Shown piece by piece: positions 1 to 64,000 of a DNA stretch of 64,000 nucleotides. This DNA is from Myxococcota bacterium. GTDB taxonomy: Bacteria; Myxococcota_A; Polyangia; Nannocystales; Nannocystaceae. Every line of letters begins with the position of its first letter. Within the stretch, counting starts at the first letter, position 1. Where the stretch lies: assembly GCA_039028615.1 (NCBI GenBank), contig JBCCHT010000003.1:160001-224000 (forward strand), given 5' to 3'. The position numbers and the translations under genes were made by a program. Below the pieces are notes generated by a model that had not been told where the DNA came from, did not search any database, and saw only the letters and a program-made list of their open reading frames with translations.

Positions 1-2068
1 GGAACTTGGCCCCGCCCGGCAGCTCGACGACCTTGGAGACGTCGGCCTGACCGGACAAGACCTGGATCGTGTAGGTGCCCGGGGGAAGGTCGCGGAACGC
101 ATAGATCCCGCGGTCGTTGGTCATGGTCTCGCGATGACCCTCCAGGCAGGCGCACTGCAGCACGACCAGCGCCTCCATGCGCTCGTTGGTCTCGGTATGC
201 GTGACGACCCCCGAGATGGAGCCGAAGCCCTTGCGCGACGGCGGTCGGCGGGGTGGTCGCGACGGCAGCTCCTCGACCTCGACGGCGGGCTCGATGTACC
301 GCGACAGCGCTTGGACCCGACCGTCGCGGACGACCATGATGTCGCTCAGCGAGCGTCGCTCGAGGCCGAAGCGCTCGTAGTCGGCCTCCGTCTCGAGCAC
401 CAACAGCGCGGTGAAGTCGTTGAAGATGCGGTGCCGGACCGACAGTTCGATGACCGTGTCTCGGAGCGATCTCCACTTCGTCTCGTCGGCGATCGAGGCC
501 AGCGTGCTCACCAGCCCCTCGATGCGTGCGCTCATCCATGCGCGGGAGACCAGCGGCGAGGACACCTCGTGCAGGGGAATGTCGATCGAGCGATGCAGAG
601 GCCCCGACAGCTGGACTTCCATCGGGTGGCCTTCGGGAAGGTCGGCGTGCACGAGCACGTGGTCGCCGGGCTGGACGCCATCGAGCACGGTGGGGCTCCA
701 CCAGCGGGCCCCGGGAACGTCGACGCGGAGGCCGTCGAGGGCAGGCCGGAGGAGGCGCTGCACGGCACGCCCGAGGTCTTCGGAGGGCTCGAGCAGGACC
801 CCGGAGTCGGGGAGCGAGCCGGTCACCAGGCGGCGGAGTCGGGCGTCGTCTCGTACCGAACCGACGACCAGGGCATCGATGCGGCGCAGCCCGTGGCGGC
901 GGAGCTGGCCGAGCTTCTTGCGGAGGTCGGCGTTCGAGTCGGGCCCAGCGGAGATCAAGCCGTCGCTGACCAGGAGCACGCGGGGGTGCTCGCCCTCGCT
1001 CAGGCTGTCGAGGGCCGCACCCAGGTTCGAGGCTCCGAGAGCACGTCGGCGGTGCAGGGCCGCGAGTTCGGCCGCACCCATCCCCGCCAGCGTGCCCTGA
1101 TAGATGTCGACCACGCTCTGATCGAAGGCCTTGATGTCGACCTGGGTCGTGGCCGACTGGCGGGCCAATGCGCGGAGCAGCGCGCCCAGGCCATCGATGG
1201 TCGCGTCGAAGTCGAGCGCGCGAGAGGCCGAGGTGTCGACGAGCACGGTGAGCCGCTCGAGGGGCTGCGCCGGGCCGAGCTCGCGCCCGGCCAGGGGCTC
1301 GATGCGCGCGATGACGTGCTCCTCGTCGCGAATGCCCATCGTCGACGCGCCGTCCCGTCGGATGACGAGGTCTTCGGTCGGGACCTCGTACTCGAGGTGT
1401 CGCCCTTGCTCCCGCGGGGGCTCACCCGGGCGATGGACGGTGGAGTTCAGATCGAGCCGCTCGAGCTTCGGTAGGCCCTCGAGCGCGAGCCGGTAGGGCG
1501 TGGTCGGGTCGGGAAAGGTCTGGGTATAGGTGAGCAGCAGTCGCTTGCGCTCGAACGGCGCGATGGGGAACACGCGGGCCCGGAAGCGATTGCCGGTGTC
1601 GCGCTCGAGCAACGCCGGGTCGCGATTCATGTGCAGGAAGACCTCGTAGGTCCGGCGTGCGCGCTGCTTCTCGACGATCTCGGCCTCTTGCCACCGCCCG
1701 CCGATCTCCATGGCGAAGCGGGTGACCCGGGCGCCCGGCGGGAGCTCGACCGTGAAGCGCCCCTCCATCGTCTCGCCGCGCGGGTTCTCGAACGTGAGCT
1801 CCAGCTGCGTCAGCGCCAGCGGGTCGCGGATGATCGCCTCCGCTTCGAGCGAGACGAGGCTCAGGCCGGTGCCGTCCGAGGCGGTCAGCGAAAACGGAGG
1901 GGCCCCGACCGGCTCGAGCTCGGGCTCGGGCGCGGGTGCGGGGCGGCGGGGCTCGGACGCAGACTCGGGGACCAGCGGGGTCAGGTTCGGCTCGATGCGG
2001 CACGAGGCGAGCACGATCCCGAGCAGCAGCCACACGAGTCCGAAAGAAGGGACGACAGATCGAGCCAT
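1..2068 (-). CDS. VIT + von Willebrand A domain lipoprotein with carboxypeptidase-regulatory-like domain (3' end outside window)
   Basis: Not in the ORF track; own translation from ATG 2068 (GGGAG RBS): MARSVVPSFGLVWLLLGIVLASC lipobox; VIT-like FENPRGETMEGRF...FAMEIGGRWQEAEIVEKQRARRTYE...DPALLE; vWA MIDAS LVDTSAS and LVSDG; GIYAFRDLPPGTYTIQV near the window edge. Confidence 0.8.
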   Translation of the reverse strand, partial: MARSVVPSFGLVWLLLGIVLASCRIEPNLTPLVPESASEPRRPAPAPEPELEPVGAPPFSLTASDGTGLSLVSLEAEAIIRDPLALTQLELTFENPRGETMEGRFTVELPPGARVTRFAMEIGGRWQEAEIVEKQRARRTYEVFLHMNRDPALLERDTGNRFRARVFPIAPFERKRLLLTYTQTFPDPTTPYRLALEGLPKLERLDLNSTVHRPGEPPREQGRHLEYEVPTEDLVIRRDGASTMGIRDEEHVIARIEPLAGRELGPAQPLERLTVLVDTSASRALDFDATIDGLGALLRALARQSATTQVDIKAFDQSVVDIYQGTLAGMGAAELAALHRRRALGASNLGAALDSLSEGEHPRVLLVSDGLISAGPDSNADLRKKLGQLRRHGLRRIDALVVGSVRDDARLRRLVTGSLPDSGVLLEPSEDLGRAVQRLLRPALDGLRVDVPGARWWSPTVLDGVQPGDHVLVHADLPEGHPMEVQLSGPLHRSIDIPLHEVSSPLVSRAWMSARIEGLVSTLASIADETKWRSLRDTVIELSVRHRIFNDFTALLVLETEADYERFGLERRSLSDIMVVRDGRVQALSRYIEPAVEVEELPSRPPRRPPSRKGFGSISGVVTHTETNERMEALVVLQCACLEGHRETMTNDRGIYAFRDLPPGTYTIQVLSGQADVSKVVELPGGAKF

Positions 2069-2214
2069 GAAAACTCCCGCGGGGGCGGGCCGCAGTGCGA
2101 CCCCCCAACGGGGGGCGCGAGCACCGGCTTACACGTCGTGGGACAAAGGGCAGAAACGACGACGCCCCCCAGCGCATGCGCTGGAGGGCGTGGGGTCGAA
2201 CCGCGCTCCCTGGC

Positions 2215-4005
2215 TCAGAAGGTCGGGGGCGGAGGCGGCGGGCAATTGACGCCAACGATCGTGATGTCGTCGATATTCCAGCCCGAGCACGTGAAGACCG
2301 CTTCGTTGCCGAGGTTGTAGCCCACGCGGATCTGGAGGTTCGGGTTGGCAAAGGCCGCGATGTCGAACTGCTGCAGGGTCCACTCCGGGTCCTCGATGCC
2401 GGGGGAGGGCCCCGTCTCCCAGATGGTGACCCAGGTGGCGCCGTCGTAGACCTGCACGCGGTTTTGCATGTAGCGGGTGTAGTCGCTGTTGAGCCAGCGC
2501 CAGAACTCGAGCTGCAGGTAGCTGAAGCCGTCCGCGTCGATCACCGGGCTGGTGAGGTAGTAGAAGTCGTGCAGGGTCTCGATCACGTTGCCGCCGATGA
2601 CCGCCCCGGCCAGGCCGTTGTCGTCGGTGGGGGTGTGGTCGAGCCCGGGGTCGCCGTTGCCACACGAGCCGGGGGAGGGGCTCGCGATGGCGGCCCCGAT
2701 CTCCCACTCGGGGTCGAGGGTCCAGCCCGCGTCGTTGTCCGCGAAGTCCTCCTCGAAGATGATGCCGCCGGGGCAGAACACGCAGCCTTCGAGGCACTGG
2801 GTGAAGGTGTTGCCGTCGTCGCACTCTTCGCCCGCGGTCACGTTGAGCAGCGCGTCGCCGCAGACGGGGGTGGTGCAGTCGATGTCGCAGGTCCCGGACT
2901 CGCCCGAGTCGTCGCAGTCCTCGCCCGAGGTGATGTTGGTGATGCCATCGCCACAGGTGGAGATGCTGCAGTCCGCGTTGCAGCCCGCCGACTCGCCACC
3001 GCCGTCGCAGGACTCGCCCGCGGTGAGGTTGGTCGTGCCGTCGCCACAGGTCACCAGCGTGCAGTCGGCGTCGCAGCTCGCGCTCTCGCCCGAGTCGTCG
3101 CACTCCTCGAGGGCGGTGAGGTTGGTGAAGCCGTCGCCACAGACCGCGGTGGTGCAGTCGGCGTTGCAGGCGACCGACTCGCCCGAGTCGTCGCACTCCT
3201 CGCCCGCGGTGATGTTGGCGAAGCCGTCGCCGCACTCGGCCGGCGTACAGTCGGCGTCGCAGCCCTTGGTCTCACCCGCCTCGTCGCAAATCTCGCCTGC
3301 CGCGGCATTGAGCGTTCCGTCGCCGCACTCCACGAAGGTGCAGTCGTCGTCACAGGTGGGTGAGTCGAGCCCCTCGTCGCACAGCTCGCCCGCGTTGGGG
3401 TTGTACAGGCCGTCGCCGCACTCGGAGAAGGTGCAATCGTCGTCGCAGGACAGAGACAGCCCGCCGTCGTCGCACTGCTCTCCGGCTTCCACGTTGGTGA
3501 CGCTGTCGCCACACATCGCGCTCGTGCAGTTGTCGTTGCACAGGTCGCTGCGCCCCGCGTCGTCGCAGGTCTCGCCCGCGAGGTTGTTGACCGTGCCGTC
3601 GCCACACTCGGCCGCGGTGCAGTCCGCATCGCAGGTGGCCGACTCGGCTCCGTCGTCACAGCTTTCGCCGGCCGCCGCGTTGACGATGCTGTCGCCGCAG
3701 GCCGCCGCGGTGCAGTCCGCGTTGCAGGTCTCCGACTCGCCCGCGTCGTCGCAGGCCTCGTCGCCTTCGATCATCCCGTTGCCGCACATGGGCTCGGGCG
3801 GCGCGTCGCCGGTCGAGTCGTCGTCGGGCGTCGCGGCGCTCGTCGATCCTTCATCGGGGCCCGTTGTACTGCCCGTGGTGCCCGACGTGCTCTCGTCGGA
3901 GGCATCGGTCGTCAGGGTGGGCGTGTCGTCGGCGGGGCAGCCACTGAGGGCCAGCGCACCGAGGATGGAAAGGCTCAAGGAAGCGGGGATCCGTTGAATC
4001 GACAT
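2215..4005 (-). CDS. Myxobacterial cysteine-rich repeat lipoprotein with C-terminal beta-sandwich domain
   Basis: MSIQRIPASLSLSILGALALSGC lipobox, Ser/Thr linker, 11 CGDGxxNxxAGExCDD repeats, C-terminal FEEDF...GWNIDDI domain; start moved to ATG 4005. Confidence 0.85.
   Translation of the reverse strand: MSIQRIPASLSLSILGALALSGCPADDTPTLTTDASDESTSGTTGSTTGPDEGSTSAATPDDDSTGDAPPEPMCGNGMIEGDEACDDAGESETCNADCTAAACGDSIVNAAAGESCDDGAESATCDADCTAAECGDGTVNNLAGETCDDAGRSDLCNDNCTSAMCGDSVTNVEAGEQCDDGGLSLSCDDDCTFSECGDGLYNPNAGELCDEGLDSPTCDDDCTFVECGDGTLNAAAGEICDEAGETKGCDADCTPAECGDGFANITAGEECDDSGESVACNADCTTAVCGDGFTNLTALEECDDSGESASCDADCTLVTCGDGTTNLTAGESCDGGGESAGCNADCSISTCGDGITNITSGEDCDDSGESGTCDIDCTTPVCGDALLNVTAGEECDDGNTFTQCLEGCVFCPGGIIFEEDFADNDAGWTLDPEWEIGAAIASPSPGSCGNGDPGLDHTPTDDNGLAGAVIGGNVIETLHDFYYLTSPVIDADGFSYLQLEFWRWLNSDYTRYMQNRVQVYDGATWVTIWETGPSPGIEDPEWTLQQFDIAAFANPNLQIRVGYNLGNEAVFTCSGWNIDDITIVGVNCPPPPPPTF
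2775..3786 (-). repeat. 11 tandem ~93-bp (31-aa) four-Cys coding repeats
   Basis: Units such as CGDGFTNLTALEECDDSGESASCDADCTLVT read directly from the translation. Confidence 0.9.
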
Positions 4006-4315
4006 CGAGACCTCTTCAAGGGGTAAGCACCAACTGCGGCTGTCGCCGAGAATCGGAGACGGCCCAACGCGGACGACGGTATCACGTGCCGATCCGTTGA
4101 ACGTTGGACAACGACATGCCGACGGGCTCGATACGAAACGACAATCGACGTTTGGGCGGTCGAAGAATTGTCGATCGATCGATGTTCGACGCCGACGTGC
4201 CGACAATGTCAGTTTCGGTCGCTTTGACGCGTGGCAGAATCGAAGGTCGGCGAGCCTGCCGCCTTACGATTCTACGACGTTGCGTTTTTTCGACGAACCG
4301 TTGCTCTACGGTTTC

Positions 4316-5374
4316 CTAGGCCTCGCCGCGATCGCTCAGCCACGTGTGCACTTCGGCGTAGAGGTCTCGGGTGGCGGTGCCGCCGGCCGCGAAGGCGTCG
4401 CGGGCGAGCTTGGCCAGGTCGAGCATGCGTTCTTCGTCGCGGCCGAGGGCGTGCAGGGTCACCGCCATCGCAAAGCGGACGCGAGCCAGCTCCGCAGACG
4501 TGGCCCCGTGCGAGCGCAGCAGGGCATGGGCTCGCTCCAGCGCTCCGAGGGCGGTCGGTGCTTGATCGAGCGCGAGTTGGCACCGACCGAGGTGCGCCAG
4601 CACGTGGCCCGTCTCGCGAGGGGGACGACGCGACTGCGCCTCGTAGATGGCCAGCGCTCGGCGGTGACACTCGAGCGCCTCTTCGTACTCGCCCTTGTCC
4701 TGCAGCGCGGCCCCGAGCGAGTCGAGGATCGACGCCACCGCCGGGTGCTCGGCCCCGAATTTCATCTCGCGAATCTCGAGCGTGCGTCGGTAGGCGGAGA
4801 TGGCCGCGTCGTGCTTGCCTTGCTTGGCGTAGACCTTGCCGAGGCTGTCCATCGTCGCGGCGAGGTTGTCGTAGCTGCCGCTGAACTTGTCCGACGAGCT
4901 CCGCTTCACCGGCACGGGGGCGTTGGGATCGCGCTTCGAAACGCCGCCCGAGGAGCCGCTCGATCTCGCGGGGTCGCGAATGGGTTCACTGACGCTCGAG
5001 TCGTCGTTGTAGCTGTAGCGAAAATCGAGCGTCGCCGACTGGCCGATGCGAATGCGGTCACCTTCGCGCAGGCCTTCCGCGTGGATCCGTCGACCGTTGA
5101 TGTAGGTGCCGTTGGTCGAGTCGAGGTCGACGAGCTTGGCGCTGCCGTCCGCGTCGCGAATGATCCGAGCGTGGCGACGCGAGACGCCGTCGTCTTGCAG
5201 CTGCACTTCGAGGCTAGGGGTTCGACCGATGAGGCTCGTGCCCATGCCGACCTGGAAGACCGTTCCGACGGACTCTCCGGTCAGGACGGTGAGGTACGCG
5301 GGACCGGTACGAGGGCCTCCCCGTTGGGATCGCGTGCGCTGGATGACCGTCGATTCATCTTGACCCCCCTTCAC
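4316..5374 (-). CDS. FHA domain + TPR protein
   Basis: FHA motifs IGR, VSRRHA, DLDSTNGTYING; kinesin-light-chain-like TPRs (GAEHPAVASILDSLG); start uncertain, GTG 5374 chosen. Confidence 0.85.
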   Translation of the reverse strand: MKGGQDESTVIQRTRSQRGGPRTGPAYLTVLTGESVGTVFQVGMGTSLIGRTPSLEVQLQDDGVSRRHARIIRDADGSAKLVDLDSTNGTYINGRRIHAEGLREGDRIRIGQSATLDFRYSYNDDSSVSEPIRDPARSSGSSGGVSKRDPNAPVPVKRSSSDKFSGSYDNLAATMDSLGKVYAKQGKHDAAISAYRRTLEIREMKFGAEHPAVASILDSLGAALQDKGEYEEALECHRRALAIYEAQSRRPPRETGHVLAHLGRCQLALDQAPTALGALERAHALLRSHGATSAELARVRFAMAVTLHALGRDEERMLDLAKLARDAFAAGGTATRDLYAEVHTWLSDRGEA

Positions 5375-5486
5375 TCCCACCAGGATATACGGGTCCGGCG
5401 CTGTCGAGCCCTCGAATTTGAAGGAAGGACCCACAAATCGCGCGATCGGCGGGTGAAGGCCGGCTCGTCGGGTACGATCGCGCGCC

Positions 5487-5918
5487 ATGACCGACCTGAG
5501 CGGACGTTCCACTCGGACCCTCGCGTGGTTGGGCGACGTGGAATTCGAGCGCGAGGTTCGTTATCGCCTGGCGCGGCGAGGCGACTACCCCACCGATCGC
5601 CTCGACACGATGAAGACCCGCATCGTGCGGGCCGAGGCGCAGGCGGAGCTGCTCGACAGCGTCCTGCCCCTGCTCCAGCCCGATGAGCTCGCGGTGGTGC
5701 AGCGAGGGCGCAACGCGGCGCCGACCGGTTCCGCCCGTGGGGCGCGACGCAAGACCGAGGCCTACCGCGGCGCGACGGCCCTGGAGGCTCTGGTGGCGGT
5801 GTGGTGCTTCGACGAGGGCGAAGGTCGGGCGCGCTTCGAGGAGGTGCTCGGAGCCCGCCTCGAGGCAGCCATCGACGCAGCCCTGGCCGCGGACGCCCGC
5901 CGACCCAGACGCGGCTGA
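5487..5918 (+). CDS. mrnC: Mini-ribonuclease III-like protein
   Basis: 143 aa, LAWLGD, VRAEAQA, RGRNA, YRGATALEAL; no dsRBD. Confidence 0.7.
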   Translation: MTDLSGRSTRTLAWLGDVEFEREVRYRLARRGDYPTDRLDTMKTRIVRAEAQAELLDSVLPLLQPDELAVVQRGRNAAPTGSARGARRKTEAYRGATALEALVAVWCFDEGEGRARFEEVLGARLEAAIDAALAADARRPRRG

Positions 5919-5935
5919 GCACGACGCCCTTCGAA

Positions 5936-5971
5936 ACGAAGAAGGCCCGCCGATTCGGCGAGCCCCTTCGT
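5936..5971 (-). terminator. Probable intrinsic terminator between convergent genes
   Basis: Minus-strand GGGGCUCGCCG-AAU-CGGCGGGCCUU hairpin followed by CUUCGUUU, just after the desaturase stop. Confidence 0.5.
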
Positions 5972-5994
5972 GATGGGCCGGGTGCGGCCCGGTC

Positions 5995-6933
5995 TCAGGC
6001 GGCCTGCTGCTGCGAGGGCAGCAGGTGGGCGTTTTCCTCGGGCTCGGAGCCGGCCTCGTAGATCCGCTTGGGCGGCTCGCGAATGTCCCAGACCAAGCCC
6101 ACCACCGACAGTGCCTTGAGGGTGTAGTAGGCCATGTCGACCTCCCACCAGAAGAAGCCCTGGCGACAGGAGTTCATGTGGTGGTGGTGGTTGTTGTGCC
6201 AGCCCTCGCCCAGGGTCAGCAGCGCGAGCACCCAGTTGTTGCGGCTGTCGTCGCTGGTCGCGTAGCGACGCTTGCCCCACACGTGGGCGAGCGAGTTGAT
6301 GGTGAAGGTGGAGTGCCACACCACGAAGGTGCTGAAGAAGAACCCGATGAACAGCCCCCACACGCCGAGGGCCATGAAGCAGGCGACGCCCAGGATGATG
6401 GGCGGAGCGAGCCACAGCTTCTCGAGGATGACGAGCTCCGGGTACTTGGTGAAGTCCTTGACGCGCTTCCAGTCGAACTGGTCGTTGTGGTCGTAGATCC
6501 AGCCCGCGTGCGAGTGCCAAAAGCCCCAGCGGATGGGCGAGTGAACGTCGCGGTCCTCATCGGAGTGCTTGTGGTGGTCGCGATGGTGAGCGGCCCACCA
6601 CAACACGCCACGCTGCGCCGTGCTCATGGCCAAGAACGCGAGCAGGAACTGGAACACGCGGCCGGTCTTGAAGGTGCGATGCGAGAAGTAGCGGTGATAG
6701 CCCGCCGTCACTCCGAACATCCGCGCCCAGAACAACACCAACGCGCAGATCCACGCCGAAGCGGGAGCGCCCATGAAGATGCCCGCGATGGCCCCGATGA
6801 CGCCGAGGACCTGAACGGCGAGGAAGGGCGTCATGCCGGCCCACTCGTAGTCTTTCCACGTTCGAGCCTGACGACCACTTTGACGCACTGGCGGTGCAGA
6901 CGGGATCTCGAGGATCTTCATCAGGGGGAGCAT
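5995..6933 (-). CDS. Acyl-CoA (delta-9-type) fatty acid desaturase
   Basis: His boxes YHRYFSH, HHRDHH, GEGWHNNHH; alternative start ATG 6921. Confidence 0.93.
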   Translation of the reverse strand: MLPLMKILEIPSAPPVRQSGRQARTWKDYEWAGMTPFLAVQVLGVIGAIAGIFMGAPASAWICALVLFWARMFGVTAGYHRYFSHRTFKTGRVFQFLLAFLAMSTAQRGVLWWAAHHRDHHKHSDEDRDVHSPIRWGFWHSHAGWIYDHNDQFDWKRVKDFTKYPELVILEKLWLAPPIILGVACFMALGVWGLFIGFFFSTFVVWHSTFTINSLAHVWGKRRYATSDDSRNNWVLALLTLGEGWHNNHHHHMNSCRQGFFWWEVDMAYYTLKALSVVGLVWDIREPPKRIYEAGSEPEENAHLLPSQQQAA

Positions 6934-7081
6934 GGCTCGGCTTGGCCCTCGTGTGGGTCATTGCTCGGTCGAACTTGGTCATGGTTTTGTCACGGACTTC
7001 TGGACCGTGAACGGCCTTGCACGGTGTTTCGTGCGGTTGCTCGCGAAATTGAGCGAGCTTGCTACACTGCGAGGCCCCCAC

Positions 7082-7957
7082 GTGGCCGCCGTGCCTTCGC
7101 CCCCCAGCCTCGAATCCGAATCGCTCCGCGATCGGCTCTACATCATCATCTTCGAGGCGGAGACGCCTTGGGGAAAGCTGTTTGATGTCGCCCTGTTGTG
7201 GCTGATCATCGCCAGCGTCGTCACCGTTGCGATCGAGAGTGTCGACACCGTCGCCGAGCGCTACGGCACGCTGCTGCGAGTTCTCGAGTGGCTCTACACG
7301 GCGGCCTTCACCGTCGAGTACGGCCTGCGCATCTACTGCGCCCGCCGCCGTTTTCGCTACGTGCGATCGTTCTTCGGCGTCATCGATCTTTTGGCGCTGC
7401 TGCCTACGTATCTGAGCTTGGTCTTCACCGGGGTGCACACCCTACTGGTCATTCGTGCCCTGCGGTTGCTGCGAGTGTTCCGGGTGCTCAAGGCCGTGCG
7501 CCTGATGGGCGAGGCCCACAGCTTGCTCTCCGCGGTGCGGGCCAGCTTGCCGAAGATCTCCGTGTTCGTCGGCACCGTGTTGGTCACCGCTCTCATCGTC
7601 GGCGCCGCGATGTATCTCATCGAGGGTCGAGACGCGGGCTTCACCAGCATCCCGCGCGCGATGTACTGGGCCATCGTCACCATGACCACCGTTGGTTACG
7701 GCGACATCGCCCCGGTCACCGAGCTCGGCCAGTTCTTGGCCGCGGTGTTGATGATCATGGGCTACGGGGTCCTGGCCGTGCCCACGGGCATCGTCTCCGC
7801 CGAGATCGTCACCCACGATCGCGACGACCACGAGACCGTCGACCCGGAAGAAGAGCACGTCGACGACGACCACGAAGCCGTCTGCCACGCCTGCGGCGCC
7901 CACGGACATCCCGAGGGCGCCAACTTCTGCTACGTCTGCGGTACCGCGGTCGACTAG
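7082..7957 (+). CDS. Voltage-gated-type potassium channel (ion transporter) with C-terminal zinc ribbon
   Basis: Selectivity filter TTVGYGD, S4 RALRLLRVFRVLK, CHAC...CYVC; start uncertain. Confidence 0.9.
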   Translation: MAAVPSPPSLESESLRDRLYIIIFEAETPWGKLFDVALLWLIIASVVTVAIESVDTVAERYGTLLRVLEWLYTAAFTVEYGLRIYCARRRFRYVRSFFGVIDLLALLPTYLSLVFTGVHTLLVIRALRLLRVFRVLKAVRLMGEAHSLLSAVRASLPKISVFVGTVLVTALIVGAAMYLIEGRDAGFTSIPRAMYWAIVTMTTVGYGDIAPVTELGQFLAAVLMIMGYGVLAVPTGIVSAEIVTHDRDDHETVDPEEEHVDDDHEAVCHACGAHGHPEGANFCYVCGTAVD

Positions 7958-8015
7958 CCGAGCGTCGAACGCCGCTCCCGTGCGTCGGAGCGGCGTCCTT
8001 CATGGGTGGTGGACG

Positions 8016-8810
8016 CTAGGGCGCGATGGCGCCGAGCTTGTAGCCACCCGTGGCGCCGAGGAAGCCGCGGCTGGCTTGGGCTCGCCAGTCGCCCGCGCCC
8101 AAGGTGTACGAGACGCTGCGGTAGCCGGGCAGGATTCCGGTGTTGCCCCAGACGTCGCCCGGGTCGTCGTTGTTGTAGAGGTAGTGGCTCATGCCAGGCG
8201 AGGTGCCGCCCGTGATCGAGTAGTTGCACACGTGCGAGACATGGCCCGAGGCATCCACGGAGGGGGTGTTCTTGTGCCACGGGAAGCTATTGCCGAACGA
8301 GCCGCTGAAGTACCACTTCCAGTTCCAACCCAAGGAGTCGGCGAGGTCGTCGAACCAGGGGCCGTCGGAAGCGTAGGCGCAGCTGGTGGCGTACTCCCAG
8401 CCGACGGTCGAGCGAAACTGCATCGGCTGGGTGCTCAGCGTGCGCGGGGCATCGTCCGTGACGTCGCCGTGGTGGAGGCGAAGGGCCTCGGGAGCGGCCT
8501 GCTGTGGGGCGAGCGTGGCGAAGATCTCGAGCGGCGTGGCGTGGTGCTGCACGGCGAGGAAGGTCAGCGCGGAGGCCTGCTCGGCTGGGCCCACCTCGGA
8601 CACGACCAACTCTCCGCTGGCCAGCTCACGGAATTCCACGGCCACGCCGCCATCGAGTTCCACCCGCGCCACGAGGTCGGTCAGGTCTTCGGTCTTCTGC
8701 TCTAGCGCGTCGACATCGGAGGTGCCGTCTTCCGGGGCATCACAGGCGACCAGAGCGGTCGATCCGAGGGCAGCGGCGATGAGGGACTGGAGGGCTCTAG
8801 TTTTGTTCAC
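8016..8810 (-). CDS. Hypothetical lipoprotein
   Basis: MNKTRALQSLIAAALGSTALVAC lipobox (GTG 8810); Trp/Tyr/Gly/Asn-rich C-terminal half. Confidence 0.7.
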   Translation of the reverse strand: MNKTRALQSLIAAALGSTALVACDAPEDGTSDVDALEQKTEDLTDLVARVELDGGVAVEFRELASGELVVSEVGPAEQASALTFLAVQHHATPLEIFATLAPQQAAPEALRLHHGDVTDDAPRTLSTQPMQFRSTVGWEYATSCAYASDGPWFDDLADSLGWNWKWYFSGSFGNSFPWHKNTPSVDASGHVSHVCNYSITGGTSPGMSHYLYNNDDPGDVWGNTGILPGYRSVSYTLGAGDWRAQASRGFLGATGGYKLGAIAP

Positions 8811-9019
8811 ACCCGTCTCGTGCCCGACCAAACTGGGCCGGATCACGGGCTCGTCGAGAAAATCGGTGGTTGCCTCGCGTTTGTCGATCCGTGCCGAGGG
8901 GGCGCGGGCGCGATTGTGCGCGACGAGCTCGCGACCGCTCGTCGACACCCAACCACCGTCCGTCGATGAGTGGCCGCCCGATGCTTGCTGCGTCGGCGTC
9001 GCTGCTTCATCACCACTTC

Positions 9020-10171
9020 ATGTTGCATGGCCTACTCGCCCTCGTCGTCGCCTGGAACCCGGAACTGACCACACGAGATGTGCTGCCGTCCTTCGGCGGC
9101 CAGCAGGTGGAGACCTGTGGTTTCCCCAGCGTGGTGGCGGTGGCCGACGACGTCGATGCGTACTGTAGCGGCACCCTGGTGGCGCCCGATGTGGTGCTCT
9201 TCGCCGGGCACTGCATCCTGGAGCTCGGGGACATCCCGCCCACGCGCATGCTCTTCGGTGAGAGCGTGACCGCCCCGGCTCGGTCGATCCCGGTGACCGA
9301 TTGCGCCTACCACCCCGAGTTCACCACGCCGAACCAGCAACCGAACCACGACGTGGCGTACTGCCTGCTGGCCGAGGCGGTGGAGGACGTGCCCATCATT
9401 CCCATCGCGGCCGGCTGTGAGCTCGAGGGGCTGGTCGAAGGCATCGAGGGCACCGCGGTGGGCTTCGGCGCCGACAGCATCGAGGGCTCGGGTTTCGGGC
9501 TCAAGCGTCAGGTGAGCTTCGAGATCTCCGAGGTCGACACCGCGGACGGGGGGCTGTGGGGCATGGGGGCGGACCAAGACACGCAGGGGATCTGCGGAGG
9601 CGACTCGGGGGGACCGCTGTTCGCCCGTCTCGCCGATGGTCAGCTGCGTCTGGTCGGAGTGGCTTCGCTGGGCAGCTGTGGAGATGCGCCCGCCGGCCTC
9701 AACGATTCGGGCTACGCCATGGTGGCGCCGGACATCGAGTGGCTCGAGAGCGCGTCGGGACGCGACCTGACCCCGTGCTTCGACGGCGACGCGTGGGCGC
9801 CGACGGAGGCCTGTACGGGCTTTGCCCTCGATCCCGAGATCGCGGCTGGGACCTGGGAGCGGGGCTGCATCGGTGGCGGGCAGCAGGTCGACGTGCAGAC
9901 CTGCGCCGAAGCGGGGGCCGATGAGAGCGGCGGGCCGGGCGAGTCGTCGGGAGGCGACGATGCGTCGGCGTCGACCTCGGGCGGCGACGTCGGGGAGCAG
10001 AGCAGCACGGGCGACGGCAGCAGCGACGGCACGGGCTCGCCTCAGGCCGAAGGCGGCGTGGGCACCGAGGGCTGCAGCTGTCGTAGCGACACCGAGGCTC
10101 CGTCCGCCTGGTGGATGCTCCTGCTATTGCCCGTCGTCCGACCCCGCCGTCGGATCCGAGTCTTCGTCTAG
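9020..10171 (+). CDS. Trypsin-like (S1) serine protease with MYXO-CTERM sorting signal
   Basis: Triad motifs FAGHC, DVAY, GDSGGP; C-terminal GCSC + hydrophobic stretch + RPRRR. Confidence 0.9.
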   Translation: MLHGLLALVVAWNPELTTRDVLPSFGGQQVETCGFPSVVAVADDVDAYCSGTLVAPDVVLFAGHCILELGDIPPTRMLFGESVTAPARSIPVTDCAYHPEFTTPNQQPNHDVAYCLLAEAVEDVPIIPIAAGCELEGLVEGIEGTAVGFGADSIEGSGFGLKRQVSFEISEVDTADGGLWGMGADQDTQGICGGDSGGPLFARLADGQLRLVGVASLGSCGDAPAGLNDSGYAMVAPDIEWLESASGRDLTPCFDGDAWAPTEACTGFALDPEIAAGTWERGCIGGGQQVDVQTCAEAGADESGGPGESSGGDDASASTSGGDVGEQSSTGDGSSDGTGSPQAEGGVGTEGCSCRSDTEAPSAWWMLLLLPVVRPRRRIRVFV

Positions 10172-13100
10172 GCGGATGCGGTACTTCACGAGCCAGTCTT
10201 CGAGCTGAGCGAGCGTCTCTTTGTCGTCGCGCTCGATGAAGGTTCGCTTCGCCCGGCGAGCGAGCTGCAGCGCTCGCGGACGGTCGTGCCGGGCCCCCGG
10301 CTGCATCAGGACGCGCGCCATGAGCAGCTCGAGCTGAGCCTGGCGATCGGGGTGGCCGTTGGCCTTGCGAAGGATCGCCAGCGCTTGCTCTGCTCGCTCG
10401 AGGGCCGCGTCGAGGTGCCCCTCGTCGGCATCGAGGGTGGCGAGCTCCTGCAGGCTGCTGGCGGTCATGAGGTTGTCGGCGCCCAGGCTCTCCTGCCGGA
10501 TGGCCAGGGCATCCTCGAACAGGGCGCGGGCGGAGCTCAGCCGCTTACGCTCGTACTCGATCTTGCCCAGGTTGTGGATCGGGAACGACAGCGTGGGGTG
10601 CCGGGAGGGCAGGGTGGCTCGACCCACGCGGATCGCCTCGTTGTAGGCCCAAGCTCCCTGCTCGTCGTCGTCCCGCCCGCGATGGGCGGCCCCGAGGTTG
10701 ATCAACACGGGCAGCAACGAAGGATGACTGGCGCCGTGGCGCTCGACGATGCGGTCGTAGGTCGCCTGCAGCAGCTTGGACGCGCGCTCGTGGTGCCCTT
10801 GGCTCACCAGCAGGCCGCCCAGGGTGGAGCTGTTGGTGGTGTCGTCGGGATCGATGGCGACCACCAGCTCGAGGATCTCGATGGCTTCCTGCCGATTGCC
10901 CTGCTTGGAGAGCACGCTGGCCAGGCTCTGTCGCGCGGCCAAGGTCCAGGGGTGTTCGGGGCCGAGGCTCCGCTGACACAACGCCACCGCTTCGCGAGCC
11001 GCGTCGAGGCCCCGGTCGAGCTTCCCCAGGCTGGCCAGCAGCGTCGCCACGTTGGTCAGCGCGCGCGCGACGGAAGGATGCTCGGGCCCGCGAACCCGAC
11101 GGACCCGCTCCAGCTCGCGCTCACTCCACTCCAGCGCGGTCTCGTAGTGCCCCTGCTTTTGCTGCACGGTGATCACCGCCGAGCGATGCGTGCCGATGCG
11201 AGGGTGGTCGGGGCCGAACTTCGTCACCGCCAGCTGCAAGGCCGTGTCCGCGTGCCCCTTGGCTTGTTCGTAGTCGCCGCGAGCGATGGCGATGAGCGCC
11301 TTGGCGCGGTGGTAGCCCGCGGTGTCCTCGAGGGCGGGACCCTCGGTTCGCGTCGCGTGCATGCCCGCGTGGGCCAGCCAATCGGAGGCGATCTCGGGGC
11401 GCTGCAGCAGGTTCGCCTCGACGCTGGCGATCACCATGGCGAGCCCGCGAAGCTCTCGGGTGTCGCCCAGCTCTCCCCAGGAGAAGTAGCCCCGACGGTA
11501 GGCATCGACGCCCGCCTGGTAGTCGCCCTGGCGCACCAAGATCGCACCCTGGGCGGTCTCGAGGCGGGCGATGGACACGGTGTCCCCCAGGGCTTGGGCG
11601 TCCGCGAGCGCGGCATCGATGCGAACGCGGGCGGCGGGGATCTGTCCGGCACGCCACATCATCTCGGCTCGGACCGCCTCCTCTCGCAGCGCGATGGCGC
11701 GTTCTTGCTGAGACCCGGTGGGCGCTCGCCAGGCGGAGAGGAAGGCGTCGTCGGTGCAGGTGTCGACGGCGGGCAGCGAGTACACCGAGGTGTCGGACTC
11801 GATCACCACCTCGAGCTCGGCCTCCGAGAGCACGGAGATGAGCGATTGCAGGGCGGCCCGGCGCTCGGTCAAGCAGCTGGTGGCGGCGGCACCCCGCTTG
11901 GCGTCGAGCTGGTGGTCGACCCGCTGTGCTTCGCAGGTCGACAGCCGCGTGTCCTTCCACTCCTGCACGTAGTCGTCGATGCCATCGCGGACCCGGTTCC
12001 AGCTCTCGCTGGCAAAGGGCATGTCGTGGGACAGCAGCGCCTGCTCCACCCGTTGGCGGGCGTCGTCGTCCCAGTCGGCATCGATCGCGGCGCTCTGGGT
12101 GGCGCACTCGAGGCGGGCGCGGTTGAGCGTCCAGGCTCGCGCGCCCCACAGCCCGGCCGCGAGCGCGACGGCCCCGCCCGCCAGCAGCCACCGTCGGCGT
12201 CGCCGCGATGGATCGGCCTGCAGCGCGTCGAGCAGCGCGAGCATGGACGCATGCCGCCGCTCGCGTTCGGGTCGGAGCCCGACGAGCAGCACCCGCCTCA
12301 GCCATCCCGGCACCGAGCTGCGACGCGGCGCTTCGCTGATGTCTCCGGCGATGACGTTGAGCACCAGCTCCTCGTACGAAGCACCGATGAAGGGGCGCTT
12401 TTCGTAGAGCGCCTCGTACAGCGCGACACAGAAGCTGAATTGATCGGAGCGAGCGTCGAGCGGGGTGCCTTGCAGCTGCTCGGGGGACATATACGCGGGC
12501 GTCCCCATGATCGCGCCAAGGCGCGTCTGCGTGGTCGCAGTGGGGTCGCCGATGGCCCCGTCGCCGTCCTTGGCGGAGCGCTCGGGCAGCGCCTCGCCGC
12601 CCTCGAGCGGTCGCACCAGGCCGAAGTCCAGCACCCAGACCCGCCCTTCGGCGCCCACCATCACGTTCTCGGGCTTGAAGTCGCGGTGCAGCAGCTGGGC
12701 CTGGTGCGCGGCCCATAGCCCACGGCCCGCCTCGATGAACACCTCGAGGATGCGCTGGGGATCGCGGGGCTCCGCCTTCAGCCAGTCGCGCAGCGTCTGA
12801 CCTTTGATGAACTCCATGGCCACGAAGATTTCGCGCTCGTGCTCGCCCACGTCGTGCACCGCGGCCACGTTCGGGTGGGCGAGCTTGGCCATGGCCTGCG
12901 CTTCGCGGACCAAACGCTGGCGGCCCTCGGTGCCCGCCGGATCGCGATGCGGATGCAAGACCTTCAGTGCGATCTTGCGATCGAGCTGCGGATCGTAGGC
13001 GGAGTACACGACCCCCATCCCGCCCGCGCCCAACGTGCCGAGGATGACGTAGCGCCCGACTCGGTCGCCCTCTTGGCGCGGCATGAAGAAGTCGCGCGAC

Positions 13101-13183
13101 GACGGCTCGGAGTCGGGGCCCGCGATCGTCGCTTGCATCGAAGGCCGCGACGGCTCGGGCGAGTCTGGGTCGGGGGCGGACAA
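10124..13183 (-). CDS. Membrane Ser/Thr protein kinase with C-terminal TPRs
   Basis: GAGGMG, ALK, HRDFKPEN, DFG, GTPAYMSPE; TM segment; HP-type TPR repeats. Confidence 0.93.
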   Translation of the reverse strand: MSAPDPDSPEPSRPSMQATIAGPDSEPSSRDFFMPRQEGDRVGRYVILGTLGAGGMGVVYSAYDPQLDRKIALKVLHPHRDPAGTEGRQRLVREAQAMAKLAHPNVAAVHDVGEHEREIFVAMEFIKGQTLRDWLKAEPRDPQRILEVFIEAGRGLWAAHQAQLLHRDFKPENVMVGAEGRVWVLDFGLVRPLEGGEALPERSAKDGDGAIGDPTATTQTRLGAIMGTPAYMSPEQLQGTPLDARSDQFSFCVALYEALYEKRPFIGASYEELVLNVIAGDISEAPRRSSVPGWLRRVLLVGLRPERERRHASMLALLDALQADPSRRRRRWLLAGGAVALAAGLWGARAWTLNRARLECATQSAAIDADWDDDARQRVEQALLSHDMPFASESWNRVRDGIDDYVQEWKDTRLSTCEAQRVDHQLDAKRGAAATSCLTERRAALQSLISVLSEAELEVVIESDTSVYSLPAVDTCTDDAFLSAWRAPTGSQQERAIALREEAVRAEMMWRAGQIPAARVRIDAALADAQALGDTVSIARLETAQGAILVRQGDYQAGVDAYRRGYFSWGELGDTRELRGLAMVIASVEANLLQRPEIASDWLAHAGMHATRTEGPALEDTAGYHRAKALIAIARGDYEQAKGHADTALQLAVTKFGPDHPRIGTHRSAVITVQQKQGHYETALEWSERELERVRRVRGPEHPSVARALTNVATLLASLGKLDRGLDAAREAVALCQRSLGPEHPWTLAARQSLASVLSKQGNRQEAIEILELVVAIDPDDTTNSSTLGGLLVSQGHHERASKLLQATYDRIVERHGASHPSLLPVLINLGAAHRGRDDDEQGAWAYNEAIRVGRATLPSRHPTLSFPIHNLGKIEYERKRLSSARALFEDALAIRQESLGADNLMTASSLQELATLDADEGHLDAALERAEQALAILRKANGHPDRQAQLELLMARVLMQPGARHDRPRALQLARRAKRTFIERDDKETLAQLEDWLVKYRIRLDEDSDPTAGSDDGQ

Positions 13184-13257
13184 CGGCCCGACCCTAGCAA
13201 GTCGCGGCCGGCGGTGCGCCCGGGGCGCAGACCGCGAAATCAGCCGTTCTTTCCGCC

Positions 13258-13286
13258 TTGACGGTCTCTACGCTATAGCGTATTTG
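13258..13286 (+). promoter_or_regulatory. Sigma70-like promoter with palindromic operator TACGCTATAGCGTA
   Basis: TTGACG (13258-13263), 17-nt spacer, weak -10 TATTTG; perfect 14-bp palindrome at 13269-13282, just upstream of the XRE regulator. Confidence 0.6.
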
Positions 13287-13295
13287 TTTTTCGCC

Positions 13296-13862
13296 ATGAT
13301 TGACGGGGCACCGAATCTCGGCGCGGCGATGCGCCGACGGCGAAAGGCCAAACAGCTCACGCTCGAGGTTCTGGCCGAGTCCAGCGGGGTCAGCGTGACC
13401 ATGCTGTCCGAGGTCGAGCGCGGGGTGAAAAACCCGACCGTGCGGCTGGCCTATCACATCGCCCGTGCCCTGGGCTGCACCCTGACCGACCTGCTCGAGG
13501 ACGAGGAGCGGCCCCCCAACAACCTGGTGCGCGCCAAGGGGCGGCGGTGCCTGCTCGACGAGGAGTCGGGGGTCGAGCGCTTCGGCCTCACCCACGAGCT
13601 GATGCGGCCCGGCGTGGAGCTGGTCTGGTACACGATTCCGTCGGGCTCGAGCGCAGGAGAGATGGTGCCCAACCGGCCCGGGGTCGCCGAGATCCTGACC
13701 GTGCTGCAAGGCACGCTGACGCTGCGATTGGGCGACGAGGTCCACGAGATGGGGCCGCGCGACACCATCGCCTATGGCGCTCAAGTCATGATGGAGTACC
13801 GCAACGAAGGCGACGATCCCTGCGAAATCCTGCTGGTCTGTGATCGCGGAGGTCGCCCATGA
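13296..13862 (+). CDS. XRE-family HTH regulator with cupin domain
   Basis: LTLEVLAESSGVSVTMLSEVERGVKNPT HTH, C-terminal cupin; stop overlaps the next start (ATGA). Confidence 0.9.
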   Translation: MIDGAPNLGAAMRRRRKAKQLTLEVLAESSGVSVTMLSEVERGVKNPTVRLAYHIARALGCTLTDLLEDEERPPNNLVRAKGRRCLLDEESGVERFGLTHELMRPGVELVWYTIPSGSSAGEMVPNRPGVAEILTVLQGTLTLRLGDEVHEMGPRDTIAYGAQVMMEYRNEGDDPCEILLVCDRGGRP

Positions 13863-14800
13863 GCCGTCGCATTCGCGTGGTCGACAGCCACACCGAAGGT
13901 GAGCCGACGCGAGTGGTGATCGAGGGCGCGCCGGACTTGGGTCCGGGCACGGCCCGCGAGCGAGCCGAGCGCTTCCGCCTCGAGCACAATGGCTTTCGGA
14001 CCGGCCTGCTCGGCGAGCCGCGTGGGTTCGACGCGATGGTCGGCGCGCTGTTGCTGCCGCCCAGCTCCGAAGACGCGGTCGCGCAGGTGCTGTTCTTCAA
14101 CAACGTCAGCACGCTGCACATGTGCGTGCACGGCATGCTGGGCGTGGGCCGAACGCTCGCCCACCTGGGCCGCGTGGGCGCCGGGGTGCATCGGGTGGAG
14201 ACCCCGGTGGGCGACGTGTTCGTCACCCTCGACGAGCAGGGGCGGGCCTCGGTGGAGAACGTGCCCAGCCGTCGCGCGACCAAGAACATCGAGCTGCAGA
14301 CCCGCGATCACGGTCGCGTGGTCGGTGACGTGGCCTGGGGCGGCAATTGGTTCTTCTTGGCGCACGAGCACGGCCACGAGGTCAGCTCGGGCAAGATTCC
14401 CGAGCTGACGGCGCTGAGCTGGGACATTCGTCGGACCCTCGAAGCGCAGGGGATCACGGGCGACGATGGCCTCGAGATCGATCACGTCGAGGTCTTCGGT
14501 CCGCCGCAGCGCAGCGATGCCGACAGCAAGAATTTCGTGCTGTGCCCGGGGGGCGAGTACGACCGCTCTCCGTGTGGCACGGGCACGAGCGCCAAGCTGG
14601 CGTGCCTGGCCGCCGACGGCCGCCTGGCGCCGGGTGAGCAGTGGCGCCAGGAGAGCGTGATCGGGAGCGTATTCGAGGGCAGCTATCGTCGGGTCGAGCG
14701 TGGCATCGTGCCCACGATCCGCGGCGGGGTATGGATTACCGCCGAGACCACTCTGATCATCGAAGACGATGATCCCTACGCCGAAGGGATCGTGTTGTGA
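13859..14800 (+). CDS. lhpA: 4-hydroxyproline 2-epimerase (proline racemase family)
   Basis: DSHTEGEPTR, MCVHG and DRSPCGTGTSA two-Cys motifs; operon context. Confidence 0.88.
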   Translation: MSRRIRVVDSHTEGEPTRVVIEGAPDLGPGTARERAERFRLEHNGFRTGLLGEPRGFDAMVGALLLPPSSEDAVAQVLFFNNVSTLHMCVHGMLGVGRTLAHLGRVGAGVHRVETPVGDVFVTLDEQGRASVENVPSRRATKNIELQTRDHGRVVGDVAWGGNWFFLAHEHGHEVSSGKIPELTALSWDIRRTLEAQGITGDDGLEIDHVEVFGPPQRSDADSKNFVLCPGGEYDRSPCGTGTSAKLACLAADGRLAPGEQWRQESVIGSVFEGSYRRVERGIVPTIRGGVWITAETTLIIEDDDPYAEGIVL

Positions 14801-15936
14801 CCTCCAATTACGATGTGGCCGTCGTCGGGGCGGGCATCGTAGGGGCGGCATGTGCCGAGCGTTTGGTCCAACGAGGTCTGTCGGTGGTGATCGTCGATCG
14901 AGCGTCGCCCGCGGGCGGGGCGACGGCGGCGGGCATGGGGCACCTGGTGGTCATGGACGGGAGCGAGGCTCAGCTCGAGCTCACCGCGATGTCCCGGCGG
15001 CTGTGGGCGGAGCGCGTCGGGCAGCTGCCGACCGAGGTCGAGCACGAGCGCTGCGGCACCCTGTGGGTGGCGGCGGACGACGAGGAAATGGCGGAGGCGG
15101 AAGCCAAGCGGCAGGCCTACGAAGACCACGGCGTGCCGGCCGAGATCCTCGATGCGGCCGCGCTCGCGGAGGCGGAGCCCCTGTTGCGCGACGGCCTGGC
15201 CGGGGCGCTGCGGGTGCCGGACGACGCGGTGCTCTATCAGCCCAATGCCACCCGCTGGATGCTGCAAAACGCGGTGGACGGCGGCGCGACCCTGCACACG
15301 CACGCGCCCGTGCGCTGCGTGGGGGACGGCCGTGTGGAGCGAGCGGACGGCTCGACCATCCACGCCGAGCACGTGGTGGTCGCGGCGGGAGCCCATAGCG
15401 CGGCCATGCTCGAGACCCGCGATTTCGACGAGGCGATTCGCCCTCGCAAGGGCCACCTGGCGATCACCGATCGGGCTCCTGGGACCTGCCACCACCAGCT
15501 GGTGGAGCTGGGCTACATCAAGAGCGCCCACGGCAACGACGCCGAGTCGGTCGCGTTCAACCTCCAGCCGCGTCGCACCGGGCAGATCCTGGTGGGCTCG
15601 TCGCGGCAGTACGGGGTCGATCACGATCGGGTGGAGCCCGAGATGATCGGGCGCATGCTGGCCCGCGCGCTCGAGTTCATGCCCGCGCTGGCCGACATCG
15701 CGGTGCTGCGGACCTGGTCCGGATTTCGCCCGGCGACCGACGACGGCATGCCGCTCATCGGAGCGCTGCCCGACGACACGCGCACGCTGCTCGCGGCGGG
15801 ACACGAAGGGCTGGGGATCACGACCTCGCTGGGGACGGCAGCGCTGGTCGAAGCGATGGTGATGGGGGAGGCACCCCCGATGTCGGTGGCGCCCTTTGCC
15901 CCGAGTCGGGTGTTGGAGGGCATGGCCCATGGCTGA
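14797..15936 (+). CDS. lhpB: D-hydroxyproline dehydrogenase, FAD (DAO-family) subunit
   Basis: GAGIVG, GATAAGMGH, ELGY, GHEGLGITTS; coupled to the epimerase. Confidence 0.82.
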   Translation: MTSNYDVAVVGAGIVGAACAERLVQRGLSVVIVDRASPAGGATAAGMGHLVVMDGSEAQLELTAMSRRLWAERVGQLPTEVEHERCGTLWVAADDEEMAEAEAKRQAYEDHGVPAEILDAAALAEAEPLLRDGLAGALRVPDDAVLYQPNATRWMLQNAVDGGATLHTHAPVRCVGDGRVERADGSTIHAEHVVVAAGAHSAAMLETRDFDEAIRPRKGHLAITDRAPGTCHHQLVELGYIKSAHGNDAESVAFNLQPRRTGQILVGSSRQYGVDHDRVEPEMIGRMLARALEFMPALADIAVLRTWSGFRPATDDGMPLIGALPDDTRTLLAAGHEGLGITTSLGTAALVEAMVMGEAPPMSVAPFAPSRVLEGMAHG

Positions 15937-16183
15937 GCGGCTTCGCATTCGCATCGACGGGGTCGAGCACGAGGTCGCGGCGGGCACCAGCGTGGCCGCC
16001 GCGCTGTGGAACGCGGGCGCACGGGGCTTTCGGCGCTCGGTGGGCGGCCAGCTCCGCGCACCCCTGTGCGGCATGGGCACGTGCTTCGAATGTCGCGTGT
16101 CGATCGACGGCCGCGGGGGGCTTCGCAGCTGCCAGACGACCTGCCGTGAAGGCATGGAAGTGAGGACCGCGGATGCGACGTGA
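15929..16183 (+). CDS. 2Fe-2S subunit of D-hydroxyproline dehydrogenase
   Basis: PLCGMGTCFECRVSIDG...SCQ; ATG 15929. Confidence 0.85.
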   Translation: MAERLRIRIDGVEHEVAAGTSVAAALWNAGARGFRRSVGGQLRAPLCGMGTCFECRVSIDGRGGLRSCQTTCREGMEVRTADAT

Positions 16184-17450
16184 AGCAACCGAGGTGCTCG
16201 TGGTGGGCGGAGGCCCGGCCGGCTTAGCCGCGGCAGAGGCAGCGGCGACGGCGGGTCGCCGGGTCTGCATGCTCGACGACAACCCCGCGCTGGGCGGACA
16301 GATCTGGCGTCGAGACACGCGCAACGCCGAGGCCCGCGGCAACCAGCACGTCGATCGCCGACGCGCTGCGCTGCTCGAGGCGGGCGTCGACATTCGCTCG
16401 GGTACGGCGGTCGTCGATGCCCACGGTCCCGATGCGCTGTGGGCCTACGACGGCGACGCGCTGACCCAGTGGCGAGCCGATCGGGTGATCCTGGCCACGG
16501 GAGCCCGAGAGCGCACGCTGCCCTTCCCCGGCTGGACGCGTCCCGGCGTGTTCGGGGCGGGCGGGCTGCAGGCGCTCAGCAAGGCGGGCCTGGAGGTCGA
16601 GGGTAAGCGCGTGGTGGTGGCGGGCACGGGTCCGCTGCTGCTGGCGGTGGCGACGAGCTTGCAGCAGCGGGGCGCGAAGGTGCTCGGGGTGTTCGAGCAG
16701 GCCTCGCACGCACGCTTCGTTCGCTTCGGCCTGGGTCTGTGGGCTCAGCCGGCCAAGCTGCTGCAGGGCATGGCCTTCGGGGCTCGCCTGCCGCTGCGCC
16801 TGGGCTCGTGGATCGCCCGCGCCGAAGGGGATCCCGCGCTGACCCACGTCGTCGTCTGCAATGCCCGAGGCCGCGAGCGAACCCTCGAGTGCGACCTGGT
16901 CGCGTGCGGCTTTGGCCTCGTCCCCGAGACCCGCCTCGCCCGCTTGTTGGGCTGCCGCGTCGAAGACCACGTGGTCGTCGACGAGCTCCAGCGCACGGAC
17001 GCCCCCGGGGTGCTCGCGGCGGGAGAGCCCTGCGGCGTCGGTGGTGAAGACAAGGCGCTATGCGAGGGCCGTATCGCGGGCCTGGTGGCGGCCGATCGCG
17101 CCGACGAGGCTCGCCCCCTGCTGGCGCAGCGCGATCGCTACCGTGCGTTCGCCCGCCGCATGGCCCGGGACTTCGCCCTGCGCGAGCAGCTGCGCGAGCT
17201 CCCCGAGCCCGACACCCTGGTGTGTCGCTGTGAAGATGTCCCGCTCCGTGCTCTCAACGGATTCGACCGAGCCCGCGCCGCGAAGCTCGGGAGCCGTTGC
17301 GGCATGGGGCCCTGCCAAGGCCGCGTGTGTCAGCCGGCCATTCGTTTCTTGCTGGGGCACGGCCACGACCGGCCGCGTCCTCCGCTGGTTCCGCTACCGC
17401 TCGGCGTGATGGCCGAGCTGCAATCCATCAACCAAGGATCTTCGTCATGA
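16173..17450 (+). CDS. FAD/NAD(P)-binding subunit of D-hydroxyproline dehydrogenase
   Basis: GGGPAG, ATGARER, FPGWT, VCRCEDV, RCGMGPCQGRVC. Confidence 0.82.
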   Translation: MRREATEVLVVGGGPAGLAAAEAAATAGRRVCMLDDNPALGGQIWRRDTRNAEARGNQHVDRRRAALLEAGVDIRSGTAVVDAHGPDALWAYDGDALTQWRADRVILATGARERTLPFPGWTRPGVFGAGGLQALSKAGLEVEGKRVVVAGTGPLLLAVATSLQQRGAKVLGVFEQASHARFVRFGLGLWAQPAKLLQGMAFGARLPLRLGSWIARAEGDPALTHVVVCNARGRERTLECDLVACGFGLVPETRLARLLGCRVEDHVVVDELQRTDAPGVLAAGEPCGVGGEDKALCEGRIAGLVAADRADEARPLLAQRDRYRAFARRMARDFALREQLRELPEPDTLVCRCEDVPLRALNGFDRARAAKLGSRCGMGPCQGRVCQPAIRFLLGHGHDRPRPPLVPLPLGVMAELQSINQGSSS

Positions 17451-18355
17451 CCGTCGTCTGGAATGGCATCATGCCCGCGATTACCACCCCCCTTCGCGAG
17501 GACGGAGGAGTCGACCACGACTTCCTCGTCCGTCACGCGCGATGGATGGCCGAGGCCGCCAAGGCCACCGCCATCATTCCCCTGGGGTCACTCGGCGAGG
17601 GGCAAACCCTCGTCTTCGAAGAGAAGCAGGCCATCATCAAGAGCCTGGTCGATGGCCTCGACGGGCTCGCGCCCGTCGTGCCCGGCATCGGCGAGGCGGC
17701 CACCCACCGAGCGGTGGAGCTGGCTCGCTACGCCCAGCAGGTGGGCTGTGGGGGGCTGATGGTGCTGCCGCCCTACGTGCACAACGGGGGCGACCGCGAG
17801 CTGCGGGCGCACTTCGACGCCGTGATCTCGGCCACCGAGCTGCCCTGCATGCTCTACAACAACCCCATCGCCTACGGGGCGGACATGAAGCCCGAGGCCA
17901 TCGCGGCCCTGGCCGAGGCCCACCCCAACCTGCTCGCGGTCAAGGAGTCGAGCGGAGACGTGCGGCGAGTGACCGCGCTCGAGGCCCTGCTCGGCGATCG
18001 CCTCACCCTGTGCGTGGGCCTCGACGACATCGTGGTCGAGGGCGTGCGCGCGGGCGCCACGGGCTGGGTCGCCGGCCTCGTCAACGCGCTGCCCGAGGAG
18101 TCGGCGCGGCTGTTCAACCTCGCCAAGGCCGGCGAGACGAAGGCCTGCGACGAGCTGTACGCCTGGTTCTTGCCGCTTCTGCGCCTGGACGTCGTGCCCG
18201 AGTTCGTGCAGCTCATCAAGCTCGTGCAGCAAGAGGTCGGCATGGGCGACGAGCGCGTTCGCCTGCCTCGCCTCGCCCTGGCCGGGGCCGAGCGCGAGCG
18301 TGCGATGGAGCTCATCCGGGCTTCGCTCGCGCAGCGCAGCGAGGTCGGCAAATGA
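17447..18355 (+). CDS. lhpC: DHDPS-family enzyme, probable 1-pyrroline-4-hydroxy-2-carboxylate deaminase
   Basis: PAITTP, GSLGE, LYNNP, KESSGD; operon context. Confidence 0.82.
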   Translation: MTVVWNGIMPAITTPLREDGGVDHDFLVRHARWMAEAAKATAIIPLGSLGEGQTLVFEEKQAIIKSLVDGLDGLAPVVPGIGEAATHRAVELARYAQQVGCGGLMVLPPYVHNGGDRELRAHFDAVISATELPCMLYNNPIAYGADMKPEAIAALAEAHPNLLAVKESSGDVRRVTALEALLGDRLTLCVGLDDIVVEGVRAGATGWVAGLVNALPEESARLFNLAKAGETKACDELYAWFLPLLRLDVVPEFVQLIKLVQQEVGMGDERVRLPRLALAGAERERAMELIRASLAQRSEVGK

Positions 18356-19902
18356 GCCTCGGACGCGGTCAATCGATCGCGGGGGCGTTCGAGACCGGGG
18401 TCGGCGAGTCATTCTCGGCCGTCGATCCTCGTGATGGGTCGACGCTCGCGGGCTCGTTCCACGAGGCCACCGCCGACCAGATCGATCGGGCGCTCGAGGC
18501 CGCCGCGGCCGCTCATCGGCAGTGGCGGCGGGCTCCGCGAGAGCGTCGGGCTCGGCTTCTCGAAGCCATCGCCGCCGGCCTCGAAGGCCTGGGGGACACG
18601 CTCATCGATCGGGCCAGCGCCGAGAGTGGCTTGCCCAAGGCCCGGATCACGGGCGAGTGCGGACGCACCACCGGGCAGCTGCGGCTGTTTGCCACGGTCG
18701 TGCGCGAGGGCGCCTATCTGCAGGCCCACATCGATCGGGTCGCCCAGGATCTACGTCGCATGGAGATGCCCGTGGGTCCGGTGGTGGTGTTCGGGGCGAG
18801 CAACTTCCCGCTGGCCTTCTCGGTCGCGGGGGGGGACACCGCCTCGGCTCTGGCCGCGGGGTGCCCGGTGGTGGCCAAGGCTCATCCCGCGCACCCCGGT
18901 ACCTCCGAGCTGGTGGCCGAGGTCATCGCCAAGGCGGTGGCCGAGGTCGAGGCCCCGCCGGGGCTGTTCTCGTGCGTGCAGGGCCGCAGCCACACCGTGG
19001 GCGAGCGCTTGGTCATGCATCCGGCCGCGCGAGCGGTGGGCTTCACCGGTTCGCTCGCGGGAGGCCGGGCGCTGTACGCCCTGGCCGCGGGACGACCCGA
19101 GCCGATCCCGGTCTTTGCCGAGATGGGCAGCATCAACCCCGTGGTGTTGTTGCCGGGCGCCTTGGAGCGCGACGCGGTCGGCGAGGCCGAGGGGCTCTTC
19201 GGTTCCTTGACCATGGGGGTGGGGCAGTTCTGCACCAATCCCGGGCTGGTGCTCGTGCTCGCGGGGGCCTCCACCGAGGCGTTCCTGACCAAGTTGACGG
19301 CGCTCGCGACCGAGGCGCAGCCCGCCACCATGCTGCACTCGGGCATCGCTCAGGCCTACACGCGGGGGATCACCTCGTTGGCCGGGGCAGGGGCCAAGGC
19401 GCTGGTCGATACGGCGGTGGTGCAGTCCGACCACGCGGCGGTGCGACCGGTAGTGTGGCGGGTTTCGGCCACCGACCTGTCGACCACGGAGGCGCTGCGT
19501 GAGGAGTGCTTCGGCCCCTCCACCGTCGTCGCCGTCGCCGAAGACCAAGAGCAGCTGCTCGCCGCGGTGCAGTCGCTGTCCGGTCAGCTCAGCGCGACCC
19601 TTCATGCGACCGAGGCCGATCAGGCGCTGGTCGACACGCTGCTGCCCGAGCTGGAAGAGCGGGCGGGGCGGGTGCTCTTTGGCGGCATGCCCACGGGGGT
19701 CGCGGTGGTGTCCGCCATGCAGCACGGCGGGCCCTGGCCCGCGAGCTCGGACGCCCGCTTCACCTCGGTGGGCACGGGCGCCATCGCTCGCTTTACGCGT
19801 CCCGTGTGTTGGCAGGACGCCCCCGCTGCTCAGCTCCCGGTCGAGCTGCGCGACGAGAACCCGGGCATCCCCCGACGCGTCGACGGCAAGCCCGAGGCGT
19901 AG
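18352..19902 (+). CDS. lhpG: Alpha-ketoglutaric semialdehyde dehydrogenase
   Basis: FGASNFPLAFSVAGGDTASA, GFTGS, AEMGSINP, GQFCTNPG, HGGPWPA; ATG 18352. Confidence 0.88.
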   Translation: MSLGRGQSIAGAFETGVGESFSAVDPRDGSTLAGSFHEATADQIDRALEAAAAAHRQWRRAPRERRARLLEAIAAGLEGLGDTLIDRASAESGLPKARITGECGRTTGQLRLFATVVREGAYLQAHIDRVAQDLRRMEMPVGPVVVFGASNFPLAFSVAGGDTASALAAGCPVVAKAHPAHPGTSELVAEVIAKAVAEVEAPPGLFSCVQGRSHTVGERLVMHPAARAVGFTGSLAGGRALYALAAGRPEPIPVFAEMGSINPVVLLPGALERDAVGEAEGLFGSLTMGVGQFCTNPGLVLVLAGASTEAFLTKLTALATEAQPATMLHSGIAQAYTRGITSLAGAGAKALVDTAVVQSDHAAVRPVVWRVSATDLSTTEALREECFGPSTVVAVAEDQEQLLAAVQSLSGQLSATLHATEADQALVDTLLPELEERAGRVLFGGMPTGVAVVSAMQHGGPWPASSDARFTSVGTGAIARFTRPVCWQDAPAAQLPVELRDENPGIPRRVDGKPEA

Positions 19903-19989
19903 TCCGAAGATTGGCCACGGCTCCCTGTCCTTCGTCGATCGCGAGATCGGCGGGGGGCAGGGATTCGTTTTTCGAGGGAGCGCCGAGCC

Positions 19990-21000
19990 TCACTCGCAGT
20001 CGTAGGTGATCTCGGGGACGCTCGAGCGGTCGTAGACCAGGTGGGCCGAGAAATTGAAGTCGGCGCCTTCGACCACGACGTGCAACTCGCCGTCCATGGT
20101 GCGCCCGCTCGTGAGCTTGAGATCAACCTCGGTCACGCGAAGCTCCTGCTCGAGGTCATCGCGGACGGCACTGAGCTCGAGATCCAGGGGTACCCGGCGC
20201 GTGTTGGAGTACAGGCCGTCGGCCTCGATCCCGGACAGCTCGACGTTGGAGTTCACCGTCGCCACCGTGGGCTGCGCGTCGTGATGGACGATGGCATCCA
20301 CCCGCAGCTCGGTCAGCTCGTAGCCCAGGTCCTCCCAGTCGTCGCTGCCCTCGTCGAGGGTGAGCACCTCTGGCGGTTGCGGGCCGTAGCCCAGCAGCTC
20401 GGCCAGGGGTCCGGGCCCGTCGTGGCGGAGTCGGACGCGGCGCGTGCCGTCGGAGTTGTCGGTGATGACGACCCGAGGATCGAGCAAGTAGGTCTCGAGG
20501 TCGAAGAGGTCCTGGGTCAGCAGGGCGCCGTCGGGCGCGAACTCGAAGGGCCGGGTCGTACGGAACTGAGCCTCGAAACGACTCGAGGGCGACGAGGGGT
20601 CCGCCTGGTAGCGGTAGGTGCCCTCGCCGTCGCTGCTGAACTGCTCGGGGAGCGCATGGTGGTCGGGATCGAGCACCATGGCGTAGAGCCCTTCGGTCAG
20701 GCCCCGGGAGAGGGTGCCGACCTGACCGACGAGCAACGCCAAGTCCCGGTTGCTCGACACTACGTCATCGACGATGGCGATGCGTTCGCGTCGCTCGCTC
20801 TCGCTGAGGTGTGATGCGCAGCGATCGAGACTCTCCAGGCCTACGTCGGGTTCTTCATCCGGGTTCCAGTCGTCGCCGCCATCGCCGGAGTCGTCACCGC
20901 AACCCCCCAGGCAACGGGGGAAACAACCGGCGCTGGGCAAGCAGAGGGCGGCGAGCACGGCCGCGGTGGCCAGGGAGTGGGGCAGGTCGACAGAGGCCAT
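19990..21000 (-). CDS. Hypothetical lipoprotein (paralog of 21027..22010)
   Basis: Signal peptide with Cys (LPSAGC); shares YLLDP and GPGPLxELLGYGPxPP with its neighbour. Confidence 0.75.
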   Translation of the reverse strand: MASVDLPHSLATAAVLAALCLPSAGCFPRCLGGCGDDSGDGGDDWNPDEEPDVGLESLDRCASHLSESERRERIAIVDDVVSSNRDLALLVGQVGTLSRGLTEGLYAMVLDPDHHALPEQFSSDGEGTYRYQADPSSPSSRFEAQFRTTRPFEFAPDGALLTQDLFDLETYLLDPRVVITDNSDGTRRVRLRHDGPGPLAELLGYGPQPPEVLTLDEGSDDWEDLGYELTELRVDAIVHHDAQPTVATVNSNVELSGIEADGLYSNTRRVPLDLELSAVRDDLEQELRVTEVDLKLTSGRTMDGELHVVVEGADFNFSAHLVYDRSSVPEITYDCE

Positions 21001-21026
21001 GGTGAACTTTGAAAAAGAGGGGCGAG

Positions 21027-22010
21027 CTAGCGGTGACAGGTGATGGTGCGCAGCGGTACGTCGAGCCCCGCTTGGAGCATGGGGTACTCGAGGTGCACGG
21101 AGACCTGGGCCTCGTCGCCGGGGATGACGGCATTGATGGTCCCGATCGTCGCGTGGTAGCCGAGGCTCCATTCCATGTCCCAGGCCTCGATCTCGAGCTG
21201 CAGGCCGTGGGCTTCGTGGGTCGCGGTGGAGTCGAGCAGCTCGAAGGTCACCGGGAGGTCCACGCCGATGGTCTCGGCGAGCAGGGGCTCGGTCAGGGCG
21301 TCGTAGGTGACGGAAAGATCGCCCGTGGTGTGTGCGGCGCTCATGGCCGCCCGCACCTCGAGCTGGCGAAAGCCGTGCTCGAGGTCGGAGATCTCGGCCG
21401 TGGTGAGCACGAGCGGATTGGGTGGGTTCGGGCCGTACCCGAGCAGCTCCACCAGAGGGCCGGGGCCGGCGTACTCGATCGACAGGCTCGCCGGATTCTC
21501 CTCGTCGGGTTCGAGCAGGCTGGGTTGGGGGTCGAGCAGGTAGCTGCTCATCACGAACAGGTTGTGCGTGATGCGGTCGCCGGGACCCCCAAACTGGAAG
21601 TTCTCGGTCAGGTAGACCTCGATGTCCGTGGTGCTCCTCGGCGCGGCGAAGCGATAGCGGCCCTCGCCTTCGTAGGTGAGATGAGCGGGCAGGGTGTCGT
21701 GGTCGTGACGGGCTCGACCCTTGGCGCCGTCGATCAATGGGACGCGCATGTCCTGCAGCGCGCCGCCGGCCCACTCGAGATCGTCGACCGCCTGCACGAG
21801 CTGCTCGACCAGCGCTTCGCGGGCGGCAAGCTCATCGGGCTCGAACAGATCCTCGCAGGCGATCGTTGGGACGCCCGTCCCCGAGTCCTCGACGCTGCCC
21901 GTGGTGTCGGTGGCGTCGACGCGATCGGACCCGCCCAAGGGCCCCAACAGACACCCCGGCAGGAGCGGAAGCGCGATAGCCGCAGTCAGGAAAAGGCCTA
22001 GGCGAGCCAT
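21027..22010 (-). CDS. Hypothetical lipoprotein (paralog of 19990..21000)
   Basis: MARLGLFLTAAIALPLLPGC lipobox; shared motifs as above. Confidence 0.78.
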   Translation of the reverse strand: MARLGLFLTAAIALPLLPGCLLGPLGGSDRVDATDTTGSVEDSGTGVPTIACEDLFEPDELAAREALVEQLVQAVDDLEWAGGALQDMRVPLIDGAKGRARHDHDTLPAHLTYEGEGRYRFAAPRSTTDIEVYLTENFQFGGPGDRITHNLFVMSSYLLDPQPSLLEPDEENPASLSIEYAGPGPLVELLGYGPNPPNPLVLTTAEISDLEHGFRQLEVRAAMSAAHTTGDLSVTYDALTEPLLAETIGVDLPVTFELLDSTATHEAHGLQLEIEAWDMEWSLGYHATIGTINAVIPGDEAQVSVHLEYPMLQAGLDVPLRTITCHR

Positions 22011-22157
22011 GCGAGCGGGTAGTGCCGGCCCCAGAGCAAACGATCAACCGCCGCGAGCTTTTGTGAGCCCTTGGGGACAGCTCACCGAGGAGCCGTTCTT
22101 TTTTGACAACGCGAAACAATCTCCGTCGGATTTGTCGGCGGGCCGGCCTAGAGCCGA

Positions 22158-22349
22158 TTGATGTCACTGCCCCTGCGCCACGCTCTCGCCGCTTCTCCCC
22201 TCGCGCTCGCACTGTGGACGGCCTTCCCCTCGGTCGCCCACGCCCGCCGCGGCTTCCCGCTGTTCATCCTCATCAGCGACAACCCGTTCCTCATGGTCCT
22301 CGGACTCGTGCTGTTCGGGGTCTGGGCGTATTTCCGCTTCGCCGACTGA
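22158..22349 (+). CDS. Small membrane protein
   Basis: 63 aa, signal-like N-terminus ending AHA, hydrophobic C-terminal helix; fills an otherwise empty gap. Confidence 0.5.
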   Translation: MMSLPLRHALAASPLALALWTAFPSVAHARRGFPLFILISDNPFLMVLGLVLFGVWAYFRFAD

Positions 22350-22425
22350 CGGGTCCGTAAACGCCCCCAGCGGCGCCCGGCCCGTACCTTTACGCCCGGG
22401 GCCATCGCGGGCATGGTGGCCGCCC

Positions 22426-22995
22426 ATGGACGACGGAGCACTCCTGCAGGCCTGGTGCGACGGCGACGATGCGGCCGGCGACCAGCTGCTGCAGAGCGTC
22501 TTCCCTCGCGTCTACCGGTTTTTGTTCAACAAGCTCGGCGACGACACCAGCGAGGTGCTCCAGCAGACGATGCTGGCCTGCGTGGAGCACCGCGAGCAGA
22601 TGCGGGACTGCGTCAACTTCGACGCGTACCTGCTTCGGATGGCTCGCAACAAGCTCTACGACTTCTTGCGCAAGCGGCATCGCTCGCGCGAGGAGCTGCC
22701 CGGCGAGCTGCCCTCGGTGCAGTCGATGGGCACCTCGCCCGCGAGCCTCATGGGTCGGCAGGCCCGCGAGGCCCAGGTGCTCACTACCCTGCGCTCGCTC
22801 CCGCTCGAGCTCCAAGTCGTGCTCGAGCTGTTCTACTGGAGCGAGCTTTCGACCCGCGAGATCGCCGACGTGATCGAGACGCCCGTGGGTACGGTGAAGA
22901 GTCGGCTCCGACGCGCGCGCGAGCAGTTCGAGGCCAAGCTCGAAGAGCCCGAGGGCGCGGCGTTGCTCGAGCTTCTGTCGACGGTTCGGCCCTGA
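22426..22995 (+). CDS. ECF RNA polymerase sigma factor
   Basis: Region 2 (VLQQTMLAC...FDAYLLRMARN) and region 4 (ELFYWSELSTREIA...GTVKSRLRRAR). Confidence 0.9.
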   Translation: MDDGALLQAWCDGDDAAGDQLLQSVFPRVYRFLFNKLGDDTSEVLQQTMLACVEHREQMRDCVNFDAYLLRMARNKLYDFLRKRHRSREELPGELPSVQSMGTSPASLMGRQAREAQVLTTLRSLPLELQVVLELFYWSELSTREIADVIETPVGTVKSRLRRAREQFEAKLEEPEGAALLELLSTVRP

Positions 22996-23059
22996 GGCCC
23001 GAGCACTCGCGAAAACGCAGCGGGCGGAGATCTTCCGCTCGCGATTTGTGGCTGCCCGG

Positions 23060-23087
23060 GTGATCCGCACGGCGCCGGGGGGGAACG
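23060..23087 (+). promoter_or_regulatory. Candidate ECF-type promoter GTGATCCG-N14-GGAACG
   Basis: Near-identical GTGATCCG-N14-GGCACG upstream of the gene starting at 8810 (minus strand, 8846-8819). Confidence 0.45.
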
Positions 23088-23140
23088 GGAGCAACGAGGC
23101 CGGGATCGATCCCGTCGCCTCGTTCTTGCCGGAGCCCGCC

Positions 23141-26100
23141 ATGCACAAGACGATCGCCCTGTTGTTTCCGATATTGACCGCGTGTGCGCTCGATGCCGCC
23201 GCCCCCGTCGAGCTGGTCCCCGAAGATTCGGCTGACCCGCGCGAACCCGAGGCCGGCGACACGCTCGCCGCCGCGCCCGACACCCAGGAGTTTTGTGTGG
23301 CGAACTGCAGCCCGATGGCCGACACCGTGGCCGCGTTCGCCGTACGCAACCAGCAAAGCGTGGGCTGTGCCAACTTCGGCGCCCGCTACTTCAACTACGA
23401 GGATGAACATTTCCGCCGCGCCCAAGACTCTCGTGGCCCCGACTTCAACAGCTCTTTGGAGGACTGCCTCGACGGCTACTACGCCAGCTATCCGATGTGG
23501 TCCAGCGAGGACCAAGAGCGCTTCGGCCCCGTCCCGAACTCGGCGATTCGCTTCCTGAGTTCCAGCTCGATGGTCGAGCCCGTGCGGCTGACCTTCAACG
23601 GCCAGTTCGACGTCCAGGCCTGTAACGTCGAGATCCAGCCCCTCGTCGACGGCGAGCGGTTCGGCAAGCCCTTCATGATCTCCTCGAACGCGCGGCTTCA
23701 GACCGTGGCGTATTCGTGGTTCGTGCCCGTGGGCGAGGGGATGCACACCGCGTCGTTCCAGTGGAGCACGGATGGGTGCCCCGAAGGCAGCGGCCCGACG
23801 CTGCGCAACGTCACCGTGCTCGCCGAAGCGGCGGCCCGTACCGCGGTCGGCGATGCGATGGCATCGACCGCCGTGGACAAGAACCCTCTGTTCGTCTCCC
23901 AGCCGGAAGGCGGGGACTCGGGCTGGGTCGACCTGCCCCTCGACCTCGATCCGCTGGGCATCGTGCTCGAGCAGGCGGGTCCGCTGGCCATCGAGCTGAG
24001 CGGCCTGTGGAAGACTCACGACGAGATGTTCGTCGAGGCTCGCGCCCTGGTCGACGGCATGGTGATCGGCGAGCTGACCCTGGTCGATCAGGATCTGGAC
24101 GAGAGCAGCCCCTTCGTCGGCGAGCTGGCGGTGACCCGCCCCCGCACGGTGACCTTCGTCGACGACTCGGTGTCCGCCGGGCAGCACGACATCGAGGTCC
24201 AGGTACGGATGGTCAACTACGGCAACGATGGCAACAAGGAGTTCGCGCTGGCCGACGCCCACGTCTCGGCGATCGCTCGCAGCTCGCCCCACGTGCCCAT
24301 GGCCGTCGAGAGCTTCGCTCCCGCCACGCCGCTCGACTCGACCACGTGGGTGGAGCTTCCCCAGCCGAACACGACGCTGGTGATGCCCGTGGGCGGTGAG
24401 CTCATCGCGACCGCGACCCTCGACATCAGCCAGGACTATCCCGATCCGGGCGGCATCCCCTACGGGCCCACCGCCAACATCGAGGTCGCGCCCGTGATCG
24501 ACGGGGTGATTCGCGAGGAGCTGGCCGTGCGCTACTCCGGGCCGCGATTCGAGCGGGACAGCAACCAGTGGACCTTCTCCATCAAGGACGTGCCCGCCGA
24601 GCCCAAGTCGGTGGGCCTGGCCTATCGACGCACGGTGGGTGAGCTCGGCACCGTGGTGCTCGAGCGCGGCACGCTGGTGGTGGAAGGGCACGCGTTCGTC
24701 GGCCCGGACCTCGGTCTCGGCCCGCGGATCGGCCACGGGTCGATGCCCAAGCCCGGCCGACCCCCGCGTCGCGACTCTCGGCTCGAGCCGGGCCCCGTGG
24801 GCGAGAACTACCCGCTGCTGGCGGTGCTCTTCGACGACAAGCGCACCACGTGCGACGGTCCCAACCCGGTGGGTCCGGACTTCAACAACGGCCCGTGGGC
24901 GAACTGCGTGGGTGCAGGGCAGCCCAATCACCCCACGGCCACCGCCTTCGACCTGTGGATGCTGCTGTATCGCGATCCGACCAACGTGGCCGGCTACCTG
25001 GAGGCGGCCAACCGGGGCGTCGCCGAGCTGACCGACATCGGCGTCTACGACGTCGCGACCGCCAACGCCCCCGCGCCCGACTCGAGCAACGACTACACCA
25101 TCCAGGGGTGTACCTGCGGGCTGGGGTCCGACCCGCAGTATGTCTCGGCGCGCCAGCGGATCATCGCCGAGGCGATCCTCGGGGCCAAGGACCAGGGCAA
25201 CCTCGACTACTCCGACTTCGACCACAACGGCGACGGCGCGCTGAGTCCCGACGAACTCAATATCTTCGTGGTCACCCCGGAGAGCGACTTCATTACTGGC
25301 TCGCGAGCGCAGGCGATCCCCGCGGCGATCCGGCCGCTGTGCAAGGACTACGACACCACCCCGAGCTGCGATGGATCCGAGATGCTCGTCATCGACGGGG
25401 TGACCTTCGAAAACGTGGTCGTCTGGCGCGGAGACATCTCGGCCCCGCGCAACCTCGAGGACGCCTACATCGCCACGCACGAGCTGCTGCACGTCATCGA
25501 GAGCATGGACGACGCGTACGTCTCGGGGCTGCCCAACTCCGATCCGGGCGTCTTGGACATCATGTCCTCGAACTCCGTGGCGGGGAATGGGCTCGCCGAT
25601 TCGTTCCAGCGGCCGTCGGGGGTCACCGCGCTCGCCGAGGGCTGGGTCGATCCCCTCTATCCCGAGGAGGGCGATGGGCTCTACACGCTCGAGGACGTGG
25701 CGTTCGGCAACCAGGTGATGATCCTGCCGCGCCTCGATGGGCCGACCCGCGAGTACTTCCTGCTCGAGGTGCGCCAGGATCGGCCGCCCACCGTCGACCT
25801 GGACGCGTACGACTACAACCTCAACGACAGCGGCCTTGCGATCTGGCACGTGATCGAGCCGAGCGACGAGTGCGTCGACGACGACTGGAGCGACTGCGAG
25901 GCGACCTTCCCCGAGTTCTGCCCGATGGACGGCTGGAGCTTCTACTCCGACGACAGCTACGCCCGCTACATCGCGCGGATCATTCAGCCCAACCTCACCT
26001 ACGAGACCAACACGATGCGAGGGACGCAGATGACCCCGGAGCTGCGGCTGTGGAGCGCCGCGGGACAGTCGGTGTCCGGCGTCCCCGGTAGCGGCCTCTG

Positions 26101-26248
26101 CCCGGGTGGATCGATCAACGACCAGAGCACGGGGGTGCCCGAGCTGCAGTGGTCGGATGGCAGCCCCGCGCCCTATACCTTGTCGAACTTCGTGTACGAC
26201 CAGACCATGGGCACGGTGAGTTTCGAGCTGCTGGCGCCGAACTTCTAG
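23141..26248 (+). CDS. Large lipoprotein with C-terminal M6 (immune inhibitor A-like) zinc metalloprotease domain
   Basis: MHKTIALLFPILTAC lipobox, GGAG RBS; DYSDFDHNGDG, HELLH...DDAY, DIMS Met-turn, EYFLLEVR, GLAIWHV. Confidence 0.8.
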   Translation: MHKTIALLFPILTACALDAAAPVELVPEDSADPREPEAGDTLAAAPDTQEFCVANCSPMADTVAAFAVRNQQSVGCANFGARYFNYEDEHFRRAQDSRGPDFNSSLEDCLDGYYASYPMWSSEDQERFGPVPNSAIRFLSSSSMVEPVRLTFNGQFDVQACNVEIQPLVDGERFGKPFMISSNARLQTVAYSWFVPVGEGMHTASFQWSTDGCPEGSGPTLRNVTVLAEAAARTAVGDAMASTAVDKNPLFVSQPEGGDSGWVDLPLDLDPLGIVLEQAGPLAIELSGLWKTHDEMFVEARALVDGMVIGELTLVDQDLDESSPFVGELAVTRPRTVTFVDDSVSAGQHDIEVQVRMVNYGNDGNKEFALADAHVSAIARSSPHVPMAVESFAPATPLDSTTWVELPQPNTTLVMPVGGELIATATLDISQDYPDPGGIPYGPTANIEVAPVIDGVIREELAVRYSGPRFERDSNQWTFSIKDVPAEPKSVGLAYRRTVGELGTVVLERGTLVVEGHAFVGPDLGLGPRIGHGSMPKPGRPPRRDSRLEPGPVGENYPLLAVLFDDKRTTCDGPNPVGPDFNNGPWANCVGAGQPNHPTATAFDLWMLLYRDPTNVAGYLEAANRGVAELTDIGVYDVATANAPAPDSSNDYTIQGCTCGLGSDPQYVSARQRIIAEAILGAKDQGNLDYSDFDHNGDGALSPDELNIFVVTPESDFITGSRAQAIPAAIRPLCKDYDTTPSCDGSEMLVIDGVTFENVVVWRGDISAPRNLEDAYIATHELLHVIESMDDAYVSGLPNSDPGVLDIMSSNSVAGNGLADSFQRPSGVTALAEGWVDPLYPEEGDGLYTLEDVAFGNQVMILPRLDGPTREYFLLEVRQDRPPTVDLDAYDYNLNDSGLAIWHVIEPSDECVDDDWSDCEATFPEFCPMDGWSFYSDDSYARYIARIIQPNLTYETNTMRGTQMTPELRLWSAAGQSVSGVPGSGLCPGGSINDQSTGVPELQWSDGSPAPYTLSNFVYDQTMGTVSFELLAPNF

Positions 26249-26275
26249 CGCTGCGGCGGTCGCCGAGCGACCGTG

Positions 26276-26315
26276 GCCCTCGCGTTGCCCTTCGGCGGCG
26301 CGAGGGCTTTGTATT
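26276..26315 (+). terminator. Intrinsic terminator
   Basis: GCCCTCGCGTTGCC-CTTC-GGCGGCGCGAGGGC followed by TTTGTATT. Confidence 0.7.
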
Positions 26316-26330
26316 GGGTGTAGCTTGGAT

Positions 26331-26345
26331 TGCAATGTGATTGCA
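26331..26345. promoter_or_regulatory. Palindromic operator TGCAAT-GTG-ATTGCA
   Basis: Perfect 6-3-6 inverted repeat in an AT-rich patch 30 nt upstream of ATG 26376. Confidence 0.5.
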
Positions 26346-26375
26346 CTTGCATTTTGATTGCGTTAGCGTTCGCGC

Positions 26376-27518
26376 ATGTCGAAGCTCGACTGGGTCGTCG
26401 TCGGGGGTGGTCCCCACGGGGTCTGTACCGCGCGGGCGCTGCAGGCCACGGGAGCCGACGTGCGCATCGTCGATCCCAGCGGGTCGCTGCTGCATCGCTG
26501 GTCCAGCCGGGCGGAGGCGGTCGCCATGACCTGGATGCGATCGCCGGTCAGCCACCACCTCGACCAGCACCCCACCGAGCTCCACCACTTCTTGCACGGC
26601 CGCGAAAACGCCGACGTGGCGAACTTGGCTCGCCCGTACCTGCGTCCGATGCACGCCGCGTTTCTCCGGCAGACGCAGCACCTCATCGCCCGCGACCGCC
26701 TGCAGGAGGCCGTCGTTGCCGGCCGGGTCGAGTCTCTGCACGAGGACGGAGGCAACCTCGTGGTCGAGGGGCCAGGGGTCTCGCTCCGAACGCGTCGCGT
26801 GCTCGTGGCCACCGGCTCCAACCAAATGCGGATCCCGGACTGGGCGCGACGCCTCCGAAACGAGGGGGCCACCGCCGGTCACGTATTCGAGGCCGACGCC
26901 GAACTCTCGACGGACATCGTCGGCGGAGGCATCTCGGCCGTACAGCGGGCCATCGAGGTCTGGCGGCGGACCAAGGAGACCGTGCGGCTGTGGGTGCGTC
27001 GCCCCATCCAGGTCGCCGAGTTCGACTACGATCAGTCGCTGGCGCGGGCCCGGTTCGTCCGTCGCTGGTCGCGGCAGGACGAGGCGCAGCGGCTGAACTT
27101 CCTGGACAAACACAGCGCCCGAGGGAGCGTGCCTCCCGGGCTGTGGGGGCGCTTGTCCAACGCGATGCGGCGGGGGCGGGTACGCCTCCATCAGGGAGCG
27201 TTGCGAGTCGAGCGACCGGACGCGAGCGGGCGGCTCATCCTCACCGGGGCCGAGGGATCGGTGGAGTCGAACGGGCTGACGTTGGCCACTGGCTTCGAAC
27301 CCGAGGCGATCGGCGGCTGGCTCCGTACGTGCGCCGACCGGCTGGGGCTGGCCGTGCGAGGGGGCCTCCCCCGCCTCGAGGACGACATGCACTGGGGTCG
27401 CGGCGTCTATGTGTGCGGCCCGCTGGCGCGCCTGCGCTTGGGGCCGATCGCGGGCAACCTCGTGGGGGCGCGCTGGGCCGCGTCATTGCTCCCCGGCGTC
27501 CGCATGCAGCCCTACTGA
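26376..27518 (+). CDS. FAD/NAD(P)-binding oxidoreductase
   Basis: VVGGGPHG, MRSPVSHH, VGGGISA, LATGF. Confidence 0.85.
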   Translation: MSKLDWVVVGGGPHGVCTARALQATGADVRIVDPSGSLLHRWSSRAEAVAMTWMRSPVSHHLDQHPTELHHFLHGRENADVANLARPYLRPMHAAFLRQTQHLIARDRLQEAVVAGRVESLHEDGGNLVVEGPGVSLRTRRVLVATGSNQMRIPDWARRLRNEGATAGHVFEADAELSTDIVGGGISAVQRAIEVWRRTKETVRLWVRRPIQVAEFDYDQSLARARFVRRWSRQDEAQRLNFLDKHSARGSVPPGLWGRLSNAMRRGRVRLHQGALRVERPDASGRLILTGAEGSVESNGLTLATGFEPEAIGGWLRTCADRLGLAVRGGLPRLEDDMHWGRGVYVCGPLARLRLGPIAGNLVGARWAASLLPGVRMQPY

Positions 27519-30218
27519 GGCCGGCTCCGCGTTCTTGGACGCGAGGCGTCGGCACCCGGGCGAGTCGTCGTCGGCACAGGCCGTCAGCGCTCGTCGCCGT
27601 AGCTCGGGCAGGTCCGGGATCTGGGCGCCTGCCGCCTCGGCCTCCACCATGATGCCCACGGCGCGCGCGAGCCGGCCTGCGCTCGGCGAGGGCCCGAGGT
27701 TGTCGAGCGTCGCTCGGAGGTGACGAACGGCCTCGTCGGGTCGCTCGCGTGCCAGCAACAGCTCCGCCAGCTCTCGCTCGGCGCTGGCGCGCTCGCGGTC
27801 GCCGTCGGGCCACACCCGCCGCCCGCTGGAGACCGCCGCCTGCAGGTGGGTCTCGGCGCAGGTCAGCTGTTCGCGATCCAGACAGACTCTGGCCAGCCCT
27901 CGGAGCAGCCGCACGCGAAACTGGTCGTGCACGTCGCCCATGGCGGCCAGGCCTCGCCAGTAGTTGTGCTCTGCGCCCTCGAGGTTGCCGAACAGGTGTT
28001 GGTTGTAGCCGAGGTTGAGGTACGCGGTGGCGGTGCGCGGGCTCAGCCGGCCATAGCCGCGCTCGGACTGCTGCACGGCGGTTTCGAGGTGCTCGATGGT
28101 GCGTTCGGGGTGTCCCTGCTCGCGGGCGATCCGAGCCAGCACCATCGAGATCCTGGCGCGACGCGGATGGGAGGCCCCCAGGGTGCGGATCGTTCGCTCG
28201 TCGAGGCGCCGGGCTTTTTCCAGCGCGACGTCGAACTCGGATGCACCCATGTGGGTTTGGAGCAGGGCGGCGCCGGCCAGCCACGCGAGCTCGTCGAGCT
28301 CGGAGCGGCTCTCGTCGATCTGCGCGAGGATGCCTTCGAAGGTCTCGGTGGCCGCCGCCCACTCGTGGCGCCGCTGCTGAAGCAGGCCCCGCACGTGCTG
28401 CCGGGTGAGGACCTGCGCGTCGTCGGGGTGCCGACGCAAGCCCGCGTCGGCGTGTCGGAGCCACTCTTCGGCTTCGTCGGGGGCCTCGGCGTAGGCGTGC
28501 TGCATGGCCAGCGCATTGGCGTGGCGGGCCAGCTCGCGGCCATCGGTGAGCTCGGCCGACAGGTAGTACGCGGACTCGAACGCGGCGAAGCGACGGGGGT
28601 CGCCCAGCTCTCCCCACGCGATGCCGGCCGCCGCGTAGGCATCGGCCGCGAGCGTGCCCAGCTCGGCCGCGGCGGCTTCGGCTGCGAGCGTCTCCGCGGC
28701 GGCGGCGGTCTGCGCGTAGTGGCCCGCCGCGAGGTCGGCCCGGACGATGGCCAGGCGCTTGCTCAGCGAGCGATGGAGCGGCGAAGCGGAGTCCGCGGGC
28801 ACCGCATCGGAGTCGCACCGCGCGGGCGAGGGCAACGAGCGCACCGCGGCGATGGCCCGGGCCACGGCGGGGGTGTCCGGCGTCTCCAGGCGGGCGAGCA
28901 GGGCGGACAGCGTGCTCAGGCCATCGCGGAGGCACGCGGCGCGGGCATCGAAGCGAGCGTCGTCGATCGATTCGTCCACCCAGCGGGCGCGGCATGTCGC
29001 CAGGTCCTGCTCGACCCAGGCATCGGCGTAGCGCTCCACTTGCCGCTCGATCCGACCGACGAGGGCCGCGGCCCCGTCGGCGTCTGTCGCCTGCAGGCTC
29101 GCCTGCAGCGTGCTCCGTCGCGCGGGACTCCAGACGGTGGCGAACCGAGCCCGGGCCGTGTCTTCGTGACACGTCACGGGCGTGACGCTCGGCGCGGTGG
29201 TCCAGCCCAGGCCCAGCGCACCCGCGGTGACGACGGCGCCCGCGAGCACCCACCATCGGCGGGGCGTAGGGCGTCGCTTCAGCGCTCGTCGCAGCTCCTG
29301 CATCGAGGCGAAGCGGGCGGCGGGGGTGGGCGAAAGGGCGCGACGCAGCGCCCGCGTGAAGGGGGCGGGCACGAGGGAGGACTCGGGCTGCTCCTGCGGT
29401 CGCAGGTCGGGATCCTCGGCGAGATCCAGCGGGCTCACCCCGGCAAAGGGATGCTCCCCGAACACCAGCTCCCATGCCGTCACCGCGAAGCCGAACTGGT
29501 CGCTCGCCGCGTCCACCGGGTCGCCGCGCAGCTGCTCGGGCGACATGTAGCGGGGCGTGCCCGCAATGCGGGTCATCGACATCGAGGGGTGGCTCCAGCC
29601 GGAGACGAGCGAGTCGCCGGGGTTCGCCCCCGCCCGCGCGAGCCCGAAGTCGGCGACGCGAACGCGGCCGTCGTTGCCCACCAACACGTTGGCGGGCTTG
29701 AAGTCGCGGTGGATGAGCCCTCGTTCGTGCGCGGCGGCCAGGCCCGCCGCCGCTTCGTCGAGGATCGTGCACACGCGATCGAAGCGCTCGCGGCCGCCTG
29801 GTGGGTGCTGCTCGGCCCACTGCGCGAGCGTAACCCCGCGGACCAGCTCCATCGCGATCCACAGCTGCTGTTCGTGCACGCCCGTGTCGAAGACCTCGAC
29901 CACGTGCGGGTGGCTCAGCCGTGCCAGCGACCGCGCCTCGCGGAGCTGCGTCGGCGGCCGGCTCGCCTCGCCGTGCTCGGGCGACAAGAGCTTGAGCGCC
30001 ACGGTCCGCCGCAGCTCGCCGTCCTCCGCCTCGAACACCCGCCCGTGGGCGCCTCGCCCCAGCAAGCGCAGCAGCCGAAAACGGCCGATCTGGACGGCGG
30101 AGGGGCGACCGAAGAGCTGCTCGCGGAGCTGGGCCAGCGCGAGCCGAGCGTCGAGCTCGTTCGCGTCAGGGCAGCCCTGCAGGGTTTCCCGCCAGCCGCG
30201 TTCCTCGTCGTCGCTCAC
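27483..30218 (-). CDS. Membrane Ser/Thr protein kinase with TPRs
   Basis: GRGAHG, ALK, HRDFKPAN, DFG, GTPRYMSPE; start re-chosen at GTG 30218 because the upstream ORF part is antisense to the reductase. Confidence 0.9.
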   Translation of the reverse strand: MSDDEERGWRETLQGCPDANELDARLALAQLREQLFGRPSAVQIGRFRLLRLLGRGAHGRVFEAEDGELRRTVALKLLSPEHGEASRPPTQLREARSLARLSHPHVVEVFDTGVHEQQLWIAMELVRGVTLAQWAEQHPPGGRERFDRVCTILDEAAAGLAAAHERGLIHRDFKPANVLVGNDGRVRVADFGLARAGANPGDSLVSGWSHPSMSMTRIAGTPRYMSPEQLRGDPVDAASDQFGFAVTAWELVFGEHPFAGVSPLDLAEDPDLRPQEQPESSLVPAPFTRALRRALSPTPAARFASMQELRRALKRRPTPRRWWVLAGAVVTAGALGLGWTTAPSVTPVTCHEDTARARFATVWSPARRSTLQASLQATDADGAAALVGRIERQVERYADAWVEQDLATCRARWVDESIDDARFDARAACLRDGLSTLSALLARLETPDTPAVARAIAAVRSLPSPARCDSDAVPADSASPLHRSLSKRLAIVRADLAAGHYAQTAAAAETLAAEAAAAELGTLAADAYAAAGIAWGELGDPRRFAAFESAYYLSAELTDGRELARHANALAMQHAYAEAPDEAEEWLRHADAGLRRHPDDAQVLTRQHVRGLLQQRRHEWAAATETFEGILAQIDESRSELDELAWLAGAALLQTHMGASEFDVALEKARRLDERTIRTLGASHPRRARISMVLARIAREQGHPERTIEHLETAVQQSERGYGRLSPRTATAYLNLGYNQHLFGNLEGAEHNYWRGLAAMGDVHDQFRVRLLRGLARVCLDREQLTCAETHLQAAVSSGRRVWPDGDRERASAERELAELLLARERPDEAVRHLRATLDNLGPSPSAGRLARAVGIMVEAEAAGAQIPDLPELRRRALTACADDDSPGCRRLASKNAEPASVGLHADAGEQ

Positions 30219-30353
30219 GTGGCGGCAGTGTAGCCAGCTCGCCGCCGTCGTCATTGGAATTTCGGTCGCCGTGATCCGCCGCGGCGGCTCGGACGTCTGT
30301 CCCGACGAGGGGAGGTCCGTGCCGGGCTCGTCTATACTCTCGCCACCAAGGCC

Positions 30354-31118
30354 ATGAGCGAAGCCGACCTCTACCACGCCCTCGTCATGCTGCTGTTCGC
30401 CATCGCGGGGGTGGTCTTTGCCGTGCTCGGCTTGGTCAGCGCGCCCTATGGGCGTCACGCTCGGCAGGGCTGGGGCCCTCGCGTGGGCGAGCGCGTGGCG
30501 TGGATCGTGATGGAGGCGCCGTCGTCGTTGCTCTTCGCGTGGATCTTCTTCCAGGGTCCGCGCGCCTTCGATCCGGTGCCGCTGGTCATGCTGGGCCTGT
30601 GGCAGGCGCACTACCTGCACCGCGCGTTCATCTACCCGCTTCGCAAGCGCAGCCGACCCGGCCAGACGATGCCCCTGGTGGTCATGCTGATGGCGTTGGT
30701 GTTCAACGTCCTCAACAGCTACCTCAACGCGCGGTGGCTGTCGGCGATGGGGCCCGAGTATGCGCTGCGGTGGTTGCTGACCTTCCGCTTCCTGTACGGG
30801 GCGATGCTGTTCATCACCGGGTTCGTCATCAATCGCTGGGCCGACGCTCGGCTCCGCACGCTGCGGCGCCCGGGAGAGAGCGGCTACTCGATCCCCCGCG
30901 GGGGCTTGTTCAACGAGATCTCGTGCCCGAACTACTTCGGTGAGCTCGTGCAGTGGGTGGGCTGGGCTCTGCTCACCTGGTCGCCGGCCGGCATGGCCTT
31001 CGCCGCGTTCACGGCCGCCAACCTGGTGCCGCGGGCGGTGACCCATCACCGTTGGTACGAGCGCACCTTTCCCGGCTACCCGCGGCGTCGCAAAGCGATC
31101 ATCCCTTACGTGCTGTGA
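30354..31118 (+). CDS. 3-oxo-5-alpha-steroid 4-dehydrogenase (steroid 5-alpha-reductase family)
   Basis: APYGRH, AWIVME, HYLHRAFIYP, YSIPRGGLF, SCPNYFGELVQW, NLVPRA, HHRWY. Confidence 0.92.
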   Translation: MSEADLYHALVMLLFAIAGVVFAVLGLVSAPYGRHARQGWGPRVGERVAWIVMEAPSSLLFAWIFFQGPRAFDPVPLVMLGLWQAHYLHRAFIYPLRKRSRPGQTMPLVVMLMALVFNVLNSYLNARWLSAMGPEYALRWLLTFRFLYGAMLFITGFVINRWADARLRTLRRPGESGYSIPRGGLFNEISCPNYFGELVQWVGWALLTWSPAGMAFAAFTAANLVPRAVTHHRWYERTFPGYPRRRKAIIPYVL

Positions 31119-31265
31119 CCCCGTCGGCCGGTCTGAGGGCCGGTCCGTTCATTTTGGGCCGAGCGTTTTGCATCTTTTTGAGCAGCGCACGTCCTAGGTG
31201 AACGACGGGAGCACACGCGCTCCCGGGATCGCCCTGTGTCCGCCGTCATGGCGCCGCCACAGGGG

Positions 31266-31288
31266 TGACATCGATGTCAGGGACTGAC
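31266..31288. promoter_or_regulatory. Candidate upstream activator site for a sigma54 enhancer-binding protein
   Basis: Perfect palindrome TGACATCGATGTCA (31266-31279) overlapping GTCAG-GGA-CTGAC, about 120-130 bp upstream of the -24 box. Confidence 0.5.
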
Positions 31289-31395
31289 GTCCGTGCGGGG
31301 GCCAAGTCGGACTTTTGCGTCATGCTGCTAGGGCAGAACGCGGCGATCTCGCGCCTGTGACGAAATTTCTTCAATGATCTCAGGTGGCGACAGGA

Positions 31396-31411
31396 TGGCA
31401 CGGTGGCTGCA
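31396..31411 (+). promoter_or_regulatory. Sigma54 (-24/-12) promoter
   Basis: TGGCACGGTGGCTGCA with exact GG-N10-GC spacing; predicted start near 31422. Confidence 0.75.
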
Positions 31412-31421
31412 ACTATTGTCG

Positions 31422-32000
31422 AGCGTCGGCGGGGTCGGTCCCAACCTCAACCTCGCAGGCCTCTTACTCTGGCTTGTTCTTGCATCCCTTCCTTTAGCTT
31501 ACTTGCTCCTTAGTTTGATTCGCTTGGCTTAGTGTCTGACTTGGACTGTCACTTTTCTCGACTTGGCTTAACCGACCGTCCTTGGCTTACCTGTTCGACC
31601 CCTTGGCTTGATCGATTCTCTTTGCGCGTCGCTTCGTTTCGTCCCCTTTGCGTACGCCTTGATGTCGCGCCGTTGGCCCTCGCCCCCTGAGGGCCCGGCT
31701 CGCGACTGCGGGCCCGGTGGAACCTGTGCACGTTCCCTGCAGGCATCCCCGATTCCCGGCCCGCCACGATTTCCCTCTGTTAGTCCGTTAGTACTTAGAC
31801 TTGACTTGGTTTGATTCTGGTCGCGTTGGAAAAACTAGTAGTAGTGCGTTAGTCGAACGATAGTTGCCCCACTTAGTCTTAGCTTAGGAATACTCGACGT
31901 TTCGAGTCGTCGTCCCGGAATCGGTGCCCCGGGACTTCCACTCCTTGGTCCGTCACTCCGATTCGAAAGCCCGGGCTCATTCGAGCCCGGGCTTTCGTGT
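31422..32000 (+). ncRNA. Putative ~575-nt sigma54-dependent non-coding RNA with repeated CUUGGCUU/UUAG motifs
   Basis: Bounded by a sigma54 promoter and a terminator; no credible ORF; U/C-rich, stop-codon-rich, interspersed GC hairpins. Confidence 0.6.
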
Positions 32001-32005
32001 TGGTT
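31964..32005 (+). terminator. Intrinsic terminator
   Basis: Perfect 15-bp stem CGAAAGCCCGGGCTC-ATTC-GAGCCCGGGCTTTCG followed by TGTTGGTT. Confidence 0.8.
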
Positions 32006-32113
32006 GTCCTGGTGCTCATCGGGTGCTCGAGCGATGCCCACGCGCTGTCCAAACGGCGCTCAGGCGCGGTTTGTGGCCTGGTAGAGCTGCTGGTCGTTGG
32101 TCACGCTCGAAGC

Positions 32114-32953
32114 ATGACCACGTTTCGTGCCCCCGGATGCTCGCTCGTTCTCGCCATGATGACCACGACCGCGTGCGTGGTGATCGACGGTGGCGACGAC
32201 GATGGTGCGGCGGCGACCGAGGCCGCACCCACCACGACCTCCACGCCTTCGCCGAGCTCCGACGGGGGTGACACGGAGATCACGGGGTCGCCCACCCCCG
32301 AAGACTCGACGGCCGACGAAGGCACGAGTGCGGACACGAGCGGGGGGCAGACCGATGGCGTCGACTCGGGCAGCTCGACCACGGGCATCGAGTGCACGCG
32401 CTTTCTCGAAGGGGAGATCGAAGGCTGTCGCTGTCATGCCTTCGGCGGGCAGGGAGCGGGCCCGTTCTACTGCGGGGCCGATCTGCTCTGCGACGCGACG
32501 ACGGGCACGTGCACCAGCTCCACCGCGTGCGAGACGGTCGAGGCCGACCCCGAGCCGAACGACGGCCCGGACACGGCCACCGACTTCGGCATGGTGTGCA
32601 ACTCGTTGCCCTGGCAGGGCCAGCTCGAGCCGGGGGGCAGCGACTGGTTCACCTGGCGTGGGTTCCACCCCACGGCCGGCTGCGGCGATCCGGGGGGCGT
32701 GCAGACCTACGACCCGAACATCGAGGTCTGCTTCTATCACGCGTGCATCGACGGGCAGGGCGATCTCGGCGAGCTCAGCTGCGGCGGGACGTCGGTCACG
32801 CTCCCCGACGGCACGCCCGGCTGTTGCTCGCCGTCGGCCCAGGGCGACTCGCTCACCGCGTATGCGTGCGACCAGGGCGTCGAGGTCTGGGTCGAGCTGC
32901 GCAACACCACCGAGATGTGCATCGGCTACGAGGCGCAGCTGAACCTGGTCTAA
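32114..32953 (+). CDS. Cys-rich lipoprotein
   Basis: Signal ending TTTAC, Ser/Thr linker, EPND and DWF motifs, many Cys. Confidence 0.75.
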   Translation: MTTFRAPGCSLVLAMMTTTACVVIDGGDDDGAAATEAAPTTTSTPSPSSDGGDTEITGSPTPEDSTADEGTSADTSGGQTDGVDSGSSTTGIECTRFLEGEIEGCRCHAFGGQGAGPFYCGADLLCDATTGTCTSSTACETVEADPEPNDGPDTATDFGMVCNSLPWQGQLEPGGSDWFTWRGFHPTAGCGDPGGVQTYDPNIEVCFYHACIDGQGDLGELSCGGTSVTLPDGTPGCCSPSAQGDSLTAYACDQGVEVWVELRNTTEMCIGYEAQLNLV

Positions 32954-32963
32954 CGCGAGCGGC

Positions 32964-33467
32964 TCAACGCTGCTCGCGTTCTTTGAGGTACTCCTCGAGG
33001 TGCGGGACGATGGGTCGCCGCAGGATCTGCTCGGGAGACTCGAAGCCGGCCCACACGACCTCGCGATTGTCGACGTCGAAGGTCGGCTTCTCGTCGACCT
33101 CGATCTCCACGATCGTGACCTTGTCGTGACGGTTCTCGAACGAGTGCGTGCGGCTATAGACCTCGCTCAGGCGCTCGACGGGGACCCGGAGATCGACCTC
33201 TTCGATGAGCTCGCGTCGCGCCGCCGCGGAGGCGGACTCGCCCGAGCGCACGTACCCGCCGGGCAGCGAGTAGTGGAAGCGGTACGAGTTCTTGATGAGC
33301 AGCAATTTGCCCTCGTGCCACACCGCGACGAGCGCCCCGTGAGTATTCGGATGGCGGACCGCCCAGTACGCGCGGAGCATGCGATGGGCCACCCGGTAGG
33401 CGGTGCGGAAGCCGAGATCGACCATGGAGTCGATGCCCGTCGAGGCGTTGGGGTTGTTGTCGGTCAT
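32964..33467 (-). CDS. NUDIX hydrolase
   Basis: Nudix box PGGYVRSGESASAAARRELIEEVD; ATG 33467. Confidence 0.9.
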   Translation of the reverse strand: MTDNNPNASTGIDSMVDLGFRTAYRVAHRMLRAYWAVRHPNTHGALVAVWHEGKLLLIKNSYRFHYSLPGGYVRSGESASAAARRELIEEVDLRVPVERLSEVYSRTHSFENRHDKVTIVEIEVDEKPTFDVDNREVVWAGFESPEQILRRPIVPHLEEYLKEREQR

Positions 33468-33617
33468 GCGCAGGCCGGCCCCATGAAGCCACAGCCATCG
33501 CGATCCGCCAAGTGATTGCCTGACATGGGCCGCAGCGCGTGGCGCGGCCATGGGCGTGTGAACGAGCGCTCACCAGATGCCGACCCCGGGTGCAGGTAGC
33601 CGTGCTAAATCACCCGC

Positions 33618-35207
33618 GTGCCCCTGGATTTCGTACGAATACGCCCCTTTGCCGCCGTGGGGATCGCGCTATTCAGCGGTGCTGCATGCCCGTCCCCCGA
33701 GGGAGACCCCATCGATTTTTCGGGCACGGGTTCGACGGGTGCGACCGACGACGGCGCGGTCACGACCACGGGCGAAGTCTCGGCCGACAGCACGGGGCCC
33801 GGCAGCCCCTGCGAGACCGACGAGGACTGCGTCGGCGATCCGGCGGGCGAAGTTTGTGATCTCGGCGAGGGCCAGTGCAGCCCGCCCTGCGTCCCGGGCC
33901 AGACCCGAACTTGCTACTCCGGCCCCGAGGACACCCAGGATATCGGCGCGTGCATGTCGGGGACCAACGAGTGCATGGAGGACGGGCGCTGGAGCGTGTT
34001 CTGCAGCGGCGAGGTCCTGCCCGGCGCCGAAGAGTGCGGCAACGGGCTCGACGACGACTGCGATGGCATGGTCGACGACTCCGACGTCGACGGTGACGGC
34101 TTCGGCGTCTGCAGTGGTGATTGCTGCGATGTCGACGGGGCCGGCTGCACCGAAGCCGCGCTGGTCAACCCGGGCGCGTACGAGGTCGTCGGCAACGAGC
34201 TCGACGACGATTGCGACGACGAGATCGACGAGGCTCCGGTCGATTGCGATGCCGGCCTGGCGAGCGACTCCGCCGATCCCCTTCAGTACGCGCAAGCGCT
34301 CGAGCTGTGCGAGACCACCGAAGAGGACCCTGCCGATCCCAACGACCGCACCTGGGGCGTGATCAACGCGACGTTCTCGCGCGCCGACGGCAATGGCACG
34401 CCCGTCCCCGTGCAGCACTCGCTGCGGGCGGAGTTCGGTGACCTGGTCAACGCGCAGCAGGGCGATCGCATGGTCGTGCTCAGCTCGGGCCACGCCGCCG
34501 CCACCAATCAGACCAACCCCGACTTCGCGCCGTTCGAAACCGGGCAAGACCTCGGCTCGGGCGGCTCCGTGCCTTCCGACTGGTTGGATGCCAACGGGGG
34601 CGTCATGCCGAACCCCGCCGGGTGCCTCGAGCCGTGGAACACCGACGCCAACGACTCGGTGATGCTCACCCTGCGGGTTCGCGCGCCCACCAACGCCAGC
34701 TCGTTCAGCGTGCGCACGTTCTTCTACTCGGCCGAGTACCCCGAGTGGGTTTGCAGTGAATTCAACGACTTCTTCGTGGCGTTGGTCGACTCGACGGCCG
34801 AGAACCCCGAAGACAAGAACATCGCGATCTACGACGACAACGGCACGCCCTGGCCGCTGGGCGTCAACCTGGTGATGGTGGCCGAGGGGCTGTTCACCCA
34901 GTGCGAAAACGGCGAAGTCGGTTGCGCGCGCGACCTCGGGACCGATTACTTCGGCTGTGTCGGGGACAACCTGCTCGCAGGAACCGGGTTCGACGCAACC
35001 GACTCGGAGGCCTGCGAACCGACCCAAGGCATGGCCGGCGGCGGAACGGGCTGGCTGCGCATGAGCGGCAACGTCACGCCCGGAGAGGTGTTCGAGATTC
35101 GTTTTGCGATCTGGGATACCAGTGGTCACCTCTATGATTCGCTGGTGTTGCTCGATGACTGGGAATGGTCGGTCGAAGCGGCCGAACCTGGGGTCGCACC
35201 CGGTTGA
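33618..35207 (+). CDS. Cys/Asp-rich lipoprotein with choice-of-anchor L-like domain
   Basis: Lipobox GAAC; EECGNGLDDDCDG repeats; SAEYPEWVCSEFNDFF, FAIWD...YDSLVLLD. Confidence 0.75.
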   Translation: MPLDFVRIRPFAAVGIALFSGAACPSPEGDPIDFSGTGSTGATDDGAVTTTGEVSADSTGPGSPCETDEDCVGDPAGEVCDLGEGQCSPPCVPGQTRTCYSGPEDTQDIGACMSGTNECMEDGRWSVFCSGEVLPGAEECGNGLDDDCDGMVDDSDVDGDGFGVCSGDCCDVDGAGCTEAALVNPGAYEVVGNELDDDCDDEIDEAPVDCDAGLASDSADPLQYAQALELCETTEEDPADPNDRTWGVINATFSRADGNGTPVPVQHSLRAEFGDLVNAQQGDRMVVLSSGHAAATNQTNPDFAPFETGQDLGSGGSVPSDWLDANGGVMPNPAGCLEPWNTDANDSVMLTLRVRAPTNASSFSVRTFFYSAEYPEWVCSEFNDFFVALVDSTAENPEDKNIAIYDDNGTPWPLGVNLVMVAEGLFTQCENGEVGCARDLGTDYFGCVGDNLLAGTGFDATDSEACEPTQGMAGGGTGWLRMSGNVTPGEVFEIRFAIWDTSGHLYDSLVLLDDWEWSVEAAEPGVAPG

Positions 35208-35243
35208 ATCGAACGCTGTTAGCTGTGCTATAGACGGGCCGAG

Positions 35244-36110
35244 ATGTCTCGCTTGGCTCCCGTCACGATCCCGCTCGCCCTGTGTTTGGGCTTCGGGTGC
35301 ACGCTGCTCACCCCGTATCCCGGTGGCGAGGATCCGGCCGAGGTCCTCGCTGGTTCGGGGGGCGGCTTCGAAGGGGGCGAAGGGCAAGAGCCCCTGGTCG
35401 ACCCGGCCGAGGATCCGTCCATCGGGGTGATCCGCAACCTGACCAAGGTCGTCGCCCATCCCGGCTCGGCCTTCCCCATCGACCTCGAGTTCGACGCGCC
35501 CGGCATGAACGTGGTGGGCGGCGGCATCAGCTTCCCCGGCTCCGACGAGGTGCAGTGGACCTTCATCGAGGGGCTCGACGGCGAGACCACGGGCAACATC
35601 CGGTTCGGGTTCGTGGTCGACCAAGACATCTGCGGCCAGGTCCCCAACCTCTGCCACGAGATCAAGACCCAGCAGTTCGCGGTCGCGCGCAACACCGTGG
35701 GCGACGTCGACGGCGACGGCCAGACCGACGGCGACTTCGTCGTCTCGCGGCCGGTCGAGGTCACGGTGGTGCTCCAGTGCTCCACCTGCGAGTCGCCGAG
35801 CTGCTCCGAGCTGCTGCCGGAGGACGAGTGCCAGTCCTGCGCTCAGCCCCCGGTCTGCGACGACTACTTCGCGCGTTGCCTCGATCCCACCACGAACCCG
35901 GACGTGACCGATGCCGACGTCGCGTTCTTCGAGGGCATCTTCGGCCCGTCGGGTGCGCTGTGGACCACCCCGGCCGGCTGCGTCGCGGGCGAGCAAGCCT
36001 GTGAAGGGGCCGAGGCCGACGGTACCGAGTGCCGACTCGGTGGCGGCGGCGAAGGTGACGACGGCGGCAGCAGCTCGGGCGGCGACGAGTCCGGAGGGAC
36101 GGGCGCATGA
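35244..36110 (+). CDS. Hypothetical Cys-rich lipoprotein
   Basis: LGFGC lipobox; stop overlaps the next start. Confidence 0.75.
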   Translation: MSRLAPVTIPLALCLGFGCTLLTPYPGGEDPAEVLAGSGGGFEGGEGQEPLVDPAEDPSIGVIRNLTKVVAHPGSAFPIDLEFDAPGMNVVGGGISFPGSDEVQWTFIEGLDGETTGNIRFGFVVDQDICGQVPNLCHEIKTQQFAVARNTVGDVDGDGQTDGDFVVSRPVEVTVVLQCSTCESPSCSELLPEDECQSCAQPPVCDDYFARCLDPTTNPDVTDADVAFFEGIFGPSGALWTTPAGCVAGEQACEGAEADGTECRLGGGGEGDDGGSSSGGDESGGTGA

Positions 36111-37165
36111 GCACGGTACACAACGGCAATCGCGTGGTGTCCCTCGTCGTGGCCGCGGCCATGACCACGGCGCCCACGCTGGCGATGGCGCAGCCCGCCG
36201 ACGGGTCCGCGGAGGAGCCGGCCGAGTCCGCGCCCGCCGAAGAGTCCGCCGAGCCCGGCACCGAAGCGCCCGCCGAAGGGTCGACCGAAGGCTCGGGTGA
36301 AGACGGCGAGCCCGAGGTCGTCGACGACGGCAGCGAAGGGGCCACCACCGAGGGCTTGGTTCTCGATCAAGCGGCCGCCGATCGGGAGAACGCCAAGCAG
36401 GCGTACCTCGAGGGCAGCGACTACTACGAGACCGGGCAGTACGCCAAAGCGGTCGAGCAGTTCACGCGCGCCTGGGAGCTCAGCAAAAAAGAGCTGCTGC
36501 TCTACAACATCGGCCAGGCGTACTGGAAGTGGTACGACATCGATCCGAACATCGACCACCTGCGACAGGCGGCGCTGTTCTTCCGCAACTTCCAAAAGCG
36601 GATGCGCCTGACCGAGGACTACGACCCCACCGAGGTCGACAACATCCTCAAGGCCATCGAGGCGCAGATCCAGGTCCACGAGCAAAAGGAGACCGAGGCC
36701 AATCGCCCGGTCATCGTGCAGCCCGGCGGGCCCACCGAAGAAGAGCTCGCGTGGGAGCAGCGGCAGCGCACCACCAAGGGGCTGGTGATCTCGGGGACCA
36801 CCATCTCCGTGCTCGGCGGTCTGACCTTGGCGGCAGGCGTGGCCGCGGTGCTGTCGCGCACCACCTTCAAGGTCCTGCTCGACAACTCCACCAGCAGCGA
36901 TGGCGGCATCAACCTCGCCACGGCCGAAGAAGACGCGCGTCGTCGCAACGGCTACTCGGTCAGCGGTGAAGTGGCATTCGGGGCCCTCATCGCTGCGGCG
37001 GCGGTGCTGCCCATCGGCATCGGCCTGCGCGTGGCCGGGGCCATACGCGAGAAGAAAGACCGCACCAAGGCCCGCGAGCGCGACGAGATTCGCGAGCGGA
37101 ACGAAGCCAAGGCCAAGAAGGTCGCCATCCAGCCCACGCTGGGCGGCCTGCAGATCCGCTTCTAG
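36107..37165 (+). CDS. Secreted TPR protein
   Basis: Signal AMA, acidic linker, TPR (AVEQFTRAWELS...LLYNIGQAY), hydrophobic hairpin, terminal Phe. Confidence 0.8.
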   Translation: MSTVHNGNRVVSLVVAAAMTTAPTLAMAQPADGSAEEPAESAPAEESAEPGTEAPAEGSTEGSGEDGEPEVVDDGSEGATTEGLVLDQAAADRENAKQAYLEGSDYYETGQYAKAVEQFTRAWELSKKELLLYNIGQAYWKWYDIDPNIDHLRQAALFFRNFQKRMRLTEDYDPTEVDNILKAIEAQIQVHEQKETEANRPVIVQPGGPTEEELAWEQRQRTTKGLVISGTTISVLGGLTLAAGVAAVLSRTTFKVLLDNSTSSDGGINLATAEEDARRRNGYSVSGEVAFGALIAAAAVLPIGIGLRVAGAIREKKDRTKARERDEIRERNEAKAKKVAIQPTLGGLQIRF

Positions 37166-37217
37166 CCCGCGCGGGAGAAACGAGCGGCTCGCCGCTCCAC
37201 GGTGCGACGACGCCTGC

Positions 37218-37880
37218 CTACCACGGCAGGCGTTCGCCGTTGGCGTGCCAGAAGCCGCCCGTGGTCTCCATGCTCAGCTCGTCGATCCGCGCGAGCAGGC
37301 CGGCCGCGGCTTCGGCCGGGTCGGCGTTCCCCGTGCCCTGCGTCATGCCGGTTCGAATCCAGCCGGGATGCAGCAAGCCCACCGCGATCTCTCGCGACGC
37401 GAGGTCGTGGGCGAGCGAGGCACCCGCGATGTTCACCGCGGCCTTCGACATTCGATAGCCGTAGTGCGAGCCCGAGCTGTTGTCGGTGACCGAGCCCATG
37501 CGGCTGGTGACGATCGCGACCTTCGAGCCCGCGTGCAGGTTGCCGAGCAGGGCCTGGGTGACGCGCAGCGGGCCGAGCGAGTTGACCTCGAACTGACGCC
37601 GCATGCTGTCCCAGTCGAGGCTATCGAGCGACGTGCGACCGAGGATGCCCGCGTTGTTGATCAGCGTGTCGATGGAGAGATCACCGAGCCGACTCTGCAG
37701 CAGCGGGATCACGTCGTCGTCGCCGACGTCGATGCCTTGCTCGACTCGGACTTCCAGCGCCTCGAGCTCCAGCGTGACCGAGCGGCACAACGCGATCACG
37801 TCGTCGCCGCGGCGGCGCGCCTGTCGACACAGCTCGAGCCCGATTCCGCGGTTGGCTCCCGTGACGACCGTCGTGCTCAT
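37218..37880 (-). CDS. Short-chain dehydrogenase/reductase (C-factor/CsgA-like subfamily)
   Basis: TGANRGIG, NNAG, SRMGS, YRMSK, HPGWIRTGM. Confidence 0.9.
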   Translation of the reverse strand: MSTTVVTGANRGIGLELCRQARRRGDDVIALCRSVTLELEALEVRVEQGIDVGDDDVIPLLQSRLGDLSIDTLINNAGILGRTSLDSLDWDSMRRQFEVNSLGPLRVTQALLGNLHAGSKVAIVTSRMGSVTDNSSGSHYGYRMSKAAVNIAGASLAHDLASREIAVGLLHPGWIRTGMTQGTGNADPAEAAAGLLARIDELSMETTGGFWHANGERLPW

Positions 37881-37921
37881 CGAGCGGAGAATCGCATGCC
37901 CGTTTGGCGTGAACCTGTGTG

Positions 37922-38042
37922 GAAAATCAAGCTGCCCGCCGCACCCGGGGTTGCGGAGTGGGTGGAGGGGGTGGATGCGGCGGGCAGCCGGAAGGAAACA
38001 GGAACTACATGCGCCGGGAACGGACAGGCCGACGCATCGTGC
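37922..38042 (-). ncRNA. Putative ~120-nt sRNA or structured 5' leader with C-rich loop
   Basis: 16-bp stem (37931-37946 with 37973-37988; one G.U pair valid only on the minus strand), C-rich loop, UUGAUUUU tail, sigma54-like promoter upstream. Confidence 0.45.
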
Positions 38043-38052
38043 TCACTAGTTC

Positions 38053-38069
38053 TTCAAGGGCCGTGCCAA
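38053..38069 (-). promoter_or_regulatory. Sigma54-like promoter
   Basis: TTGGCACGGCCCTTGAA: consensus -24 box, -12 box TTGA instead of TTGC, correct spacing. Confidence 0.55.
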
Positions 38070-38292
38070 CCTGCAATGGCTCGAAATCGACGATTGGAGG
38101 GGGGCGGTCGTTGCGGCGATGGCTACTGTCGTTGCCGATCGCAGGCGGAGGTAGCCAGATCGCGTAGGTGAGTGTGCGGGATGCCACCACCAGCAAGACT
38201 CTCGGTGCAAAGACCGCGAAGCCACGGGACAGGGGTGTCGAATCGGGTACATTCCGCCGGACGTGCTCCTACCTGCTGGTCAACGAAAAACC

Positions 38293-39387
38293 ATGGTGAA
38301 TCCGATCAGCTACGAACAGTTCAACGCGAGCTTGCTCGACAGCGCGGGGCGCAAGCGAGTTCTTCGGGTCGATGGCCGCCCCTTCTACGTCTTGCTGAGC
38401 CAGCAGTTTGGCCGGCCGGACATCGAGTCGCTCTGCGATACCGCGACCGCGATTCGCCGGCTCGACCGTCACCGCGACGGGCGGGCGTTCCTGCGCAGCG
38501 TGCTGGCGGGCTATCGCATCATGCACCTGTTCGCGCAGCCGAGCACCCGGACCGCGCAGTCCTTCTTGGCCGCGGCCGACAAGCTCGGCGCCACCAGCCG
38601 GACGGTGACCAACCTCAGCACCTCGTCCTTCGCCAAGGGCGAGTCGATCGAGGACTCGGTGCGCACGCTGTCGAGCTTCTTCGACGCCATCGTCACTCGG
38701 CATCACCAGGACGACTTCGCCACTCGAGCCGCCTGGGCGCTGTCGCGGAGCGACCGGCCGATCCCGGTCATCTCGGCCGGCAGCGGTCGGAGCCAGCACG
38801 TCACCCAGTCGCTGCTCGACGTCTACACGCTGCGCTACTCCTTCGCCGAGCGCGGGGGCATCGACGGCAAGACGGTCGTCATCATCGGCGACATCGCCCG
38901 TAACCGAGCGGCGCGCTCGCTGGCCTACTTGATGACCAAGTTCGACCAGCCGCGGGTGCACTTCGTGTCTCCCCAAGAGCACTCGCCCGACGACGAGCTG
39001 CTCGACTACCTGGGCAAGCACGGCATCGAGGTCCGGGTGCACGAGCGGCTCGACACCACCCTGCGCGAGCACGGGCGCCAGATCGACGCCATCTACGTGA
39101 CGCGGCTCCAGCAAGAGTGGGACGAAGGCGGGCCCCCGAAGGAGCTGGGCAGCAGCGATCCCTACGTGCTCAAGCCCGAGTACCGCGAGCTGATCCGGCC
39201 CGACTGCGTGCTCATGCACCCGCTGCCGCGCGTCAACGAGCTGCCCGAGGACTGGGAGGACCACCCCGGCTTCGTCGTGTGGCGACAGGTTCGCAACGGC
39301 ATGTGGATCCGCGCCGCGGTCTTTGCCGCGGTGCACGGGGCCGACGACGAGATCCGAGCTCGCGCCAAGCGGCTCGGCCTGCTCTAG
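38293..39387 (+). CDS. pyrB: Aspartate carbamoyltransferase-like protein (divergent)
   Basis: PSTRT, SSFAKGES, RH, HVTQSLLD, YVTRLQ, MHPLPR, QVRNG. Confidence 0.75.
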   Translation: MVNPISYEQFNASLLDSAGRKRVLRVDGRPFYVLLSQQFGRPDIESLCDTATAIRRLDRHRDGRAFLRSVLAGYRIMHLFAQPSTRTAQSFLAAADKLGATSRTVTNLSTSSFAKGESIEDSVRTLSSFFDAIVTRHHQDDFATRAAWALSRSDRPIPVISAGSGRSQHVTQSLLDVYTLRYSFAERGGIDGKTVVIIGDIARNRAARSLAYLMTKFDQPRVHFVSPQEHSPDDELLDYLGKHGIEVRVHERLDTTLREHGRQIDAIYVTRLQQEWDEGGPPKELGSSDPYVLKPEYRELIRPDCVLMHPLPRVNELPEDWEDHPGFVVWRQVRNGMWIRAAVFAAVHGADDEIRARAKRLGLL

Positions 39388-39398
39388 AGCCCCGTGGC

Positions 39399-42398
39399 CT
39401 ACTGCCCCTTGCCGCCCAGCCAGTCGCGGACTTCGGCGCGGTAGGGGCTGTCTTCGCTGAGCCCGGCGAGCGCATCGCGGGCGAGGCGGAGGGCTCGGTT
39501 GCGGGTGTCTCCGTCGGGCTTGGTGCTGAGCAGGGCGCGGGCCAGCGCAAAGCGAGCGCGGGCGAGGGGCTCGCTCAGCGTGGGTTGCTGGGTGAGCAGC
39601 GGGATCGCTTCTTCGAGCGACGCCCGGGCATCAGCGGCCTGCCCCAAGTCGAGCAGCGTGATCCCGAGGTCGAGCAGGGTCTCACCGCGCCGTGGATTGA
39701 GCGGCTCGCCCAGGCCCCGGTACACCGCGATGGCCTCGCGCAGCAAGGGGAGAGCGCGATCGTTGCGACCCTGCTGGTTGAGCAAGCGGCCGAGCGCGCG
39801 CGCGGTGTCGGCCGAGACCAGGGCCGCCTCGGGGGGCAGGTGGCCGCGGAGGCCTTCGGCGCGCTCGAGCGTCTCGCGGGCTTCGTCGACGTGACCGGCC
39901 TCGACCAGGGTGGTGCCCAGCCGGGTGAGCAGGTCGACGTGGTCGGGGTGGGTAGGCCCGTGGGCATCCTTGATGAGGGTGACCGCCTTGCGCAGGTGCT
40001 CGACCGCCGCGTCGTACTCGCCCGCGTGGCGTAGGGCCTCGGCCAGGTTGCCGCGCAGGCCCACGCGCTCGGTCGAGCCCGTGCCCTCGTTGCTCTCCAT
40101 GATCTCGAGCGCGCGTTCGAAGAGCTCGCGGGCTTCGTCGTGCCAGCCCAGGTCGTCCCGAAGCGCCCCCAGGTTGCCCAGCATGGCTGCGACGCGCGGG
40201 TGCTTGCTGCCGTGGACCTGCTCGAAGATCGACAACGCGCGCTCGAGGTGGGGCAGGGCCTTGGAGAGCTTGCCGCCCGCGTAGAGGGTGGCGCCGAGGT
40301 TCTGGTTCGCGCGCCCGACATCGGGGTGGTTCTCGCCGAGCAGCTTGCGGCTGAGCTCCAGGACCGCGGTGAACTCGCGCTGCGCTTCGTCCACCTCGCC
40401 CAAGGCCATGAGCGCCAAGCCCAAGATGCGATGCGCCTCCAGCAGCGCGGTCTCGTCGTGCTCGTGGTCGTCGAGGGCATCGACCGCTCGCTCGAAGGCG
40501 ACCCGGGCCTCGTCGAGGCGACCCGCGACCCGATACAGCTCGCCTTCGGCGACCAGCAGCTTGGTGCGCAGCGGGTCGTCGTCCTCGCGCCCGCGCAGCC
40601 ACGCCTTGGCCTGCACGACCCACTGCTCGGCCTCGGCCGTGCGCGCGTGCTGGACCCCCAGCCAATGCACCAGTCGCGTGCTGGCGGTGACCGCCAGCGG
40701 GGCGTGCCGGGCCTGCACCGCGTCGGAGTAGGCCCGCTGGTACCACCGGGCGGCATCGGCCGCGTCGCGGGCCTTCTCGGTGAGGTCCCCCTGCAGCAGC
40801 ATGACTTCGCCGTGCAGCAGCGGGGCCTCGAGCAGCCTCGCCTGGTCTTCGATCTGGTCGGCGAGCAGGCTGGCCTCCGCCGTTCGACCGGCGCGACGCA
40901 GGGCCCGGGCCCGGGCCAGGCGCTGGTCTTCGGCCTCGACCTTGCCCGCGACCTCGGGGGCGGTGGAGCGCCCGCGGTCACGCAGGGCCTCGAGGTCGGC
41001 GCAGCGCTCGGTGGGCGGCAGGGCGGTCACCATCCCCGCCGCGCGCTGGAGCGTGCTGACGCTGACGTCGCCCGAGAGCGTCTCGACGGTGGCGTCGAAC
41101 TCGGCCTGGTGGCGGCGCAGGCAGGCCATGCGCAGGTCGAAGGCCTCGGCCGATTGCTCTCCGCGTACCCGAGTGGCCTCGCAGCTGTTGACGTAGCCGT
41201 CGGCCCACGTGTTGGCGTAGGTCTCGAGCTGGGCCGAGATCCGCTGCGAAGTATCGGCGGCGTAGCCGAGGTTGGTCGCCATCAACGACTCGTGCACCGT
41301 CTGCTGACGGGTGGTGCCCCACAGCTGGGCGCTGAGGGCCTCGACCTCGGGGCAGGGAGGCTCTTGCGAGTTGCTGGCCACCTGCACCACCACGACGGTG
41401 CCGGCCAGCACCGCACCCACGCCGAGCCAGGCCCAGCGCATCCGGGCCTGCCACGGGTCGTAGCCGAGCGCATGCAGCAGCTCTTCCATCGAGGCGTAGC
41501 GGTCGTCGGCACGCGGGCAGAGCCCGCGCTGCACGATGCGGTAGAGCCAGCTGGGGACCTGGGCCGCGGCCTCGGGCTCGAAGGCGGCTTCTTCCTTGGC
41601 ATCGAGCAGCAGGCGCGGATCCTTGTGTGCGAAGGGGCGCCGCCCGAACAGGCCCTCGAAGAGCGCCACGCAGTAGGCGTATTGATCGGAGCGAGCGTCG
41701 ACGGGGTCGCCCCGCAGCTGCTCGGGGGACATGTACGCGGGCGTGCCGACGACCTCGCCCGACTCGGTGACCGTCTCGCCTCCGACCTCACCGGGCTCGC
41801 CCGAGCTCCAGTGATCCATGATCTCCTCTTCGCCGCGGGCACGGGCGAGCCCGAAGTCGGTCACCATCACTCGCCCCTTGTTGCCCATGAGGACATTGGA
41901 GGGCTTGAAGTCGCGGTGGATGATCCCTGTCTGGTGGGCGGCGAGCAGGCCCCGGCCCGCCTGGATGAACACGTCCACCACCTCGCGCCAGGGGCGACTC
42001 TTCTTGCGCAGCCACTTGCTCAGCGTGGTGCCGTCCACGTACTCCATCGCGATGTAGACCAGGCTGCCCACCGGCTCCACGTCGTACACGGGCACGATGT
42101 TGGCGTGGCTGAGCTGGGCCATCGCGCGAGCCTCTCGCAGGATGCGAGTCTCGGCTCGGGGTCCACTGGAGCCTCCGCGTCGATCGAAGCGGAGCATCTT
42201 GAGGGCGACCTCGCGGCGAAGCTTGGGGTCGTAGGCGCGGTGCACCACGCCCATGCCTCCTGCGCCGATCTGCTCGAGAACCACGTAGCGATCGAGACTG
42301 CCGCTGGCTTCTTCTGCCGGACCGGTCGTCTCTCGCTCTCGGGGCACGACGGCGAGGCCCTGGGTGACCTCGTCGTCGACATCGATGCTCGTCGACAC
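39399..42398 (-). CDS. Membrane Ser/Thr protein kinase with TPRs
   Basis: GAGGMG, HRDFKPSN, DFG, GTPAYMSPE, TM segment, HP-type TPRs; paralog of 10124..13183. Confidence 0.93.
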   Translation of the reverse strand: MSTSIDVDDEVTQGLAVVPRERETTGPAEEASGSLDRYVVLEQIGAGGMGVVHRAYDPKLRREVALKMLRFDRRGGSSGPRAETRILREARAMAQLSHANIVPVYDVEPVGSLVYIAMEYVDGTTLSKWLRKKSRPWREVVDVFIQAGRGLLAAHQTGIIHRDFKPSNVLMGNKGRVMVTDFGLARARGEEEIMDHWSSGEPGEVGGETVTESGEVVGTPAYMSPEQLRGDPVDARSDQYAYCVALFEGLFGRRPFAHKDPRLLLDAKEEAAFEPEAAAQVPSWLYRIVQRGLCPRADDRYASMEELLHALGYDPWQARMRWAWLGVGAVLAGTVVVVQVASNSQEPPCPEVEALSAQLWGTTRQQTVHESLMATNLGYAADTSQRISAQLETYANTWADGYVNSCEATRVRGEQSAEAFDLRMACLRRHQAEFDATVETLSGDVSVSTLQRAAGMVTALPPTERCADLEALRDRGRSTAPEVAGKVEAEDQRLARARALRRAGRTAEASLLADQIEDQARLLEAPLLHGEVMLLQGDLTEKARDAADAARWYQRAYSDAVQARHAPLAVTASTRLVHWLGVQHARTAEAEQWVVQAKAWLRGREDDDPLRTKLLVAEGELYRVAGRLDEARVAFERAVDALDDHEHDETALLEAHRILGLALMALGEVDEAQREFTAVLELSRKLLGENHPDVGRANQNLGATLYAGGKLSKALPHLERALSIFEQVHGSKHPRVAAMLGNLGALRDDLGWHDEARELFERALEIMESNEGTGSTERVGLRGNLAEALRHAGEYDAAVEHLRKAVTLIKDAHGPTHPDHVDLLTRLGTTLVEAGHVDEARETLERAEGLRGHLPPEAALVSADTARALGRLLNQQGRNDRALPLLREAIAVYRGLGEPLNPRRGETLLDLGITLLDLGQAADARASLEEAIPLLTQQPTLSEPLARARFALARALLSTKPDGDTRNRALRLARDALAGLSEDSPYRAEVRDWLGGKGQ

Positions 42399-42510
42399 CA
42401 GCCACGATTGTACGCCCGGTGATGCAGTGCGTGCGCTCGGCCGCGGACCAAAGGGTCAGACCAGCGTTTTGCCGGATGGCTCGTGGCCGAGACCACGACG
42501 GATCGTCGAT

Positions 42511-43365
42511 CTACGCCGTGCGGTTCGTGTTTCGCCCGCGAAGGTTCCAGGGCCGGGTGAGGGTGGCCCCGATGCATGCGGACCAACCAACGGCCCAGGA
42601 TTGGACACTTGTCTCTCCGCCGAGCGATGCGGCCGAGATCGCGACCAGGGTGATGACCATGGCTCCCTGCACACGATCTCGGCGAAGCAGGGCATGAGGG
42701 CTGGTATCGCACTCGGAGGACGGGGCAGGTTGGGTCGCGATCACGACCGCGAAGAGCACCGCGACGACCCACGCTCCCATCGTCCAGGTGCCGAGTTCGC
42801 CCACCGTAATCTCTGGATGCCCGGTGGCCATGGCGACGGCCGCCACGACGGCGGCGAGGCCTGCCCACAACCAACCGCGCGCGGCCGCGGTCGGAAGCAG
42901 GGCGTCGAGTCCAAACGCAGCCACGGCCGCGAGTCCTAGCGCAAGGCTGTGCGGGCCGCGGCCCACGGCGAGCAAGAACACCAAGATCGCGATGCGGTCG
43001 CCGGTCTTGGCGGGGGGACCCACCGTGCGGTTGACCAGTCGGGCCAGCACCAGCACGAGCATCGGCTCGAAGAACAGCGGGTACACGCCGACCACGATCG
43101 CGGCCGTGACCGGGGCCAGGGCCACGAACGCGGCGACGTTGTCGTCGGGGGCGATTTCTCGCGTCAGCGCCCAGGTGGTGAACAAGATCAGCGAGCCCAG
43201 CAAGCCGCCCAGCAGTGCGTCGGCCGGGCCCGCGCCGCGGATCAACGAGGTGACGCTCAAGGCGACCACGGTGACGCCCATGACGAGCAGGATCGCCAGG
43301 TTGGTGGGATAGCGGGGCTCCACCGGGCGCGCGACGGCGGAGTAACGATGAATCGGATGGCCCAC
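42511..43365 (-). CDS. Hypothetical multi-pass membrane protein
   Basis: Multiple hydrophobic helices; WALTREIAPD motif. Confidence 0.75.
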   Translation of the reverse strand: MGHPIHRYSAVARPVEPRYPTNLAILLVMGVTVVALSVTSLIRGAGPADALLGGLLGSLILFTTWALTREIAPDDNVAAFVALAPVTAAIVVGVYPLFFEPMLVLVLARLVNRTVGPPAKTGDRIAILVFLLAVGRGPHSLALGLAAVAAFGLDALLPTAAARGWLWAGLAAVVAAVAMATGHPEITVGELGTWTMGAWVVAVLFAVVIATQPAPSSECDTSPHALLRRDRVQGAMVITLVAISAASLGGETSVQSWAVGWSACIGATLTRPWNLRGRNTNRTA

Positions 43366-43425
43366 GATGCAGCCTGGATCGTGGACGCGTGTTCGGGCGC
43401 GGTCAACCGGGGGCGGGCGACCGCG

Positions 43426-44721
43426 TCAGGGCAGCACGCGCCCCATCCACGACTCGAGCACGGGGACGGGCTCCTCGTCGATGATCTGCTCGGCGATGAC
43501 GCGGGTGCCCGTGGCCAGCACGCCGCCGTCGGGCTCCACGCGAACGCCCTGGATCTGGGCGAACTGGGAGACCAGCGGCACCGCGACGTAGTGGCCCCAG
43601 CGCAGCTCGGCCTGCCGGTCGACCTTGGCGATCCACGGCTGTCCCCAGTTGCGCGGGCCCAGGTCACCGCCTCCGCCGAACACGATGCTTCCGCAGGGAT
43701 CGAAGGCCACGGTGGCGATCGTCTCGAGCCAGCCGATGTCGATGCTGCTGCGGCTCCACCGGACGTTGCCGCCGCGGCCGAGTAACACGATGAGGTCGGG
43801 CTGATGGGGCGGGGTGGGATCGCGACCCGCCAGCACGACTTCGCCCTGCGGGTCGGCATCCATCGCGAGCAGCCGCAGCGGCGAGCCGAGGTCGACGAGG
43901 CTGTCCCACGACCAGACCTCCTTGCCCTGCGCGTCGAGGCCGAGCAGGACGACGTACTCGATGCCGTTGTCGGTGCGGCGCTGCTCGGCGTGCACGATGC
44001 CGCCGTCGCCATCGACCGCCACCTTCGGAGGCGCGCTGACCCCTTCGTCGAAGCTCAGGCTCCACAGCGCCTGGCCGTTTTCGTCGAACTTGGTGACCCA
44101 CGATTGATCGGGGGCTTCGCCGGGCTCGTCGGTGGAGCGTCGTCCCACCAGCACCAGCTCGCCCCAGCGGTCGATCGCCAGATCGGTCGCGACGTCGTCG
44201 GTGAGCGGCGAGTCCTCGAAGGTCGCCTTCCACTTCAGCTCTCGCTCGGCATCGTAGCTGTGGAGCAAGGGGACCCGCCCGTAGGCGGCGAGCGAGTGGC
44301 CGGCGACGATGGGGTGCCCCTGCGCGTCGAGGACCATCGAGTTGCAGGTCCAGCTGGGATCGGAGACGAGCCACTGTCGCAGGCCGTCCTCTTCCCAGCG
44401 GCTGAGGCAGCCGTCGACCACGAACAGGTCGCCGTCGACCCCGCGCGCGATGGCCTGGCCACCCCCCACCGCGACCGTGGTGACCACGGTGGACGACCAG
44501 TCGGGTTGCCCGGTGATCACCTCGGAGCACTGCGACTGGTCCCAGGTGTCGGCGGTATCCACCGCCGTGGTGCTCTCGTCGGCGCCGTCGCTGGAGCTGC
44601 TGGAATCGGTGCTCGGCAGGCCCGTGCTGCTCGATCCTGCCTCCGGGGCGCTGCCCGAGGACGACGACTGGCCGCACGCGATCAAACACGCGATCGCGGA
44701 CGCTGCGAGCCGACGGGGCAT
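43426..44721 (-). CDS. Beta-propeller lipoprotein
   Basis: LIAC lipobox, Ser/Thr linker, repeated DxxG...W blades. Confidence 0.78.
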   Translation of the reverse strand: MPRRLAASAIACLIACGQSSSSGSAPEAGSSSTGLPSTDSSSSSDGADESTTAVDTADTWDQSQCSEVITGQPDWSSTVVTTVAVGGGQAIARGVDGDLFVVDGCLSRWEEDGLRQWLVSDPSWTCNSMVLDAQGHPIVAGHSLAAYGRVPLLHSYDAERELKWKATFEDSPLTDDVATDLAIDRWGELVLVGRRSTDEPGEAPDQSWVTKFDENGQALWSLSFDEGVSAPPKVAVDGDGGIVHAEQRRTDNGIEYVVLLGLDAQGKEVWSWDSLVDLGSPLRLLAMDADPQGEVVLAGRDPTPPHQPDLIVLLGRGGNVRWSRSSIDIGWLETIATVAFDPCGSIVFGGGGDLGPRNWGQPWIAKVDRQAELRWGHYVAVPLVSQFAQIQGVRVEPDGGVLATGTRVIAEQIIDEEPVPVLESWMGRVLP

Positions 44722-44804
44722 GGATCATTGATAGCAGACTCGTCGGAGCGATGCCCGCGGACCGACGCTCGGGTCGAGCGGTTCGGGCGCGTCCGAGCAC
44801 GGGC

Positions 44805-46007
44805 TCAGGGGGTCTTCATCGTCACCACGACGCTCAGTCCGCCCAGGTCGCTGGTGGTGGCGACCACCGAGCCCTCGGCGGCGTCGACCATGCGCGACAC
44901 GATGCTGAGCCCGAGCCCGTGCCCGCCTTCGGCCCGCTGGCGGCTCTCGTCCAGGCGCACGAAGGGCTCGAAGATCCGCTCGCGATCGGCTTCGGGCACT
45001 CCAGGGCCGTCGTCGTCGACCCGCAGCTCGACTCCTTCGTCGTTCGCCTGAAGCTTTACGCGCACCGTCGAGCTCGCGTAGCGCAGCGCGTTGTCCACGA
45101 GGTTGTCGATCACCCGGGCGAGCAGCGGCAGGTCGCCCGCAAAGGGCAGCTGCTCGGGTGCCTCGATGCGAACCTCGGTTCCCGCCGGGGTCTCCAGTCG
45201 AGCCACTCGGCTCCGGACGAGCTCCGCCAGATCGATCGTCTCATGCTGCGGTGCTTCGCCGGCCCGAGCGTAGTAGCGAACCTCGTCGGCCAGCCGCTGC
45301 AAGTCGTCCAGCGCGTGCTCGAGCCGCTGGACCTGCAGCCGTCGGTCGTCCTCGTCGACCGCCTCCAGCACCAACGCCGACGCCACCCGGGCCGCGGCCA
45401 GCGGGGTCCGATACTCGTGGGCAATCGCCTGCACGAGCGCGCGCTGAGCCTCGAAGTTGGCCTGGACGCGATCGGCCATGCGGTTGAAGTGTCCCGCGAG
45501 CTCGGCGACTTCGTCGTGTCCCCCCAGCCGGGCCCGGGCGTCGTAGCGCCCCGCCGCAAACTCTCCCACGTGACCCGCCAGCTTCCGTACCCGTCGTACC
45601 AGCGGAAGCGTGAGCAACACGGCCGAGCCCAGCGCGATCGTCAGCGACAGGGCCAGGGTGATCTGCAAGGTCGAGCCGGGCGCCCAATCCCAAACGAAGC
45701 GGCCGGCCTCGATCTCCTGCCCCCGCCCCGCATCGATGGTGACCAAGTAGTAGTCCTCGACGGTGTGCACCCGGGTCCGTCCCACGCGGGCGACCTCTTC
45801 GTCGTCGTTGCGCGCGGGCAGCAGGTCTTCGGGCGCGGCCGAGTCCAGCAATCGCTCGGAGATCCCGTCGAAGGCCAGCGCCAGCTGGTGGGTCTCCTGG
45901 CTCGTCATGGCCTCGTCGGTGAACCAGACGACGAGCACGCTCGCGGCCAGCAGCGCAGCGAAGACGACGGTGGTGGTGAGTCCCAGTCGATACGTCGTGG
46001 GCTTCAT
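44805..46007 (-). CDS. HAMP-domain sensor histidine kinase
   Basis: Two TM helices, HAMP, AHEYRTPL, NLVDNALRY, DDGPG, GLGL; coupled to the response regulator. Confidence 0.92.
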   Translation of the reverse strand: MKPTTYRLGLTTTVVFAALLAASVLVVWFTDEAMTSQETHQLALAFDGISERLLDSAAPEDLLPARNDDEEVARVGRTRVHTVEDYYLVTIDAGRGQEIEAGRFVWDWAPGSTLQITLALSLTIALGSAVLLTLPLVRRVRKLAGHVGEFAAGRYDARARLGGHDEVAELAGHFNRMADRVQANFEAQRALVQAIAHEYRTPLAAARVASALVLEAVDEDDRRLQVQRLEHALDDLQRLADEVRYYARAGEAPQHETIDLAELVRSRVARLETPAGTEVRIEAPEQLPFAGDLPLLARVIDNLVDNALRYASSTVRVKLQANDEGVELRVDDDGPGVPEADRERIFEPFVRLDESRQRAEGGHGLGLSIVSRMVDAAEGSVVATTSDLGGLSVVVTMKTP

Positions 46008-46687
46008 CGGCGGACCGCCCACAGGTAGCCCGTGCCTCGAACGGAGCGCAGCCAGGCGCTCGCGGCCTCGCCGAGCTTCTTGCGGACCCGAGACACCCGC
46101 AGGTCGATGGAGCGATCGATGCCGTCGTAGGGCACGCCGCGGAGCTGCTGGTGGAGCTGCTCGCGGGTGACCACTTCACCCGCTCGGGACGCCAGGGTCC
46201 ACACGAGCTCGAACTCGGCCGTGGTGAGCTGACGATCGATGCCGCCGATGGTCAGCTCGTGGCGCCCCGCGTCGATGACGATGTCCTCGAAGGTGAGGCG
46301 CTGCGCCTGCCCGGCCGGGGTCTGGGTGCGGCGCAGCGCGGTGCGGATGCGGGCCACCAAGACCCGTGGATCGACCGGCTTTTTGATGTAGTCGTCGGCG
46401 CCCGCTTCGAGGCCCACGATCTCGTCGACATCGTCGACCCGGGCGGTGAGCATGAGGATCGGCCCGCGAAAGTCGGGTCGTACGCGGCGGCAGACCTCGA
46501 GCCCGTCGAGGCCCGGCAGCATGAGGTCGAGCAGCACCAGGTCCGGTGCATCGCGGGTGATGGCCTCCGCGCCGCGTAGCCCGTCCGACTCGTGCCGCAC
46601 CCCGAACCCGTGGCGCTGCAGGTAGTCGACGAGCAGCGTCGCCAGGTTCTCGTCGTCCTCGACGAGCAACACCATGGTGGGAGCCAT
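46004..46687 (-). CDS. OmpR-family response regulator (RstA-like)
   Basis: VEDD, LDLMLPG, GADDYIKKP, winged helix DRSIDLRVSRVRKKL; ATG 46687. Confidence 0.92.
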   Translation of the reverse strand: MAPTMVLLVEDDENLATLLVDYLQRHGFGVRHESDGLRGAEAITRDAPDLVLLDLMLPGLDGLEVCRRVRPDFRGPILMLTARVDDVDEIVGLEAGADDYIKKPVDPRVLVARIRTALRRTQTPAGQAQRLTFEDIVIDAGRHELTIGGIDRQLTTAEFELVWTLASRAGEVVTREQLHQQLRGVPYDGIDRSIDLRVSRVRKKLGEAASAWLRSVRGTGYLWAVRR

Positions 46688-46752
46688 CGTCTCCACGATA
46701 GCGTGTCGCTGGGGCGTGCGAAGGGGGAGATACGAACGGATACGAAGTCGGC

Positions 46753-48273
46753 TCAGATGCCGCGACCTCGCCGGATCGGGGCGCGCGCGGTGGCGACCCG
46801 TGCTGGCGTTCGGTCGCCGCGGGGAGTGACGGCGGCGCGGCGTCGCGCCCTCGAGCCGGGCACGGTTGCGGTGGGGTCGATCCGCTGCGCCTCGCGGAGT
46901 CCCGAGCGGAACGCACCGTGGACGGTCGCCGGCGAGGCTGCATCGGTGGCTTCGCCGGCAAAGAGGACCCGCCCGTCGACCGGCTCGGCGAGGACGCCGA
47001 CGTCTCGTGGTTGTTGCCCGAGCTTGGCGTAGCTGTAGCTCCCGCGGGCAAAGGGGTCCGAGCTCCAGCGCGTGACCACGCTGTCGGTGGGCGCGGGCAG
47101 CTGTACCCCGGCCGCCTCGCTCAGCACGGCCAGCGCCCGCTCGACGAGCTGCGCGTCGGTCATGGTGTCTTGAGCGACCTGCGCCCAACGTCCCGAGTAC
47201 AGGCACGCCAACGTCGGCACTCCGGTCGGCGCCGACATGTCGAACCAGGACGAAAACCGCCGCGCCCCACCCGTGCCCGCGTAGTAGAGCAGGTCGAACG
47301 ACTCGTCGCCCCACCACGGCTCGTCCCAGGCGAGCACGATCTTCTCGAAGGAGCCGAAGCCCGTGCGGGCGATCGCGTCCCGCTTGGCCGGCGGCAGCGG
47401 GGGCTCGAACTCGATGCTCCCGGCCTGCAGTACCCCGAGCGGCACCGTGACGATGACGTGAGAGCCCACCACGGTCTCGCCTTCGAGCTGGACCTCCACG
47501 CCATCCTCGGCGCGGCGAATCGCCCGTACGGGAGCGCCCGTGCGGATCTCGAGCCCGGCGGCGAGCCGCTCCACTACCACCCCGTAGCCTCCTTCGATCA
47601 CCTCGTCGCCGCCGCGGGTGGGGTCTTCTTCCGAGTGAATCCATAGCCATGGCGACAGCTCGTCGATCGGCCCCGACGACGCACTGAGCACCAGCTCGAG
47701 CACGAAGCGGGCGCGCTCCCGGGCCGCGCCGCTCACCGATCGCGTGTCGAGGTACGCTTCGATGAGGTCGCTGGCGCTGGCTTCCGGGTCGTTGGCGATC
47801 TCCAGGGACCACGCATCCCGCTCGAAGCGCTCGACCGTTCTCAGCAACGCGAGCAGCTCGTCGTCGTCCACCGAGCGCCCGTCGATCGCGTCATAGATCC
47901 AGCCCGGGTCGAGATCGTGGGGCGTGCGACGTAGACCGATCGCGTCGGCATAGTCCGCGACCGGGTTGTTGGTCGCACCGTGGATCCACGCCCCGCCCAG
48001 GTCGGCTCGGCCTCCGCCGAAGTTCGCGGTGAAGGTGCGCCCACCCAAGCGATCACGACCCTCGACGACGACCACCTTCCAGCCCGCGTCGTGCAGCGCG
48101 CGGGCGGCGGTCAGACCGGCCATGCCCGCGCCCACCACGATGATCGACTCATGGGCACTCGGCGGCTCTGCGCCCCCGAGGGGCTCCGGTTGCCGACATC
48201 CACCGAGGGCGGCTGCACCCGCGGCCCAGGCGACCGTCTTGCCGAACAATGCGATGAAATCTCGACGCTCCAC
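46753..48273 (-). CDS. Flavin monoamine/polyamine oxidase family, Tat lipoprotein
   Basis: ERRDFI twin-Arg plus LGGC lipobox; GAGMAG, RLGGR, DLGGAWIHG, GSYS, FAGEAT, TVHGA. Confidence 0.88.
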   Translation of the reverse strand: MERRDFIALFGKTVAWAAGAAALGGCRQPEPLGGAEPPSAHESIIVVGAGMAGLTAARALHDAGWKVVVVEGRDRLGGRTFTANFGGGRADLGGAWIHGATNNPVADYADAIGLRRTPHDLDPGWIYDAIDGRSVDDDELLALLRTVERFERDAWSLEIANDPEASASDLIEAYLDTRSVSGAARERARFVLELVLSASSGPIDELSPWLWIHSEEDPTRGGDEVIEGGYGVVVERLAAGLEIRTGAPVRAIRRAEDGVEVQLEGETVVGSHVIVTVPLGVLQAGSIEFEPPLPPAKRDAIARTGFGSFEKIVLAWDEPWWGDESFDLLYYAGTGGARRFSSWFDMSAPTGVPTLACLYSGRWAQVAQDTMTDAQLVERALAVLSEAAGVQLPAPTDSVVTRWSSDPFARGSYSYAKLGQQPRDVGVLAEPVDGRVLFAGEATDAASPATVHGAFRSGLREAQRIDPTATVPGSRARRRAAVTPRGDRTPARVATARAPIRRGRGI

Positions 48274-48350
48274 GCCTACACCGTGAACGACCCCGACCGA
48301 TCGCCCAGGCGAGTCGTGTCGTCGTTTCGTGTCGGAGTGTATCCGCGGCC

Positions 48351-49895
48351 CTAGGGCGTCGCGACCGGGGCGTCCTGCTGTCCGCGGCCGGCCAGCGGCG
48401 GCAGGGTGCTGCAGAACAGCTCTTCTTCGTAGAAGTAGCCGACGAACTCGACCGCGCTGCTGCCCACGTCGACGAGCATGAGGGCCAGCGGGAGCGGAGA
48501 GAAGCCGCCGTTGCACTGGGCCTTTTGGTCGATGGTGCGTGAGAGCTCGCCGAGCTGGGCCTTGGCCACGGCGGCGTTGCTCTGGCGACCGGGCTCGTAG
48601 CGCGACAGTTGCTTGAGGGCGCCGCGATCGTCGGTGCGGAAGGAGCCGGGCTCGGTGGCCCAGGTGCCGGGCGACTCGTTGGCGCTCGGCTGGCGCAGCT
48701 GCTCGACGACGCCCGCGACCATGGAGCGAACCGCGGTCAGGTCCTGCTCGGCGTAGCGGCGCCGCGAGGGCTGACAGACGGACTCGAGCGCGCCCCCGAG
48801 GGCGGACAGGGCCCCGGCTCGGGCGGCGAGATCGAGCCACTGCGGGTCGAGGTGGCCGCTGGCGGCCGCGACCGCGCGAGCGCCCGCGTCGGCGAGCTCG
48901 GCCGGATAGTCGCGACCGAGGTCGGAGGCGCAGGAGGACGGGATGTGCACGGCGGGCTCGACCACGCCGATGCGCAGGCCATCGGCCATGTGCAGCTGGG
49001 GCGAGGGGCACGCGCCGCCCGGCTCGGTGCAGGACTCGACGGTCGCGAGGTACTCCCACGCCTTGTTGCCGCACTCGTATTGATCCCACGCGGCACCGCT
49101 GCCGAAGTCGGCGCGTTGCTTGGGCTCCCGGAAGGCGCGCAGCTCCTGTCGCCAGCCCCGGAACGAGCGCTCGAGCTCGGCGCGATAGGCATTGGCGAGC
49201 AGGCTGTCGGCGTGGCTGACGAAGGGCGCGAGCTTGGCCTCGGAGGCGGTCAGGCCCTCGTCGATGGAGGTCATCAGGGGCTCGCAGCTGCCGACCGAAA
49301 ACCTCCGCAGGTCCGCCCAGGTGCGGCGATCGAGCGAGGGCTCGGTGAGCACCATGATCGCGTCGGCCCCCAGCATGGCCTCGTCTTTTCTGGCCCACTG
49401 GGTGTTGAGGGTCGTGTCTTGGACGGAGTAGGTCGGGCGTCCGAAGACGTCGCGGGACCCGTCGGGCACGACCCGCTGGTACATCGGAAGCTCGCCGCGC
49501 TCGGTGAGCAGCGCGTCGAGCATCTTGCCGCCGCGCGCGACGACCTTGGTCTCCGGGCTGAGGGCGGTGACCAGGTCAACGCCGCGTTTTTCCCACATCG
49601 CGCCGCGCATCGAAGCGCCGAACATGAGGGCGACGGCGGGGCGACCCTGGAGCTGCTGGGCGAGCGCATCGACGTCCCCGGCGACCTGCATGGGCGGGGT
49701 CCAGTCGGTGGGCGTCGGGGGCACGGGCAGCGTGGCGTCGGCCAGGGCGGGAGCGGGAGGAACGTCGCCGAGCTCCACCGGGGCGAGCGTCTGGGAGCCG
49801 GGCCCGGCGGCGGGCGTGCAGGCCGAGGTCATCGCGGCCAGCGGCGCGGTGATGGCGAGACCGAGCAGGGCACGATGACGACGTTCGATCGACAT
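48351..49895 (-). CDS. Hypothetical lipoprotein
   Basis: MTSAC lipobox; 514-aa ORF filling the gap. Confidence 0.72.
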   Translation of the reverse strand: MSIERRHRALLGLAITAPLAAMTSACTPAAGPGSQTLAPVELGDVPPAPALADATLPVPPTPTDWTPPMQVAGDVDALAQQLQGRPAVALMFGASMRGAMWEKRGVDLVTALSPETKVVARGGKMLDALLTERGELPMYQRVVPDGSRDVFGRPTYSVQDTTLNTQWARKDEAMLGADAIMVLTEPSLDRRTWADLRRFSVGSCEPLMTSIDEGLTASEAKLAPFVSHADSLLANAYRAELERSFRGWRQELRAFREPKQRADFGSGAAWDQYECGNKAWEYLATVESCTEPGGACPSPQLHMADGLRIGVVEPAVHIPSSCASDLGRDYPAELADAGARAVAAASGHLDPQWLDLAARAGALSALGGALESVCQPSRRRYAEQDLTAVRSMVAGVVEQLRQPSANESPGTWATEPGSFRTDDRGALKQLSRYEPGRQSNAAVAKAQLGELSRTIDQKAQCNGGFSPLPLALMLVDVGSSAVEFVGYFYEEELFCSTLPPLAGRGQQDAPVATP

Positions 49896-50016
49896 GCGGC
49901 GAGCCTAGGCGCGTGAATCCGCGACCGTCAATGGCTCGGGGGTGCCGGGGGGCGGGGAGTGGTCGAGCCCACGGGCCGATGCACCGATTCGTGCCGAGCG
50001 TGCGCCTTCGCGCCCT

Positions 50017-50673
50017 CTACCCGCGCCCGCTCGGCCGGGCGAACCACGTCGACCACGTGATCGCGACCATGATGCCCACGAAGCCGCCGAAGTCCCGCGT
50101 GGAGGTGAACGCCGCCAGCGCGGCGACGATCTGCAGCGGCACCAGCCAACGCGTGGGGATGGGCAGCCCGAACAGGAAGGGCGTGTGCGCGACGGTCGAG
50201 TGCCGGTTGCGGGCGGCGAAGGCCGGCAGGGCGAGGGCGAGGACGACGGCTTGGCCCTGCATCATCCAAAACGGGTACGCGCTGCTCGGGCCGCCGACGG
50301 ACTCGGTGATCGCGTGGGCGAACAGGGCCGACGCCCCGGCCACCACGATGCCCCCGAGCATCAGCACTCGCGTGGCGCGTTCGCCCAGCAGCGTCACGAC
50401 TTCCATCACGGACCAGTAGACCAGCACGAGCTGAAAGACCGACCACATCGACAAGGGGCCGGAGCCGACCAGGCCATAGGTGACCACGCGCCACACCTGG
50501 CCGCTGCGCCATGCCTCGGTGGAGAGTCGAAGCCGGGCGATCAGCGGCTCGAGCTCGAAGAGCGAGTCGGCCAAGACCCCCGCGGCCAGGGTCGCCATGA
50601 GCACGATGACCGAGGGCGGGGGGTTGCCTCGCGCACCCGCGATGAACTCCCGCCACGGATCGCGATTGAACAC
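50017..50673 (-). CDS. Rhomboid-superfamily-like membrane protein
   Basis: GQVWRVVTY (WR motif), several TM helices, no GxSG catalytic motif seen. Confidence 0.6.
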   Translation of the reverse strand: MFNRDPWREFIAGARGNPPPSVIVLMATLAAGVLADSLFELEPLIARLRLSTEAWRSGQVWRVVTYGLVGSGPLSMWSVFQLVLVYWSVMEVVTLLGERATRVLMLGGIVVAGASALFAHAITESVGGPSSAYPFWMMQGQAVVLALALPAFAARNRHSTVAHTPFLFGLPIPTRWLVPLQIVAALAAFTSTRDFGGFVGIMVAITWSTWFARPSGRG

Positions 50674-50870
50674 ACCCCGATGGTAGCCCCCGCCGACCGA
50701 CGTGACGGGGGCTCACGGAGGGCGCGGCCCAATGCCAACGAAATCAAATGCTTGAACCGACGGGCGGTGCTCGTCGATTGTTGCTCTGGCCGCACAGGTC
50801 CATCCCAGCGCGCGTGCCTTGTAACCGGTTGAGAAGGATCCATGGTCTGTGGGCCACCAGGAGAACCGCA

Positions 50871-51515
50871 ATGTCCAATCCCGAGTCCTCGAAGACCATC
50901 CTCTACTACCGTCCCGGCGCGTGCGCGCTCGCTCCGCATATCGCGCTCCACTGGACGGGGCTCGAGCACGAAGCTCGCGTGGGCAAGCGAGACGACCCCG
51001 AGTTCCTGGCCGTGAGCCCGCGCGCGGTCGTGCCTGCCCTCGTCACCCCCGACGGCACGATCCTCAACCAGGCCGGCGCATTGCTGGCCCACATTGCGCG
51101 ACAAGCCGACCGTCCCGACCTCCTGGGCGCGGGCGTTGCTCATGGCGAGTCCATCGTCGGCATGTGGAGCAACTTCTTCGGCTGCGATTTCCACCCCGCG
51201 TTCTGGCCTTACTTCGCGGCCCCGCGCTTCACCGTGTCGGAGTCGGAGCAGGCTCGCGCCGACGTCAAGGCGGCCGGCGTGCTGCAGGTGAAGCAACTGC
51301 TGAAGCGGCTCGACGCGCACCTCGAAGGGCGCACGTTCTTCGTGGGCGAGAGCAAGACCGTCGTCGATGCCTACGCGGTGCCGATGGTCCGCTGGTCCAA
51401 GAACATCACCGCGATCGGGCTCGACGAGTTCCCGCATGTCCGCGCGTGGTACGACAACATCGTCACCGACGAGGGCGTGAAAGCGGCGATGGCCGTGCAG
51501 GGCATCGAGCACTAG
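50871..51515 (+). CDS. Glutathione S-transferase (beta-class-like)
   Basis: YYRPGACALAPHIAL, VPAL, DFHPAF, TVVDAY; AGGAG RBS. Confidence 0.9.
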   Translation: MSNPESSKTILYYRPGACALAPHIALHWTGLEHEARVGKRDDPEFLAVSPRAVVPALVTPDGTILNQAGALLAHIARQADRPDLLGAGVAHGESIVGMWSNFFGCDFHPAFWPYFAAPRFTVSESEQARADVKAAGVLQVKQLLKRLDAHLEGRTFFVGESKTVVDAYAVPMVRWSKNITAIGLDEFPHVRAWYDNIVTDEGVKAAMAVQGIEH

Positions 51516-51683
51516 CGCTTGCTTCGAGCACGGCCGTCGTTTTGCCCATCGGCGCAGAACTACGGCCTGCTCGCACCGAAACGGCGTGGTGGAGGCGGTC
51601 TGGCAGAACGGACCAACCTTCAATGAAATTCGCTGCTTACAGACCATGGATCGCAGACTGCTAGACTTCGATGCAGCTGCGCG

Positions 51684-53078
51684 ATGCCCGATTCGGACAA
51701 GTCCAAGCCCGGTGCGCCCCAGGTCGTGGGTACGGAGGTCTCCGCCACGTTGCCCGTGTCTCGGTCTGCGTCGCGCCAGGGTCGAACCCTGGTGGTGATC
51801 GCGGGAGACCGGGCCAGCTCGCATCAGCTGCCGGACACCGGTCGTTGCACCGTGGGTCGCGGCGACGAGGTCGACGTGCGCATCGATCATCCATCGGTCT
51901 CGCGAGAGCACGCGTGCCTGCACCTCGGGCGTCGCAAGGAGCTGCACCTCAGCGATACCGGCAGCTCCAACGGGACCCACGTGCGAGGCAAGCGTCTGGG
52001 ATCGGGGGAGCGGGTCAAGCTGGCGGCGGGCGAGACCTTCGAGGTCGGCTCGGTGCTGCTGATGGTGCAGGAGCCCTTCGGGCCCGAGACCGCCCTCGAT
52101 CCCAACCCGGCGGTGATCGACGACCGCGACATCGTGGTGCACGACCGCGCGATGACCAGCCTGTATCAGCTGGCGGAGCGGGTCGCGAAGAGCACGATCA
52201 ACGTGCTGCTGCTCGGTGAGACGGGCGTGGGCAAGGACGTGATGGCGCGCAAGATCCACGCGATGTCACCGCGCGCCGACAAGCCCTTCCTGCCGCTCAA
52301 CTGCGGTGCGCTGGCGGAGCAGCTGCTCGAGAGCGAGCTATTCGGCCACGAAAAAGGAGCGTTCACGGGGGCGGTCGAGGCCAAGCAGGGGCTGCTCGAG
52401 GCGGCCAACCACGGCACGGTGTTCCTCGACGAGGTCGGCGAGCTGCCGATGACCGTACAGGTCAAGCTGCTGCGCGTGCTCGAGGAACGCCAGGTGCGTC
52501 GGGTGGGCGGTCTGCGGGCCAAGGCCTTCGACATTCGCTTCATCGCGGCCACCAACCGCGACCTGGCCCAGGCGATCGAGGAGGGGGGCTTTCGCTCCGA
52601 CCTGTTCTATCGCCTCAATGGCATCTCGCTGGTCATCCCTCCGCTGCGGCAGCGGGTGGGAGAGATCGAGGGGCTGTCGCGGCGCTTCATCACCGAGGCG
52701 TGCGAGCGAGGGGGACGCGACTCGGTGCCGACGCTGTCGCCCGAGGCTTCCGCGTGGCTCGAGCGCAACCCGTGGCCGGGCAACATCCGCGAGCTGGCCA
52801 ACTGCATCGAGCGCGCGGTGCTGCTGTGCTCGGGCGATCAGATCACGCTGGAGCACCTGCCCGCGACCGACGGGCTCGTGTCGGTGGGGGCACCGGGGCC
52901 GACGGCTGCGCCCGCGTCCGCGAGCAAGCCCGAGCACCCCGAGCGCCGACGCATCCTCGAGGCGCTCGAGGAGTGTGCCGGCAACCAGACCCGCGCCGCG
53001 AAGCTGCTGGGGATCTCCCGCAACACGCTGCTGTCGCGGCTCGATCAGTACGACATCCCGCGGCCCCGCAAGCGCTGA
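51684..53078 (+). CDS. FHA-domain sigma54 enhancer-binding protein
   Basis: FHA (GR, SREH, SSNGT), GETGVGK, ESELFGHEKGAFTGA, FLDE, WPGNIREL, Fis HTH. Confidence 0.95.
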   Translation: MPDSDKSKPGAPQVVGTEVSATLPVSRSASRQGRTLVVIAGDRASSHQLPDTGRCTVGRGDEVDVRIDHPSVSREHACLHLGRRKELHLSDTGSSNGTHVRGKRLGSGERVKLAAGETFEVGSVLLMVQEPFGPETALDPNPAVIDDRDIVVHDRAMTSLYQLAERVAKSTINVLLLGETGVGKDVMARKIHAMSPRADKPFLPLNCGALAEQLLESELFGHEKGAFTGAVEAKQGLLEAANHGTVFLDEVGELPMTVQVKLLRVLEERQVRRVGGLRAKAFDIRFIAATNRDLAQAIEEGGFRSDLFYRLNGISLVIPPLRQRVGEIEGLSRRFITEACERGGRDSVPTLSPEASAWLERNPWPGNIRELANCIERAVLLCSGDQITLEHLPATDGLVSVGAPGPTAAPASASKPEHPERRRILEALEECAGNQTRAAKLLGISRNTLLSRLDQYDIPRPRKR

Positions 53079-53102
53079 GCAGGACGGCGGGCGCCCGCGC
53101 GA

Positions 53103-54095
53103 TCAGTCGCAGGGGATGTGCACGTCGATGACCGTGCCCGTGCGGGCCTGGCCGTCGAAGGACGAGAACGCGAACTGGCTGCGCTCGATGCCGCAGTTGC
53201 CCCGCGCGTCGCAGAGTCGCTCCACGCGATGCTCGAGCTCGATCTCGGTCAGCCCGCTGTGCTGAAGCGGCGTCAGCTCCCACGGCGAGGAGGCCCGGTT
53301 GCGGTCGTGGTCGCTCCACAGCAGCAGTGAGCTCCAGGCGGAGTCGGCGGGGGAGATCCGCCCGTCGTGGTTTTCGTCGAGGTCGCGCAGGGCGTCGAAG
53401 CCATCGGTGGGCAGCCGGCCGTCGAGGGTGGGGCTGGCCGAGCCGAACAGCTCGCGGCCGTTCTCGATGCTGCCGCTGTGGTCGAGGTCGATGGCCAGCC
53501 AGGGGGTCTCGGCCCCGGGCCACTCGCGCGCGAGGCAGGCGTTGGAGCCGTCGCTCAGCTCGAAGGCCTCGACGCCCGCGTCGAAGCGGGGCTCCTGGCC
53601 GTCGAAGGACAGCACCAGCGGGGTGAAGCCACACTCTTCCCACACGGGCACGCCGTACTCGAGGCGGCAGCCGAGCTCTTCCTCCCCGAAGCCGCAATCG
53701 TCGAGGTAGGTGTCGCCCAGCTCGCACTCGACCTCGGTCACGCACGGACCCCAGCCGGCTGCGTTGGCCTCGCAGTACTGCACGCCGTACTGCTCGTCGG
53801 CCCAGCAGACCGAGGTGGCGCCATGCTCCTCGCAGGGCCCCTCGAGCTCGGCGACGGGGAGGCGAGGCGGGGGATCGACGTCCTCGCCTCCGTCGCTGCC
53901 CTCTTCCCCTTCGCCGTCCATGCCCTCGGTCTCGGCTTGGTCTTCCTCGGCGTCCTCGCTGCCGTCGCTGTCGGCCTCGTCCGCCTCGGCCATGGCGTCC
54001 TCGGGGAGGTCGTCGGACACGGGCGGGTCGCAGGCGAGAATCGAGGAGATTGCGCAGAGTCCGCAGAAACGAAGGATCGTGGCGTCGAAGGTCAT
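53103..54095 (-). CDS. Acidic lipoprotein with calcium-binding-like domain
   Basis: ILAC lipobox; TPLVLSFDG, DLDHSGSIENGRELFG, LDENHDGRI. Confidence 0.75.
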   Translation of the reverse strand: MTFDATILRFCGLCAISSILACDPPVSDDLPEDAMAEADEADSDGSEDAEEDQAETEGMDGEGEEGSDGGEDVDPPPRLPVAELEGPCEEHGATSVCWADEQYGVQYCEANAAGWGPCVTEVECELGDTYLDDCGFGEEELGCRLEYGVPVWEECGFTPLVLSFDGQEPRFDAGVEAFELSDGSNACLAREWPGAETPWLAIDLDHSGSIENGRELFGSASPTLDGRLPTDGFDALRDLDENHDGRISPADSAWSSLLLWSDHDRNRASSPWELTPLQHSGLTEIELEHRVERLCDARGNCGIERSQFAFSSFDGQARTGTVIDVHIPCD

Positions 54096-54265
54096 GGCGA
54101 GGCTCGGTCATCGGGGAAGTAACCGCGCCCGGAGGATCGATCCTCGACCTCCTTCGATTTGTTCGGGGCCGGCGGAAATGGCGTCGAATCCCGGCTCGGG
54201 GCGTTCCCAGAGGCGGGTTTGACCGGAATTCTAGACGTCCCGCATGCTCGGGAGGGTTGTCGAGC

Positions 54266-57040
54266 GTGGCACAGGGTCGGGGTCGAAGCGGGGGCGGGAG
54301 CGCTCGCGGGATCGGGCTGGCGGTGACGCTCGTGGTCCTGCTCGGCTGCCAGGTCGCGGATCAACCCACGCTGGCCGAGTGCGGCAACGGCATCGTCGAG
54401 CCGAGCGCGGGCGAGGACTGCGAGCCGCTGCAAGACCCGGCCGCCTGCGGGGCGGCGGGCTCGGGCGCGAGCGCCTGCCGCTTCATCTGCACCGCGCAGT
54501 CGTGTCCGAGCGGCTTTCGCTGCGGTAACGATGCCATCTGCCGCCAGCCCTGCCTGGGCTTCGAAGGCGAGCCCGCGTGCAACCCCTTCGAGGTGCTCTC
54601 CGAAGACGTCAGCGAGGCCGCGATCGCTCAGGTCTCCGTCGTCGACGTGGTCGGAGATGCACGACCCGAGATCATCGCGGTCGAGTACGACGACGCGCAG
54701 GGACTCGACGCGCAGGTCCAGGTGTATCGCGTCGAGCCCGACGAGATCGTCACGGGCGAGTCGGCGATGGTCGGCGAGTTCCCCGGGGTGGTGCGGCTGT
54801 CGAGCGGGGGCGTGCACTACCTGGTGGCGCAGCGCGATGCCCTGCCGCTCGCGCCCGCCGAGGCCACCGCGAGCCAGCGGCAGGCGATCTTGTCCGTGCT
54901 CGAGCCCGATCTCGGGTTTCGTGAAGTCATCATCCAGGGACCCACCGTGGTCGACCCCGGCCCGCTGCGCTTGGCCTCGTATGCCCCGTCGGACGAGCTG
55001 CCGGGTGAGAGCGTCGAGCCGCTGCTCTTCGGGTTCGGCGAGGACCAGGTGTGGCAGCCCGAGGCCTCGGCGGTGGAGCCTGCGGCGGCGGGGCATCCCG
55101 ACGACCTGCTCGGTCCCTCGATCGGACAGCCCTTCGATGCCGATCAGGCCGCGGCCGCCGGGGCGTTGGCCTCGCAGGTGTGCCCGGTGATGGTCTACGG
55201 CTACCGCGGGCAGACCCAGCTCTTCGCCGAAAACCCGTGTGAGGACCTGGTCGCCACGTGGACGGCACTGCCGCTCTTGTTGCCCGAGCTGCCCGCCGAT
55301 ACGCGCCTCGGCGACGGTCTGGTGGTGGGTGACGCCAACGGCGACGGCCTCGACGATCTGGCCATCACCACCGATGCGGGGCGGATCCACGTGGCCTACG
55401 GGGTCGGGGACGGCAGCTTCCACTCCGTGGCCAGCGAGCTACCCCTGGAAGGAGGCGACGGGCGCTTCGACGATGGCGTCGGGTTCGCGTCCGAGCTCGG
55501 CACTTCGCTCGGTGTGATCGCGGTGGGGGACTTCAACGGCGATGCGCGGCCCGACTTCCTGACGCGCTCCACCTGGATCCGCAGCTGCACCACGGAGGGC
55601 TGCGGCACCTGTGACGTCGAGGGCTACCGCTGTGAGCTCGGGGCTTCGTCGGCCCCGGCCTACTCGGGCACGGCGGCGAGCGTGGCCGACTACGACGGCG
55701 ACGGCGAGATCGAGCTGGCCGTGCTGGCGCGCGAGGCCGACGATCCGCTCTTCCCCGCCGACCAATGGGGCGGGGTCCCGCCGAGCCCGGGGGACTTGGT
55801 GATCATCGACCGCCCCGGCTCCGAGCAGTGGTCGGCGCGGGTCATCCCCATGGTCGGCGCGCCGCGACTGCTCGCCAGCGGGGACCTCGACGGCGACGGA
55901 GCGGACGAGGTGATGCTGGCGCGCTCCACCGAGGGGGGCGACGAGCTTCACGTGACCTACGGCGAGACGGGCGAGGTCGAGTCGCTCGGTGGCCTGGGCC
56001 TCATCGTCGATGCGCACGTGGTGGCGGGCACCCGCACGCTGGCGGTGGTCTCCGAGGGCAGCGAGGGGCAGGGCCGTCGGCTCACCCGACTGACGGCCAC
56101 GCACGAGCGACAGCTGCGGAGCACGGTGAAGCTGGCCCTGGAGGTCGTGCCGCGGAGCTTCGTGGTGGGGAACTGGACGCCCAGCAACCCCGCGGAGCGG
56201 GGCCTGGCGGTGATCGGTGAGACGGCGACGGGCGAAGTGGGGGTCGAGCTGCTGACCCGTGGAGGCGACACTTTCTTCGATGCCTCCACGCGCAACCACG
56301 CGCTGACCTCGTTGCAGCTGGCCGCCGATCAGGCCGCGTCGGCCCAGGCGGTGGCGATCGATCTCGATGGCGACGACATCGACGAGCTCGTGGTGCTCGC
56401 GGCCGATGGAGCCGTGCGCACGCTTCGGGTCTCCGATGCCGGGGGCGCGCCTGCTTTCATCGACCCCACGCTGAGCCCGGCGCTCGAGCCCTTTGCCGGC
56501 CCCGCGTGGCCGGGCGACGATCGTCCGCGCTCGCTGCTCGGCCTGCGGGATCTCGACGACGATGGCGATCTCGATCTGTGGGCACTGAGCGCGGAAGATT
56601 CGCCACAGCTCGTAGCGTTTCGAAACCTCGGCGACGGCACGCTGGACGTGGCGGGCCGGGCGGTCAGTCCCATTCCACCGCTGGAGCTTTCGTTCTGCGA
56701 AGAGGGAACCGGCGACTGCTCGGTACACGTGCGCGCGGTGGCTCCCTTCCGGGTGCGGAGCGACCGGAGTCGCTCGGTCTCCCCGACCGGGATCGACCTG
56801 CTGCTCGCGTCCCGCCGGGCACTGTTCTTGTGGACGCTCGATCCGCTCGATCCCTCGACGGCCACCGCGTTGCCCGTGGCCGAGCTGGCGGTGGTGCGCG
56901 GGGGACGGTTGCCCCTGAGCCCGGAAGGAGGCCAGGTTCTGGCCGCGATCGGGGACATCGACGGCGATGGGGTCGACGACGTCGTTGCGGCGGGCCGCAA
57001 TGGCATTCGGTGGTTGAACGGCCTGGCCGTCAATCCGTGA
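54266..57040 (+). CDS. FG-GAP/VCBS-repeat lipoprotein
   Basis: LLGC lipobox, Cys-rich N-terminus, repeated GDxxGDGxxD motifs; start uncertain (GTG 54266, GGAGG upstream). Confidence 0.82.
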   Translation: MAQGRGRSGGGSARGIGLAVTLVVLLGCQVADQPTLAECGNGIVEPSAGEDCEPLQDPAACGAAGSGASACRFICTAQSCPSGFRCGNDAICRQPCLGFEGEPACNPFEVLSEDVSEAAIAQVSVVDVVGDARPEIIAVEYDDAQGLDAQVQVYRVEPDEIVTGESAMVGEFPGVVRLSSGGVHYLVAQRDALPLAPAEATASQRQAILSVLEPDLGFREVIIQGPTVVDPGPLRLASYAPSDELPGESVEPLLFGFGEDQVWQPEASAVEPAAAGHPDDLLGPSIGQPFDADQAAAAGALASQVCPVMVYGYRGQTQLFAENPCEDLVATWTALPLLLPELPADTRLGDGLVVGDANGDGLDDLAITTDAGRIHVAYGVGDGSFHSVASELPLEGGDGRFDDGVGFASELGTSLGVIAVGDFNGDARPDFLTRSTWIRSCTTEGCGTCDVEGYRCELGASSAPAYSGTAASVADYDGDGEIELAVLAREADDPLFPADQWGGVPPSPGDLVIIDRPGSEQWSARVIPMVGAPRLLASGDLDGDGADEVMLARSTEGGDELHVTYGETGEVESLGGLGLIVDAHVVAGTRTLAVVSEGSEGQGRRLTRLTATHERQLRSTVKLALEVVPRSFVVGNWTPSNPAERGLAVIGETATGEVGVELLTRGGDTFFDASTRNHALTSLQLAADQAASAQAVAIDLDGDDIDELVVLAADGAVRTLRVSDAGGAPAFIDPTLSPALEPFAGPAWPGDDRPRSLLGLRDLDDDGDLDLWALSAEDSPQLVAFRNLGDGTLDVAGRAVSPIPPLELSFCEEGTGDCSVHVRAVAPFRVRSDRSRSVSPTGIDLLLASRRALFLWTLDPLDPSTATALPVAELAVVRGGRLPLSPEGGQVLAAIGDIDGDGVDDVVAAGRNGIRWLNGLAVNP

Positions 57041-57060
57041 CGTACCATCACTGGTGAGTC

Positions 57061-58548
57061 GTGACGCCCCCCGAACAACCCTCCGCTTCGCCCACGCTGC
57101 CCAGCGTGGACACGCCGGGCGAGCCCCGCCGCGGAACGGGGACGCCTCTCGAGGCGGGCGCGGTGCTGGCCGATCGGTATCGCCTGGTGCGGATCCTGGG
57201 CCGCGGCGGCATGGGAGCGGTGTGGGAGGCCGAGCACACCTCGCTGGGGACTCCGGTGGCGGTCAAGCTCATCAAGCCCGAGCTGGCCGACGGCGAGCGC
57301 ACCCGGGCCCGGTTTTTACGGGAGGCGAGGTCCGCCGCGGGTCTGCGTAGCCCTCACGTGGTGCAGATCTTCGACTACGGGGTGCAGGACGACACGCCCT
57401 ACATCGCCATGGAGCTGCTCGAGGGGGAGTCGCTCGCCGAGCGTCTGCGTCGGGTCGGGCGGCTTCCGCCCGCGCAGGTCATGGCCATCGTGGCGCAGGT
57501 GGGGCGGGCGGTGAGCAAGGCCCACGATCGCCGCATCGTGCATCGCGACCTCAAGCCGGACAACATCTTCATCGTCGAGGACGACGACGCCGAGCTGTGC
57601 AAGGTGCTCGACTTCGGCATCGCGAAGGTGCTGCCCGGCGACACGACCCTGGAGGCGGACACCCGCAGCAGCGCGATGCTGGGTACGCCCTACTACATGA
57701 GCCCCGAGCAGGCGATCGACGCCAGCGATGTCGACGGGCGCTCGGACCTGTGGTCGCTGGCCGTGATCGCGTTCGAGTGCGTGGTGGGGGGCCGGCCCTT
57801 CGATGCGTCCACCGTGCCCGCGTTGTCGGTACAGATCCTCGTCGACCCGATCCCCGTGCCCTCCGAGCGCGGCAAGGTGCCGCCCGGCTTCGATGCTTGG
57901 TTCGCCCGCGCGACCCAGCGCGAGCCCGGCGATCGCTTTCAATCGGCGAGGGAGCTGACCCAGACCCTGGCCGAGGCACTGGGGGTGGATGCGCCGTCGA
58001 TGGCGACGCTGTCGTCGACGGCCATGGCGAGCCGGCCTCGAGCTCGCTCCTGGTGGCCCGGGGCCGCGCTGGTGCTGGCCGGCGTGGGGGCCGTGGCGTG
58101 GTGGCAAACCCGGCCCGGTGACGAGCCCGAGCCGCCCGAAGCGAAGGCGGCAGTCGAAAGCGAGAAGAAGGCGGCGAGCGACGAGCCGCCCGAGGACGCA
58201 GACGCAGGCGAAGCGTCGGCGGCCTCGAGCGCAACGCCGGAGCCTCCCGTACCGGACCATGCCGCGATCCAGGTCCAGCTGCAGGGTCCCGCGGGCGCCG
58301 AGGTCTACCGGGGTCAGCTCAAGCTGGCGACCTTGCCCGAGACCTTCCGCGTCCCCTGGGGCGAGCAATCGGTGGTGCTGCGGGTCGTGGCTCCGGGATA
58401 CGAAGACTACGAGCTCGAGCTGACGCCGAGCGAAGACCGGCAGCTCGAGCTGGAGATGAAGCCCCAGCGCAAGACCCCGCGGCGCGACCCCAAGCCGAAC
58501 CCCAAAAACCCCGAGCCGGGCGCGTCCGTCGACGACCTGGAGTTCTGA
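57061..58548 (+). CDS. Membrane Ser/Thr kinase with PEGA-like extracytoplasmic domain
   Basis: GRGGMG, HRDLKPDN, DFG, GTPYYMSPE, TM segment, ends VDDLEF. Confidence 0.92.
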   Translation: MTPPEQPSASPTLPSVDTPGEPRRGTGTPLEAGAVLADRYRLVRILGRGGMGAVWEAEHTSLGTPVAVKLIKPELADGERTRARFLREARSAAGLRSPHVVQIFDYGVQDDTPYIAMELLEGESLAERLRRVGRLPPAQVMAIVAQVGRAVSKAHDRRIVHRDLKPDNIFIVEDDDAELCKVLDFGIAKVLPGDTTLEADTRSSAMLGTPYYMSPEQAIDASDVDGRSDLWSLAVIAFECVVGGRPFDASTVPALSVQILVDPIPVPSERGKVPPGFDAWFARATQREPGDRFQSARELTQTLAEALGVDAPSMATLSSTAMASRPRARSWWPGAALVLAGVGAVAWWQTRPGDEPEPPEAKAAVESEKKAASDEPPEDADAGEASAASSATPEPPVPDHAAIQVQLQGPAGAEVYRGQLKLATLPETFRVPWGEQSVVLRVVAPGYEDYELELTPSEDRQLELEMKPQRKTPRRDPKPNPKNPEPGASVDDLEF

Positions 58549-58554
58549 GCGCGC

Positions 58555-59823
58555 ATGGGTGGTCTGGCGTCATTGTTGCTATGGGGGGTGCTCGCCCCGG
58601 CCGCGCCCGCGTCCGAGAGCGCGGCTCGGCCTCCTGCGCCCACCGTGCGGCCCGAGCATCGCGAGGAACTCGATGTCCTGCCCGACGATCAGCTCGATGT
58701 CGAGGAAGCCAAGCGCCTGTTCCTGGCGGGTAAACAAGCGGCGGAGCACGGGCGCTGGGACGAGGCCATTCGCTACTTCGCCGAGGCCTACCGCCACTCG
58801 GGCAGCCCCGGGCAGCTGTACTCGATGGGCCGAGGCCATCGCGAGCTGTACTTCAACCAGGGGCGCGACCCGGTGCAGCTGCGGCTGGCGCTGTTGCGTT
58901 TCGAGCAGTACCTCGAGCGCAGCCCCCAGGGGCGCAACCGGGCGAACACCAAGAAGTACATCGAAGAGCTGCGGTCCTACGCCACGGTGCTCGAGGGCTT
59001 CGATCAACCCGAGCTGATCACCCGGCTGATGGTGCACGGGCCCGTCGATGGGGCCACCGTGTCCATCGACGGCGGACCGCCGAGCGCCGCCCCGGTCACC
59101 TTCGATGTGGAGCCCGGCAGTCATCGCGTGCAGATGAGCGCGCCTGGCTATCACGAGGCCGACCGTCGCGTGGAGGTCCCCGAAGGCGCCACTGTGCCGC
59201 TGGAGATCGTGCTCGAGGAGCGCGCGGCCGAGCTGCGCGTCACCGGTCCCGCGGGCGCCGAACTCTACGTCGATGGCCAACGCAACGGGCGCTTGCCGTT
59301 GACCACCCCCGTCGAGCTCGAGGCCGGGCCGCATCAGGTCGCGGTGGCGCAGCGCGGGCATACCCCCTTCGTTCGCGAGATCGAGCTGACCCGGGGGGAG
59401 GCGCGGACTCTCGAGGTCGACCTGCCGATCACCTTCCAGCGCAAGCTGTCGTTCGTGGCCATGGGACTGGGGGCGGGTAGCTCGGTGGCGGCCATCACCC
59501 TCGGTGCCCTCGCCGTGCGCAGCCAGAACCAGGCCCAGCAGATCGAGGACGAGCGGCTGACGGTGGGGGTGAGCGAGGCTCGCTTCGCGCAAGGGCAGGC
59601 GGCATGGCAGCAGCGCGACACTCGGAGGGTCGCCGCGCTCAGCACGGGAGTGGTGGGCGTCGTGCTCATCGGGGCGGGGCTGGTGGCGTATTTCACCGAC
59701 GACCCGCGGCTCGCCGATCGCCTCTATCGCCCCGATCGGGCGCCCAGCCGCGCCAGACCGATCGCCATCGTGCCGGTCGTGGGCGCGGGTCTGGCTGGAA
59801 CCTCCGTGGTCGGACGCTTTTAG
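58555..59823 (+). CDS. Secreted TPR + tandem PEGA domain protein
   Basis: Signal peptide, TPR (AIRYFAEAY), two PEGA-like repeats, terminal GRF. Confidence 0.85.
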   Translation: MGGLASLLLWGVLAPAAPASESAARPPAPTVRPEHREELDVLPDDQLDVEEAKRLFLAGKQAAEHGRWDEAIRYFAEAYRHSGSPGQLYSMGRGHRELYFNQGRDPVQLRLALLRFEQYLERSPQGRNRANTKKYIEELRSYATVLEGFDQPELITRLMVHGPVDGATVSIDGGPPSAAPVTFDVEPGSHRVQMSAPGYHEADRRVEVPEGATVPLEIVLEERAAELRVTGPAGAELYVDGQRNGRLPLTTPVELEAGPHQVAVAQRGHTPFVREIELTRGEARTLEVDLPITFQRKLSFVAMGLGAGSSVAAITLGALAVRSQNQAQQIEDERLTVGVSEARFAQGQAAWQQRDTRRVAALSTGVVGVVLIGAGLVAYFTDDPRLADRLYRPDRAPSRARPIAIVPVVGAGLAGTSVVGRF

Positions 59824-59844
59824 GGCTACGATTGTGGGGCCGGC

Positions 59845-61119
59845 GTGACGAGCGACGAGCCCGACGATCTCCAGAGCCTCGAGGCCCAGCGTGTCTTCGC
59901 CAGTGTGGCGCGGTCGCTGCTCGGGGAGACCGTCTCGCTGCCCACCATCGGTCGCTTCGAGGTACGAGAGCGCCTGGGCTCGGGGGGCATGGGCGAGGTG
60001 TATGGGGCTTTCGACCCGGAGCACCGCCGAGACGTCGCGCTGAAGTTTCTTCGCAACGACTTGGGGGCGGACTCCGAGGCGGTGACGCGGCTCAAGCGAG
60101 AGGCCCGGGCGCTGGCGCGGCTCGAGCACCCCAACGTCGTGAAGGTCTACGAGGTCGGGGTCAGCGAGGACCGGGTATTCATCGCCATGGAGCGGCTGCG
60201 GGGGCAGACGCTGTCGGCCGAGCTCGAGCGCGACGGAGCCCTCTCCGTGACCCGGGCGTGGTCGGTGCTCTCACAGCTGTGTGCCGCCGTCGGCCGGGCC
60301 CACGCGGAGGGCATCATTCATCGCGATCTCAAGCCGGCCAACATCTTCTCGCACGAGGGGCCGCCCCCGCGCGTCAAGGTGCTCGACTTCGGCATTGCCA
60401 AGGGGGTCGGCAAGGGCACGCTCGAGGCCTCCACCGCGAGCGGCACGGTGATGGGCACGCCATTTTACATGAGCCCGGAACAAGCGCGGGACTCGACCAA
60501 GATCGATCACCGCTGCGACCTGTGGGCGGTGGCGATCATCGCCTACGAGTGCGTGGTGGGGCGGCGGCCCTTCGTGGCGGACAACCTGGCCAAGCTCGCG
60601 GTGGAGCTGTTGACCAAGGACTTGCCCGTGCCCTCCGCGCAGGCCGATGTGCCCCCCGGCTTCGACGCGTGGTTCGCTCGTGCGGCCCATCGGGACCTGG
60701 AGCAGCGCTACGGGTCGGCGGCCGAGCTGGTGCGGGGCCTGGCCGAGGTCTTCGGTCAGTCGCCACCCGCGTGGGCACAGCAAGACGCGCCTCGAAGTCG
60801 GGTGCCATGGATCGCGGGCGTCATCGTGGTGGCGGTCGGCGTCGGGGCGGCATTGTGGCTGGCGGGTGGGAATGAAAGGCAGGCTCCGCGCCCGCCGAAG
60901 GCCCCGTCGCCTGTCGTTTCGCCTCCCGTATCGGCTTCGACGTCGGGCTCGGCGGCAGAGCCCGCCTCGGAGGCCGATACATCGACCCCGTCCGCAGCGT
61001 CGACCACCGCGGCGACCCCCGCCGACTCCACGGGCTCCGACGCACCCCGCCCTCAGCCGCGCCCGCCTCGGCCCACCAAGCCCAAGCCGAAGCCCGACGT
61101 CGACGACCTCGAGTTCTGA
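59845..61119 (+). CDS. Membrane Ser/Thr kinase
   Basis: GSGGMG, HRDLKPAN, DFG, GTPFYMSPE, TM segment, disordered tail ending VDDLEF. Confidence 0.92.
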   Translation: MTSDEPDDLQSLEAQRVFASVARSLLGETVSLPTIGRFEVRERLGSGGMGEVYGAFDPEHRRDVALKFLRNDLGADSEAVTRLKREARALARLEHPNVVKVYEVGVSEDRVFIAMERLRGQTLSAELERDGALSVTRAWSVLSQLCAAVGRAHAEGIIHRDLKPANIFSHEGPPPRVKVLDFGIAKGVGKGTLEASTASGTVMGTPFYMSPEQARDSTKIDHRCDLWAVAIIAYECVVGRRPFVADNLAKLAVELLTKDLPVPSAQADVPPGFDAWFARAAHRDLEQRYGSAAELVRGLAEVFGQSPPAWAQQDAPRSRVPWIAGVIVVAVGVGAALWLAGGNERQAPRPPKAPSPVVSPPVSASTSGSAAEPASEADTSTPSAASTTAATPADSTGSDAPRPQPRPPRPTKPKPKPDVDDLEF

Positions 61120-61120
61120 C

Positions 61121-61744
61121 TCAGGAGCTCGAGCCGCCGCCGGCCGCTTCGCGCAGCGACGCCGCCCAGCGCTCGAGGTTGCCCGTGGTCGAGGCCAGCG
61201 GATCGGCGTTGCCCCGCAGCTGCTTCATGCAGGTCCCCAGCGCCTCTTTGGCCCGTCGCAGCCGGCTGCGCACGCCCGGCTCGCCCAGGCCCAGCACCTC
61301 GGCCATCTCCGGCCCGGTCAGGCCTTCCCACAGGTGCAGCTCCAGCGCGATCTGGTAGTCGAGCGGGATGCGACGCAGCGCCTCGAGCAACAGCCGCTGC
61401 TCCACCTTGTCGGCGATGATCGAGCTGGGCGAGGGCGCCAGGTCCATGGCGCTGTGGTCGGTGAAGTCGATGGGGTCGTCCTTGCGGCGGCGACGGCGAA
61501 ACTCGTTGTAGAGCACGTTGCGGGCGGTCCCCAGCAGGAACGCGCGGAAGCTGGCGTCGCGACGAAAGCGAGTGTGGGTCTCGACGCAGGCGAGGAAGGT
61601 CTGCTGTACGAGGTCTTCGGATCCGGTGGTGATCTTGTTGTTGAAGAAACGAAACACCGCACGGAAGTGCCGGCGAAAGAGCTGGCCTCCCGCCTCCCGG
61701 TCTCCGGCTGCCCAGGCATCGAGCAGATCGAAGTCACTCGTCAC
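61121..61744 (-). CDS. ECF RNA polymerase sigma factor (paralog of 22426..22995)
   Basis: LLDAWAAGD, EDLVQQTFLAC, LELHLWEGL, VRSRLRRAK; GTG 61744. Confidence 0.9.
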   Translation of the reverse strand: MTSDFDLLDAWAAGDREAGGQLFRRHFRAVFRFFNNKITTGSEDLVQQTFLACVETHTRFRRDASFRAFLLGTARNVLYNEFRRRRRKDDPIDFTDHSAMDLAPSPSSIIADKVEQRLLLEALRRIPLDYQIALELHLWEGLTGPEMAEVLGLGEPGVRSRLRRAKEALGTCMKQLRGNADPLASTTGNLERWAASLREAAGGGSSS

Positions 61745-61928
61745 CCCGCGATCGTAGACCAACCCGGCGCGCGCAAGGCGAGTTCGGCCGACAAGGCCCT
61801 CCAACGGGCGATCAACCCGCCAAGCGGGCATTGGGCGAACTGCCCAATGCGGTCGCGGCCCGGCGCGCAGCGGGCCGAGATCATTATCGTCGCCGCGATG
61901 GAACGCTTCGTGCTCTTGCGTAGCCCCG

Positions 61929-63020
61929 ATGGCGACCAGGGGTTTGTGCGGAGTGATGGCGATCGGTTTGGCCTTGGCCTGCGGCGGCGACGAGTCCCGC
62001 CCGGTCGCACCGCCGTGGGGCGGTCTCGATGGCAGCGGCCTCGATGGTGCGGCCGACGACCAAGACGGCGGCAGCGTGGGCGAAGACCCCGCGGGAGGCT
62101 CGGGCACCGCCAGCACGCCCGGCACCGGTCCGGCGGGGTCCTCGGGCACCGCGGCGGACGACGATGGCACGGCGGGCGACGGGGCGGACGACGGCAGCGG
62201 GCCTCCCTCGGGCGACTGCCCTGCGAACTGCTACTGCGAGCCCTTCGACGCCACCGCGGACATCGCCGATCTCGAGGCGTCGTTTGCCAGCGACAATTGG
62301 GCGGAGGTCATGATCGGGGTGCTCGCCCGGCGCTACCCGGCCGGCGCCGACCTGCTGGTGGAGATGCAAGATGACCCCTGGTTCGGCGCGTTCACGGACA
62401 CCAGCAGCTTCACGGGATTGATGGACTCGGTCATGACCGAAGTGCACGAGGGTACCCATGGCTGGGACTACGACCATGCGTTTGGCCAGCCCTACTTCGG
62501 CTACTGGCTGCGCTCGGACCTCATCTTCGAGCCCACCAAGATCGACGGATTTCCCCGCGCCGAGATCGCGCCCATGCTCGTCGACGACTCGACCTCGCTG
62601 TACGCGGGCACCTATCTCACCGGTACTCAGGGCACCTACGGCTTCTATGAGCTGCTCGACGAGATGAACAGCTACATCAACGGCATGGGGGGCATCGCGG
62701 CGGTGGGCGAGCACATCCCGTGGGGCATCAGCGGTCGCGATGGCGCTGTGGCCTTCATGTACTACCTGGAGCTGTATCTGCGACGGGCTCGGACGACATA
62801 CCCCGAGCTTTATGCGCAGATGCAGGCCGAGTCCGAGTACGTGGACCTGATTCGGACGCAGTGGCTGCGCCTTCACTTCTTGCTCGAGCAGGCGGACGGA
62901 CATCCCCACCTGGGCATCCACGACGCCGAGATCCGCGCCCACATGCACGAGCCCAGCAATATGGCGGAGATCGAGATGTTCGTCGGCCAGCCGATCGACG
63001 CCTCGAACTGCCTTCCGTAG
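61929..63020 (+). CDS. Lipoprotein with HExxH motif, putative zinc metallopeptidase
   Basis: LALAC lipobox, Gly/Asp linker, VHEGTH, downstream LLDEMNSY. Confidence 0.65.
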   Translation: MATRGLCGVMAIGLALACGGDESRPVAPPWGGLDGSGLDGAADDQDGGSVGEDPAGGSGTASTPGTGPAGSSGTAADDDGTAGDGADDGSGPPSGDCPANCYCEPFDATADIADLEASFASDNWAEVMIGVLARRYPAGADLLVEMQDDPWFGAFTDTSSFTGLMDSVMTEVHEGTHGWDYDHAFGQPYFGYWLRSDLIFEPTKIDGFPRAEIAPMLVDDSTSLYAGTYLTGTQGTYGFYELLDEMNSYINGMGGIAAVGEHIPWGISGRDGAVAFMYYLELYLRRARTTYPELYAQMQAESEYVDLIRTQWLRLHFLLEQADGHPHLGIHDAEIRAHMHEPSNMAEIEMFVGQPIDASNCLP

Positions 63021-63055
63021 CGCTCGGTCGCCCAAAAGTCTGTTAGGGTGGTGGT

Positions 63056-63643
63056 ATGACAGTGCCGCCGTCTGACGACGAGCCCCGCGACGAGGACGGC
63101 ACCTCGGCGTCCGCCGATCCCGATCGCGCCGCGATCTTGGCTCGTCGTCAGCGTTTCATCGCGCTCGCGCTGACCGGCCTGGCCTCCACCGGTTGCGAGA
63201 AGCCGACCAAAAAACCCGGCGGCGAGGTGCACCAAGGCCAGGACGACGCGGGCAAGGCCTGCCTGAAGGTCGCCGCGCCCATTCTGGACGTGGGCACGCC
63301 CCAGCCGTGCCTCGAGGTGGCCGAGCCGCCCGCGCCCGAGCCCGGGGGCGAAGACGATGCCACGCCGCAGCCGTGTCTGATGGTGATCCCCGATCCGCCG
63401 CCCAAGGACGACGGGGGCAACGACGACGACGCCGCACCCCGACCCTGCCTCAACATCGCACCGCCGCCCGATCCAGAGCCCGGCGGTGACGACGATGCCA
63501 CGCCGCGCCCGTGTCTTCGGGTCGCGCAGCCACCCCCCGATCCCAAGCCGCAGCCGTGCCTGCGGGTGGCGCCTCCGCCCGAGCCCGAGCCCGCCCCACC
63601 GCGGCCCTGCTTGAAGATCGCCAAGCCCAGACCCGACAAGTGA
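63056..63643 (+). CDS. Pro-rich lipoprotein with seven PxPCL-type repeats
   Basis: ILARRQRFIALALTGLASTGC signal/lipobox; six P[QR]PCLx[VI] plus one KACLKV. Confidence 0.8.
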   Translation: MTVPPSDDEPRDEDGTSASADPDRAAILARRQRFIALALTGLASTGCEKPTKKPGGEVHQGQDDAGKACLKVAAPILDVGTPQPCLEVAEPPAPEPGGEDDATPQPCLMVIPDPPPKDDGGNDDDAAPRPCLNIAPPPDPEPGGDDDATPRPCLRVAQPPPDPKPQPCLRVAPPPEPEPAPPRPCLKIAKPRPDK

Positions 63644-64000
63644 TCGCGGCCCCAGCGAGCGACTTTACCGAGCTGGTCCTCCACTGCCTGGCGCACCTCC
63701 GGTCGCCCGGGCCGGAGGACGTCTTCGATGCTGGTTATGTGGAGTGGGTGGGTCACCACGCGCCGACGGCCCACCTCGCGGCATTGGATGTGGGTCTCGG
63801 TCGACTCCAGCGTCATTGGAGCACGGGAAAGGTGCCCGTGGTGGTCCAGGCCTGGCCCGAGCTGTTCCCCACGATTGCGGCCTTTCGCGAGGTCGGGCCA
63901 GGGCCGCTGAAGTCGTTGGCCCCCTCGCAAGTCGCCGGGGCGTCGGTCTTGGGCTGGCTGCAGCGCGCCGACGAGACGATCGTGGAGTCCGTGCACGCGA
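63640..64000 (+). CDS. Hypothetical protein (truncated by window end)
   Basis: GTG overlaps the previous stop (GTGA); open to the edge: MIAAPASDFTELVLHCLAHL...WPELF. Confidence 0.6.
   Translation, partial: MIAAPASDFTELVLHCLAHLRSPGPEDVFDAGYVEWVGHHAPTAHLAALDVGLGRLQRHWSTGKVPVVVQAWPELFPTIAAFREVGPGPLKSLAPSQVAGASVLGWLQRADETIVESVHA

Follow-up and report, generated by a model that had tools for sequence, protein, structure and literature searches.

Our analysis indicates that a gene-free gap in the genome of a Myxococcota bacterium very probably contains a functional gene for a non-coding RNA whose family has no Rfam entry. The predicted RNA follows a sigma-54 promoter with two upstream enhancer sites, carries many copies of a short word, and has a paralogue at a second locus. 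We consider it reasonably likely, by analogy with CrcZ and CsrB, that this stand-alone RNA titrates an RNA-binding protein through the repeated word. The source genome (G000) is 12.3 Mb with 68% GC, and the stretch of DNA analyzed, here called the window, is 64,000 nt long (G000:C3:160001-224000).

Layout of the predicted RNA gene

The gene lies in the sole gap of about 1 kb in the window (31118-32156, 1037 nt; the runner-up is 412 nt), as an earlier note on this DNA had said. Genome-wide, 174 of the 9111 gaps in G000 are of about this size. Gene starts were taken from our own codon-model caller and carry errors. The features of the region, in window coordinates, are as follows.

30354..31118, + strand: steroid 5-alpha-reductase-like gene (PF02544, from Pfam), upstream neighbour and synteny marker of copy A
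31123-31145: hairpin belonging to the steroid 5-alpha-reductase-like gene
31232..31264, no strand assigned: inverted repeat, CCCTGTG (31232-31238) and CACAGGG (31258-31264)
31266..31279, + strand: enhancer site 1, palindrome TGACA-N4-TGTCA, predicted sigma-54 activator site, core invariant in 8 aligned promoters
31309..31322, + strand: enhancer site 2, degenerate copy of the site-1 palindrome, 43 nt past site 1
31363..31381, + strand: A/T tract between enhancer and promoter, with a CAA-N-GATT-like stretch kept in the promoter alignment
31396..31411, + strand: sigma-54 -24/-12 promoter, TGGC..TGCA invariant in 8 aligned promoters
31422..32003, + strand: copy A of the putative non-coding RNA, about 580 nt, with start and end predicted
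31460..31665, + strand: word array 1, 40% U, with CUUGGCUU four times and 15 of the 24 CYURV words
31664..31770, + strand: GC-rich structured spacer, two hairpins, 74% GC
31770..31890, + strand: word array 2, UUAG/UUAGU-rich, with 7 of the 10 TTAG and 6 CYURV words
31904..31955, + strand: 3' module, a CGGUGC-loop hairpin and then UUGGUC, both words recurring in paralogue B
31964..31997, + strand: intrinsic terminator hairpin, perfect 15 bp, weak U-tail (TGTTGGTTGT)
32156-32953, + strand: secreted-type gene with no Pfam match (own gene calls), between the RNA and the NUDIX gene
32964..33467, - strand: NUDIX gene (Pfam), convergent on the RNA, synteny marker of copy A

The palindrome at 31266-31279 and the sigma-54 site at 31396-31411, both proposed earlier, are present at these positions. 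The second enhancer site had been overlooked and is conserved family-wide. With sites counted under a spacing filter of 36-50 nt, both occur in 79 of 82 non-self promoter matches, 42-46 nt apart in all 79. The distance from site 2 to the -24 element is 78-81 nt in 19 of these, 87-92 nt in 58, and 99-101 nt in 2. A sigma-54 activator requires its sites to be placed in steps of about one helical turn. The phasing seen here is helical, as such a protein needs, which supports the proposal that an enhancer-binding protein activates this promoter. Each of the 85 promoter matches ends in a -24/-12-like scored site, and we take the A/T tract to be a putative IHF bending site. The full enhancer pair plus promoter occurs at three places only in G000: copy A, copy B, and a gene on contig C9. 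The inverted repeat at 31232-31264 is also present, but it had been counted as part of the unit and is absent from four aligned same-genus loci, so that it probably lies outside the transcription unit.

Sigma-54 transcription begins 12 nt past the -12 element; this rule set the start of the copy A RNA, and the terminator set its end. The body had been described as U-rich, and at 0.30 U it exceeds every other 575-nt stretch on the two strands of the window in U content (median 0.15). Its key feature, however, is the repetition of a 5-6-nt word, C(C/U)U(A/G)(A/C/G) (CYURV), with the core URRCUU. The window RNA has 24 CYURV copies compared with 9.8 in dinucleotide shuffles, a count that none of 100 shuffles reached. 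CYURV exceeds dinucleotide shuffles in 15/15 A bodies and 47/49 B bodies, with the word defined on these same sequences and the loci picked by promoter alone. The top hexamer is CUUGGC in A (55 vs 3.8 expected) and UGGCUU in B (170 vs 14.8 expected). The most frequent spacing between words is 5 nt, often in tandem, and several copies show fresh tandem expansions. Among 489,296 segments of 400 nt in the genome, the window body ranks first for its enriched words (30), the words having been chosen from the window RNA itself; the second-ranked segment (22 words) is antisense of a repetitive protein. Other word-dense candidate paralogues in G000, on C18, C10, C16, C27, C11 and C42, were rejected as antisense to repetitive proteins, intragenic, or promoterless.

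The bodies are pyrimidine-rich, A-poor and weakly folded, and partition-function calculations show word array 1 to be mostly weakly paired. Words are slightly less paired than their flanks in A (0.55 vs 0.46; 14/15 copies) and in B (0.53 vs 0.48; 35/49); in the window copy itself this difference is absent (0.47 vs 0.45). The folding z of the whole RNA, -2.28, appears to come from the GC-rich spacer and the terminator; the spacer is present in same-genus copies and missing from shorter ones. The middles of the bodies do not align, whereas the promoter and the last 100 nt do. Orthologue bodies range from about 215 to 605 nt, with about 170-560 nt ahead of the terminal hairpin. Length-variable bodies that do not align are expected if the number of words matters and their position does not.

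The earlier view that the body has no credible open reading frame agrees with our searches, which found neither a conserved nor an SD-led ORF. None of the 15 A copies has an SD-led ORF, 12 of the 15 have no ATG ORF, and no SD-like site precedes any ORF of the window body. When the frames of five same-genus copies were compared by eye, no similarity was visible.

The terminator hairpin at 31964-31997 is a perfect 15-bp stem, as claimed, but it closes with a weak U-tail. Its stem is conserved in same-genus copies and its loop varies. In relatives G047, G049 and G050 the NUDIX gene is immediately 3' of the terminator. Because the convergent NUDIX gene faces the hairpin in most relatives, the terminator alone does not count as evidence of an RNA.

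Distribution of the gene and its promoter

By BLAST, the promoter or 3' end was found in 5/5 same-genus genomes and 8/72 family genomes. A sequence-only promoter model built from 8 promoters matched 57/73 family genomes and 13/17 genera, at 85 listed places, with the 8 training genomes matching by construction. The family is taken to be Nannocystaceae from the named records that carry the promoter pattern, which are Nannocystis, Plesiocystis, Enhygromyxa, Paraliomyxa and Nannocystaceae MAGs. The 85 places comprise 15 complete A copies, 9 A copies with a changed word, and 49 B copies whose end was located. Of the remaining 12, contig ends truncate 2, synteny assigns 5 to B, 4 are word-rich units at other sites, and one is the lipoprotein gene at G000:C9. 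Copy A occurs in 24 genomes, copy B in 55, and both in 23; copy B of G000 is at C5:35487 on the minus strand. Counted with flanks that are short at many loci, complete A copies lie near the steroid gene in 22/24 and near the NUDIX gene in 21/24, and B copies lie near argC in 32/49 and near a convergent gene in 46/49. The conservation in relatives that the earlier note had called for is seen: promoter and word array are both found again in relatives across the family. Its statement that this is no known RNA family also stands: Rfam gave no gathering-level match for the window or for six related loci, and the 7 matches obtained to E 10 are terminator-like noise.

Of 78 loci scored from a collection-wide promoter scan, the 42 labelled as family carried 3-27 words per 250 nt (median about 14). 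The 36 non-family loci carried 0-6, except L186 (16), which has the family body and hairpin. Five promoter-linked, word-rich units lie outside loci A and B (L103, L111, L118, L120 and L162; genera g11 and g12 and a Nannocystis MAG), a possible third paralogue. Nine A orthologues, all in genus g17, keep the promoter and synteny and have the word switched to GGUUG/GGUAG (L073, L074, L077, L080, L096, L101, L102, L108 and L119); B copies of the same genus keep the CUUGG-type word.

Terminal hairpins were found at 73 of the 85 promoter-match places. Automatic terminator calls were wrong or absent at many loci, so RNA ends were re-set by anchors, and 9 of 58 candidate hairpins were dropped by eye. 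YGGTGC is present in 42/49 B copies, where it lies ahead of the terminal hairpin, and in 7/15 A copies. In B, the stem of the terminal hairpin covaries around a near-invariant UGGUC loop. Eleven of its 16 pairs change on both sides (99 cells vs 39.5 +/- 6.5; 0/500 shuffles), and the signal is above every slid control. We count it as supporting evidence only, because the rows were selected for having such a hairpin and the kin are not independent. The window copy matches the B 3' model weakly (13.3 bits, E 0.074) and its terminator differs.

Outside the family, the promoter model gave weak matches only, in 9/150 other genomes of the phylum (E 1.6e-4 or worse), and the B 3' model gave 1 weak match among 101 Polyangiaceae-family genomes. 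Two pattern searches were discarded: a three-word array pattern in 101 genomes of the class did no better than its reversed control, and a sigma-54 plus word pattern in 101 Polyangiaceae-family genomes occurred at about the control's frequency. Evidence from the Polyangiaceae family is thus limited to individually read loci, of which 25 were scored. At two of its loci (L271 and L273) a short sigma-54 unit carries the same words and closes with a hairpin; the B 3' model misses both. In Chondromyces apiculatus (G224), L327 and L328 are paralogous units that resemble each other in 5' sequence and carry the palindromic enhancer and a sigma-54 site; they have no ORF and no word array, and L327 has a terminal hairpin with a GGUC loop.

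The enhancer pair plus promoter was found in Myxococcaceae-family genomes (24/151; control 0) and in one Polyangiaceae-family genome (1/151). In every case the Myxococcaceae-family loci (L241-L264, also L145, L177 and L192) hold one conserved structured sRNA of 80-130 nt with a terminator and no array. This sRNA has a CCAU loop, complementary to AUGG, and the two examples tested had no Rfam match. It is possibly a base-pairing RNA and may already be present in M. xanthus data. Three myxobacterial lineages share the TGACA-N4-TGTCA enhancer, which connects exported lipoproteins with different RNAs. No description of such an RNA or enhancer, nor of any regulatory RNA in Nannocystaceae, was found in the literature searched, in which subscription journals are thinly covered.

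Proposed titration of a partner protein, and alternatives

Under the titration explanation, an activator bound at the TGACA-N4-TGTCA pairs would activate the two RNA copies and, with them, a set of exported-lipoprotein genes. The 10-30 mostly single-stranded words of each RNA would then bind many copies of a protein, for which small glycine/arginine-tailed RRM proteins are candidates, and pull it off mRNAs. This would form a feed-forward circuit, in which the activator transcribes envelope genes while the RNA lifts a post-transcriptional brake; this last step is the weakest.

Strong enhancer sites in G000 precede exported-protein genes in 12/31 cases under a strict signal-peptide rule, compared with 20% otherwise. 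Lipoprotein-like genes follow enhancer sites in G000, and the pattern is repeated in G037 and G059, where 7 such genes were counted by eye at 13 enhancer loci, with one overlapping locus dropped; two of the loci are copy B. At G000:C9, a promoter of the RNA type precedes an ordinary lipoprotein gene. The top enhancer gene of G000 encodes a membrane protein (G000:C54:2050-3974). A homologue from another order, in Chondromyces apiculatus (L270, G224:C33, minus strand; 54% identity over 112 aa), is preceded by a partial enhancer, a sigma-54 site and a leader of about 240 nt with tandem 15-nt GGCUU repeats, and was found by a pattern that demanded the word.

Signals in mRNA leaders are weak. CUURR occurs in the leaders of 129/1177 secreted and 77/1063 cytoplasmic proteins (p=0.003; antisense, 78 and 95), and the secreted count is under the mononucleotide-shuffle expectation (129 vs 160). 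CUUA and UUAG are not enriched in leaders. Two or more words were found in the leaders of 6/31 enhancer genes compared with 148/3687 others in G000, with 3 of the 6 genes known ahead of the test; this was not replicated in G037 and G059 (1/7). A genome-wide strand bias upstream of starts was set aside as confounded by promoter words. We also noted at least 8 paralogous secreted proteins that share an ACGGTFCD start motif, several with word-bearing leaders (for example G000:C56:67369-69171, C3:238139-239938, C20:9734-11551 and C35:125659-127539). Elsewhere in the window, the leader of a FAD-dependent oxidoreductase gene (26316-26375) contains a TGCAA/TTGCA-rich palindromic stretch resembling a regulator site.

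Several candidate activators were considered. None of 29 activators found by regular expression lies near the enhancer-linked genes. PilR was rejected because both pilA-like promoters carry GACA-N5-TGTC, not N4, and NmpR because its binding site, as given in the accessible part of the source, differs from the RNA enhancer (PMC11841059). A GAF-type activator of the nitrate cluster, chosen by eye for its likeness to the DVU1949 recognition helix, occurs in 2/73 genomes with a 69-aa query. The nitrate/nitrite assimilation cluster itself (L291, G000:C50:56591-66784) has CGAC-N6-GTCG sites of a geometry similar to the RNA enhancer. For a REC-type activator (L294:764-3400, G000:C70), the DNA-binding region is present in 71/73 genomes and in 5/5 outside the family; the gene also occurs in genera without promoter matches. 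The REC-AAA-HTH copy on C70 of G000 has no GAFTGA and a shortened AAA domain, and is divergent from a PAS histidine kinase. Strong enhancer sites are absent from glnA, PII, amtB and gltB in G000.

RRM proteins are the leading, though tentative, candidates for the titrated partner, an assignment made by elimination and analogy. No Hfq (PF17209) was found in G000, which is 96.7% complete (the control matched in 5/14), and no cold-shock domain was found; the genome has one CsrA (PF02599) and six RRM proteins. M. xanthus is likewise described as lacking Hfq in the available part of one report (10.1101/2025.09.11.675593). RRM genes are present in 72/73 family genomes, and this co-occurrence is not discriminating since they are also present in four genera without promoter matches. 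The leaders of the RRM genes do not contain the repeated word. Four of these genes (L062-L065) have strikingly purine/A-rich leaders, and their RGG-rich tails end in GRY. The close single-RRM solved relatives of one RRM protein include plant glycine-rich RNA-binding proteins, RBM3 and CIRBP. The accessible text on AtGRP7 gives it a preference for U/C-rich motifs (PMC5663106), and its minimal site UUCUGG is barely enriched here (3 vs 2.4; 13 vs 7.4). Within the titration explanation, we give RRM proteins about half of the share and leave the remainder to some other or unknown protein. The nine A orthologues with GGUUG/GGUAG mean that one fixed partner would need to accept both words.

An alternative that we judge unlikely is that the RNA, possibly after processing, is a trans-acting base-pairing sRNA like Pxr, FopS or RybB that acts through its conserved 3' module (GGUCGGUGC and the UGGUC loop). 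The array would serve only to load a chaperone, for example an RRM protein, and repression of exported-lipoprotein mRNAs by the RNA would form the regulon's negative arm. A simple sponge leaves the conserved 3' words (CGGUGC and the UGGUC loop) unexplained; they are the sole positionally conserved sequence, and the B stem covaries around its loop. According to the portions available, sigma-54-driven Pxr is processed from longer forms (PMC10217877), and RNAs of the base-pairing FopS family have an RRM protein, RbpB, as their binding partner (PMC11697453); in Myxococcaceae the same enhancer is predicted to drive the short structured sRNA. By contrast, exact-complement counts at 8660 G000 starts show no enrichment for complements of the conserved elements, including the 3' words (GCACCGAC, 22 vs 18 antisense). 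The anti-SD word CCUCC is depleted (8 vs 16.9; 14 vs 45.9), which argues against base-pairing. YGGUGC is absent from 8/15 A copies, the covariation signal is partly built in by the choice of rows with a hairpin, and the array makes up most of the RNA.

A quite improbable alternative is that the RNA serves general RNA machinery (Rho, S1 or a ribonuclease) as a decoy or scaffold, or seeds a condensate of glycine/arginine-tailed RRM proteins, with no sequence-specific repressor involved. Ligands of Rho and S1 are pyrimidine-rich, A-poor and weakly folded, as the bodies are; these two proteins would not depend on a specific purine-containing word. Four of the six RRM proteins have RGG-rich tails, and the weak mRNA-leader signal would suit a partner without a sharp target set. 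However, a specific purine-containing word is enriched here far past dinucleotide composition, and the G-rich GGUUG variant of the nine orthologues would be a poor Rho ligand.

It is very improbable that the region encodes no functional RNA and instead holds a relic promoter ahead of low-complexity DNA, a long leader belonging to the next gene, or a gene for a small protein. In favour of this view, the hairpin might act for the convergent NUDIX gene, the ordinary gene at C9 has a promoter of the same type, and there are short frames of 52 and 68 codons with TTG/GTG starts. Against it, the convergent orientation of the next gene in most relatives makes a leader role impossible, the A copies lack SD-led ORFs, the promoter and word array are maintained at two loci in 13 genera, and a single contig, which may be from the source sample, covers the stretch without differences, which speaks against mis-assembly.

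Returning to titration, an RNA present twice across a family, with a defined word, offers a ready bait for whichever protein governs post-transcriptional control in these predators, and cultured hosts exist among the Nannocystis, Plesiocystis and Enhygromyxa records with the promoter pattern. A more specific version, which we regard as possible but doubtful, is a dedicated RRM sponge acting as a Csr/Rsm-like global switch, with eukaryote-like, glycine/arginine-tailed single-RRM proteins reading CUURR. If true, a sigma-54 two-component input would lead through two tandem-expanding decoy RNAs to the freeing of exported-lipoprotein mRNAs, and the GGUUG/GGUAG copies of genus g17 would mark a shift in specificity between paralogues of the RNA and of the protein. 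An RRM partner would also give a class of bacterial RNA-binding proteins that is poorly understood a known binding word.

Comparison with known regulatory RNAs

In the accessible parts of two reports, Pxr is a myxobacterial RNA with a sigma-54 promoter, an upstream enhancer, a terminator, and paralogues in some genera (PMC5684412; PMC5568312), all of which resemble the window RNA. Pxr of Myxococcus and Cystobacter (RF01812) is 108 nt with three stem-loops, whereas the window RNA is about 580 nt with two weakly folded arrays. Pxr adjoins the gene of its sigma-54 response regulator on the downstream side, and the window RNA neighbours the steroid reductase and NUDIX genes or, as copy B, argC. 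The upstream region of Pxr lacks the TGACA-N4-TGTCA enhancer, and its body has 0-1 words. RF01812 has no match in G000. It matched 2/5 named genomes, both Myxococcaceae-type, and was absent from the Chondromyces, Plesiocystis and Nannocystis genomes searched; these five served as the control, since a search across 151 phylum genomes matched nowhere, controls included. By these sequence comparisons, Pxr is unrelated to the window RNA.

FopS and GibS of Bacteroides are, in the portions available, paralogous sRNAs bound by the RRM-1 protein RbpB in a host reported to lack Hfq (PMC11697453; PMC13370968). The likeness lies in the paralogous RNAs and in the RRM-1 genes of the host, six here, whose RNA binding is presumed by analogy. 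FopS differs in that it has a base-pairing seed, is titrated by the protein, and is not sigma-54-dependent, and no word array is described in the accessible text. For Desulfovibrio vulgaris, the part of the report available lists four non-coding RNAs controlled by enhancer-binding proteins, one of them in an envelope-stress regulon, and the predicted sites of its nitrogen regulator DVU1949 share the TGACA-N4-TGTCA geometry (PMC4641369). The site of the ncRNA-linked DVU1419 differs, and these ncRNAs were compared by description only.

CsrB/CsrC and RsmY/RsmZ carry multiple GGA/ANGGA words, mostly in loops, and have variable length and paralogues. The window RNA resembles them in its multi-copy short word, variable length and paralogues, and G000 has a CsrA gene. 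It differs in that ANGGA is at shuffle level (5 vs 6.3; 15 vs 15.6), GGA occurs 0-8 times per A or B body, and the words are not in hairpin loops; it also has a sigma-54 promoter and no Rfam match.

The word of CrcZ is A-rich and binds Hfq. In the accessible text, CrcZ and CrcY of Pseudomonas and Azotobacter are redundant paralogues with RpoN promoters, are controlled by the enhancer-binding protein CbrB, and sequester a translational repressor (PMC6292655). The window RNA is similar as a stand-alone RNA with a sigma-54 promoter, upstream activator sites supported by sequence and phasing, and paralogues. It differs in having no Rfam match, no Hfq in G000, another enhancer sequence, and the word CYURV/URRCUU; AANAA occurs 7 times in the 15 A copies and 24 times in the 49 B copies. 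On these sequence features, the window RNA belongs to neither the CrcZ nor the CsrB family, and if its partner is an RRM protein it would represent a third sponge system beside Csr/Rsm and Crc-Hfq.

Follow-up and report, generated by a model that had tools for sequence, protein, structure and literature searches.

Genomic setting and layout of the locus

The window, that is, the whole 64-kb stretch of DNA analysed here, belongs to a coding-dense genome of 12.3 Mb that is 97% complete and has a GC content of 70%. It contains a repeat unit located between a 5-alpha-reductase-like gene and, past a lipoprotein-like ORF, a convergent NUDIX gene. Sites were assigned with the consensus motifs of sigma54, IHF and CsrA. 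The features of the locus are as follows:

30354..31118, + strand: steroid 5-alpha-reductase-like gene (PF02544), upstream neighbour of the array, with conserved synteny
31266..31279, + strand: activator box 1, the perfect palindrome TGACATCGATGTCA (family consensus GACA-N4-TGTCA)
31308..31324, + strand: activator box 2, CGGACTTTTGCGTCATG (consensus CGGACA-N3-GCGTCAT)
31370..31381, + strand: AT-rich patch resembling an IHF site, weak in the window copy and clearer in several homologues
31396..31411, + strand: sigma54 -24/-12 element TGGCACGGTGGCTGCA, lying 64-85 nt past box 2 in 33 of 39 promoter-pattern matches
31421..32003, + strand: predicted noncoding RNA of ~580 nt, with its putative 5' end ~12 nt past the -12 GC (orthologues, 230-604 nt)
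31468..31614, + strand: repeat cluster 1, with four CTTGGCTT and further variants and only weak structure (-0.15 kcal/mol per nt)
31544..31552, + strand: single-copy word GACTGTCAC (ACTGTCAC occurs 6 times in 7 orthologues vs 0.0 expected)
31625..31775, + strand: GC-rich folded spacer, not conserved in sequence in orthologues
31779..31888, + strand: repeat cluster 2, UUAG-rich in the window copy, with CUUGGCUU/UUGG words here in orthologues
31912..31935, + strand: hairpin with loop AAUCGGUGC; UCGGUGC is conserved across the family and the stem covaries
31964..31997, + strand: intrinsic-terminator-like hairpin, 15 bp, symmetric
32114..32953, + strand: lipoprotein-like ORF without a Pfam match, 3' of the terminator
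32964..33467, - strand: convergent NUDIX gene (PF00293), directly 3' of the terminator in most orthologous loci

Box 1, whose columns are invariant in an alignment of 30 sequences that were themselves selected on this pattern, is likely the binding site of a sigma54 enhancer-binding protein. The genome has 49 matches to PF00158, which represent candidate sigma54 activators. No sigma70-like site was found at the unit. The terminator hairpin is probably shared with the convergent gene, because it is symmetric, and the lipoprotein-like ORF has no counterpart at the same place in the orthologous loci listed.

We infer that the stretch from 31421 to 32003 is transcribed, likely as a stand-alone noncoding RNA gene. 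Every reading frame of the RNA holds 6-8 stops, and no conserved ORF was found, the lone ATG-led ORF (51 codons) being unmatched by any ORF of about its length in six orthologues. An earlier sequence-only reading of this DNA had proposed a multivalent binding array inside a putative RNA; the present analysis supports such an array, noncoding, strand-polar and preceded by a sigma54 promoter.

Elsewhere in the window, an operon at 13859-19902 reads like hydroxyproline catabolism when its translations are inspected by eye (proline racemase-like, FAD oxidase subunit, DHDPS-like and aldehyde dehydrogenase genes).

Repeat words are enriched on one strand of the unit

Exact copies of CTTGGCTT start at 31523, 31562, 31581 and 31602, and variant words of cluster 1 lie at 31468, 31493, 31509 and 31540. 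All motifs that the sequence-only reading had quoted in the two clusters stand where it placed them. It gave a spacing of roughly 20 nt, but the exact copies are irregularly spaced, at 39, 19 and 21 nt. The GC content drops to 53-54% within both clusters.

We compared the 574-nt unit with 5000 dinucleotide shuffles of itself. Neither the four copies of CTTGGCTT (shuffle mean 0.03) nor the ten of TTAG (shuffle mean 1.99) were reached in any shuffle (0/5000 each), and some 8-mer attained four copies in 23/5000, so that the motifs, for which a k-mer check had been proposed, are enriched over local composition. GGA was not enriched in the unit (6 vs 6.84 in shuffles) and ANGGA was absent from the window RNA (count 0), in line with the earlier view that this is not a CsrA-type GGA array. 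When all intergenic regions of the genome were ranked by density of the family motif, the unit came first of 2976, with 14 matches vs 6 for the next.

Between 31424 and 31995, TTAG occurs 10 times on the + strand and 0 times on the - strand, where the genome rate predicts 0.05. It was said to be scarce elsewhere in the window, and indeed the + strand of the whole window has only 15, but this scarcity is partly trivial because the genome is GC-rich and coding-dense. On contig C1, up to 9 TTAG per 600 nt occur in an AT-rich island, and TTAG alone is therefore less special than CTTGGCTT, which never exceeds 2 copies elsewhere in the genome. The island itself (G000:C1:168800-190000, 50-54% GC), which has the next highest TTAG counts in the genome, is probably foreign DNA.

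The promoter and the array are distributed across the Nannocystaceae

By BLAST, the promoter or the 3' end was detected in 5/5 congeners and in 2/55 further genomes, one of the two weakly. The two-box pattern alone matched 39 stretches in the species-level genome collection. Past box 2, 33 of them carry GG-N10-GC at a distance of 64-67 nt (12 cases), 73-78 nt (20) or 85 nt (1), three classes that differ by about one helical turn. The other six, which carry unrelated taxon labels or none, have no sigma54 site and no array. Records with the two-box promoter are labelled Paraliomyxa, Enhygromyxa, Nannocystis or Nannocystaceae, and we therefore take the family to be Nannocystaceae; Paraliomyxa miuraensis and Enhygromyxa salina are cultured carriers.

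A sequence-only promoter model built from 30 promoters (threshold E up to 0.01) matched 69/73 Nannocystaceae genomes and 17/17 genera, training members included. For a blind test we took 40 matches that had played no part in training, selecting them for score and for a spread of genera. At least three pyrimidine-type motifs were present in the next 350 nt of the sense strand at 34 of these, compared with 17/2524 noncoding windows in the background, and one more carried a G-rich array. The genome-wide search for similar arrays behind sigma54 promoters that had been suggested earlier thus found them. On the opposite strand, 39 of the 40 had 0-2 motifs and the remaining one (L213) had 6. The five loci below the threshold comprised four visibly degenerate or mixed arrays and one short-leader mRNA. 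Among 20 further weak promoter matches there were 5 arrays, the rest being mRNA promoters or chance.

Outside the family, the promoter model gave weak matches in 4/88 genomes of the class and 8/140 of the phylum. No array was found at the 13 such loci examined, which were lipoprotein-like genes or chance matches; in these samples, therefore, the activator boxes are distributed more widely than the array RNA. A combined promoter and repeat pattern, too strict in that it missed the source genome too, yielded 0/401 genomes of the phylum. Sixteen chance matches of the 3'-end pattern in metagenome contigs included none with an array or promoter (0/16), and the promoter pattern had a single match in viral contigs, inside coding DNA. 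A triple-repeat pattern was rejected as too noisy, matching 73/91 genomes of the class mostly through coding repeats; the promoter was absent from 8 candidates taken from it.

Paralogous RNAs share a conserved word

Neighbouring genes separate the loci into those of the window type (reductase/NUDIX), those of an argC/argB type that faces a convergent gene, and smaller sets, with 1-3 RNA paralogues per genome. The second copy in the source genome (L254, G000:C5:35086-35693, - strand) is of the argC type and ~330 nt long. It lies between argC and a convergent gene without a Pfam match (MutH-like by eye), and shares the boxes, the sigma54 site, UCGGUGC and the terminator with the window copy.

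The conserved word of the family is CUUGGCUU, with variants CUUAGCUU and CUGACUU. CTTGGCTT occurs 66 times vs 1.3 expected, and CTGACTT 57 times vs 6.5 expected, in 29 argC-type RNAs, and CTTGGCTT 30 times vs 0.5 expected in 7 window-type RNAs, all of these being counts over related sequences rather than independent events. All seven window-type orthologues have 3-6 copies of CTTGGCTT each. TTAG numbers 0, 0, 1, 2, 3 and 2 in the six other orthologues against 10 in the window copy, to which heavy UUAG use is therefore peculiar. The cores of 197 CTT-NN-CTT words are GG (96), CG (22), AG (17) and GA (11), among others.

The word is kept while RNA length, order and spacing vary, and neither a 3-nt periodicity (frame classes 75/93/79) nor a helical phase (mean cosine -0.07 at 10.5 nt) was found. 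Protein-titrating RNAs such as CsrB, with a conserved repeat word and free length and order, are built in this way. CrcZ is a further example (PMC4063720).

Several variants of the arrangement were seen in single genera. At the window-type locus of one genus (L077, L091, L096, L107, L140-L142, L228), GGUUGG/GGUAGG repeats and some CAGGA replace CUUGGCUU. GGUUGG/GGUAGG occurs 43 times vs 3.5 expected in 7 RNAs of this G-rich subgroup, 4/7 of which can fold G-quadruplexes, and only UUGG is shared with the pyrimidine-type word. Near-perfect 19-nt units containing CTTGGCTT follow a sigma54 site and different upstream boxes in the same genus (L050, L052, L054, L058), and these arrays are convergent with a penicillin-binding-protein-like gene. 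In one genus, a short hydrophobic ORF (KLxxAFxxGxxxG) stands ahead of the array (L206, L210, L235, L258, L261); this paralogue is possibly a dual-function RNA, or its peptide may have been born from U-rich sequence.

Folding of the RNA and conservation of the 3' hairpin

We analysed 43 RNAs, whose ends were set by hand for several loci. In the window RNA, predicted folding energies were -0.15 and -0.17 kcal/mol per nt for the two clusters, and -0.41 and -0.53 for the spacer and the 3' end. As a whole, the unit folds little better than its shuffles (z -1.62). The GC hairpins reported between and after the clusters are present as quoted, but GGGCCCG/CGGGCCC overlaps an arm of GGCCCTC/GAGGGCC (31691-31697 vs 31689-31695), and because of this overlap the two are mutually exclusive. 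Accessibility of the motifs, proposed earlier as a check, turned out in the expected direction but only to a modest degree: the predicted unpaired probability was 0.47, vs 0.41 for the rest of the window RNA. Over 35 RNAs the values were 0.54 vs 0.42, a difference partly due to U content.

The 3' hairpin showed two-sided changes in 6/8 pairs, a score that 0/500 shuffles reached and that exceeded all slid controls, in an alignment of only 8 rows from which the structure had also been drawn, with one row misregistered by an inserted base and one being a terminator. UCGG(U/C)GC is present in 22/29 argC-type and 6/7 window-type RNAs, and UCGGUGC is absent within 650 nt in 19/40 held-out loci. The combination of a fixed loop and a covarying stem points to selection at the RNA level. 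The 5' hairpin consensus is weak and has no two-sided change. In argC-type RNAs, UGGUC was also seen in the terminator loop region in 25/29, often preceded by CUGGGGGGG, and an alternative pairing is possible.

Comparison with known regulatory RNAs

Rfam 15 had 0 matches at gathering score in the window, and 8 loci searched at E up to 1 gave a single chance miRNA match. No paper on such an RNA came up in the literature searched, which held few subscription papers; ncRNA catalogues in supplements could list it. We consider it likely that these loci form an uncatalogued, family-wide noncoding RNA family, which would work like the titrating RNAs and be a member of none, given that GGA is not enriched and Hfq was not found, which sets it outside both CsrB and CrcZ.

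To our knowledge, protein-titrating RNAs are known for few partners only, namely CsrA, Hfq/Crc, RapZ and polymerase. The CsrB/CsrC/RsmXYZ group resembles the array RNAs in being redundant and multi-copy, with a conserved word, free length and order, and one activator. The source genome also encodes a CsrA, by one csrA beside fliW. The array RNAs differ from that group in that GGA is not enriched, ANGGA is absent, structure prediction does not place the words in hairpin loops and Rfam gives no match. CrcZ of Pseudomonas is described as a 407-nt RNA with an RpoN promoter, an enhancer-binding response regulator and six repeated sites that titrates a translational repressor (PMC4063720). The sigma54 (RpoN) promoter with upstream activator boxes is a likeness to CrcZ/CrcY, whose sites, however, are A-rich and whose partner is Hfq, whereas the array RNAs are U/C-rich with a purine doublet, have an A content of 14% and occur in a genome where Hfq was not found.

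FopS/GibS with RbpB in Bacteroides likewise constitute a paralogous sRNA family, and the source genome has six genes for RRM-1 proteins like RbpB; FopS/GibS, however, are described as pairing through seeds and as having a single 41-nt motif in common, whereas the array RNAs repeat a short word behind a sigma54 promoter, and the term 'sponge' does not occur in that text (PMC11697453). Closer in taxonomy is Pxr of Myxococcus xanthus, a myxobacterial sRNA that depends on the sigma54 response regulator PxrR (PMC10217877) and has three stem-loops (PMC5684412); its origin seems to lie within Myxococcales (PMC8538405). Sigma54 control would be common to both, whereas the three stem-loops and that origin may set Pxr apart; no Rfam match came up at the array loci. 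Among the neighbouring ORFs listed at array loci, judged from their first residues only, no activator-like gene was found.

Glycine-rich RRM proteins are candidate partners

Hfq (PF17209, 0 matches, with a positive control in 5/14 genomes), ProQ and a CSD gene were not found in the 97% complete source genome. The sequence-only reading had proposed an RRM or cold-shock protein as the partner. A cold-shock protein is unlikely since none was found here, and only 25/73 family genomes have one. RRM proteins are the best remaining candidates because Hfq, ProQ and CSD were not found, an argument from elimination and analogy in which the elimination covered Hfq, ProQ, CSD and CsrA. There are 6 RRM genes in the source genome and 4-7 in each of 5 relatives. 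Four of the six proteins have Gly-rich tails of 31-61 residues with 50-72% Gly. RRM proteins are also present outside the family, whereas no array RNA was found among the promoter matches there.

The supporting argument from hnRNP A1 and UAG proved weak. TTAG occurs only 0-3 times in the six orthologues. For the one RRM compared, the closest solved structures are the PABP, Hrp1, hnRNP A1/A2B1 and plant GR-RBP domains, and its beta4 stretch, which bears on RRM sequence preference, is RVNEA vs EPKRA in hnRNP A1; because of this difference the UAG preference is not transferable. For plant proteins, one paper gives UUCUGG as the minimal GRP7 site, ascribes to GR-RBP domains a base preference without strong sequence specificity, and states that the Gly-rich region drives self-association (PMC4117745).

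The motif upstream of RRM genes numbered 12 sense vs 19 antisense over 32 genes, and no autoregulation was seen. Most glycine-rich RRM genes have a purine-rich GAAGAAG/GAGACGAG just before the start codon (L063-L068, L150-L175).

A titration model and its alternatives

We lean, with somewhat better than even confidence, towards a model in which the RNA would be an inducible multi-copy protein sponge that follows the CrcZ/CsrB logic with a new word. Sigma54 polymerase and one enhancer-binding activator would transcribe the stand-alone noncoding RNA, and its CUU(G/A)(G/A)CUU words would capture a single-strand RNA-binding protein in many copies and keep it sequestered. By elimination, this protein is most likely one of the glycine-rich RRM proteins. 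Such titration would free the mRNA targets of this protein and relieve translational repression. If the RNA is a sponge, a glycine-rich RRM protein is, by analogy, its probable partner; sponge and RRM partner taken together fall short of even likelihood, and we propose the pair tentatively. Equally tentative is a joint circuit in which one sigma54 activator would drive 1-3 redundant RNAs that titrate or condense eukaryote-like Gly-rich RRM proteins, these proteins replacing Hfq/cold-shock proteins and gating the translation of secreted and lipoprotein mRNAs. If true, RRM proteins would here have their own equivalent of the Csr system, one whose binding word can be read directly from the RNA, a circuit not described before. 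Bacterial RRM proteins are, as far as we know, poorly understood.

The conserved 3' loop allows a different division of labour, in which UCGGUGC is the seed of a base-pairing sRNA and the repeats are pads for a stabilising RRM chaperone, as in RbpB/FopS/GibS. A fixed loop on a covarying stem, found in 28/36 pyrimidine-type RNAs, would suit a seed, as would the failure to find Hfq and ProQ in the source genome, and RbpB, itself of the RRM-1 type, is reported to bind a paralogous family of 14 seed-acting sRNAs (PMC11697453). However, the loop complement GCACCGA was not enriched in 1845 leaders (17 vs 18), UCGGUGC is missing from nearly half of the held-out loci as noted above, and up to 20 motif matches per RNA exceed what a chaperone needs, so we regard a seed-acting sRNA as unlikely. 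An architectural RNA, whose multivalent sites nucleate Gly/RGG-tailed RRM proteins into a starvation or dormancy granule storing mRNAs or proteins, would draw on the Gly-rich tails of 4/6 RRM proteins, the self-association of the plant homologue and the two clusters parted by a folded spacer; some members, though, are only ~210-230 nt long with three or four words, and we think this very unlikely.

The sponge could also act on a CsrA whose preference has shifted from ANGGA to UUGG, given that csrA is present in 34/41 family genomes, GG is the commonest core (96/197 CTT-NN-CTT words) and the G-rich subgroup has 8 CAGGA. Yet the alignment of the source CsrA with that of E. coli needs no gaps, with the TR and REE positions kept, and csrA adjoins fliW, which encodes a protein antagonist. 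AG, GA and CG cores are common as well, ANGGA is lacking in the window RNA, and csrA was not found in G017, a 92% complete genome with two promoter matches. A shifted CsrA therefore appears highly improbable. It is also very improbable that the unit is not a regulatory RNA at all, being instead a DNA-level array of protein sites or the mRNA of a small membrane peptide. The paralogue with a short hydrophobic ORF in one genus would fit a peptide, and the convergent gene accounts for part of the terminator's conservation. On the other side, the strand polarity of the array is strict, its words follow no helical phase, and it is flanked by a conserved promoter and a covarying hairpin; its spacing keeps no frame, and in window-type RNAs every frame is interrupted by stops and no ORF is conserved.

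An explicit repeated word in a conserved multi-copy RNA family makes two questions directly testable, namely which protein reads CUUGGCUU and what it controls. The RNA family also opens a first way into the post-transcriptional control of Nannocystaceae, a family in whose source genome here Hfq, ProQ and a cold-shock protein were not found.

In the source genome, a sigma54 activator gene, csrA and fliW were seen in a row (L069, G000:C44:12884-15221, - strand); the neighbours listed included no evident flagellar gene.

Possible targets and extent of the regulon

Genes for secreted proteins or lipoproteins also have the activator boxes ahead of them. A relaxed double box occurs three times in the source genome, each time with a sigma54 site: at the two RNAs and at a lipoprotein gene on contig C9. 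The boxes thus define a small regulon of three full promoters.

The C9 gene (L259, G000:C9:562-1816, - strand) encodes an acidic, Cys-rich lipoprotein. Its leader has CUUAGCCUUAG against AGGA and 4 UU(A/G)G in 85 nt, two of them abutting AGGA, whereas 75 other sigma54-like leaders averaged 0.36 UU(A/G)G per 100 nt and none had 3. Since the same boxes stand ahead of this gene with words at its ribosome-binding site, a feed-forward loop like CbrB-CrcZ-Hfq would result. Among the homologues, a similar word lies 5-25 nt before the start in 3/14 loci listed, several starts being unlocated. A C13 gene has both boxes and 5 words in a leader of ~110 nt, with a sigma54-like site one base short of canonical; in 2/12 of its homologues the ribosome-binding site likewise has such words next to it.

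Across the 5' leaders of 1845 genes with confident starts, the repeat word was not enriched (TGGCTT, 13 sense vs 14 antisense). In a looser set of 3341 leaders, at least two UU(A/G)G were present in 160 vs 109, a modest excess that is uncorrected for T content. Taken together, the leaders are no more than suggestive of regulatory targets. At L262, L263, L266 and L270, promoter-model matches drive mRNAs with short leaders that lack the motif.

Several smaller observations concern genes of this kind. The window also contains a paralogue of the C9 lipoprotein (53103-54095), which converges with a sigma54 activator gene (51684-53078). At L233 (G066:C64), the family promoter drives a small ORF of ~26 codons; in its leader, CUUAGG and CUAGG immediately precede AAAGGAGG. 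Contigs C56 and C35 of the source genome (G000) carry paralogues of a secreted protein starting with ACGGTFCDAGPQ, with start regions rich in UUAG/UUGG, and in a relative a homologue of this protein stands behind the promoter-model match at L262.
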